Shown in pieces: positions 1 through 64,000 of a stretch of 64,000 bases of DNA. Source of the DNA: Bigelowiella natans CCMP2755 (taxonomy: Eukaryota; Protista; Cercozoa); NCBI GenBank assembly GCA_000320545.1, contig ADNK01002595.1:1-64000 (forward strand). Reading direction: 5' to 3'. A program made the translations under genes and the position numbers. Position 1 is the stretch's first letter, and every line of letters begins with the position of its first letter. The notes beneath the pieces are model-generated. The model was given only the letters and a program-made list of their open reading frames with translations, searched no databases and was not told the origin of the DNA.

Positions 1-181
1 TTTTTTCCCCCCCCCCCCCCCCCCCCCCCCCTCTCTCTCTTCTGAAACAACGTTATTTACACAACACCACCACCACCACTTAGAAAGGTGGAGGTGTGGG
101 ATATGGAATATACAGACTGACAGGGATGGAGTTGATTGATGGCATGATGAAAGCAAATCCTGAAGACAGGTTTGATGATGC

Positions 182-215
<34 letters not shown>

Positions 216-694
216 ATGTGGCTGTGTGTGTTATGGTTACGAACGATCGAGCTGACACAATCACAGAAAAAACGTAATCATGATGCACACGGCTACCATT
301 TATTCAACAGAATTTTGATTTGGTAACTGTTGCGGCAGGTACGACATTGCCGATGTCAAAAGACACGAATTTGTGGCCAACGCTCCTAATATTAGCGAGG
401 TGCTTTTCGTCCACATTTCATTATTGTTTGACTTTTAACAGTTGGAAAAAAAAACGTTGCATACACGAGCAGACATCGAGATGACTTCTTAATTTCCTTC
501 TATTCACAAACTTCTATCTAACTTTTTGACGAAGTATGTTGTTCATCTTTGGGAACGCTCAAACTTTGCTAAAATTTGTTTTCACTATGTAAAAACCCCC
601 CTCCACACTTTCTCACTTTGTGTTTTTTTTCCTTTACTGTTGCTAGGAGGAGCTTAAAGGAATGATCGACGCTATGGATCAGGTTGTCCAGTAA
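1..694 (+). CDS. Ser/Thr protein kinase, 3' end (gene starts upstream of the window)
   Basis: Exons ~84-169, 339-399 and 647-694 join through GT-AG introns to give ...MELIDGMMKANPEDRYDIADVKRHEFV...EELKGMIDAMDQVVQ*. This matches kinase subdomain XI (LIxxMxxxPxxRxxxxxVxxHxF). Confidence 0.75.
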
Positions 695-2493
695 CTAAAT
701 GGTTCAGACAGACGGCGTGGCGCTGGCCTCTCCCCTTTTGGCTTCATTCTCTTCTTGATTCTCCAACTCTTATCGAATGAAGGATATAGTCAATCATGCG
801 GTTGTTGATTATGGTATTGTTCAGGAAATTAACAGTAATGCAAGGCTTAGAGAAAGAGAGCGTGAAGAAAAGGAAAAGTTGGAGAATTTAGAATCTAAAA
901 CGATGTTCAGATCGACGGGTAGTAACTACAAAGAATCCAATCGGACCTCACTCCTTCATCGTTCAGAATCTCATTGCATATTAGATAGCTTGGAAGAGAT
1001 TATTGATTGCTGATGTTCCTGTGTTACCGCCCATGATGTGTAGATAGATAGCGCAAGAGAAGATATTTGAATTTTGTTTGGTATAGCAAGAGAATATATG
1101 GTCTCTCGTCTGCCCCCTTTCTCCCTAAAATAACGCATGCCGACCTATGATGTTCTGATTTTTCAAGGAGCTGCGGGGAAGGATGACTGTCCATTCTTCA
1201 ATGTACTGGTGAGGAAGCAGCCTCGAGGAGCTGCATTTATGAATATACATAAATCGTGAATATACAGTCAACACTAGTGTTTATGCACAGATGGAGGTAG
1301 CGGTAGTTACAATATCCATCTCCTACACCAAATATGAGGCATATAGTCCAACTGCTGTTTTCTTGCCAGAAACTTCCGAAACTTGAAGAAGATTATGACG
1401 GGATCATTAAGGTTGTAGTAGAAGTGCAGCAGCAAGTGATGATGGTGCTAATGATATGATAATGAAAGAAGGATGATAGCGCGCGCGCGCGCGCGTGTGT
1501 GTGTGTATGAAAAATGGCGACAGGATAAAGATGATGATAAGGATAAGGATGATAGTTATCAATGTTGAAAATGCCATAGGAGGAGGAGAGCCATATATCA
1601 TTATCATCGTCGTCGTCTTCATTGTCACAAAAAATACTTCGCTCTTATTATAGAATATCGAAAAGATTGGGAAAAGAGTGCCTTATCGCCCTGAGTCTGC
1701 ACTAATTAAGTAAGCAATGATTGAATCGATGATAGAATAGAAAACAATAAGATATCAACGCTGTTCAGCTCAACTTTTAGTTATTAAATCCTTGCATTTA
1801 TGAAGACCACGTTGAGGGATGATAATGTATTAGAATGATATGAAGTTTCCATTGGTATATTGATTGAAAACGTAATTAAAATACAGAGATTAAGTGCAAT
1901 GCATACAAATTGTAGACTTGTGACAATCCAAGCTTGTGAGTATTCAAACGAGTTGAAAAATCACCTGAGAGAGTTTTTACTGCCCAAATCTCAAAATACA
2001 GTCTTGCCGTTCGAATGATGTTGGTAAACCATAACCATATTCTGTTTTAACGACTCGTTCTGTATTGGATAAAAGGTGTCTCACAATGTTCAAATATAAG
2101 GATGATCCAGAGGAAACTCTCGGGAGGTAAGTGTTAATGTCTTCCTGTACCATCAGCTGCGCTATTATCATCATCATTTGAGTTACATTTAGTTGATGTA
2201 CTCCTGTTGCCTCATTTTGTACGTTCTGAATAGTTGTTCTTCTGAAACTATGCTTCCTGATAAGAAATTGATACTATTTTTTGTCTTTTCTCGTGGCTAT
2301 GATGTTGTGATGTGGGGAACGACGGTTAGACTCATTTGTATCTTTGAAAAAACGTGGAAAGTCGTGGTTCATAAGGACGTTGAGAGCTACTCGGTGATGA
2401 TGTCAGATGTGTGATTAATTGTCTACTATCGTGTTGCGGTACCAGCATGCCGAATATATCCCGTGTATGTAACAACAGCAGCGACTTATGTAT

Positions 2494-2537
<44 letters not shown>

Positions 2538-3810
2538 AATGTTGTATGATGACTGAATATACATGTGACAGATTCGTGTGATATGCGACAAAGCAAATTT
2601 TCCCGAGGTAGAACAGCATCCTAAAAACTTAAAACATGAGATATTATTTGGGTCATTTGGCTACCAAAATTGCTACAAAATTGATTTCTTCTTGGTCACA
2701 GCAGCGTTAGACGAGCCCAGCGCAACGATGATGTGATGTGATGTTTGTAGCGAACACATTGAAAGCATTTGTTTCATGGACTGTGATGTAATTGCACCAC
2801 CACTACCATGGCAATCAGGTTGACGCCTTACTGACGGTCTTTTGGGACGAAAAGAAGGAGGTTTCTATTGTCGAGTTCAGGTTAGTACTTGATCGTCCAA
2901 ACCTGATTAACTCACATCCTCACAGCGCGAATATTTCCTCTGAATATGTTCCTTGTTTTCAGGAATTTGAACTCAAGTTACTTCGAATTCCAAAACTTTT
3001 TTGAGGGAGTTAGGTCGGAATATTTCTAGATTTGGTCGAACAAGATTGACAACTGCGGTCAAAGTTCGTCGATATATTTGAGAGATTAGATACACAGAGT
3101 GCGTGATAGCAACAAAATATTCTTGCACACGCGATGCAGCATCTGCATATATGCACACGTAATTTGAATGTAACTTGATCATACTATCTATTCGTCATTT
3201 ATACACGAATGAGTTCGTTTATCAAACCTTATATTTTGAAAGTAGATGTCAAGTTTCGACCAAATGTTATATGTATGCAAATGAAGCCTCGCATGTGACA
3301 GGGAAGAAGCTGAATGAGTGGCATGGAGTATGCGCCCTGCTCATGTTATTTTCCATCGATCTGTACGTCCGGAGCGCGAGTGCTCGATAACTTCTTACCT
3401 AGCTAGCTAGGCACAGTTGGCGCTCGGTGCAGGAGTTCATGCGTACTTATGCTAAGATTCCTTAGTTGTTGATGCCAGCGCATATGCCATATCTTATGCG
3501 CCATATATATGTGTGTAGTAGTTCGCAGTAGTCGTCACGTGCTGACTATGCATTGACTATACTAGTACAGCTGCATCTGCGCGCACAAGTATAGACAAAA
3601 CATACATTACTCCTCCGCAATGATTGTGGGTATCTAAATGGGCACTTCGCGTGAAATAATATACAATGCAAGTCGCACAATAATGCCTCATCGTACCATT
3701 TAATCCAGCTTCGCAACTATCTTGCGATGCTGTACGCTGTATTCATGTTATTACATTCTATTTCACGGGGATTACTTATACCCAATTACAATTTACACTG
3801 GAATACAAAT

Positions 3811-4750
3811 TTATTGATTTTTATCCGCTTTTGAAGTGTCAGACCCCTTTTCTGGCTGTGGTGTTGTCTCAGAGCGAACTAAGCTGTAAACATTTTTTTT
3901 CAAGCCGCGGGTTATTGTACAATTTTCAGAAGTTTACCTTTCTACGACATACATGCGCTTCGAATCCATAGTTATCCCAAACTGTTTACTTGCAGTTGTA
4001 ACTGTATGTGTACATATGACAGGGAGTTTGATAAGTGTCGTCGTACCCCTAACAACCTTCTTATATTTGAGTAGAGAGATTTAGGCTACATACCGGTGAC
4101 TTTTCGTAAAGTATCTTCGTCCATTCCTGCAGCTTTTAATAAACCATCTACGCTTTCTAGCAAAATTTTGACATTCTCCCCCTATTTTGAAATACTGGTA
4201 GGTTAAGCGCTCCTCCCTAAATTTGTCTTCAATTTTATTTACCTTCACTTCGCATTCGGAGCTGTTTGTAGTCTCCTTTTCGGATGATGTCTATGTATTT
4301 AAAAAAGTTGTGAACCATCTGTTGGCATTTTGTGACGAATACAGTATTCTCACCTCTATTATTTTCCCTGTATGATCAAGGACAAATGCCATGGAGGCGT
4401 CCGGAACTGCCTGCAATGGGATGATGTAAGATGCGGTGGTTGATAATATGTGTTCATTGATTGTAAAGAAGGATTTCAAAGATGTCTCGAAATAATAATT
4501 ATCGCTATCCCTCCAACTTGAGTCACCTTCCTCAACGAGGTAGCCATCGATTCCCCGCCGCCAGACGCCATTGCGCGTACAAGTGGAATTTGATCGCTCT
4601 AGTAAAAAATTCGTTGTCGCTCTCTCAAATTCCAAGGCTTTCCTTCTGATCGAGGCAGTCCGAATTTTATCCTTCGAGCTTTCAAACTCACAGAATGATA
4701 TCTCTACGACAACTATCCTAAGTTGTCGCTAGCTTAGAATTGCATTGTCG
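3811..4750 (-). CDS. Hypothetical spliced protein, possibly degenerate
   Basis: ORF 4291-4635 plus short GT-AG-bounded segments (ENVKILLESVDGLLKAAGMDEDTLRKVT; LVRSETTPQPEKGSDTSKADKNQ*). I could not reconcile all exon phases and recognise no family. Confidence 0.3.
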
Positions 4751-5006
4751 CTAGCAGGAGAGATTCAGAGCTAAGTGCGAGTGAAGTTCTAATGCAATAC
4801 ATGAATGTCCTCTATACGACAATGAAGGTCGGATGTCGTAAGGAGTAAAACTAGAGGGTTTTCTATAGTTCTTCACGCTAGGATCGTACACGTGGTGTGT
4901 ACGTCGTCTGGTGGAGTTTCCAACCACAGAATAGTAGCCCTTCCGACGAAAGCGCGAGCCAGCCAAGATGCAAAAGTGCTCGATAGAAAATAGAAACAGG
5001 CTTGGA

Positions 5007-7587
5007 ATGAAGGGTTCACTACTCGTATGGATTATGGTAGTGTCGGTAGTAGCGTGCTGTCTCTCTCTCGTATGCTCGAGAGCAACGACTGCAGAGAACC
5101 ACGATATCGCCGCTATCTTGAAGGTCACTTCCAATAAGGCTCCGGTCTTTACCTTGAGGCATAGAGGGCACTTATTTCAATGCAAAGCTACGTCGACTGA
5201 TGCTGCCACACCTGTTGAGGAGCATGGTGCAACAACAACAACAACAACAACAACAGTCAAGCCTCTGGAGTCCATTCTGTGCTGTCCAGTTAGCTTCGAG
5301 CCTCTGACGGTCTGCAATTTGAAAAATTCAGCGATGTAACCCGCAAATATCGTTATCATCCCCATCGTTTTTTATGTTTTCCTCTCCCTTCTTGTACGTG
5401 CACCAACTTTTCTTGTTGCCGCAGGCTAGCAACGACGGGGGCGGGGTGAGGTGCCTGACGACTGGATTGGTACAACTACTATATTTAACATAAGAAGAAG
5501 AAAAACTATCGATTGATGCTTGATTTATATAAACTAATGTGCCAGCCTTCAGCTAGTAGCTAACAATCTATATCCCGAAATATTGAATAAAAATAGTATG
5601 CGAAGCCCTTCCGCTACAGATCGGTGGGGCAGTCATGTGATCTTTGAAATCGTCGTACAATTTGATCCAAAATTCATATTTACGAAAGACTCGCGTAAAA
5701 AGATTATCCACCCAAATTTTGAATCGCACCTTGATTGTATCATTCGTATTATTTTGCAGCAATATGGAACAGTGGAAGACACATATCTAGACTTGACCCC
5801 TGCATCTGGGTAAAAAAATAGAGCTCATATGCAATTCGTGCCGTGATGTATAATACTGCAGCAAGGGTGTTTAAAGATGAGACCTTTAAAAAATCTCATA
5901 TAGACGATTGTTCGAAGCCAATCCTCAGTTGCCAAAATCGATAATTGTGCAGATAAAATTAAAAATGATCCGTATTCAAGGGATTGATAGATCAATTGAC
6001 TAACCACTCGTTTAGGACTCTGATAGCAGCGAGCGGTGTCGCCTCTTCTCAGGATAAGCCAACAGCAACTAATGATCAAATGCAGTCGCAACTACCATTC
6101 GATGTACGAACTGAACCTTTGTCATTGCTTCTTTCCAGCAACAGTGTTGATGCATACTGTACCCCTGAGCAATATGTCCTTATGATAATCCTCAGATATA
6201 CGCTGTAGCGGATACGATCGAGAAGGTAAATTGACGCACCCTCTCCTTTCCCCTTGCAACTCAGAGTTGCTAGAGCGGAGCAGAGATAATATAACTACCA
6301 TCCCTGCTTTGGCTTGTTTCTTATCTGCAGGTGTCACAAGGCCGAGTTCGGACGGGAGAATTGCTAAGGGAAGGATATAGTGGTGACAGCATGGGGTTAG
6401 GCACTAGCACCTTCCGCAACCCCATTGTGTCTCAGATTTACGAAAGAGGATGGAGGCAGGTATAGATATGTTTCAAGACGATGAGTATGTGACATGGCAG
6501 AACACCGATGATTTTCGTTCTACACGATGCCGCTGGCCGTGTTGTACAACGTATCATCAGTATCTCGGCATGATGAAATATTTACTATTTGAACATGTGT
6601 CTGGTGTTTGACTATGATTTTGTGGAACAGAGCTTCGCACGCGCCGGTTTTCCTGGACCCGAAAAGGAATTCGAGAGGGCGCAGAAATGGTCGGTAGCTC
6701 TCTTTGCGATGCGAGGCGATGCGATGCGATATAAATCGGCAGCAGCCGATATGATCATTTGTAGATTCTGAAATTTATCACATTTGAATCTTTCATTAAT
6801 TTTCTGAAAGGCTCCTTCCGGCAGCAAAGAATGGCATTCTTGTGGATGCAAGCTGTGGTATGTCAGAGTTTCATCTACTAGGCGTGATACTAAAACAGTT
6901 TTTAAAAACAACATGAATGTGATCTATTGACGATCTTGCCCAACAGAGAGAGCTGTGTCGTCAAGCTGTAAATTCTATTGCATCAACAAGTTGTCAGCAA
7001 TAAGTTGCAGTAAATGTTGTCATATGAAGAATCGTTTGTCCTTGTGAAGTGAGTGAGAAGGATCTCTTGTCTCTTCCGCATCTTGCTAGGCTCTGGCCTA
7101 TTCACACGGAAATTCGTTTCCTCAAAGGACTATCAGCAGGTATTTCATCGATGGTCAACATGGAGAATTAGATAGAAAAGAAGAAGAAAAAGCAGAAGCA
7201 GAAGCAGCGCAGCAGCGGGGAACATGCTAGAAAACGTTATTCTGACACATCACTCCATTTTCTTTGGCAACCATTCCATCCTCACAGGTGATTGCGCTGG
7301 ATTTCTCGGAGTCTATGCTACGAGAAACGGCTACTCTCTGCAAGGACAACAAGCTGTGGGAAGCAGGCGCCTCAGTCGCAGCATCTGGTGGCTCCGTATC
7401 GCCTTTGTTAGTGCGTGGTGATATCGGAAGATTACCATTTCGATCAGGGGCTGTGGATGGGCTGCATGCAGGTGCAGCCATACACTGCTGGCCTTCCCCC
7501 GCTCTTGCTCTGACGGAGATCGCGCGCGTGCTCAAGCCAGGAGGGGTAAATACATACACACCACAGAGAAAGAGAAAGAGAAAGAGT

Positions 7588-7635
<48 letters not shown>

Positions 7636-7893
7636 TGCGTACTTGAACATACATCTATTTCCATCGAGATGTTCATTCGGCTGATTCGTTTCATTTACAC
7701 TTACAGCGAGCTGTGCTCTCCACATTCATGAATCCGCAGCTGCCTTTCACAGATGAGAAATTTCGAAAGGTGTGGTATAAAGTCGTCGAAAAGTATAACA
7801 GTGACAACCAAAATATCGTGTTTTGTGCTAGTGAATAGCTTAAAGTAATCAGCCCGAGAAAATTGTTTGCTAGTGCGTGCGTGTACGTGTGTG

Positions 7894-7956
<63 letters not shown>

Positions 7957-8229
7957 TATGTTAAATTTGATCTCTTCATCCCTCACATCTCTCTCTCATT
8001 TATGTCTCCTGTTATGTATGCTTTGTAGGCTTTTTTTGGGCAGATTTCTCAAAACTCTCTGATACGTGCATGGGAAGAGGTATGCAGCTTTATATTTGGG
8101 TTTTCTGTAAGTGATTTTAAATATCATGTTTGGATGGATGTATTTGACGGTATTCGCGACGAAACGGCAATGATGATACGATGATGATAATGATTGCAGA
8201 GAATACCGGCCAACCGCATGCACAGATAC

Positions 8230-8271
<42 letters not shown>

Positions 8272-8578
8272 CCGCATTTCCTAAGTAATATGACTTTTGG
8301 GGGGCATAACAACAGGGGGAGCTTAAGAGTTTGAGCCAAAGTGTTGGCCTCGTAAATTTTGAGTGCGAGCGAAACCGCGAATTCATCATTTTTAAGGTTG
8401 GGCTTGATTAATATGTGGATCTATTTCCCCTGCATGTTCTCTTTCACTTTTATCTCTAGGCTCAAATGTGTAAGTACACGAAGATTCAAAATTTTCAAAA
8501 TATCATTTTATGCCTCCCATATGATCTCATTTTATTATTCTTTCATGTGAATGTTAGGTTGAGAAGCCTATCTTATAG
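5007..8578 (+). CDS. Plastid-targeted UbiE/COQ5-like SAM-dependent methyltransferase (At2g41040-like)
   Basis: Signal peptide MKGSLLVWIMVVSVVACCLSLVCS plus a transit-like region. Exons give ILCCPVSFEPL, YLDLT, TFRNPIVSQIYERGWRQSFARAGFPGPEKEF, SAM motif I LVDASCGSGLFTRKF, VIALDFSESML, VRGDIGRLPF and HAGAAIHCWPSP..ALTEIARVLKPGG, ending VEKPIL*. Confidence 0.9.
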
Positions 8579-9000
8579 AAAGTACTCTCCTAGAGGATGC
8601 CTTGACTAAAAATATCGCTGTGCTCTGATTGTAGACAACAAAGCAATAGCAACTTGCCAGTTGTCACACAGAATCATTACGCTATATCGACTTGTACTCC
8701 TAGATGGGCTATATCACGACGAATAATGGACATGGAGCGTCCGGGCATCATCAGCATCCCGCTGCACGGATGTGTTAATGAAATTATTGCATTTTGACAT
8801 CCAAAACGCCATGCTACTTAACGTTGTGATCTTGAGATTGAGCTTCGCAGCTCATCTAAAGTCAATCCTTCGCCGTTGCGTGCTAGCATGAAGTGTAATT
8901 CTGCAGTAAATTGCACCGTATGCTAGACGCATTTCTATGCATGCATGCCTTCATTTACAAACAACAAATAGCTGTGCGTTCCTCTCACTTTTTGCATCGA

Positions 9001-9480
9001 GTTCAATGTGGCGCCATCATGAGATGAACACATGCGCCGAGACTTTGTTGCTCTTGAGCAAGTGGTAGCTTCCGTGCATGCCTCTGCTTGCAAGATCAGC
9101 TAACTGTGGCAACGACATGCATCACAATGTGTGTCGTGGACAGCAGTGACACTGGCGTCCGATTGTGCTGCCATCAATCACGAATTTGTGACTCACAAAA
9201 TGCACGTGAATGCTCTTGTCGACATTCCAAATTTCAGACATTTTCAATCTATGAATCTGCAGATCTAAATGCATGTTGTTAAGCCACACATGTAGACGTG
9301 CTGCAACAGCTGCTGTCACGCTCTAGCTGTTGATGAGCACGAAACGATGTGACGCTGCGCACACACGCGTGCTAGCGTGGTGCGATGTCCACGTTGACTA
9401 GGCGACATCAAATGCGCAGCTAGACATAGGGATGAAATCTTGAGGACAAAATCAATGATGTTGATGGCACAGTGACGATC
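9001..9480. other. TpA-depleted island 1
   Basis: About 11 TA in 480 bp by hand count, 10 of them in TAG or CTA context; rich in CA/TG. Confidence 0.6.
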
Positions 9481-10096
9481 AGCCTTCGAGGTAACATCAA
9501 GACAAGTTCTTCATCTGCGCGTTGCTCTGGCACTTTCCCACTTCAATCAAAGAGGAAAAGGGCCAACACAAACCGCTGCAAGAAGGAAGGGGAACGAAGA
9601 TCCAGTAGTAGCAGCAACAACAAAAGTAGAACATGACAGCATGATCCTCCTCGTCACCATCTCGCTCCTCCTCCCTTCGTCTTCCTCCGCGCCAACTACT
9701 CCGTTGTTGTTTTCCCCCGTCACCACGACCCATCGTCATCTTCGATGTCTGACCTCGAGAATAATTTCCACAGAGTGTAATGTCTTTATGTACTGCGACA
9801 ATGATTCCAGCGAGGTTTAACCAAAGAACAACTCGCATCTGTCGTCATGTCGTCATAGATTGAATTTAGTCTACCTGCTTTGTTCTTCTCCAAACAATCT
9901 CCCGACAAATCTTATGCCGTTCCACGCTTAATACAAGTGATTCGGACTAATACAGTACGGAAACGCAGCGGAAAAAGCCACTAAAAATAGAACTGCTTTC
10001 CAAAGAAGATTGGAAAAAGTTCTTCCAGTGCGACTTCATTTCGCAAAAGTCGCGAGGCAAAACTGCACTGTTTTTCTGATTTCTTCGCGCCGTAAG

Positions 10097-13000
10097 ATGG
10101 CGTCCCCGGACCAGGGCGATGGAGACGGCGAAGAGGTCGAAGCAAGTCACTAAGGGGGGTGGAATAAATTCAACCAGGGTTCACGAGTGATACATTTCGT
10201 TGGTGTTGTTGTTATTGTCTACGCTGTGCTTTGGTGAAAGGACATATCCTTACTGGACGCAAACTCTTTCTCGGAGCACTCTCCCTCCGCCCGCAACCTT
10301 GTTCATCACGATGGAGAGGATATTGGTACATTGTTCTTTTTGAAGCTAGGGTATAGTTGTCATGATTCACCCAAATCATGTATGAACTGACTATCGACCA
10401 TTTTTCGCATTCATCACTTTGCCGTGTGCATTTGCGTCTCGAGAAATGTCCAATTTTATGAACTTCACACTCTCGCATTTCCTCCTCCTCCTCCTCCTCC
10501 TCCTCCTCCTCCTCCTCCTCATGCTTATACATTTCTGATATCTGCATGTACTTGTAGAGGATATATCTGGGAAAATAGCACCCATGCATCCCATTCACAT
10601 GATGAAACCTCCCAAAAAAATCGCGGATGAGCCCGACGTGGATCAAGTGCACGAGAAGCGACACTACAAAAAGATGGTAGTAGCATGCTCGAACGAAGGC
10701 GGGCCTATCTGTCTCTAACTAGCCAACGAAAAATCATGCTAAGTACAATACATGATGGTGAGAAAATGAAAAATTGCTTTGGATCATCAGTTGAGCTCGA
10801 AGGAAATGTTTGGCCTCTCGTCCTACTGGTTTGGATGGTCAGCACTGATGGGGCCTCTGCTATTCATCGTGATGCCTGTCCAGGTATCATTATTATATAT
10901 ATTTTTAGAAGTAGCAGCAGCAGCAGTAGTAGTAGTAGTAGTAGTAGTAGTCATGAAAGTGATATCATTCTTAGTAGGCAGCAATAGTATTGGCTGTTTA
11001 TTGCAACAAATGAAAAGCATGGTATAATCTACTATACACAAGAACGTATTCTGTCAGCTGAGGTGGCCGTATCATTGTTGCTAATTATGATGGTGATGAT
11101 GATAACATAATGATAATAATAATAATAATAATATGACATCAGGTTGAGCAGTTATCCGGCTCCGAGAGAAAAGCCATTGAACTTGGAAACACGCTGATTC
11201 TAGGTGCTGCTGATGCTGCTGTGCCGCATGTGCATGCGACAGTCGTCTCCCTATTTTCTTTCTCACCAAAGACCAGCAATAGAAGACTACGAAGACAATG
11301 CGCCCTGTTAAAATAAACACAACTTTTGGGGGGGAGAGTGATGATGAGCAACAAGTATATACCGAAACCATATACACCCTGTCTCAGACGGGGTGAAACA
11401 ACCGTGTGGCCCTTATTATCTCGTTAATTCTGAACAAATACTCCTCTCAAACATCTTACCATCCGCGTCGTAGCATTTAGAGGATATATTTTCCCGCCCT
11501 TCCTACGTCTTGAGATGTCGTTGTCGTTGGTGTTGTTATGCGTCACATGCTTTTCGTCAGGGTCCATCGTGGCCATAATCGTTGCCCCCGTCTCTGGCAG
11601 CATTTCTGACACATCAACGCATCCATGGGGTCGTCGCTCGCCTTTCATTGCCACTGGGGTGATGATGTTGATATCAGTAGTAGTAGTAGTAGTAGTAGAG
11701 TAGTAGTAGTAGAGATGGAGAATTCCAAAAAAAAGTTAATGATGAAACAGCGGCTATCATGCAGCGATTTATGATATTAACGCATGCCGAACACCGATTA
11801 TTTTGTTCTGGCGAAGCGTACACATGTAAAACATATATTTATAAATCATATGTGTGTGCGTGGTGTGCAAGAAAACAAATAGCGAGTGTATTAACACACT
11901 CGTTACATTGATAATATGTCGCAATAATCATCGTTATCATCGTCATTATCGTCATTGTTATTGTCATCTTAATAATCATTGCAGGTGGTCCTCGTCACCC
12001 TCTCCCTGATCTTTATGGCTGTAGCAAACGCTCTATGGTAAAATTGAGTTTGTGTCTAAATGGAGGGGAACGTGGGAGCGGGAGAAGAACTTCGGACCTG
12101 CTGCATTATTATGTTTTATTTGTTTCGATTTTGCCAAAATTAGTGTATACTGATCGTTTGAGAATTGAAAACCATGATTATCTCACTGCTACTGTTCTTT
12201 ATTGCTACTCATGATTTAATATCTTGGTTCTTGTCCATCATCATTATTATCATCATCATCATCATCATCATCATTATCATCACCATTACTCCTGCTCCCC
12301 CTGCTACTACTACTTCTACAACTACAACTATTAATACTACTACTACCAGGATCTACAAGGCAGCTTTCTTCCTCTTAAGTGTAGCAAACAACATAGCAAT
12401 GTCGCCGTATACAGCACTTGTTCCTGACCTGGTAATGTATTGTCAAACTGCAATAGTTTTCTTAACAGCAGCATCCTTGGTTGAGAATTAGTGTTGGTTT
12501 ATACATCGCCTTCCTTCTCTTTCCTTTTGTCTTGTTTTGTATCTCCGCAAATCTTTCCTCGTCGTCATCGTCCTCCTTATTCTTCTTTCTTCTTCTTCTT
12601 CCTCCTCCCCCTTAGGTCCCACAACCACAAAGAGGTGTGGCTTCAGCTTGGCTCGGAGTCATGGCGTTTATCGGCACCTTCGCTGGGGGAGGTCGTCCGA
12701 ATTTTGTTCAGAACCAAACAACAACAACAACAACAACAACACCACCACCACCACCTACTAGGATATCAGCCACACATCAAACAAGTTCTAAGTGTGAGTT
12801 TCGCTACTGAGCATTCTCATTCTTCTTCTTTCGGGCACATTCTCCTCGTTATTCTGGAGGAGGACATTGATATATGTTTTTCATGTTGCCTTCTTCCTCA
12901 TCTACCATGCTCCCCTTCCTTGTGCCTGCAGCTGTGACGTATATGATAAAGATCGAATACTGCCTTGTGGTACTACTACTTGAAAGAGGGGGGTGGATAT

Positions 13001-13140
13001 TGGGAAGATAGCTTAGAAGGCAGCATTTCCATATCTCTTCTATACTTATAGGAGGAATAGAAGAGGGGGGAGACAGGGGGGTTGCAAGAGGAAGATTATA
13101 TTTAAGCTTTTATGCACAAGAGTGCGTGCGCTGTAAATGC

Positions 13141-13176
<36 letters not shown>

Positions 13177-13182
13177 CTTATT

Positions 13183-13222
<40 letters not shown>

Positions 13223-13481
13223 GTGTTACATGTGTGCATTTTTGAACGGAGTACTCCTTTTTCGTATGGATCATCATCTTTATCATTATCGTCATGATTT
13301 TCAACAACGCTACAAACCACAACAACAACAACGACAACAACATTGATAACAACAATGCAGCCGCTGGGCCTTCTCCATGCTTTCACTGGATACATAACGA
13401 TACGATTGTGTCGTGAGCGTCCCCTTGTACATGTAAGAAGAACATATGCACGGAATCCAAGCAGTAGCAGCATTGAGCACA

Positions 13482-13515
<34 letters not shown>

Positions 13516-14504
13516 GTGGTGATTATTCGGTTTCGTTTTATTGTACTGGTTACTTACTACTGCTAAGGTAATGTCCTTTTGTCTCTTTCTTTCTTCAATT
13601 ACTCGTATCTCTCACCCTCTTAGAATCGAGCTCCGATCCACTGTTGTAGAAGACTGATGTATTTGGTCGCCCCTCACACCAACCAGAAAGAAGAAGAAGA
13701 AGAAGAAGAATATGATGATGGATGATGAATTAGCGGTTGTTGTTGTTGTTGTTGTTGTTGTCGTTACATGTGCTTCTCTAGAGAAGTAGTAGTGGTAGTA
13801 GTAGTATTAGATGTTCTTCATCATCTTGCAGCAGGTGTGAGGTATGTAGCGTGATCCCTGATGTATCTATCTGATATCTTGGTGCGTAGTTTCGTCCATT
13901 ATGCAACCACGACTTCCGCGTCATGTTCATCGCCAGGTATGTATACAGCACGCATCAGAGTCTTCTAGTTGTAGTAGTAGTAGGAGTTGTTGTTGTTGTT
14001 GTTGTCGTTTTCCTTTTCTCGATTGGTTGCTGCTACTACCGTCGTTCGTTGTTTCATCAGGAACAACACACTTCTTTCTTCCACACCTACCCTAATGCTA
14101 TGTGTGCTCTCGATGGGAAGAAGAAGACGAATATGATGATAATGATGATGATGATGATGACGATGATGACGATGATGACGGAGCATGTGTGTTTTATACT
14201 CAGATTCCTCATGCAGATGGGAATACTAACAGTACAGGTAGTATGGAAGTAGGTAGTAGTGGCAGAAGAAGAAGAAGAAGAAGAAGAAGAAGAAGAAGAA
14301 GAACTTCTTGACTATTTAAACCGCATTGCCATTATCACTACTATTATCACCATCATCGCTCACTCCCCCATTCTTCTTCTTCATCATCATCATCATCAGG
14401 AATATCTCACATACTTCCTCAAAGATGCAGTGGGCCGTCCTTACACATTTCTAGGCTACGTGGTAGGGAAGGACGAGAAGGAGGCCGGTAGTAGTAGCAG
14501 CAGC

Positions 14505-14541
<37 letters not shown>

Positions 14542-14802
14542 CCTTAATACCAAGCGTGTTGTACGTGTTGTGCGTGTTGTGCGTATGAGGATGGCATGTG
14601 CTACGTCGATGAATGAAGATTTGTGTGTCTAATAATTTTTGTGTTTGTCAATGGGCGTTTCCTCTTTCTCGCACGTTCATCCATCCATCCACCACTAGTC
14701 TCGGTGTTGTTCCTGCCGATGCTCGTCGCTTCTCTCATCTCCGCATGTTTGGGTTAGAAGCACCTGCTAATGAAAAACAAGAAGAAGAAGAAGAACAACA
14801 AC

Positions 14803-14834
<32 letters not shown>

Positions 14835-16131
14835 ACGAAACCAATAGATCTGTATGCGCCATCTAGTACACTACTTCACTGACTAATCATCATTCTCCCC
14901 CCCCCCCCTCTCTCTGTGTGTGTTTGTGTCGTGGCTTAAACAGCTGGGGTTTATGCCGACCGCACTGGGAAGCGGAAGGTAGCAATACACACGGCAGCAG
15001 CAACGTCAAATCATCAACCATCAAACTATCATCATCATCATCATCCTTCACTCCTCCTTTACCCCCCTTATCGTGCCCTACAACAAATTAGATGGTGGTG
15101 TACGTAAGTGCCGGCATTATGATGGTGGGCTGCTCGGTATTCAGGTTTGTCTCTTCTAAGAATATGAAATTCAATATAAAAAGAGTGGAGATAGAAGAAG
15201 AAGAAGAGGAAGAAGAAGAAGAAACCGATCTCTTAATCTTCTTCATTTATTATTATTGGTCTCGCAGCAGGACCAAAACAAGTATTGTTTTCAATGAGCG
15301 ACGCATGTATGTATTTGAAGTCGTCACGTTCGAGCAAAATTATCGAGCAATTATAGGGAATTGAAAGTGAAGAGTATAAACAACGATATATTTGTCCTAT
15401 TCATGGTGTAGTACTCAACTAAAAATAATTAATCAAAAAGGAATGATATTAGAAATTTTGCATTATTGTGTTGTGTATTACATAGCTTTTCTCGCACTTT
15501 CACAATGACGGTGTTTGCTGCGCTCATCTTCGGATCTGGATATGGAGCATTCTCGGTCTTTATTTCTCTCTCCTCCCTCTCGTTCTCTCTCTCTCTTTGA
15601 GTGTGTGCGTGTGTGCCTGTGTATTATATCTACTCTGATGTATCTGTTGTGTGATGTAATGTCTCGTCGTAGGTTATAGAGTGGGCAATGGCGACCGATC
15701 TTTTGCCAAATCCAGACGAGTAAGAAGGAGGACGAGGAGGAGGGCGGGAGAGTGTTAAAAATTCCAGAAACGTTCTATTCAAGCAAATATCTTTGATGTT
15801 CCGTCATTTTCATCTGTTTTTCATGGGAGTTTCTTAAGAGAGTATTAATTTGCAAGAATCTTCAACACATTCGTCGTTTAATTTTGTGCTCCTCCTCCTC
15901 TTTCTCCTCTAAAAGCCGCCTACCAATCATCATCAACCATTACAACCATTATCAATCATCAGATTTGCAAAGGATATGGGCGTTTGGTCCCTCGCTCTAG
16001 TACTTCCTCAGGTTCATATTATTACTATTACCTCCTGTCAGTTAGTCAGTCAGTCATCGGAAAGACTTTTCTCCCCCCCACCCCATAGAACATCACACAT
16101 GGCGGCAAGCATTGATCTCCCTCACCCCCCC

Positions 16132-16172
<41 letters not shown>

Positions 16173-16478
16173 GTCTCTCTCAATATCGACGTTCCGTCTT
16201 TATCCTCCTTGACATTCATTCCCATGCTGCACTAACAATGCCAACACTGGCCGTGTTATCGGGGTGTTGTATCGAGCTCCTTAAGGGAAATCATAGCCCA
16301 CATCCTCCTATTTGGAAGTGCTGATTGATTTGTCCTTTTCCTTGTCGGGGGGCCTACGTGACGATGCAGGTGATCTCCGGAAAGCTGGCGGGCGTTGTAC
16401 ATACGATGTTTCACCGTATAGGGCCAAGTATACAGCTCGGATATAGGTTCTAGAATATGATAGAGCTACCTGCTGTTG

Positions 16479-16520
<42 letters not shown>

Positions 16521-16829
16521 ACTGGGTGCCATTTGTCATGAGGGAGAGGAAGGATAATAACAACAAACACAAGAGTTTATCCTCCTCCTGTCAATGATGC
16601 ATTCGTTGCTGATCTAAGTAGGTGTCGATGTATGTTAATATGTAGAGTAGTATCTGTTTCATTTTGTTTGTATCTAAATCAATAGTAGTAGTATTACTTA
16701 TTAAAATAATAAAAATATAAATTCTTTTGCGTCTCCCTCCTCTTCCTCATCAGCATGATCTTCGTCCTGGCGCTGTTATTCTTTCTCATCGGCGCTTTAT
16801 ACGTGAAACGAATCCAATCCATTTCTTGA
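10097..16829 (+). CDS. MFS transporter, SLC45/sucrose-H+ symporter-like, many exons
   Basis: Exons give FGLSSYWFGWSALMGPLLFIVMPVQ, motif A VAPVSGSISDTSTHPWGRRSPFIATG, NNIAMSPYTALVPDLVPQPQRGVASAW, FRVMFIARF, AGVYADRTGKRK, WAMATDLLPNPDEFAKDMGVWSLALVLPQ, ending YVKRIQSIS*. Start codon is inferred. Confidence 0.88.
10478..16170. repeat. Dense intronic microsatellites; also in ArgRS, ligA, the methyltransferase, DUF1995 and the last gene
   Basis: (CCT)n, (AGT)n, (CAT)n, (GAA)n, (CAA)n, (TA)n, (TG)n and (CT)n tracts in most introns. Confidence 0.95.
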
Positions 16830-17280
16830 GGAGGGAGGGGAGGAAGAAATACTTAGTGAGAAAGGAGGAGCTGGCAGTTGTCGCTCCAATCTGTGTCGGA
16901 AAAACTTTCAGTCCACACGCAATAATTTTTTTATTTATATTCGTGGTATTAGACAGATGGGCAACACGGTGGTGCGGAGTATTTAAGTAGATGTTGTCCA
17001 ATTGTGTGAATATTAAAACGGGCTATTGACCACAGTAGCCAACTTAAAAGATCATAGAGTCACAATGGAAACAGTCATGTAGTTTCATGTTTGTCGAATG
17101 ACGAGAATGCGCAGTAGAATGGCCCGTAGAAGTGCCGATTTTTTGCGTGGGGTGGAAGCAAAGCATGTTCGGTGGCCATGTACCGCAACAATTTACTTTG
17201 TGCTTCCTGTTCAATGCATTAGCATTTGTCAACCAAGCATTTTTTTAAGGTGTTTGCAGTGCATGTGCACTTTGGGCACA

Positions 17281-18120
17281 AAATGAGCGAAAGAGAGCGA
17301 TTGCAAGTGAGTGAGAGGTGAACCAAACCTGCTAGCCTGGAGATGTCTAGATGTGGCGCTAGGGCGTCCGCAGGGTTGTGGATCAAGCTAGCAAGAGACA
17401 CGGAAATTGCGCATCGCAAGATTGAGGATCACCAAGGATTCTCACTTGAAGGCACAATGGCTGTTGGGCCAACCTCAAAATCCTCTGGTCTGCTGGTCTT
17501 CACCAGTCAGTCCTCACCAGAGACTGTTCGAGGCACTGCGTTTCGTGCACTGCAAGTGTCTACTTGCAACGTTTTGGAAGTGCAGTTTGTCATCATTGTC
17601 ATTGTCAAAGCGTGTTGCTTTGCCAAACTGCAAACAACAACGACTTACCAACACGCTGCGCTGCATGACTGAGTTGAATTCACGAGTGCAGCTCGTTCTT
17701 CTGCGTCTGGAAGCACCAGAAAAGAGAAGCTCGAGTTCGCTTCCAGCGTCATGTTGGCCGGCTTCGTGGCAAACGAGGGTGCATTTTGCTTCGAGTGAGG
17801 GATCATGGGATCAAAAGATCGAGCATTGTGCCACAGAAGTCAAATTCGCACACTCCAGCACTCACACACCTGCTAGCCTGACTAGCTGGGTGTCCCTCAT
17901 GTCGCATGCTAGCATGAGTGAGTGAGTGAACTGATGAAGCAATTTCAACGGTGCAGTTGACAGGATCATGAGATGTGCTAACTCATCCACACCCTCCTTG
18001 AACAAAAAAGACCACCATCTAGCCATGCTAGCATGCTGGCATGGAAAATTGAGGGTTCGTTCTGAGAAGCAGGCTAGCAGGGTTTGAATTCTGCGCTTCT
18101 GTGCCAGTTCCGAAAAGGTT
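17281..18120. repeat. TpA-depleted island 2 (degenerate repeat)
   Basis: 13 TA in 840 bp, 10 of them CTAG. Segment 17500-17610 is homologous to the reverse complement of 25800-25915. Segment 18019-18045 is identical to 24663-24689. Confidence 0.75.
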
Positions 18121-18411
18121 CCACGGAGATTTCAAGCGGCACAAAAGACGTAGGCGATTTTCCATCTGCGACAAAGAATGTCTGCGATTTAGACGAAAAT
18201 CCACGGCATCTCAGCCGCAAAGCACGATCTCCCAGTAAAACTCGAAGAAGCAGCGGCCTCGCAACCCCACCCCGCTAAGACCGACGAGAACTGAAAAGGA
18301 ATAGCTACAGCGAGGAACTAGCAGAGTAGTCGTGACTTACAGGATCAAGAAATCAATTAGGAACTCACTCGAGGACTTTACATCTCCACACAACACGCAC
18401 CTCAACAAAAA

Positions 18412-20517
18412 ATGAGTGAGTTTTCTTATTCTCTGCCTTCTCTGTCTCACCCTAGCATAGCGAATAAGAAGAAGTGACTAGTGTGTCGGCAATGGATATC
18501 ATACATATCCCTGAGAGATTAGAGAAGAGGAATACAGCTTCTAAAAAGGATAAATTTTCAAAAAACCTGCGACGTGCAACAACGGAGGTTGAAATACGAA
18601 TTGAAGTCTATTAAATCATCTTTCCTGCATCAATTATTACCAGGCGCTGACGATTCGAAGCTATCGAACTTGTCCAAAACACCGTTGGAAGACGCAAAGC
18701 AATTTATCGCCATCGATGTGATCAAGGCGGTGAAGGATGCTTTTGACGTCGAGATCACTGGAGAAAAGGACACAAAAATCATCAAAGACAAGGTAGTGAT
18801 GACGGAAAAGAGAGAGAGAGTGTGTGAGGGAGGGGGGGAGGGGCAAGAAAGGAGATATAAATTATTATCTAGTGTGTAATTGTGTGTGGGGGGGGGTTAA
18901 TGTCACATGGCTAGAATTGAAACCAAGCCTCCACTCACAGTCGTTCTCCAATTCATTCAGATTGAGATTAGCAACAATAAGGCTGGGCAGAGTGATCTGG
19001 CCATGCCTGCCTTCGCGTTAGCCAAGTTTCTGCGCGGAAAGAAGCCATTTGAGATCGCAACGAAAATAGGTCATACGCAACGCGAAGATAGAAGTTCCCG
19101 TGTATACTACCACTACTACTACTACTACTACTACCCGTGAGTAGTACCTCTGCTAGTTTGTAGTCTACTTTGCACATCATGTCCAGCCGGAGAGGGGAGT
19201 GCATGAGTACGAATATACCGAAGCGTTGGAAAACTTAATAATACCGTGGATCTTAACAAATAGGCGAGAAATTAAAGGAGAGCTGCGAGGCCTCTGAAGT
19301 CTATGATGATGTCAAGGTCCAGCGAAAACTTACGCTATGAAGAAGATGGGAGTGGGGGGGGGGTTTCCTCGAAATTTGTTTTCCTTATGCAATGGCGTTA
19401 CCTAGCCAGCGGGAGAGGGGAGAGTGCGGGGAGAGGGGGGGGGGGGGGGGGGAGTAAATCCGAAACAAAATGTGGTGTATTGGCAATGTAGGTGGAGAAA
19501 ATATACATCAACATCAAGCTCTCTGCTGAGTTCTTATGCAAGATCATGGATGCTGCTGTGAACGGCGATTTGCTCAAACGTAAGCAGCACATTCCACCTC
19601 TCCTCCGCTCTAAAATGCATGCAGTTGCGTTGTTCGTGCTGCCAACACCTTTCTCACTAATGTGGTAACAGCAAATCCAAAGACGAAGGAAAAGGTGATG
19701 ATTGAGTACTCTCAACCGAATACCCACAAGGTTCGACGTACGACACTACATCAATTCTATACGAACGATTATTGAAACAAACGACGATTCAGAACAAATG
19801 TTACGCATATTGACTCGATATTTGCATGCCAATGCTGAAAGATAGAAGCAATACCAACCTTGCTGCTCTGAGGTGTTATCAACTACTCATCAACCACGAT
19901 CAGGCCTTCCACGTCGGGCATATGCGTAACGCTGCTTTAGGCGACTGCCTCGTGCGTCTTTACGACTTCGTGGGGCATGAGGTTATTGCTGCAAACTACT
20001 TCGGCGATGAAGGAGCGCATATTGCTAAATGCCTGTGGAAGGTGAGGAAAGAAGTCTCTGACACCAAGCTCGATATCGACAAGATCGAAGTAGAGGACCG
20101 TGCAGAGTGGCTGGGGGGCATGTACGCAGCTGCTGTTACAGACCTTGATATGGGAAATCTCACCAAGCTGCCCTTTCCTGATGTTGTGGCGGCCAAAGGT
20201 GTGTGTAAGCATGCTAGTTATTATGAAGTGTGAACTCACACACGTCCGTTGTTGTTATCAATTTTCTCTTCGTTGCTTCTTGCGAATACTGTAATTATAT
20301 GTGGTCTCGTCCCCCCTCCCTTCCCCTGTTCTTCCCCAACCTCATCCTTTCACAGTGCTCGAAGTATCTGACCACCCAGCTGGCGATGCGCCAAAGAATT
20401 GGCATGTGGTGAAGCTCCAGACGAAAGCTGATGAAACGCTCACCGTTGTTTGTGGGGGGAGAGGGTACAAGGTAATTTGTTCGTAGGCAATAGGAAGAGA
20501 AATCCTTTTGTATAAAC

Positions 20518-20552
<35 letters not shown>

Positions 20553-20611
20553 CATATGAGTGTGTGTGTGTGTGTAACGACATATTTCTACATTCATCCC
20601 ACGCGCATTAG

Positions 20612-20643
<32 letters not shown>

Positions 20644-22669
20644 GGTGGGCGACTACGTAGCTTATAAGCCACTAGGCTGCCGTCTGAAGAACAAAGATAT
20701 CGTTGAGAAGGACATGAAAGGAGTCACAAGTAAAGGGGTGATGCTTGCATACACGGAACTCGGTCAACAAGAACCTGCTGACCCCAAGCCGGCTGCTGCT
20801 GCTGCTCCCAAGCCGGCTGCTGCTGCTCCTGTTGAAGGGAAGGAGAAGAGTGCTGAAGCAAAGGAGGGAGGAGGAGGAGAAGGAGGAGGAGGGGGGAAGA
20901 AGAAGGGGAAGAAGAACAAGAAAAAAGGAGGAGGAGGAGGAGGAGGTGGTGGAGGAAAGAAAAGCAAAAAGAAGAAGAAAGAGAAGCTTCCTAACAAGAT
21001 CTATATCGTGGGCCCTGAATTCAACCCCACACCTGGCGCTCAGCTCACAGAACTCGGAAAAACAGCCAAGGATGTGGAGAGTGTGACCTCGGAAATTAAG
21101 AAGAGGAACGGGTAGGCGGAGAAGCCTTGTTCACCATCACCATCATCATCATCTTCACCACCATCATTATCATCATCATCATCATCATCAAAATCATGAT
21201 CGATACTTTGCCTTCATCATCTTCATCACCGAATGATTTTACCACCAGCTAAAATGCAGCAGCAGCACATGGACGAGCACCTGTGATGATGATTTCCGTG
21301 AATGAATAAAAATAATCTCTAGGGAGGTAGGCGATATGCTGCGCGCCATGGAGGAGGGTGATAAGGAAGCCGTTGCACTGTGGGAGAAGACGAAGAAATG
21401 GTCTCTTGACGAATTCAAACGCATCTATAATTGGCTGAGCTGCCGATTTGACCATGACTTCTTCGAGTCAGAGGTGAGAAGAACAATTAGTAGCAGATGA
21501 TGATGATGATGATAATGATGATGCTGAATACCTAAACTAGGTCTCTGAGAGCTCCCGGAAGTTAGTGATCTCCCTATTCGAGAAAGGCATCTTGACGAAG
21601 GATAATGGTGCTATTTGCGCCAACCTAAACAAATACAAGCTCGGCTTCCTCATCCTCCTCAAGTCAAACGGAACGGGCCTTTACGCGACCAAAGACCTGG
21701 CACTAGCCCAAGTCAAATTCGAGAAGTTTAAAGTGGAGAAATCGGTCTACGTCGTGGATGCTTCCCAGACTCTTCACTTCCAACAGGTAATTAACACCAC
21801 CAGCAGCAAGAGAGGCGAGGGGGGGGGAAAGGGAGGAGCGGGTTGTCTGCGGAAACAACAAATCGAGTGAACGACGGCATTGTATAGAGGAAAGAAGAGA
21901 ACAAAAAACATACGGTTCCTCCTCCTCCTCCTCCTCCTCCTCCTCCTCCTCCAACTACTACTTATATAATGCTGATAGCAATTATTATGATGATAACTCC
22001 TCGCACCTTAGGTCTTCAAGGTCCTCGAGCTAATGGGCTATGAGCAGGCGAAGAAGTGCACCCACTTGCCATACGGGATGGTTGTGCTCAAATCAGGCAA
22101 AATGTCGTCGCGAAAGGGGACAGTGATCTTCTTCAAAGCCCTCAAAGAGATGCTCAGCAAACACCTCATGGAAGAGTGGGTGAATCACGGAATATCTGCA
22201 TCTATAGCTTAATATAACATTACAAGTCGTCATTATATGTTGAAGTTGTGCTGCAGTGGTCATTGTAAATGTGAACTATCTAAGTGGTTCGTTGCTGCCC
22301 CTCCCCCCCCTCTTCGTTATCATCATCATTAGATACCTGAGCAAATACGAAGGCAAATGGGCGCCAGAGGAGATTGAGGAGGCGAAGAGGCAACTAGCTG
22401 TCGGAACGATTAAGTATGGTATGCTAAATCACGATGTGAGCAAGGTTGTATCATCACCAATATACTAGTTGGTGGATAATAGCTAACGATTGGTTTCTCG
22501 CACGCTCACACAAAAAAAGCACAGAGCCTCACACTAGACCCCTTCCTCCTTCTCGTGGAGGGAAAAGCTGCCAATCGAGCAATTGCTCGCTGCTGATGTG
22601 TTCTTCAACATAAAATCCACGGCATGACCGGTATGATGATACTGGCTGTTCTGTTGTTCTTTTTCCGTG

Positions 22670-22744
<75 letters not shown>

Positions 22745-23212
22745 GGATGTGGTGTTCGAAATGGATAAGTGGAGTGCTAAGACTGGAACGACAGGGTAAG
22801 AAGACGGGAGAGGGACAAGAAGTTCTGTGCTATGTAAACAACGTCACCATATCACATGTACATCATATCTATTGTCTCTCCATGATGTTTTATGCCATTT
22901 CCTGTTGGAGAGAAACCAGATGGCACTTTCGCTGCAAGTATTTTTCTCCCGCCCTTCTTTCCACCCCATGACTGTTATCATCATCTTCATTAGGCCATAC
23001 AACATGTATGCGTACACTCGTAGCGTTGGTATCAAGAGACAGGTATGAGATTCATAGAATATAGCAAGAAGTGGTAGCAGTAGTATTAGTAATAGAAGTA
23101 CTGCTAGAGTAGGAATAAAGAAGCAGATCGACAATGAGCAACAGCCGAAAAATACCTTTTTATTATGATTGTTATTAATCAACATCGTCACTCTATTCCC
23201 CCTCCGTTCCCC

Positions 23213-23254
<42 letters not shown>

Positions 23255-24032
23255 TGTCGTCGTCATCGTCGTCGTCGTCTTCGGTGATGATAGGTTGATG
23301 AGGGAAAATCAAAATGCAAGCCTGGCAAAGTAGACCCCTCGATCTTGAAGGCGCAAGTGGAACGCGACATCCTCATACACATCGGTACTAGACAATCATC
23401 ACTCTGCCTCAGTGGGGCTATCTAAGAACAAATGTTTGATTAGTGTTTCACCATCGGTTCATTGATGACTATATTAGAAGGAGCGAAGAAATTATTGCAC
23501 TGACTTCTTCGTGCTGTTTGTTTGTTTGTTGTCGCTGATGTTCAGGATCATTCTGGACCGTTGTAAACGACTGTGTGGCAAAGAATAACCCTAGGTGTGT
23601 GCCTGTATGTGTGTGTAGCATAGTTGGGAGGAGGATTACTACTCTCTTACCAGGAAGAAGCAATAGCATCGTTTTTCGAATTTATCAGCACATTATATTT
23701 TAATTATTTTGAGAACCCATACCTATGTGTACCATTCACAGCGCACTCTGTGGCTACGTGTTTAACTTGTCGAAGTATTTCAATGGGTGGTACGAGAACA
23801 CGCATGTTGCTGGAAGCGAGACGCCAGATGAGGTCCGTTACTCCTGCTAAACAGCAGTTGTGTTGCCTCACCCTTTGCCGTTATTATTTATACTTAATGA
23901 TGTTGTCTTTGTTTGTTGGTGCCTCGGTAATTCGTCCAGCTTGCAACCAGGCTCGCGTTGTCTCAAGCTATCGGCAAGACTATTAAAGCTTCTCTCAACC
24001 TCCTTGGAATTACTACCCTTGAGAAAATGTAA
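18412..24032 (+). CDS. RARS: Arginyl-tRNA synthetase with an inserted tRNA-binding OB domain
   Basis: KVMIEYSQPNTHKAFHVGHMRN (HIGH), NYFGDEGAHIAK, FDHDFFESE, LLKSNGTGLYATKDLALA, YVVDASQTLHFQQ, KMSSRKG (KMSKS), GPYNMYAYTR, ending LNLLGITTLEKM*. The first coding exon appears to be only ATGA (18412-18415). Confidence 0.95.
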
Positions 24033-24866
24033 TTGGCTGTTTTCCAGTGCAAATTGGCGTGCCAAAATTCCAAATATCACGTTCTAACCTCTAGTTGACT
24101 ATTCGAATGCAAGCAGTTTCCATGATTTGCGCCTATTTGCATTTCTAGCTTGCATGTCTACACTATCTGGTATAGCCAAAATAACATCACAAAATGATCT
24201 TTACGCCTTGTCTAGAGATGCTAATAGCTACGTACTACACGTGCTTATGAACATGTTATGATATAGCTAAGCCATGCATGATCAGATGATGTCCAGAACT
24301 CTACATGCTAGCATGCTACCCGTGTGCACAGTACGTGCACTAACCCAGCTAGACAGCCTACACTAGCAACAGCCTACTGATGCGGGTTGTACGGGTGTGC
24401 GAGGTGCGTGATCTGTGCTAGCATGCGCAGCAGGCCATGCACGCTTGCACGCTAGCACGAGCTGCACGCATGGCTGCGTTAGCTGCATCGTGCAGAACAC
24501 AAATGTACTTGCATGCTAGCATGGCTCATTTCACTTGCTTGCAAGCTTGCGAGACACATAGAGAGCGTGATCATGCTAGCATGCGACCGTCATGAATGAT
24601 GCGACTCAATCATCGCATTGCATCTCTTGACGACAGCACGCGACCACCACCCCATCTAGCTGCTAGCCATGCTAGCATGCTGGCATGGATGCATGACTGG
24701 ATGATGCACAATGATCGCTGGATCGCATTCTGGCACTGCAACTCGTGACAGCAAGACCACGGATGGTGTGGTGCTATAGTGCCCATGCTAGCATGCATGG
24801 ACACACGTGTAACCACACATGCACATGCAAGCCTAGAGCCTGTGCATGTGTGCATGTGTGCATGTG

Positions 24867-24899
<33 letters not shown>

Positions 24900-24956
24900 A
24901 AATGTAAATCAAAGAAACATAATTTGTCATAATTAAGACAAAATTTCATGTCGCAG

Positions 24957-25353
24957 GGAATTGGCACAAAATTTTGTCCAGATGGGAAGTCTGTTTTGGT
25001 GTCTGACGGGGGGCATGACAAATGTGCCATTGCTGCTTCTAAAACGACTGTACCTCAGCTCTTTCTCTCCATCCTATGTCAAAAATCTAGAAGATCGGCG
25101 ATTTAATCTTGACTGCATTTTTGCTCCTGGTGCTCCAGAACATCATCAACAAATGATTTAATCCTAAATGTCAATCACATCACTTGCACGATTGCAGGCA
25201 GCACACAGGAGCAGATGTTCGATGCTGCAATTCAAAATCAACTTAGATCCAAAAGAATTCTCTCAATTTCTCTAAATTTGCTAGGTCGCCAAGGACACCG
25301 TGAAAGATGTTGTGCGCGGACACAACGGAACAATGTTTGCTCATGGACAGACA
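24957..25353 (+). pseudogene. Kinesin (kinesin-1-like) motor-domain gene fragment with introns, hypermutated
   Basis: Exons ~25059-25129, 25198-25226 and 25285-25353 join in phase to FNLDCIFAPGSTQEQMFDAVAKDTVKDVVRGHNGTMFAHGQT, against the kinesin consensus F.FD.VF....QEQVY...AK..V.DVL.GYNGTIFAYGQT. The match stops before the rest of the P-loop (GSGKT). Confidence 0.85.
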
Positions 25354-26040
25354 CGCTGTCATCTTTTTCTGCTGATGAAAGGACCCTTTCACAAATTGAT
25401 CTCAGCATCGAACGAAATTGGCACATCGAATTGAGGAAGAAGAGCAACACGTGAGTGCTCGAACAGTTCAGGATCACCCGAAGAAAGAAAGAGGAAACAT
25501 TGAAACAATGATCACAATTTGATTTTCAGGAAAAAAGTCATTCATCGCAGTCTAGCAGTGTCACTGGGCGACGTTGTTCGAATCGAAACAGTTTCAAAAG
25601 CCTCCAAAGCAACAGGCGACGTGATTGGTGCACGTGTGATCATGTGAGATGGAAGCAACTGCAAGAAAGGAAGATGAAAAGAAAGAAGTGCCATCATTGG
25701 AGTGATTGAGTGGGACAAGCTGATTCATCCACGCTGGCATGCCAGCATGTCCCCCCAATCAACTGGATCACCAAGAAAAACAAGACGAAGAATCAAGAAC
25801 AATGAGAACAATGAGAATGATGATGAAAAACCACATTTCCAAAGTGTGACAAGACACTTGCAATGTGCGAAATGCAGTGCCTCGAACTGGCTTCAGTGAG
25901 GCCCTGTAGGACTGACAAGTGCTTTCATGATTCAAGCAAAAGATGATGATGAATCGGTGGCTGTGCAAAATGCATGTGATTTAGGGCTGACGACAAGCAA
26001 CAAAACAGGTCTACAAGCATGAACGTCACAACAGAGCTCA
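25201..26040. repeat. TpA-depleted island 3 (kinesin relic plus degenerate repeat)
   Basis: 7 TA in 840 bp, all in TAG or CTA context. Contains the inverted homolog of 17500-17610. Confidence 0.8.
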
Positions 26041-26256
26041 TTTTTACCGAAAAACGATCAGCGTCGCCGTCCCGATGCTTCCGGAAGACTTTGGGATTTG
26101 GATGCGTTTGGGTGAAAATGAACGGTTATTGGGATAAATCCCGGTTATTGAATTTAAATCCCGGAAAAGAAAGATCTGTGAAAGTTCTCAGAACATGCTT
26201 TGAGCCGCTGTGACGAGCGCTTGACACAATCAAATTCTTCAACACTGAGGAATACA

Positions 26257-27267
26257 ATGCCGTCCAAGATCACCACAAACGTGCAGCACGCTCTTCGCGA
26301 TACAGGCGCTGGCCGCTTCTTCTGCAATTTGTTTTCTTACATTGCCGGATTCACTCAATTGCTCTTTACGAAACCCGCTTATCTCGACCATTTTCTGAGG
26401 CCCTCGAAGCATGTGAAGTCTGTGAAGTATGGGACACACAGTTCGCAGTTCCTTGATGTTTTTCCATGTGAGTCAAAGTTGGGCAAAGATGCTCCTGTGA
26501 TAGCTTTTGTCCATGGCGGCGCATGGGGCTCTGGTCATCCATACATGTATCGCCTTCTCGGCGTTCGTCTTGCGATGGAAGGCTTTCATTGCATTCTCAT
26601 TGGCTACCGCACATACCCTTGTGCTGACATCCTTGGCCAGCTTGACGACGTGCAAGAAGCACTTTCGTACATTCGAAGAAGAATTGGTTTTGGCGAGCTA
26701 TCTTCAATTGGCAAAAATTCACAAATCTATCTCTCCGGGCATTCCAGCGGGGCACATGTGGTTGCACAGTGTGTTCTACAGAGAGCAAAAACTTTGGATT
26801 TTATCAAAGGGGTAATAGGCTTCGGTGGGGCTTATGACTTAAAGTCTCAATACGAATGTGAAAAGTCGAAAGATGTACATGAACTGAGTCCTCTCAAAGC
26901 TGCAAACAAGGGTGTGGAGAATTTCAATCGTTTCTCTCCTTTTGTAATTGCAAGCAATCTCAAATCCTTCACTGGTGCCGGTGCAGAAGATGATGGCAGC
27001 GAGCAGAAACAAGCAGTGTCAGTGCCTAAGTCCCACGAGCAGAAACAAGCTTTGTCAGTGCCTAAGTTTTTACTCCTACACGGGCTAAAAGATACAACGG
27101 TACCCCCGTCACAATCGGAGAACCTGATGGCCGCGTCCAAGGACAAGTTCCCTTGTGAGATGGAATTACTGGATGGAGTGGCTCATTCAGATATTGTAAC
27201 GGATATGTTTGACCTCGATAAAGAGATCAAGTACCTAGAGCGCATAAAAAAGTTTTGCAACATGTAA
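26257..27267 (+). CDS. Intronless alpha/beta hydrolase, isoprenylcysteine methylesterase (ICME)/BD-FAE-like
   Basis: Oxyanion motif FVHGGAWGSG, nucleophile GHSSGAH, acid LHGLKDTTV and His VAHSD. Contains a 36-bp tandem duplication (EQKQAVSVPK/EQKQALSVPK, 27001-27066). Confidence 0.9.
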   Translation: MPSKITTNVQHALRDTGAGRFFCNLFSYIAGFTQLLFTKPAYLDHFLRPSKHVKSVKYGTHSSQFLDVFPCESKLGKDAPVIAFVHGGAWGSGHPYMYRLLGVRLAMEGFHCILIGYRTYPCADILGQLDDVQEALSYIRRRIGFGELSSIGKNSQIYLSGHSSGAHVVAQCVLQRAKTLDFIKGVIGFGGAYDLKSQYECEKSKDVHELSPLKAANKGVENFNRFSPFVIASNLKSFTGAGAEDDGSEQKQAVSVPKSHEQKQALSVPKFLLLHGLKDTTVPPSQSENLMAASKDKFPCEMELLDGVAHSDIVTDMFDLDKEIKYLERIKKFCNM

Positions 27268-27338
27268 TAATGTCATATTGTTAAATTTACCAATTTAACG
27301 TAACCCCAGCTTTTCAAATGATGACATGATAGCTCTTT

Positions 27339-27392
<54 letters not shown>

Positions 27393-27910
27393 AAATATTA
27401 TATATGACGAGCGTGATTACCGATTGAAATAATTAAATGACGCTAACCGCAACTCATATGTAGCTAATATATGGCACAGCATGTGTAAGACGGATGCAAT
27501 GAATTAATTAAATTCGTTCAATGGTCACCCTCATGTAACTATGCAATACAGCGGCTATCGCGCTAATCTGTTAGTCTCCGCTACGATGTGTTTCATGCAG
27601 TCAAATGCATGTTGCTTGGGTCTTGAGTGGCGCGCATTTCACGCAGCAGTGCATGTTTCCTTCTCATCGCAAGTCAATCTTTATAGCATGTGCATGTGTA
27701 TGCACCGCAAGCAAGTCAAAATGCTTATGTTTGCATTAAGCGCTTGGCAATACAAAATATCTGCATACGTTTAGCTTTTAAGCCTATAGTCGTCTTATAG
27801 TAGATAGCTATTTAGAGCATGGGTGCGCTATACGTTGTATGACGTACATAAAGCAGCTATATACTGAGATATGGCCTTTGCTTAATTTTTCCTTGAAGAA
27901 TGTGTAGCGT

Positions 27911-27992
27911 AAACTATGGGCTGGTCGCCTACATCTAGATATAAAGCTGATTAAACTATGAGCTGGCCGCCTATATCTAGATATATAGCTGA
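27911..27992 (+). repeat. Two-copy tandem repeat, 42-bp period
   Basis: aaactatgggctggtcgcctacatctagatataaagctga and aaactatgagctggccgcctatatctagatatatagctga. Confidence 0.8.
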
Positions 27993-28016
27993 GCAGCTAT
28001 GTTATCATGTTTTATG

Positions 28017-28069
<53 letters not shown>

Positions 28070-28160
28070 TGCACAGCTACATCAGGATGACCATTGAAAA
28101 AATTTAATTCTTCATTACATCCGTCTCATATATATAAATTTAAACATTTCATCACATCCG

Positions 28161-28196
<36 letters not shown>

Positions 28197-28306
28197 AGAT
28201 TCTGTAGACTAACTATTCTCTACCTACTATCTATCTCTCTTGATACAACAGTTCCCTTTGGAACTTGTTTTATCCATAGAACTATGATGCTAAGCATGCA
28301 TATTCT

Positions 28307-28380
<74 letters not shown>

Positions 28381-28612
28381 TATATGGCAATCTATAGCTG
28401 CGCAATTCGCTGCGTACACGCTCGTACGCATCGTATGTGTCGCTGGGAAATTAGGGTAAGAAACATTCAAATTGAAAGCTTGCTATCTCTTGATAATTTA
28501 GCCGCTCTATGCATGTACCATGACTACGATATAATGCTGGGGTCGGTGAGTATATGTAAGTGATGATAAAGCGCTACCTACTACGGTATGGCACATACAA
28601 CTCGAATAATCT

Positions 28613-35610
<6,998 letters not shown>

Positions 35611-36190
35611 GGTTTCCGTTCTGAAGCCTGGGTGATGATCATGTCGCAGAGAGTAAATCCCTTTCATTTTAATATAATTTCCGTCAGAAACAGAAATGGA
35701 TTCAGGACAAAAATGTTGGGTCATTTTACGTACATGTTAACTGCTTCCAGAACTTCCGATATGCAAATGCTGTTTCACGTGAACAGAACTTGATTGTATA
35801 TAATTGCGACAAATAATATTGGTTGTCTTATTTGGAATATCAAAGGCTTTTTATGTATTCTAAACATTTGAATACGGTAGCTATCGACATCAAAAAAAGA
35901 AAAGACCAACGATACTAATCATTTTCATCGAATTGATTGCCTAGTGAGGAGATGAAGAAGGTAAAAAAATCCAACGACAACCCAATAGACTGTATCTCAA
36001 AGGTGAGTGTACTAGATTTTACTAGAAATTCCTGATTTTGGCGTAAAATGATCATCTGAAAATTCTTCACTGACAAGTTGAAACCGGTAGCTCGTGGCAC
36101 CATTTGTGGCAATCTGCCCCCCCAAAAAATTTCCAATGGAAATCACGAAGCAGGTACATATCTAAAATACGTAGGGGGGGTATCTGCCCA

Positions 36191-37005
36191 ATGATAGCCA
36201 GTCATCGCGTTTATGAACCAGAGCTGCAGAGCCCTCGAAGAAGTGGTGATTCATTCACTCATCGAAGAGAACGCAGCAGGCACCGTATCTCAACCTACGA
36301 ATATTTAAATGAAGATACAAAAAATGGATGTCTGCGGGATTCCCTTGGGGAATGGACCGTTAGGGCAAGGAATGGTCTGTATATTCGGTCAAAGCCAGAC
36401 ACGAAAGCAGAGTCAATCGGAATCTTAAAATATAAGGTGAACCCTCCCCATTCTGTTACAGTTACATCTCTCACCCAAAATTAATGGAGAAATTTAATTT
36501 CAGGAAGAGGTGACGGTGTACAAATGTGAGCAAGGATGGGTGAAACATTCAAGGGGTTGGTCTTTGATGCAGAATCGAAACAACTTGGTCGCATTAATCC
36601 AGAGGTACACATTGGGTTGTGACGAGAATTGAGGATTATTTAATTCGTTTTATTCTTCTACCTAGGCCAGAGAAGTTGAAGGAAGTAATAATTGACAGCT
36701 GCGGAAATAACAGGATAAATTTTGTCCATCTTCCAAATAATAACCGAAGAATAAAATCCTCCGCTGCTCCGAAGCAGCGCTCAACCTCAGTTTCATCAAT
36801 TTTTTCGCGGGGAAAGTCCTCCGTAACAGATATGAAGGAAACAGTGTCAAGACCAACACAAAATTCAAATTCATCTGAAAAGATTATTCCGAAAGTGATT
36901 CTTGGTTCTGGTGATGCTTCACCGAGGCGAAATACGACATGGATGTCTTCCTCCCCAGAAATGGAGCTCAGCTGTTACAATGATATCAAATTCCTTGTCT
37001 ATTAG
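36191..37005 (+). CDS. Small protein with an SH3b-like domain and a Ser-rich tail
   Basis: Spliced WTVRARNGLYIRSKPDTKAESIGILKYK|EEVTVYKCEQGWVKHSRGWS fits the SH3b pattern LxIRxxPxxxxxxIGxL...GWx+...GW; two short GT-AG introns. Confidence 0.65.
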
Positions 37006-37762
37006 GAAGCACATAGATTAGTTGGACCAGAATTTCAAGACTTGCAAATAATTAAATCCCCATGAAAAAATGATACGAGTGCACTACCGAATATGCCTTC
37101 AACAACGAAAAGTACTTAACATACATACGACACCGCGTGCATGAATCGAGTCGTTGCTTTCACAATAGACAATACGCTATGCACTTTACTGCATACATTG
37201 ATAAATAATTGCAGAAACAAACGAACACACACAATATAAACTAGTAAACGCTGTAGCCTCAGCATTGCTTAGCTACCTACATTATAAGTAGGTGACCATT
37301 GAAAAAAACATATGTTCATCACGCATACGAACGTGCACATTGTGGTACATCCAAGCGCCCATGTTACATTCACTGGCCGGCATGTGTACCCGTACGTGAC
37401 TTTCTGTTAGATCATCGATGATCGAACAACAACAATGGCATCCATGCTGCTAGCATGCGCTAGCTAGTGCGGTGCGCTTACTAGCTTGCATGCATCGATC
37501 GTCATAAGTAGCGCGCGCGCATGGATATGTACGATGCATAGCTTGCTAGCTTGTGCTTGCAAAGCTGCATTAGCGATGACAATTGGAAAATTTTAAAATG
37601 CACAATTCATCGTGATTACTTCAACATCCGCTAGCCCGTCTCATAAATGACCTACGATCTCGATGCTAAGTAAGCTATAGGCCTGATCGACATGTCGCAA
37701 AGCATTTGCTGACGCAACATACAGCTAGCAGAATGCTACAATTTGGGTGTTGTACATGCGGT

Positions 37763-37798
<36 letters not shown>

Positions 37799-37891
37799 CA
37801 CATGCATGTATGATAGCGCAACAATCATGTCATTTATTTCTGTTAGAATAGAATAAATTCATTTTCAAAATTGATCTTAATTGTAGTAAAT

Positions 37892-39084
37892 TTAGTATAA
37901 ACAAGGCTCTTGCACATTTGAATCATTATCTATCCTAGACCATTTGTTAACTACACTGCACTTTTCAAGCACGAAGGAGCTTTGCAGACGCAGTACTGAA
38001 TAACGTGCTTGGAGATGCACTCTAGACGTATTATCCCTCACCAAATCAAAAGAAGTCAACCGCGTCGCTCTAAGTATCGAGAATAATAAAGATATCATCC
38101 GATGCAACTATCAACGAAGTAGAAGATGAAAGGATAGAGCAAAGAACTGAGAAGAAGAATGGATGTAAATGATATCCGCAGCCTCGGTAATCGATAACTT
38201 TTTAGTTGTTCTCATCCACTACGAATGTAGTGTCTGAAGGTGTCCTAAGATTTTTTGTCTTCATTGGCTAAAGGTGTCTTTCTTCTTCAGTATACTTTAA
38301 AAAGAGGAAGGTTAGATTGGTATGAATCGCATAATACCAGATCCATTCGCAGCAACGTGCTTTAATTCTGGAATCAGCGAAATCGTTTGGGTTAGTGCCC
38401 CGAAACATGCCTCTTAGCCGTCGTCTTGGCTGATGATGTGCGAACAACGCATCGAAATTTGTCAAAAGCCTGCTGGGAGGGTATGTTACGTGTCCCTGCA
38501 CAGGATTGGAAACACGAAGAAGATATATATTCACAATGGGGTTCATATCTTTCTCTTTAATTCATGGAGTACTGCGATGTTTTTTTTACATCCCACAAAC
38601 AACATGGCGTTTATGCGATTAACTTTTTCTCATAAAAAAATATTTGTTTTTACCAGAGGACAAGTAGAAGCCACATCATAATCACTAAGAGGCCAGCAGC
38701 AACATGCCACAGTACCCCCGAATCGTGTTGTTGTGATACTGCTGCAGCTGCATTAGCCTGTGACGTTGATGCCAATCCAGACGTCAGCATCGCCATTCTA
38801 CTAGCTATCTGCGTTCTTCTGAGTGCAAGAGAAGATAATCCAGCTCCAGCACTCTGACGATCGACGAAGGCAGCAGCATTGAGCATTGAAAACGCGTACA
38901 TGTTAGGTGCTGTTACTGCTTCTGCTATCTGAGAACCGCCCCCTACGATCCCACACAGGCGTCTCCGTACCATCCTAGAGGCCCTTCGGTTAATTACAAC
39001 TTGTCTGACATCTCGGGATTGAGGGCGGAGGGATGAGGATGAGGGGGAGTGGAACGTTTGGGTCGGCCGTTCTTGGTCCTCCAT
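37892..39084 (-). CDS. Hypothetical membrane protein (spliced)
   Basis: Open frame from MEDQERP (39084) with a hydrophobic helix VLWHVAAGLLVIMMWLLLVL, and further open segments at 38340-38500 and 37892-38107. No family recognised; 3' end uncertain. Confidence 0.4.
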
Positions 39085-39980
39085 TGTGCGTGGGTGCCGT
39101 GGATTGTGTATAGATATAATCAACAAATATGCGTTGAATCTCTGCAGAAATCGATTGGATTTGGAGCACGATAAATTTGCAACTCCGAAGTTTAATATTT
39201 CGGTGATTCACGAAATTTTCTGACCTGTGAATCGTCAGAAATGTAATAATCTGTCCCGTTTCTCAAATGCGACTGAAGGACTCTCGACTTCACAGTTGCT
39301 TTCATCCTTACCGGTAGTCGCATCCTAGTCCTGCCGAAGCTCTCTCCTCTGGCGACGGGTTTTTTCTAGTATTGCACAATGGCACCTAGCATTCAAGCTG
39401 CAGTTGATTTTTCATGTACGACAACAAATTTAGTTCGCTACGACTAAAAATTTGAGCGTTTCTATACTAAGGCTAAATTCGAGCTTTCACCGAGGCAAAC
39501 AGACCCAAATTTTCTCAAATAACAATTTATATTTATGTCGTAATTAATAAACAGTATGATTTACCATTTAGTACCTATTCCATTTTTTCACTCTTAAGTC
39601 TGGAGATGATTTCTCGTGGAGTTGGTTTGCAGAAGAACACTCATCGCCTATCCCTGATAATCCAGTAAGGTACTTCTTTTGACAACCAAAGTATCCTCTA
39701 TACTTCTGTCCGAAACCCAAAATTGTGCGGCATCTATAACTTGCAATACCTTATTAGCTGTAAATGTCGGGATAGTTTTATGTACCCATTATCGTAAACA
39801 AAACTTTCGCATGTGTATGAGGAACAAGAATACCATAATTCGCCAAGGAAGTGAAACTACTCCGGAAACATTTCACAAGTTTTCGCAAAAGTGATTTTCA
39901 AACACCTGAAGGAGTCAATGTATACGATGAGACAAATAAGATAGATAATTTGCATCAGGCTGGATATCTTTCGATTAGGC

Positions 39981-40991
39981 ATGGAATCCCAAAACATCAG
40001 CAAACCCATGTTTTTTGAGGAACTACTATGTTTAATCGTCCCTCTCGCTCCTGTTTATGTGCAAGAATGGTTTCTCCTGACTGGAATTGGGCGAGTAGTT
40101 GTAAACTTCCTTACATGCCTAGCCGGTGTTATCAAGCTTGCAACGAAGAACATAAAGCTCCTCATGCACTTTATAAAGGGTCATGAGAAGAATAAATATG
40201 GAGTCAAATATGGATCACACAGCGCACAGCATATCGATGTCTACCCTTCCCAGTCTGCAAAAGGAGGCGAAAACAGACCAACAATTGTATTCGTGTTTGG
40301 AGGGGCTTGGGGCTCTGGGTTCCCGTACATGTATCGTCTACTCGGTCAGAGGATGGCCTTTGAAGGTTTCAATTGTATCGTAGTAGGATATCGTACATTT
40401 CCATGCGCAGACATTGTGGGACAGGTCAAGGATATCGCAACAGCACTGCAATTCATCCACCACAGCGTCGGTAGTAGCAACAACGGAGAGCTTTCGATGA
40501 TCTCCAAGTAATCTCCATTATATCTTTGCGCACATTCAAGCGGCGCCCATGTTGCTTCGCTTTGCTTGTTGTGGTACTCGAAGGAAATCCTCTTCTTGAG
40601 TGGATTCATAGGTTTGGCGGGTTGCTATCACCTTCGTGACCAGTATGAGGTTGAGAAAAAAAGAGGACTCCATGATATGGGGCCTATGAAGCTTGCAAAC
40701 CGGGGAATGGGTGAATTTGACGTACATTCGCCAGTCTTCCTACTTGAAAGTATCAAAGATACTACGAAAATAAGGATCCCGAAGCACCTTTTGATTCACG
40801 GAACATCAGATATCATGATACCAATTTCAGCCTCTCTCCGGTTTCAGAAAGCAGCTAATGGGAAGTTTCAGTGCAAGCTTGTTCCATTTGAAAACATGGG
40901 TCACCAGTGTATGGTTACACAATTTTTCAATTTTAACGAGCGGGTTAGACATTTGGACGCTATCAAGAAATTCTGTGGCGTCGTTGCTTGA
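39981..40991 (+). pseudogene. ICME-like hydrolase paralog interrupted by one in-frame TAA (40509-40511)
   Basis: ORFs 39981-40511 and 40566-40991 share a frame; MISK*SPLYLCAHSSGAH aligns with SIGKNSQIYLSGHSSGAH of the 26257 gene. Confidence 0.75.
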
Positions 40992-41887
40992 GTTGGAATG
41001 AGGGGTACTTCTAAACTTCTGGTGTTGCCAAAAGAGAAATCTACGCATTGTTCAGAGATTGCAGGCTTTGTAAAGAACAAGAAATCATTACAAATTGAGG
41101 ACAATTTTAATTCTGAGATTATTTTAAAAAAGATTAGAGTTTCAATTCGAGCTATGTAGCACTCACTCGATGGTCATCTCATATTTAGCTTACAAATATT
41201 GTTTTCCTCCAGCTAGCTACTACTCTAAAAGGATCCTACGTAACACACAAAGATATCTATATTTTTCAGCTTGAGCCCCGTGCTTTCTTCGAACCGTTCC
41301 GTCTAAGTAGAAGAATAGACACGTTCAAAATTAGTGTTGAACTATTCGTGAATATCCATGTTGATCAAACATCATAATTTATTTTCTTCTACGTCACGCT
41401 CGTCTTACATTCGGGCTGCTGTAGACCAAGCTGGTAGACTGTAGGGCCGTAAAGTATCGCACATACTTCAGGAAATGTACTATGCAGTCCGATTGACCCG
41501 CCAAGCATGCAACATTTGTTTCATGCATGTCTAGAAATCAACTACTGTTAGCGTGCTATCTAATGTAACGTCATCTACATTTAATGAACCTTGGTTGTAG
41601 AAGTTTAAGATGAAGCAACATTTAAACCACCGATGTAGTGCAGTGCATGATAGATCTGACATGTAAAGACGCATGCTGCAGCACACGCATGACGCGCTAG
41701 TATCTACCATGCTAACATGTGGTACAATGTATGTGACGACAATCTAGCATAGTGCAGGAGGATGGATGTGTTATATGCAGCAAATGCTCGCTCTGATGAA
41801 TTCGATTCCCGCAGGACGTTAGCAGCTATGCTAAACTATGCACCACAGCATCATTATACCGACTCTGTGAGCTAGAAATTGGTCGAA

Positions 41888-44131
41888 CTAAACTTGACGA
41901 TCCACGTCTGATCGATGAACTGCAACAAAGGAACTAGATAGATTTGAGCCTTCGTCAAAGTCATCATTTCCAACCTCGTCCTTAATGTCGTCATTAAGAC
42001 TAAAGTCTTCGATTAAAGGATCAACATTTACCTCAGAATATGCGCTACCCATCTCAACCTTCGCTTCTTGTTGCTCATCATTGTTACTTACATTGTCATT
42101 TCTTCTATTACGACCGTGCTTCCACACGACCCAACATATAGTTAAAGCTGAAACTATCAATATTACAGCGACAGCAATATCTAAAATGACGCTGGTTCCT
42201 TCTGAGGCGTGCTTCTTGCCATCGTCGTTATTTTCATCATTTTTTGGGGGGTTGGGATCAACTTTGGGATTAGGATCAAAAGGGGGGAGGGTCTCCTGAT
42301 TGAGTGCATTGATCTCATTTTCCAGTAGTTCAAAATCGAATAAGTCTGCATTTTGCTTCATATATTCAGTGTTCTTGGATGCTGTAACAAAGGCAATGCC
42401 TTGTTGTACAATATATTTTAAAGCTATTTGTGCTGGTGTTTTTTGGTATTTCTTTGCCAAAGATTTTGTCAGGTTTGTTCCTTCCGTAATCCTTGGATCT
42501 CCAGATGCAAGAGGAGAATACGCTTGAATAATGATACCCTTGGATTTATAGTATCGATAGTTTTCTTGAACTAAGGGATTCTTCCACATTCCCAAATGAA
42601 AGCCCACTTGATTCACCATTGGCGCTATCCTTTGCGTTTTCTCCAAACACTGCAAACACTGGATATTGTAGTTAGAAACGCCTATCGCACGTGATGAATT
42701 GCCATTCGATTCATACATCTCTTCCATCAATGTCCATTGTATTTGATTGAGGGTGCAGCTGCGACCTGTGCACCCACCGGGAGCAGGTCCGTGAAGCAGC
42801 ATCAGGTCAATTTCCGTTGTTCCTAATTGTATAAAGTCCTCTTCAATCCAGCTTCTCGTTGCATGTTTGCATTCCTCGATAGTAAGTTCCAAATTACATC
42901 CGGGTATTTTGGTCTCAAGAAAGTACAAATCTCTATCCATATCTGCAAGTGCTTTACCAACCCCAACCTGATTGTTGTAGACCTTTGCAGTATCAATTGC
43001 CGTGTAGCCTAGATTTAATGCACTGGTTACTGACTTTTCTGCTTCAATATTTGAAAAACCCCAGACACCTGTAGCGACTAGTGGCAACTCAACATTATTG
43101 TACAACTTCACTTTAGGGTTCGGAAGATCAAGGCATGTTGTTCCCTTAAAGTCCCATGCCTCAAAACGTGCAATCTCTTCTTCGGTCATATCAAAATCAA
43201 AGATATCAAGGTCGTCAATAATGTATTGTTTATTCAGGTAAGCAGCCGAAACCAAGGTGTAATTGTGTTGAATGATCCACCTCAGGGCCACCTGAGCTGC
43301 TGTCTTGTTATATTTTTGCCCGATTTCTTTCAGTTGCGGGTTTTTAAGTACTCTTCCACCATGAAGTGGCGAATATGCTTGCAGTATCATTCCTATCTCC
43401 CTTGAATATGTGTACAATCCATTAGGATTGGGATCTGTGCCTGGAAAAAATGGGATTTGGTTGACCATGGGTTGAACTTCCATAGGCCTCAGACACTTCA
43501 AATCCTTAATACAGTAGTTTGATACTCCAATTGCACGAGATTTTCCGTCGCGGTAAAATTCTTGCATTGCTTTCCATTGGGCTCTCATCCAAACACATCG
43601 GCGACCCCCTCCTCCCACGCCATAGTTACCGCCACTTTGAGGTGGCCAGTGGAGAAGGACCAAGTCAACATATTGAAGACTAAGTTCATTAAGATTCCTT
43701 TGAAGAAATCCTTTGGTCGATCTATAGCAAAAATCTGCGTTCAGTGGGTTTGGGCCTGCGCAGCCAGGAACCTTTGTTGTCAAGAAGTAGGAATCTCTTC
43801 TCCTCTCAGCAAGGGCAACTCCAATGTACCTTTGGTTAAAGTAAGTCATTGCTGTGTCAATATGGACGAGTCCATTGTCTAGAGCCAAATTGGTTCCTTC
43901 CGTTGCTTTCTCCTTTGCATTTCTACCCAATGGCATTCCAAGTGCTACCACTGGCATGACAACGTCATTGGAAAGAGTAACATTTGGCGAGATGGCTGCA
44001 TCGGATGTTTGAACAAGCGAGTGGAAGATAAATATTGTTAGAGGGTGTAGCAGCATCCTGAGAAAAACATACGCACGGGATTTAGACAAAACATTCTCTA
44101 GGCTCGACCGTGCACGCCAGCAAAGTCGCAT
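41888..44131 (-). CDS. Intronless tandem aldo-keto reductase with a signal peptide and a C-terminal TM anchor
   Basis: Two AKR domains (IDTAMTY..LTTKVP..LLHWP..RAIGVSNY..QAYSPL..AAQVALRW and IDTAKVY..LETKIP..LLHGP..RAIGVSNY..QAYSPL..PAQIALKY), a hydrophobic leader ending SDA, and TM VILDIAVAVILIVSALTICWVVW followed by KHGRNRR. Confidence 0.92.
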   Translation of the reverse strand: MRLCWRARSSLENVLSKSRAYVFLRMLLHPLTIFIFHSLVQTSDAAISPNVTLSNDVVMPVVALGMPLGRNAKEKATEGTNLALDNGLVHIDTAMTYFNQRYIGVALAERRRDSYFLTTKVPGCAGPNPLNADFCYRSTKGFLQRNLNELSLQYVDLVLLHWPPQSGGNYGVGGGGRRCVWMRAQWKAMQEFYRDGKSRAIGVSNYCIKDLKCLRPMEVQPMVNQIPFFPGTDPNPNGLYTYSREIGMILQAYSPLHGGRVLKNPQLKEIGQKYNKTAAQVALRWIIQHNYTLVSAAYLNKQYIIDDLDIFDFDMTEEEIARFEAWDFKGTTCLDLPNPKVKLYNNVELPLVATGVWGFSNIEAEKSVTSALNLGYTAIDTAKVYNNQVGVGKALADMDRDLYFLETKIPGCNLELTIEECKHATRSWIEEDFIQLGTTEIDLMLLHGPAPGGCTGRSCTLNQIQWTLMEEMYESNGNSSRAIGVSNYNIQCLQCLEKTQRIAPMVNQVGFHLGMWKNPLVQENYRYYKSKGIIIQAYSPLASGDPRITEGTNLTKSLAKKYQKTPAQIALKYIVQQGIAFVTASKNTEYMKQNADLFDFELLENEINALNQETLPPFDPNPKVDPNPPKNDENNDDGKKHASEGTSVILDIAVAVILIVSALTICWVVWKHGRNRRNDNVSNNDEQQEAKVEMGSAYSEVNVDPLIEDFSLNDDIKDEVGNDDFDEGSNLSSSFVAVHRSDVDRQV

Positions 44132-44410
44132 CACCTCATAACGCTGCCCAACAGAACGATATGATGATAGGACTTCTCGGGATGTGGGGCACCCTTTGGA
44201 GAGGAGCGTTTGTTGTTCGCAAACAGGTGATATTGGGCATGTCGCAGAGGATAATCGCAGGGCATTTTTATGTCAATTTGTGTCATGGACGGAAAATCAA
44301 ATCTTCGGTGCAGCACAAACTTTTTCGTTCATGCGAGTTGCCTGCTGTGGAACCGAAATAATGGCGTGACTTTGCCATTAGAAGAGCTGTTGGCTATTTC
44401 CTTGAAAGTT

Positions 44411-45821
44411 ATGGGTGATGACATTGTGGCTGTTATTCTCCTCCATGCAGTGAGCGTGATTTATGCATTTTCAGGAACTTTCTTGGGGCATTTCGTCCCA
44501 GGGATATGCCTTGGCTCTTTTGGGTTTGCAATGAATTGTGAAACGCTAGACACGAAAAACAATGATGCAGACCACCTCATCTGAAGATTTGGCCGTATCG
44601 CTGCGTGTATCATGTGTTATGTGTTCCACTAAATGCACGTTTATAACATTTATCTGATTTGACTATGAACAGAATCTATCATTTCATGCTAGAGATGATC
44701 TCCATGATACATGGATCTGGGCCCGACGAAGGTCGCCAACTCATCTCGCTACTGAGTGATCAAGTATATGTACACCATTATAATCCAGAAACAGGAGGTA
44801 TGGATTGGCTATTTACCAGAGATACATCAGTTGTTGCTATTACCGCCATTCTGGGGGTAATAGCATTATTTTTGCACATGAATCTGTGAAGAACAACGTG
44901 TTGAAAATAATGAAGGCGACCCTCACATTGTATGAGATACCAAATGTGACTAATCGAGTACCTTTCGTCAACGAGAATCGAAGTGAGAGCATAGAAGACG
45001 GTGACTATTGTTAACCGAAAACACTGAAACTTTGTCCATTCAGCCCCAACCAGAAATATTTGTCTCTTTTATATGAAGGTGCTCTTCACGCACTACTTTT
45101 TTTTGGTTTCACATTATTTGCAATGGCAAGTTTGGTAAAGAGCTTTTCAATATATATGGTAGAGATCATAAATATCATAAATGTTATTATCAGGCGGTAC
45201 GCTACGAACTGCTACCGAGATCATCAGGGACAACAGTTTTCAGCGTACTATCTGCGCAACCTACTTTACAGCATACTCTTGTCATATAATCGTTGCTTAT
45301 TCTCTAAGCTCAGCCAATGTCTCGGAGGATTTATATGGGTGATTCATGCCAAGCACAAGATAACCGAAGCTGCAAGGCTAGCGCATTACGTAAAAAAAAG
45401 ACTCCGAAACTAACTACAAGAAATATACATGACTCTTGTAAATATAAGATTATAGCTGGCATTTTCTTTTTGTGTGGAATCCTTGGGGCTTCGACTTTGA
45501 TAAGTTCAAGCAGGTATTCAAGTTATCCTTTCTACGTCCTAAGCAGAGTATGCAACTTTAGTCAAATATTCAACCAACCTTTATTTTATCCTATGCAGAA
45601 CATTAATAATTTGGACATTATTCGTATTTTGTTCTGAAGGTCAGGCATGTATTCACTTTCTGATAGAAATTTACACTTTTTCAATAAATTAGGATTATGG
45701 TTAGCCCTTATTGGAGCCCTACTTTTCGACTCTAAACATCCCCTAAAGTTAGGTGTAGACAAGAGCGTTACAGATTGGCAGGTAGTGTCAAAATATGTAT
45801 ATCTCATATCTTAATGTATGC

Positions 45822-45859
<38 letters not shown>

Positions 45860-46148
45860 AAATATATGTTGAATTTCTTACAGGTTATGGTTGCCTTTGT
45901 AATTGGCACGTATTTAATGTTCATCTTGCTGGGCACGATCTATTTTCTATTAAGGTAATAGTGAGAAAGATTATGCGAGCTATTACGTAATATAATTGCA
46001 CAGGTGCGCAATCAGAAGAAACAGACAAATGACGATAAGAGATGTTGATTCTTACGAATCGGACGAAATTCCTATGGCTGATGTTCTGAACTCGATATCT
46101 TCTGATATTGAAAAGAAGCAGGGATCTTCAACATTCAGGTCAGGCTAA
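44411..46148 (+). CDS. TMEM45/DUF716-like multi-pass membrane protein
   Basis: N-terminal GTFLGHFVPG motif, HALLFFGF helix, GLWLALIGALLF helix and several other TM exons, ending KKQGSSTFRSG*. Confidence 0.65.
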
Positions 46149-46950
46149 TTACAACAGAATGGTCCGCTAGATGACCAACATCGGTCAATTAACACACCCG
46201 CGAATGCCTAGAGGCACTTATTAATTATTTTTTAGCTTTCTCAATGCCGCTGCTCCAATAGAAGATGATGATCTTGAAGACGTATGATATTTCGCAAGAT
46301 TGGCAAGGCAGAGTATTAGCGAAGCGCGAAAAAACAGTCAGAAGTATTGCTTTGACGAACATGCAGGTTGTTATATTTCATATTTAGCTGCAGCAACAAG
46401 TGTAAAATGTTGACCTAGGAGCCGCAATATGTCTGAAAGAGAAAACTAAGCTTTACACGACATGTTCGAAATACAAGGCAAATTATCATGTAAGGGCGGG
46501 TGACAAGCGCCATATCCCGCTCGCCGAGTAGCTACTGCAGCGCAACAGTGCATTGATCGCAATAAGCTGCGTATGGAATCCGAAATTTAATAATTGATAA
46601 AGATTTCTAGATTTTGCATTATCTAAAACGCCACCCATGGATGCGACTGCGACGCTCCACCTTGTTCATCACCATCGAGATTTCTATCCACCTTTGAGCT
46701 AGTGAGGTCCAAGTGTACGCTCTAGCGCTCCATGCATGGCAAGTTGTATGTGGCATCATAGCTAGATAGTAGCACATCATTTATTTACATTACACCCCTA
46801 TAACATTGTGTGCTTCCGTAAAAATATCGCATCGCTGACTGCGAAAGTTGTATCAAATAAGATAACGGATCGCCAATGCGATGGACCTGGCTAGCTGGCA
46901 TCCCATTTCCTCAGTACTGAGTAAGTAATTAACACAATTCCACCCAAACT

Positions 46951-48037
46951 CTACTCTGTGGAATTTAGCGTTTGACCATGCCATAGTTGTTCTTTAAGTC
47001 TATTATTCTCCACGGCAAGGGCCTCGAGCTGCTCTTCTAGCTCTGATTGATATTGGCTGTGCTGATGAACACCGCCCTGAGAGAAGTTGTCAATCTCGGC
47101 TAGTTGCTGCATAAGGCTGTCTACACGCATGTTTGCAGCGACAAGACGCTCCTCGGTCTCCTTCTGTGTGTCAGCACGAGCTTTCAAATTTTTCCGCAAA
47201 TTTGCATTCTCTCCTTCCAGCATTCGAACACGATCCGTCTTTCCATTAAGTTGCGTGGTTATATCTTCATTTGTGCTAATCAATTTTGCATTCCTCCTCT
47301 TAAGATCCTCGTTTTCTGTGAGGCACTTACTCAACTTTGCCTCCTTTTCCGTGCGGGCTTCTGTCTCTGCTCGCAACCGAGAAGAGAGTGTTTCAAGGTC
47401 GTTCTCTAACTTCTTGACTTTCTTATCCTGCTCATACCACTGGCGTTGGAGGTGGGCGTTTGCTGCTAGCATCTCCTGATTCACAGTTCTCAGGGCCCCA
47501 TGTTGTATTTGCTTTGCATCCAAGCGGCGTATCTCAGTGCATTGTAAAGGAGGAGAAGGCGGTGTGAAAACAGCAGCCACTCTTTTCGTGGATTGCAAGG
47601 CTAATGATGGGGTCGCTTCTACTTGAACAGGTGCATCCATGATACTCCTGGTACCTTCTTTTCCAACCACTTTTATCTTTCTAGGATTGACTCTACTTTG
47701 ACCTTCCTGCAGTGTATACGTAAGCGGCGCTCTGACCGCTGAACCGTTCCGCGCAAGCCGTACCTGAAAAGAACCAAGCTTTCCCGTAGCACTATCCGTT
47801 GAGCGGCCGCATGCCACCCCAAAATAGTCGTAACTGGCTAAAGGATTTCCATTGCTCGAGAAGAGGACAGTCAGTGACAGCTTTCCCGACCTTAATTTAC
47901 GAAACATCGAATGGGTGTAGGTATATGTTGGGGTTTGACAACGTTCACGACTCTCCCCCTTTGTTTGTTTTTTCTAGATTGTAGTTTGAACCTTAGATCC
48001 CATGCTCCGCGCAGCTTCCGCTCCCAAACTGTGGTCC

Positions 48038-48111
<74 letters not shown>

Positions 48112-48600
48112 GGGGGCATAGAGAGGAGATAGACGTCAGAGATCATTCTTGCGAAAAACTTTAAAGCGGGTAAATGTGAGAGAGGCATGTTACTTCTAAC
48201 CTGTTGACTGAATGCCAGTTCCCTCAATTGAACCATCCTCGTACACCATCCATGTGTCCTTGATGCTTTGCCCTTTGGCACTAATAGCCCACCATCGTGA
48301 AGGCTCACCGACAATGCTGGAAGGGAGAGTATGGGATAGCGGTCATGATCAGCACGTAATGATAATTGCAGCGAATGTAAATTCGAAAGATTTCCTGCGG
48401 AAGATCCTCTATCTCTATAACAACATCGAAAAGAATATATCATCCACACCCTTCCATTATTGTCGGCATTCGAAGGAGGCTGCCTTGTGGGGAGGCGGGC
48501 GGAAGACTTCCGAGATGTGGTTTGGGGTTTCTTTCCCGCGGTTTCTATTTGTTCGGTTACCGCTATATTGTTGTAGTATCCGTTGCCAATCTAGACAATT
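46951..48600 (-). CDS. Coiled-coil protein (5' exons uncertain)
   Basis: 318-aa terminal ORF with a long heptad region (LQRQWYEQDKKVKKLENDLETLSSRL...LEEQLEALAVENNRLKEQL) and upstream GT-AG exons around 48200-48380. Confidence 0.65.
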
Positions 48601-48980
48601 TATCATACTAGCAATAACCCTATAGAATAATAACTCATTCTAAATTCGAATGATTTCGCCGCATAATTCGAACTTAGTCATGCTAGTATTGAATAGAATA
48701 TTCAGATATTATTAGGGATAAATATTGTCTGGATTGTTGTTGAGCTTTGCAGTAGCAGAGCGAGTTGGAGGACGACGACGACGAGCAGGGGAGGAGGAGG
48801 AGGATAAGGGCAGCAAAACTAACGAAAGGATGCGACCGCTGCGGTGCATGCCATCTTGGTAGCGGAATGAAAAGAGTAGTAAATGTGAGAGGAGGGTGCT
48901 TGCCAAATCCATCAGGAAGGGCCGCTGCTGTACTAGTCTGCGTATGTATATTCTTCTTCTCGTCAAAGAACCATGACGGA

Positions 48981-49757
48981 ATGGTAGCTCCTGAGCGACC
49001 GACAAGATCGCCCTACCTCCTGTTGCAACCGCCGATCGATCCCATGGTATGTAATATAGTCATAATGTCACATTCGATAGATGGCTGTCCCGAAACATGT
49101 GAAATAAATACAATGGGAATAGCAGAGCAGAGAGCAACGTCAATCCAGCCCCTCGAACAACTATAAAAACTTGCGATATGAGTAGAGAGAATCATACATC
49201 GAGCACCATGAAATATTACGAGAACTTGTGGTCTGCCGCACATTTGAAAGTCTTTTGTCAACTTATCAGCATAGAGAATGATGTTGTTTGGATCTAATAA
49301 TGTAAGGAGGATAATAAGCGTATCAAGGATTTGACACGCCAAATGACGGGTCTTGCCGTCGGGGTGGGAAACTCACCTTCGACGCAGCTTGAAACTGGAA
49401 CATACTTGAAGACTCATGGAGGACAGCCTGACATTGGTCGACAAGTACCTTTTTCTTTTCGATGAATTGCTTTATGATCATAGAAATTCTTCTCAATGAA
49501 CCTAAACAAAACATCGGTGTGCGTGCGCTGCGATCCAAATGTGCGTCTCTTTCCTCCAGTGAATGAATGTTGCCATCGGGAATAATGTCATGAATGATAT
49601 ACTTGCTATCTCAGATATGCATAGAAAAAAGAGTCTTCTTATGGGAGAGTGGAAACAGCAACATCATTCCTCTGTTGATGAGATGTCATCATCATCCGCA
49701 GCAACCATCCCCGCTCGGACGATCAACATTACGTTCCATTCAGACATGTTAGTTTCC

Positions 49758-49812
<55 letters not shown>

Positions 49813-50870
49813 ATCTGTCTTTCTTCTCATGTGTGTGGGTGTGGTGTGTCACCTACTGCGATGGTTTCAAATAGCATATCACTTTTTGTCTCATTATTTC
49901 CTCCTACTTCTTCTTATTCTAAACACTCTTCTTGGTGCGCATCAGGAGCAAGTTGTTGCAAAGAGAGCGTGGTTCTGTTGATCTCCCTAAGAGCTTTGAC
50001 CACATGACGCCCTTCCTCCAGGAACTAACAGTAGGGAAGAATGGCGATCCCTCCTACGTCAACATGTCGCATTCCCAGAGGCTCGAGGCGAAAGCAAGGG
50101 AAATGTTCATCGAATCCGTCACTCAAGCTCTCGACGGGGGGGGGGCAGAACGAGGCAACAACGCCAACTCTGCCCTGAGCACCATCTCACAAGCACTCTA
50201 TCTCGATGCTTCCAAGTGGTACATGCATGACTGCAAAGCACAGCTTCTATTGGCCATTGGGAAAAATTCAGAAGCCCTAAACTCGGCAGAAGCTGGTCTC
50301 TCTCTCTCGCCCAACCAATCCGCACTATGGATCACACGCGGACGCATCTATCGAAATATGCGAAGGACACGTGAAGCTGTCGATTCCTTTCGAATTATAG
50401 TGAATGGGAGCCTTCCTAAGGCCTCGAAGGAGACAAGGTTGGAGGCAGTTGATGAGATGATGGAGATCATAAACTCCGAAGAGGAGACGCGAAGTAGGGC
50501 TTCTCAGGACGAGAAAGCTGTACGACAAGCCCAAGCACGTTTCTTCCAAGAGCACAACATTATATCACCAAAACAGTTTCGATTTACAGGCTCATACGAA
50601 TGGGGAATTGGGTTGATCAATAGTAGCAGCAGCGTCGAAGGTCTTGATAACGGCAATAACGTTGGCAGAGGCAGCAGCAGCTCACAGCTTCAACAACAAC
50701 CGCTCATCCCTGCTGATCCTTCATCAGAGTCTCCTGACGATGATGACGATTGGGACAAGATTGAAAGAAGACAACAACATAGCAAGAACGAGGATGGTGA
50801 TGATGATGACTGTGACGACCACAACAAGAAGATGGTGAACAATTTTGATTTCGAGCTCCCAGATGAATGA
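48981..50870 (+). CDS. TPR-repeat protein with an acidic tail
   Basis: The large last exon has TPR-like helices ALSTISQALYLDASKWYMHDCKAQLLLAIG / EALNSAEAGLSLSPNQSALWITRGRIYRNMRRTREAVDSF. Start is inferred. Confidence 0.7.
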
Positions 50871-51300
50871 AAATTTTCGTTTTCACAGGGTACTTGTAAA
50901 TGTGTTGAGAGGATGCCATCACGTATGACTATCTGCTATGCTATGTGCTGCATGATGAGGCAAGTGAGGGCGTTGCATACAAATCAAGCAAGATCACTTG
51001 TTTACATGTTTAGATGTGTTGTGTGCCATTGTGATGAATGATTGATTGCGCTCGTTCTCTTTGTCAATGCGCACACCTAAACTACACAGCCAAATGCGTA
51101 GAGAACAATTGCAACATTGCTGCTACGCTGCATTCATTGTCACGCTCACTTTGCTACAGTGACAAGATGTGTGAAACGGCTGGCGCAAATGCAATGATGC
51201 CAGGATGGTTACAGCTACTAAACATGTTTTCTGCTGCTATGCTGCATCGTGTGAACCGTTCTGTGTGTGTTTTCGCATGCCATTTTTGTCACCCAGTGTT

Positions 51301-52140
51301 GTCAGTGCTGCGTGCATGTCTTCTGATGTGCTAGCCCAGTGTGGCCTGTGATGTCCAAAGTCCAAAGCTGTGGTTCTGCAGAATCAAAGAATGCGTCTTG
51401 ATCGTTCACGAGTTTCTTCAGCAGCGCTCTGGCGTCCCGGAGGTGCTTTGATCGGCCGCTCTCTGACAGCAGCTGCACGAGAAAGGTCTTGTGCTGGGAT
51501 CTTCGTAGTCGAACCCCACCGCATTCTTCGAGGTCGCGCCTTCAAGGTTGCCCTGAGCTCAGGATTTGGGCTGAGATCACGCAGAATTCGGGCGCCTGTG
51601 GGTTCAGCGTGATGTGCTCTGAAGCTACCTGGAGCGTCTCATTGACGGTGAAGAGGCATTTCAGCTGCTGCTTGACAGAATCGTCAAGACCCTTCTTCAT
51701 CAGAGCCCTCGCATCCCCCGCCAGCCCGGGTGATTGCAATGTTGTTGATCTCAACTGCTCCAATGGAAACACTCTATTTTTCATTTTTCCTTCCTTCCTT
51801 CCTGCTCTTCCTTCATCACCCACGCGCAGGTCAGAGATTTGTCTCTGCAGGTCATCTGTCTCAGTGCTCGTGGCCGGAGGAAGCGAAAAGATCCCTGAAA
51901 TCTTCATGGGGGGGGGGGGTTCAATTCAGGAGGACGTGGATGAGTTGGAACTTCCCAATGATGCTTTGCACAAATCGTCGGCCACGCTCGTCGTTGACAG
52001 CGGCGTGCTGAAATTGATGTGCGGCATCGCTGCCAAGGCATTCAATGGGGGCCGGAGCGCTTCGCGAGGGAGCTGGCTTGCTCTGCAGGCCATGAGAAAG
52101 GATCATGGGATGGATGAAATCTGAGACTGCTGAAATCATC
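51301..52140 (-). pseudogene. TpA-depleted relic of a possible helical-repeat gene (left part of island 4)
   Basis: Minus-strand frames with stops give DARALMKKG...LNPQAPEFCVISAQIL...DARALLKKL; only 4 TA in 840 bp. Confidence 0.35.
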
Positions 52141-52743
52141 CCAAGGGGGTTTCACTCCCCGGGTTTTGGTCCGTGCCATGCTCGGAATCCACTCCAAACT
52201 TCTTCCGAAGCACCACAGAAGACTTCTGGACGTGTGATGAGAAGGTCCAGAATTGTCCAGAAAGGGGTGTGAAAAGGTGGATTTTCAAGGAAAAAAATCG
52301 AGGGCAAAAACTTTGGGTGCCGCGGAAAGGGCCCCCTTGCGCGTTGGCTCAAAAACACATGCTCAGAGGCCGTTTCCACACCAACTCCATCACGTCCAGA
52401 AATGACCACTCCGAAATTCGAAAATTGAACGTTTCCGCGCCAAAAAAGTGTGTTTTTTGGTGATTGGTGATTTTGTGTGATGAAACCTTTCACTTTGGGC
52501 AATCAATGAACATTTTGTGGATGGTTTTTGAAGAAAACATTGAGGAATTTCAATTTTTGCTCATTTTGTTGTTCACACTGAATCGATCACCGAGAAATTT
52601 GGACAAAATTTGCATTTTTTTTTGGGTGAAATCAGGAAATCCTAGGTAGAAATCCGGAAATCGTGAAAAATTTCCCGGCTGACGCTGGGGCAAAACCGCC
52701 GAGCATGACACGGACCAAATTCCGAGGAGTGAAACCCCCTTGG
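52141..52743. mobile_element. Non-autonomous DNA transposon (MITE), 603 bp
   Basis: 45-bp terminal inverted repeats at 52141-52185 and 52699-52743 (41/45 identical, starting CCAAGGGGGTTTCACTCC), flanked by a direct ATCATC at 52135-52140 and 52744-52749. No transposase ORF. Confidence 0.88.
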
Positions 52744-53156
52744 ATCATCCATCATCCAGGAATGCATGCCGGTGCTCCCTTTTTGAAAACTGTTGCGGAT
52801 TTGTTCGATAGGCGCTTTGCCCTCAGATCGACTCCTGGATTTTCCATGAAATTCAGTGATCAGTAGGTTGTCGTCATAGCAGTATCCTCGATCATTTGTA
52901 GACGTATTTGGAGACTAGTTCTGAGGGCAACCTCGGTGGCAGTAGGAATAGCCTGTATTATTGGGGGTACGACAAGGAAAAAGAGACGAACAGCGATGCC
53001 AGCGTCCACTCCAGAATAGAAAGGGAGAGGGGAGAAGGGTAAAGGAATACAACGCAGCTCCTTCTCGATCACGGGTTGTCATTCAAGCGCTTTTCACGAC
53101 CGCGAAACGAAGAGGTGGCTGCAACATCTAGAAGCAGCACGGCTTACTGTGGGAAG

Positions 53157-54109
53157 ATGTCGTTCAGCCTAGATGACATGGTGGACTGGCTACGGGACAA
53201 CGACGTCAATCAGTTTAGCAAGATCATTAAAGAAGAGAGAGCGTACAAGGTGATTCAGATTCGATGAATTATCATTATTTCGCCACTTATTTGAATTATA
53301 TACCTTCTGCAATAGGGACATTCGATCTTGATGATGATTGGGATGCACTCTGATGGTACATACATGGTCAAAGAACTCCTCAAGCGGTAAGTCAAGATTC
53401 CCAGCTCTTATTGTCATATAACTGACTCGCATATTTATGTCCTAACAACTTAGATTTCCAAAGGAAATTGATCGAAAATCCCAGGAACCTCTGGAGCAAT
53501 TTGCTGGCGATATTGGCCTCATAGCTGATACAGACATCATAAGAGATTCTGGGTAAATCGTAGGACCGTTTGATTCCTGAGATAAACTTGATTTGATTTT
53601 TATTTACTCCGTATTCTTACTTACTCTTTTTTTCCTTCATTTTGCTGAAGAATGCAACTGAATTAGATGCTGAAAGACATTAACAATTTCTTAGGTATAC
53701 CGCTTTGATGCTATCGGTAATGTTCGGTCCCCCAGCATCAGTAAAGGCCTTCCTCGACGCAGGTAAAAGATTTAGTTGTTGCACCATCGTTGCAATCACG
53801 TGGATGACATTTGTATCTGTTGCGTTGCGTGCCAATGTCCAGGAGCTGACATGGATTGCAAAACAGACCATGGAAGGTATTCTCGCAATGATTTCCAATG
53901 AGAAACTAGCAGTTGAAACTTGATTTTGTATTTTATAAAATAACGTCTCACCTGCATATTCGATGTTGGCCGTTAGTTCCGTGCTGGAGTTCGCTCAGTA
54001 CCGCGATGATGCCCAGATTCGATGTCTGTTCGAAATTAAATCTACAAACGAGAGCCCGGAGACCGGGGCTGTCTGCAATTGCGAAAACAATAAATGTGTA
54101 ATAATTTGA
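53157..54109 (+). CDS. Small ankyrin-repeat protein ending in a CaaX box (CVII)
   Basis: Five exons: GHSILMMIGM..MVKELLKR, SGYTALMLSVMFGPPASVKAFLDAGADMDCKTDHGSSVLEFA, ending AVCNCENNKCVII*. Confidence 0.8.
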
Positions 54110-54829
54110 GTGAAGGGGAGGGGAAAGAGATTATCCTGTATTTTGACTCCTTGTTCATAGATTAAGGACTATGTGCGTATTCCCCAAGCTAGATGTATAG
54201 CCTAGCGATTAGATGTTGCTGCGTAATGTTAAGCCAGTAGATTAGGGACGTATATACGTCCGAAGTGACTGTCCGGCACTAGGATGGTACATAACTTTTT
54301 AATAAGATAGATACACTCCTGAAACCCATCTAGGATATGCGTACGAACAGAATCGAGCCGAATAAATGCACACTACTTGAGTAGCTGCTGTGCATAAATT
54401 GGAACACGCTACTTGCTACATATGTATGCGCGCTGGCGAGTATTCCTAGCGCTAGCAATATGACCAGCAGGCAGCGAGCATTGCAGATACGCACGCGATG
54501 TTGTGTAAGCGTAGATAGCTGTAGCTGCTACGCGCATGCGTGTCGCATCCGGATAGCACCTTTCTGTTTGCATTCTAGCATTCTTCATAAGCCGTCAGAA
54601 GTTCCCAACATGACACAATTTCCGCAATGACCTGGCTAGCTGGTGTAACGCTTATACTATAATACTGGTACATGTTGTAGCGCGCGCACACACACATACC
54701 ATTGTTCGCATCATCATCGTGTATAATAATATAGTTTGAGCAGCAAATACATTTACCATATATTTTTATTACATGCACATGTATATGCATCATTACTTTA
54801 GATCGCTCCTCGCTTAATCGCTTTAATCT

Positions 54830-54959
54830 TCAAAACCTATTCACTTTGTCTTCGAATGGTTTCGGAATTCCGAAATTGTCGAGGAGACCTTCCACCTGAA
54901 AGAGGAAATTCTTTACAACCATAATCTTCTCATAGAAATAAATGTAATATATTATATAC

Positions 54960-55000
<41 letters not shown>

Positions 55001-55504
55001 CCGTATATAACCCTGACTCTCATCCCTCTACTCTCACTTTTTCTACTTATATCTTGTTGTTATTAATGTAAAAACATTGCGAGGTAGAATATTATAAATG
55101 TAATATATAGAACAAAAGATGTACCTGTTTGCGCCATCTGAAGGATCTCCATAGCCTTCGACCCTAATATCGATGACGGGGAGGTTGGTTATGATCGTAA
55201 GAACCAATACATATTGCTATTACAGCGACTGATGACCGCCATTCCTCACTTTGAAAGTCGCACCTGTTTATTCCGATTGAATGTGGCCACTGAGTCATAT
55301 ATCTCTTCATCAGAAGGCTCTCTTAGTGTTGTTTGAACCTGAGAGAAGAATGGGGAATGGGGTTGGAAGGTGGGAGGAGGAGGAGGAGGAGGAGGCAACA
55401 CATGTGTGATGTCAGTACATGTTATTTAAAAACTCCCTTGAGCCAATGAAAAGATGGTAATAATGAGAGAGAGAGAGGGGTAGAGAGAGGAAAATGGATT
55501 TCTA

Positions 55505-55541
<37 letters not shown>

Positions 55542-56128
55542 ATTTCATAATGAGGATAAAATATGAGAGGCTGAGCAAAATGGAGGAAGAAGGACGTACA
55601 AGTTTATAAGCGCCGTCGTCTGCTACGAAGAGCTTCCATGGTTTTGGGTATCTGTCATCATCATCACAATGTACAGCACCAACACATTTATCATGAGACC
55701 ATCAACCTGCAAATAATGACCGCAGCAACTCAATCGCATATAAGTAGACAGCAGCACTTGTCCTACTTTTTGAAAAGAACAATGATGCCGGCCTGGCGAC
55801 TTAGAACCTAATGTGTTTGTTCACGTGCAAGTTGTCATTATACAAGGAAACATAAAGTTCTAAACAAATAGGGAGCAGTAGCGCGATGTTGTTCTTGTGT
55901 GCTTTACTTGCTCGAGGAAATACGTTACGACGAACTTGGTCTTGAGACGCCTTGCCTATATCATGGCAGCAGCAGCAGCAGCAGCAGCAGCAAGCACAAA
56001 AACGCCAAAAAAATGTTAGCTTTCCCCAAGTTGTGCATGGACAAACAGATAGTCACTATCAATGCACAATAAATGACAGCAAAACACAAAAAATGCTTCC
56101 ACGGGATCAATAACATCTCGTAAAGAGC

Positions 56129-56166
<38 letters not shown>

Positions 56167-56258
56167 TATTTCGGGCCTATCCCAACCTACTACCTGTGTA
56201 GTTTCGAGCTGGGGAACATTAAGGAATCCCTCACCTTTATCTTCCTACGAGATGATGA

Positions 56259-56292
<34 letters not shown>

Positions 56293-56535
56293 GGTGATAA
56301 TGTAATCATTATAATCAGAGTTCTTTAAAATGATGAAAAGATCATATTAGATAAGTCAGTTCGCAAGAAACAGCGTAATTTGCATATAATACATCCAATG
56401 CTACTACATAGCGCAGGTGAGTGAGTGAATGATGATGTCACTATTGTTATGATAATGCACACCTGATCTCCGAAGTTTTCGTTGAGCATGATCACTGCTG
56501 GCCTATTCTCGAAAGGCATTCCTTCGATCTACCCA

Positions 56536-56594
<59 letters not shown>

Positions 56595-58413
56595 ACCACC
56601 ACCATATGGAATCACCTACTACATCTGTACTAGCTTTGTTACTACTTCTACTACTACTGCTACTACTACTACAACTAATATTACTACTCTCATTGCAGTA
56701 GCATGCCTTCAAAGATTGTTTCCCTGTCTCCCCCCCTCTCGCGTCCCCTATTTGTTCTTCTTCTCTTCCTCATGGAGAGACGGCAGACCTTGTCAACTAG
56801 TATTCTCACATTTTTTAGCGAGAAGAGATCTGGTTGTATCATTACGATCAGGTCCTGGCCAATAGTAGATATGTAGGGAGGGAGGAGAGGAGAGGAGGGC
56901 AAATCAACAAGAAATACTACCAAAATTTGTCTATACTATTCCGAAAGAGCAGCAGCTATGTGAAGGGTAAAGGCGGCCAGAACGCTGCCACTACCTCAGA
57001 GCCATCAATTGCTTGTGGGCGATCTAAGCTGCTAACAGACACTCTTTCTGGATCTTTCTCCTCAAGCCTAGCAACAACAAGGACGAGGATGAGTTGTGGA
57101 ATGAATGTGTGATATTACGACAACAACAAACAATGCATGATGATTTGACAGTCTTTTAGTCGAATGTGAGGTATTATATTGTATTGTAACTCACCATTTT
57201 TTGTGCTGCATGCTTGATCCCACCTGAAGGATCAGAAAGAATATATGGAGATCATAGCTATTAGAATCATAATACACACTTATATCGTTTGCTGTTAGTT
57301 CGCTTCGCATGTTTCATTTCACTGTTACTCTGCGGCTGCCTCCTCAATTAGTAGGATGAAAGTGGGGCACACTGACATTTGCAAAGAGATATTTTGTCTT
57401 CTGGAAATTTGCCTTCGCAGCAAAAGCAGCCCCGACACGGGAGAGCACACGCGGCTCTTGGAGCTAAATATCGTAATATTTTCATGCTTTACTCCGGAAA
57501 TTTTACGTTTGCAACAATGCTTCATAGAACGGCATGTCGTAGAGATTCATCATCCCTTGTACGTTTAAGATCTTCCCCAAACCATGTGTATCATCATCAT
57601 CATCATCGTCGTCGTCGTCATCATCACCACCATCATCAGTGAGTGAAAAATATATGTCCTTACATCCGTGTTCTGCTTTGCCCCTCGGACCATCTCCTCA
57701 ATCAACAAGCCCTAAAATCATCGTCAGTTGCACGATCAGTGAGAACATCATTCAGCATCAATATGTGTAGTTAAAGCGATAGTGTTTGTTGGAGTAGATA
57801 CCACACGCTGGAATGTTTCCCCCCGCTCATAAGCCGCGTTAAGAGCTTCAGCTGCCTGTTGTCACATGGTTGGTGGATGGGTTTCAAAGTCAAATGTACT
57901 GAATATGCTGCCTTCTCACACGATTCTGTAGACCACCCACAGAAGTCAAAGATAAGCGTCAATAGATACCTGATCTGTTGCCTGTCGGAGATCGGATGGA
58001 AGCTCGTCTTCTTCTTTCGGTGAGTCGAAAATGTCTTCTGGTGGGGGGGTACCTCCCATGCTTCCCTCGCCGCTGCTAGCCTTGAAGTCCTCAGCTTCCA
58101 CATAGATGACGCGCCTATTATCTCTATCGAATGAGGGTTTTCTTCTCGTCAATTCGGTTTTGGACTTCTGATGTCCATGGAATGGCGAGGAAGGGATCAT
58201 ATTGCGGGCGACAGTGCTCGGCACCTTCGAACCAACAATTCTCTTGCAAGCTCCTGAAGCTTGATAGCGTCCAATGCCCCTCCTCAACGATTCATTAGGA
58301 TATTTATGTGAAAGGTGAACGAGAGCTGCAGAGAAAAATAGGACGGCGCAGGCGATAGAACACACAACCGAAAGCACAAGAGGCTCGCTTCGGAGGCGAC
58401 GGCCAAACGCCAT
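54830..58413 (-). CDS. Plastid-targeted DUF1995-like protein
   Basis: Bipartite leader MAFGRRLRSEPLVLSVVCSIACAVLFFSAALV; exons LPSDLRQATDQAAEALNAA, RPAVIMLN, YPKPWKLFV...Y and REPSDEEI resemble DUF1995 motifs. Family assigned from memory of motifs. Confidence 0.6.
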
Positions 58414-59316
58414 TCTTTTTGCACTTATGTTAAGATACAACTCTTACTTAATCTTTATTTTTTGTATAAAATGCCATTCATTTCATGCCTACGACTTTTG
58501 AAAGAAGCCCTAATTTATCAAAAAAGGTCAGGAATCACTTCACCCAGCGCACATTTTTGAGAAACCTAGATTATCTTTGTGATTTCCCACAAAATATCAG
58601 ATATTTTCCGTCTCGTTGCATCACTCTATCGCGATATTGAAACAGGGTCGAGCAGCTAGTCGATCGATCGACAAGTAGAAATTCGATTGGCATCATCAGA
58701 TGTTTCTCCTTCTAGAATATGCCTAGTTCAGCCCTTGTCTCAACCGAACATAATTAAATTTGTTTTCTGGGAGACTCGTTAGCAAAGCTTTCTATATAGA
58801 AACGGCCTGTGTTTTGACATGAAGACACGGATAAACGGTCAATACGGTAAAATCGAACGGCATCATTCATCATCTACAAGTTAGTACACGACGACTGGTA
58901 CCACCCACCACCCTGCTAAACCAGGACTACTGAGTGATTGACTGACTTCTACTGCAGCTACTAGGAGTGTACTAGTGCTGTCGGTCGGTAGCAGCCACCC
59001 AGCTAGTAGCTACAAGATCCCAGAGCGCTACTACCCAACTACTACAGGTTCGTGGTTGTTGTTGCTTACATCTGAGGAGAAGAAGAAGAAGGACGGCACA
59101 CGTGATTTCCAGACCGACGTTTTGACTGCCACTATTGTTGGCTGCAACCGTTTAAGGAAGGGGGAAGGGGCTACTGGCTGATGCCCCCTTTCTTTGTCCA
59201 ACAAAACGGCATTTCTTCTTTTCAGCGTATCCACCAAATACACCTAGTGACAATATTATGCATCTGACATACACTGTTTCACCACCGGCAACTAGTTGAC
59301 GAGTATACAAATGTCA

Positions 59317-59397
<81 letters not shown>

Positions 59398-59556
59398 AGA
59401 TATCTCGGAGAAACAATGTGCGAAACAGTAGCCGCTAAAAAGTTCATCTTCACCATTCATAGGGGGCTACTTCCACGGCTTTCCAGAAAAAGCAAGCATA
59501 CGAATCGGAAGGAGGAGAATAGTTCGGTGACTGGGGCGGAAGAAAGGAGCTATGCG

Positions 59557-59712
59557 ATGTTGAGGACGATTTTCATTACACACTCAGCGTGTACTACCAC
59601 TACTACTACTGCGTTGGTATATCTGATAGCTGCTTCCGTTGTTGCGGGAACAGCAAGCAGTCATGCTCAAGGAAGGTCATGAATGTGCGATACACTACGT
59701 TAAAAAGAATGA

Positions 59713-59751
<39 letters not shown>

Positions 59752-60462
59752 GGGAGAATTGAGGTGGGTTAATGGGAAACGGAACATGGCGCCATCATCA
59801 ACATATCACTGGTACACTATCAATGCCTCAACGGAGTTTCTCTCATTAACAGTCATGTACCGTCGGCGATTCTGAGCAGGCGACAATCTTTCGCACATAG
59901 ATCCTATAGAAGCCACAGAGATGTAAGTGCCGCATTCACTATATCGAAATCAGAACGTGCGTATGAAAATCTTGTGATCCTCTCCTCCCTCCTCTATCAG
60001 ACTCCTCCTGGAGCAGCTAGGTGGAAACGACGACTGTCACCGTTGGCCCGGAAAGAGTTCCACTCAAATTCAGCATCATCACCATCAACATTATCGTCAT
60101 CACCTCCATTGCAGAAAAAAACAGGAGAACGTGAGCGTGTGAGTGAATCTCGTTGTCGCAGAAACAAGGCTGATGAAAAAGCAGCAGCAGAGAGCATAGT
60201 TAATGATGATAGGGGACGGAAATATGATCCTGTGTTGAAACGACGCGAGATGTCATCATTGCTCACGGTGGTGCTACCAGCGCTGACGATGATGGGTGAC
60301 AGCAAAGCCGATGAACAAGGTATTGGCTACTACTGGCATCTTTGCACGCCTTTGCAAGTCCTTTACTTTCTCCCTTCTTCCCTCCGCTCCTGTCTATATT
60401 TCTCCCACGTCGATGCATCTTGAGTGAGTGCGGATGTTATCTTATCAAACTCACCCCTCTCT

Positions 60463-60493
<31 letters not shown>

Positions 60494-61721
60494 CCCTCCC
60501 TCCAACTGAAAATGTAGGTTTGGACTGGAAGTCTACAGTAGGGATGGAGCGGCCGCGCCGACGGTTTGAGCGCGAGGAAGAATTCTTTCCACTACGATTC
60601 GTGACCTATCTTTCTCGATTCTTACTGAATTTTGACGAGCAAAGCCGAAAGTTCTGGTGAGTGTTCCAAAGTCTTACACTTGACCCTTTCTTATCATCAC
60701 TCGTGCCCATTCCTTGTCTCTGTATCGAAAATAAGCATTATCATCATCATCGTCATCATCGTAATCCTTTTCTTGGCTGATGTGATTCAATGCTGTGATG
60801 ATGATGATCCACTGTAGGGACAACGCTGGGGCTGCCATTCCGTTGTCCTACTCAGCTTCCCAGGTACGAGAAGCACGATTGAAGCAGTATGGCGAGTTTG
60901 CTGCCTCAGTGGAATTCGGTCTAAAGCCTTTTAATTCGAGAAAAGGCATTGATGAGGTTAGTAGTAGTTGTAGTAGTAGTGGTAGTGGTAGTAATAGTAG
61001 TACCATCGTTGTGAACATCATCACCATTATCATCCTCTTGTCCTTCCTCTTCTTCTTCTTCTTCTTCTTCTTCTTCTTCTCCGAACGATGATGATGATGA
61101 TGATCTCCTTGATTAGCTTCTTAACATCCTGAGCCTGAAATTCACGAGTCCTTCGGCGAAGCGCCAGCTATCGATTCTCTTCTCCTTCGTCCAGGATCGC
61201 CAACCTGTGCAAGATATCACCCGTCTTCTCGCCGAAGCGGTGAAGTTGATGATGAAGATGATGATGATGATGATGATGATAATGCGAGAGATGACTACCA
61301 TTTAAACATGTCGTAGATTCACACACAACTACTCCCCCCCCCCCCCTCCTCTCATTTGCTCTTCTTCCCCTCCAACAGGATAACGCCACAGTCAGTCAAA
61401 TACTGGTAGAGGACTCTGGTCGCGGGTTCCTCCGTCCTCCGCAAGTGACACTCACAGCACCTATAGGGAGGGGGGTGCGTGCGAAAGCAAAAGCGATTAT
61501 GGAGACTCTGGGGCCTATTGGGGCTGTGAACATCACTGATCCCGGTACAATAAGTTGTAGTAGTAGTAGTAGTTGTTGTTGTTGTTGTTGTAGTAGTAGT
61601 GGTAGTAGTGGGAAGAGGAGGAGGAGGAGGAGGAGGAGGAGGAGGAGGAGGAAAGCGCAGTAGCTACTGCATAAGGATGCCACATGCAGGATGGGATATT
61701 GGGAGACGAAGAAGAAGATGG

Positions 61722-61753
<32 letters not shown>

Positions 61754-63152
61754 GTAACAATGATGATTATTATCATCGTTATGGTAATATTCTCGGTTAC
61801 AAGTATCATCCTATCTCCCTCGTTTTCTCTTTATTCATACGACCTTTTCTTCGCGTTATTCATTCTTTTTGTTCTTATATACCTCTGCTGCAATACTAAT
61901 TCGAGTTCTCTCATCATTCCTTTCTCCTTCTCTCCTCATAATCCAAAACTACTCACTCCAAGGGAATGGCTACTTAGAGGCACCATTGGTCGAGATCTCC
62001 CCACCACAGGAGGGAGGGAGACAAGCGAAAGCGATTGCTGTTGTAGAAGGCGGTCACATAAAGGCGATTCGGCTCACAGACAGAGGCGACGGGTAGCAAA
62101 AACTAAATCGATAGATGATTCTCTACATTGATCTGTGTGCAGCATTGTGCTTATACCTCGAAACGACCTCCTCCTCCTCCTCCTCCTCCTCCTCCTCCTC
62201 ACACATGCTTGCAGCAGATTAGTAGTATAACGACGATGTACTTAGCACATAGAGATGGACAACAAACAAGCACAGGAGGAAGATATTATATGAATATGCA
62301 TGTGTTTTGAATTGCACTAATCTGATGTTTCGCTTCATTTTCTCTCCCCCCGTCTGCATCTACTCTCCTATCCTTTCTTCTTCTTCCTCCTCCTCTTCTT
62401 CCTCCTCCTCTTCTCCTTCTTTAGTTATAGTTACAACGAAAAGGTCAGCGTTAAATTGGTGAAGCAGGAGCAAGAGGCGTCATCGTCATCGTCATCATCT
62501 TCATCTTCATCTGCCGTTCCCTATGATGAAGCGAGCAGCTCACAAATGAAACAACGAATAAGCAGTAGCACCGATTTTAGACCTGCGACTGTCAAACCGC
62601 TGCTAGAATTATGCATCAAAGAGCTGCAGATTGTAGATGGTGGCAGCTCTTACGCAAATGAGCAGGTTGCCAGGAAGGAGGGGAGGGGGGGGAGGGGCGG
62701 ACATGGTAGGAAGGATAGATAGCGTCTTAACTCAAGTGCGAGAGAAATAAATTCGTCCTTGATTTTTGCTGTAGGAGTATATCATTTACTTATACGTGTC
62801 TTGAAAGCTACTTCTCTATAATTACTACGGTGGCGCTTAAACTTCTTTTCCTCTTCTCCATACACAGGGTGTGTTAGTAAACATTGCATCTCCACAAGAT
62901 AGTCTAGGACTGGAGGTTGTTCTTTCCACCCATTCCTTCTCTATTCTTCCTTCTCTCTTCTCCCTTCTCTCTTCTCTGGAACGAGAGGACGATACCGACC
63001 TATTATTGGCATGAATCGTGTCCCAACACGTTATGATGATGATGATGATGACTAGAGTCGTGGATGTGATGTGGCGACTTCAATAAGTACAAGATTTTTT
63101 AAAAGTTAAATAGAAGTAATGCTGCTACTAAAAGCTCATTCTAAACACACGC

Positions 63153-63199
<47 letters not shown>

Positions 63200-63543
63200 A
63201 CATTCCCCTCATCATTATCTGTATTATCATCACAGGACGGTGCTCCGGCTAGAGCTGTTGCGACATTGAAAAAGAGACCAATCAAGAAAACAAGCGGGGA
63301 GACGCTGCCGTATATGCAGCTTCCTTCTTCATCCATCTCCCAGCAATTAACACAGCTTATCCCAGACTCAATCATTCCGTATTTAGATAGTACCTCGGGA
63401 CGCTATGAGGTGAAAGTTCCCTTCGATGACGTGAGCTCCTCTTGGCTTCTTGACAAGTACATTTCGGAATCTAATAGTATATATATATATATATATATAT
63501 TATATAAATATACATAAATATTGTAGTGTACTTATGCGGCTAT

Positions 63544-63607
<64 letters not shown>

Positions 63608-64000
63608 TCTGATATTTCTTTTCAATATTTCTTAGAGAAGCACGTTGTGGCGGGTCGTTGGATCCTGCTTTCGGGTTAGCAAATCGTTGAACAACAAGAA
63701 GAAGAAGAACAACAACAACAACAACAACAACAGCAAATAAAGAATAGTAGTAGTAAAAGAGGAGGAGGAGGAGGAGGAGGAGAAGAGAATCGGCACTTTA
63801 TGTCGCATTTTGTGCGTCTTCCTACGATATATGACACGGCGATCGACGGTAGATGTGAGTTGTGCTGCAGCCAGGCAAAGCTTCGTTTTGTAACGGTTTT
63901 TTCACCGTTATTATTAACTACCACTAATAATAATATTAAGGCCGCGCGGTTGCATGCCTGTGGAGAGGGAAAAGGAGCTCGATGCCCTCGCATATGGGAA
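59557..64000 (+). CDS. Probably plastid-targeted protein with beta-rich internal repeats (continues beyond the window)
   Basis: Signal ALVYLIAASVVAG plus a transit-like region; exons FFPLRFVTYLSRFLLNFD, YGEFAASVEFGL, AKRQLSILFSF, repeats EDSGRGFLRPPQVTLTAP / TDPGNGYLEAPLVEISPP / TDRGDGY / VDGGSSY, and LDPAFG near 63660. Confidence 0.7.

Follow-up and report, generated by a model that had tools for sequence, protein, structure and literature searches.

Which process could have altered a conserved kinesin motif at TpA dinucleotides, and what brought it to the place where it acted? The question arises from a segment of the Bigelowiella natans CCMP2755 genome (positions 24957-25353 of the window, by which we mean the whole 64,000-nucleotide stretch of contig ADNK01002595.1 analysed here), in which three in-phase kinesin exons had been recognized and their deviations from the expected protein ascribed to loss of TpA. 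The original prediction went further, and proposed that duplicated or silenced DNA is mutated at TpA in a kind of reversed fungal RIP. In RIP, C>T transitions at CpA create TpA, duplication is required, and both copies are mutated.

The kinesin fragment and its parent gene

A DNA search of the 91.4-Mb assembly uncovered exactly one other copy of the segment, on the minus strand at C3459:25209-25781, and the homology was found to extend over 24791-25353 on the plus strand of the window, with 92.5% identity over 573 aligned columns. The window copy measures 563 bp and the corresponding parental segment 573 bp; it starts inside parental intron 1, keeps three internal introns, and ends 1 nt before the donor of the parental exon encoding GQTG, and the kinesin piece was therefore copied at the DNA level, introns included, and was dead on arrival. 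A start codon, a P-loop and the downstream motor exons are all missing from the fragment, and unrelated sequence follows in frame after GQT. In a tblastn search of the whole window with 30 kinesin loci of the same genome, no further kinesin exons were detected, and only the 23-residue GQT exon was matched. To judge from these features, the window segment is a truncated, non-functional kinesin (PF00225) pseudogene fragment derived from the 5′ part of the gene.

The three reading frames on which the fragment was first recognized, RRFNLDCIFAPG, STQEQMFDA and VAKDTVKDVVRGHNGTMFAHGQT, could be reproduced, and they do belong to a dead kinesin fragment. Exon limits were inferred from these frames together with the GT/AG sites of the parental gene, the exons being searched singly. 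Upstream of the exons lies a (TG)n microsatellite from parental intron 1 (24840-24898), in which the TGTA interruptions of the parent are aligned with TGCA in the window. The exon 2 homolog (24957-25012, plus strand) reads GIG[I>T]KFCPDGKSVLVSDGG in alignment with the parent; the donor that follows it has changed from GTATGA to GCATGA (25014), and the next acceptor from CAG to CAA (25082). The exon 3 homolog, NLEDRRFNLD[R>C]IFAPG (25083-25129, plus strand), carries an R>C replacement at 25114 that corresponds to a CpG>TpG transition, and the exon 4 homolog, STQEQMFDA (25198-25226, plus strand), is followed by a donor changed from GTAATT to GCAATT (25227-25228). In the exon 5 homolog (25285-25353, plus strand), VAKDTVKDVVRGHNGTMFAHGQT stands against ...GYNGTIFAYGQT in the parent, with four TpA conversions in the motif (25321, 25323, 25335 and 25342) and one silent change at 25296; the altered codons are CAC at 25321, ATG ending at 25335, and CAT at 25342. 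Altogether, two donors and one acceptor have been lost from the fragment.

The parent gene is intact. Its exon 1 is MSGGTNVKVLARC, and the gene encodes VAKDTVKDVVRGYNGTIFAYGQTG, after which an intron is followed by SGSGKTFTM (with GSGKT), SSRSH and DLAGSE, the exons matching PF00225. TpA density is normal throughout the parental locus, and none of the 24 TpA conversions of the fragment is found there (0/24). An intact parent with normal TpA content and a converted copy make a clean natural before-and-after pair, in which polarity can be fixed site by site.

Both copies were also looked for in independent DNA. The stretch is present in 14 DNA runs of 2025 from ten studies, and contigs from four independent 2025 runs contain the mutated copy with 0 differences, along with a separate parental copy at similar depth. 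Over 23500-27329, and leaving repeats aside, the contigs of these runs do not differ from the window; the variant letters all stem from the parental paralog, which is aligned there at 90% likeness. Since both copies are exact in four independent runs, the mutated copy is not an assembly artefact.

Direction, specificity and context of the substitutions

The direction of change can be read from other members of the kinesin family. NGTI(F/M)AYGQT is present in the parent and in five other kinesin paralogs of the genome, in keeping with the near-invariant motif invoked in the original prediction, and the H/M/H of the window is derived: its M and second H are I and Y in 6/6 intact genes, while the position of the first H is occupied by Y in 4/6 intact kinesin genes and by H in 0/6. 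The window donors have GC where the parent has functional GT. In the microsatellite, the TGCA units of the window are one step away from TGTA and two steps from pure TG, which gives the direction TGTA to TGCA. Paralog residues, parental GT donors and microsatellite units all indicate that the polarity is TpA to CpA or TpG in the window copy; TpA is destroyed, and the direction is opposite to that of fungal RIP, as had been anticipated.

Outside the microsatellite, copy and parent differ at 28 positions, 24 of which are parental TpA sites that read CpA (15) or TpG (9) in the window, amounting to conversion of 60% of the parental TpA sites in the fragment (24/40). Reverse changes, with TpA in the window opposite CpA or TpG in the parent, occur at 0 sites of the copy-parent alignment, which bears out the claimed A:T to G:C direction at TpA on both strands. 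Only 4/425 non-TpA positions have changed, i.e. there is ~97-fold more change per nucleotide at TpA (Fisher p = 3e-17), indicating a real and specific mutational process. The four remaining differences are G>A at 24971, G>A at 25082, by which an acceptor was destroyed, C>T at a CpG at 25114, and T>A at 25241. The parent that was to be sought and aligned thus exists, does not itself encode H/M/H, and reveals substitutions enriched for TA to CA or TG.

At the level of individual sites, the deviations in the motif all proved to be TpA losses, as proposed, although they comprise four nucleotide changes rather than three. The donor change placed at 25227 is a real TpA conversion, located at 25228. 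The supposed TAC to TGC change at 25114 has to be dropped, as the parent has CGC (Arg) at this codon and the change is a CpG transition; with this exception, the site calls of the original prediction were right in four cases out of five.

The A>G and T>C outcomes are interleaved along one strand, and this interleaving of TG and CA products, together with the retention of introns, indicates that the process acts on DNA. TG outcomes lie mostly in the left part of the fragment and CA outcomes in the right part (p = 0.036), a trend too weak to interpret. The two donors of the GTA type (25014 and 25228) have both been turned into GCA; since donors of this type contain TpA, splice sites are destroyed systematically.

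The neighbouring base also matters. When each site is read as 5′-T-A-N-3′ on each strand, conversion in the fragment amounts to 12/28 with T in the 3′ position, 6/12 with C, 4/23 with A and 2/17 with G, that is, to 18/40 for TAY vs 6/40 for TAR (p = 0.007; 37-40 sites), and the TpA sites surviving in the fragment are mostly of the TAA type. In 29 other islands of the genome, which are described below, survival relative to the outer flanks reaches 1.8 in the case of CTAG and lies at 0.04-0.18 in all remaining NTAN contexts; CTAG is effectively immune to conversion. The preference for TAY over TAR and the immunity of CTAG represent a first flank rule for the mutator. Within the same 29 islands, CTAG is denser than in the outer flanks (5.1 vs 2.9 per kb, counted over 500 bp 5′ of the repeat), and immediately to the left of the kinesin fragment (24309-24789) GCTAGC occurs often. 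It is possible that CTAG is a protected or functional motif.

The TpA-erased island and its interspersed repeat

The kinesin fragment is embedded in a TpA-erased island, the core of which spans ~1.4 kb (24507-25906) and retains CTAG 10 times. It is flanked by an arginyl-tRNA synthetase gene on one side (plus strand, PF00750) and by a conserved BD-FAE alpha/beta-hydrolase gene on the other (plus strand, coding from about 26257 to 27267). For the latter, relatives show 82% identity in one case and 59% in another, the more distant one being from the chlorarachniophyte Lotharella; the best outside matches of this gene are from chlorarachniophytes, and a Bigna1 paralog is present. Non-CTAG TpA is found at 6.4 per 100 bp left of 24507, at 1.4 in 24507-24790 (284 bp with 4 sites, bordering the fragment on the left), and at 2.3 in the fragment (13 sites), compared with about 6.5 in the parental segment, which has 37 such sites at comparable positions. 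In the 548 bp to the right of the fragment (25354-25901) there are 0, and the single remaining TpA is within a CTAG; one stretch free of non-CTAG TpA measures 634 bp. In three 500-bp bins covering 24501-26000, rho TpA takes values of 0.47, 0.25 and 0.08, the corresponding figures for rho CpA+TpG being 2.09, 1.39 and 1.75. Farther to the right, a zone of partial TpA depletion (25907-27000; rho TpA 0.33-0.48) reaches into the 5′ half of the hydrolase gene, where it may in part represent ordinary coding bias or may mean that the mutator extends into a functional gene.

The flanks of the fragment within the island are single-copy in the genome. As the parent copy was spared, and the unique flanks were erased more than the fragment, there is no duplication trigger: targeting is regional, by place and not by duplication. 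In the simplest history, which assumes that the flanks originally had the TpA densities expected of them, the fragment would have inserted into an existing island and would have been partly converted since then. The left flank is farther from the island core than the fragment, yet it is more depleted, which supports insertion after the island was formed. The locus shows that a host sequence can be mutated by virtue of its position, with no foreignness of the sequence required.

A second TpA-erased island of the window occupies 17246-17979, with TpA-free stretches at 17246-17561 and 17646-17979. Additional TpA-poor tracts are located at 51000-53000, where 872 bp (51775-52647) are devoid of non-CTAG TpA, and at 9001-9500; no copy of the repeat described in the next paragraph was detectable in these two tracts.

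A copy of a short interspersed repeat (25797-25901, plus strand, ~105 bp), itself without TpA, was found 444 bp beyond the kinesin fragment on the downstream side, where it occupies the 3′ edge of the zone of complete erasure. The repeat yielded 603 first-look candidates in the genome and has about 600-fold contig depth; its 5′ edge is sharp, it usually ends after 107-130 bp, and it occasionally forms short tandem arrays. A diverged copy with 75% identity (17512-17605, minus strand) lies inside the other TpA-erased island of the window. At all 30 of the 30 loci examined, which include the window and 29 other loci (L046-L053 and L056-L076), the repeat is found within a TpA-erased island, and the profile has the same asymmetry throughout. 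On the 5′ side, non-CTAG TpA stays at 0.1-0.6 per 100 bp over 500 bp and reaches about 4.5 by -1.3 kb, and on the 3′ side TpA recovers within 300-600 bp, against a background of 5.9 per 100 bp. A search of 24400-27100 against Rfam yielded no match for the repeat, only chance matches below gathering scores, and its folding is only modestly better than that of shuffled sequences (z = -2.3 on the plus strand and -0.95 on the minus strand), which is not decisive. Along the kinesin fragment, conversion rises in the direction of the repeat, from 2/7 through 7/11 and 10/14 to 5/5 (one-sided p = 0.03; 37-40 sites).

The island thus appears to be organised around the ~105-bp repeat, which may mark or nucleate small islands, serving as their anchor, or may home to them and insert there. 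We tentatively put forward a more specific possibility, against which we would ourselves give the better odds, that the repeat (~105-130 bp, about 600 copies) is a cis signal recruiting the TpA mutator, with polar spread over 0.5-1 kb in the 5′ direction and 0.2-0.4 kb in the 3′ direction, RTAY being the best target and CTAG immune. If this were true, hundreds of small erased islands would exist in ordinary intergenic DNA, and the kinesin fragment would be a passive reporter of a distance-dependent rate. A causal link between repeat and island would also open the targeting signal of the mutator to experiment.

Mechanism and relation to the published hypermutation

The answer to whether such a process has already been described, which had been left open, is yes. 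Mettrop et al. 2026 (bioRxiv 10.64898/2026.01.13.699255) reported de novo TpA to TpG or CpA hypermutation in B. natans mutation-accumulation lines. Of 231 de novo mutations in an NCLDV-derived and a virophage-derived region, 230 belonged to the A>G or T>C class. TpA was the site of every GC-biased mutation, the rate being about 6e-7 per site and generation, and 124 TpA-depleted, CpA+TpG-enriched clusters were found genome-wide; an ADAT2-like protein, Bn78255, was proposed as a DNA adenine deaminase. The kinesin locus, as characterized by sequence comparison, is a clean new instance of this published process: both are almost exclusively A:T to G:C, confined to TpA, seen on both strands and regional, with a TpA-depleted, CpA+TpG-enriched result. 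In the fragment, 24/28 substitutions fit the almost exclusive A>G and T>C spectrum, and hypermutation is likewise seen only at TpA, with TpG or CpA produced according to strand.

The two settings differ in the nature of the target. While Mettrop et al. 2026 dealt with a viral insert of 25-186 kb, the mutated DNA here is a ~1.4-kb island with unique intergenic sequence and a piece of a host kinesin gene, in which the ~105-bp repeat might be the sole “foreign” component. An island of this size is below their cluster criterion of three consecutive 1-kb windows. In the main text of the preprint, CTAG, pseudogenes and kinesin are not mentioned, and “repeat” occurs only in comparisons with RIP and ADAR; the reading in which the repeat recruits the mutator and the RTAY/CTAG rule are absent from it. 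Nor does it contain a parent-versus-copy comparison or a link to a short repeat.

Our account of the locus as a whole, to which we would assign a probability of roughly 85%, is that the fragment landed in a TpA-erased island, where the known, place-targeted hypermutation converted 24/40 sites. A 563-bp kinesin piece would have been copied as DNA into the spacer between the arginyl-tRNA synthetase and alpha/beta-hydrolase genes, this spacer being a short TpA-erased island; the fragment would have arrived with normal TpA and would then have been partly converted. A DNA-level process would turn A:T of TpA into G:C, with TpG or CpA as the product according to the strand affected, in an island probably organised around the ~105-bp repeat, toward which conversion would climb. 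The process acts on DNA and on both strands, is specific for TpA, regional, and independent of duplication. As to its chemistry, we infer that the adenine of 5′-T-A-Y-3′ is most likely deaminated on either strand by a recruited (zinc) deaminase.

TadA and ADAT2-3 act on tRNA A34 in a U33-A34 context, and ADAR prefers a 5′ U. The requirement for a 5′ T in A>G conversion at the kinesin locus matches both the U33-A34 context and the 5′ preference of ADAR, and its clustered, targeted mutation resembles the action of APOBEC on foreign DNA; here both strands of chromosomal DNA serve as substrate, unlike in the TadA/ADAT, ADAR and APOBEC cases. To our knowledge, the 3′ pyrimidine preference and the immunity of CTAG are tied to none of them. 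A natural dinucleotide-specific A:T to G:C mutator operating on chromosomal DNA is remarkable and may be of interest for base editing, with the principle having already been reported. Of the enzymes suggested in the original prediction, candidate deaminases are present: a genome domain search revealed six zinc-deaminase (PF00383) loci (C980, C570, C3623, C3286, C1679 and C3588) and a single locus of the ADAR/ADAT1-type A_deamin domain (PF02137; C2414:14438-15741, plus strand). With regard to thymine hydroxylases, a six-frame, exon-by-exon genome search gave no match to the TET/JBP-type domain (PF12851); the controls were silent too, and the search is accordingly weak.

It is in chemistry that an alternative deserves most attention. 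The T of TpA might be modified to a 5-hydroxymethyl- or formyl-uracil-like base that mispairs with G and yields T>C, in which case the regional process would be the same, with no adenine deamination involved. As TpA is self-complementary, sequence gives the same picture for A>G at T[A] as for T>C at [T]A, and the TAY preference is equivalent to one for R[T]A when the T strand is considered. The presence of deaminase candidates (six PF00383, one A_deamin and Bn78255) and the failure to find a TET/JBP-type domain, in a weak six-frame search with silent controls, argue against this chemistry, and we consider it unlikely. The duplication-triggered version of the process, in which the duplicated kinesin segment would be detected and mutated as a repeat, owes its appeal to the existence of a second copy of the mutated sequence, and RIP is also the analogy chosen in the preprint. 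The kinesin locus does share with RIP context-specific transition hypermutation that wrecks the coding capacity of non-functional or duplicated sequence, but it is opposite in that TpA is destroyed, the parent has been left intact and the flanks are mutated although they are unique. RIP would have affected both copies, whereas 0/24 changes are present in the parent; the single-copy flanks are more converted than the duplicate, and the hypermutable NCLDV region of Mettrop et al. 2026 is itself single-copy. This part of the original prediction, in which duplicated DNA was the target, has therefore become very improbable.

Changes confined to the copy, the 5′ U preferred by ADARs, and a copy end 1 nt from a 5′ splice site would also be compatible with ADAR-like hyperediting of a kinesin pre-mRNA, followed by reverse transcription and integration. 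A cDNA would carry edits of one strand, whereas A>G (9) and T>C (15) are interleaved here; introns and part of intron 1 are kept, there is no poly(A), and the unrelated flanks are equally erased, all of which makes such an origin hardly credible. Finally, pairwise differences by themselves are directionless, and one could suppose that TpA arose in the parent through RIP-like C>T changes at CpA, or that the differences result from assembly or sequencing errors. The retention of I and Y in 6/6 paralogs as opposed to M and H in the window, the functional GT donors and intact motor of the parent, and the exact recovery of both copies at similar depth in four independent runs reduce the probability of either to practically nil. 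The place-targeted process acting on a DNA-level insertion remains the reading that we favor.

With regard to that insertion, the breakpoint at 25353/25354 (C3459 ~25209) falls 1 nt short of the parental 5′ splice site, with the upstream introns present. This position may be a coincidence, expected by chance in roughly a few percent of cases, or it may hint at the origin of the fragment.

No new mutations at the island were seen in the contigs of the four runs. With about 13 remaining targets and ~3e-8 mutations per nucleotide per generation, far below one event would be expected, and their absence is no sign of inactivity. From the four background differences and the baseline of 3.46e-10 given in the preprint, the age of the split between the copy and its parent can be estimated at about 1.4e7 generations (95% range 0.4-3.5e7), and the resulting mean TpA rate of ~3e-8 is ~100x background and ~20-fold below that of the active viral regions.
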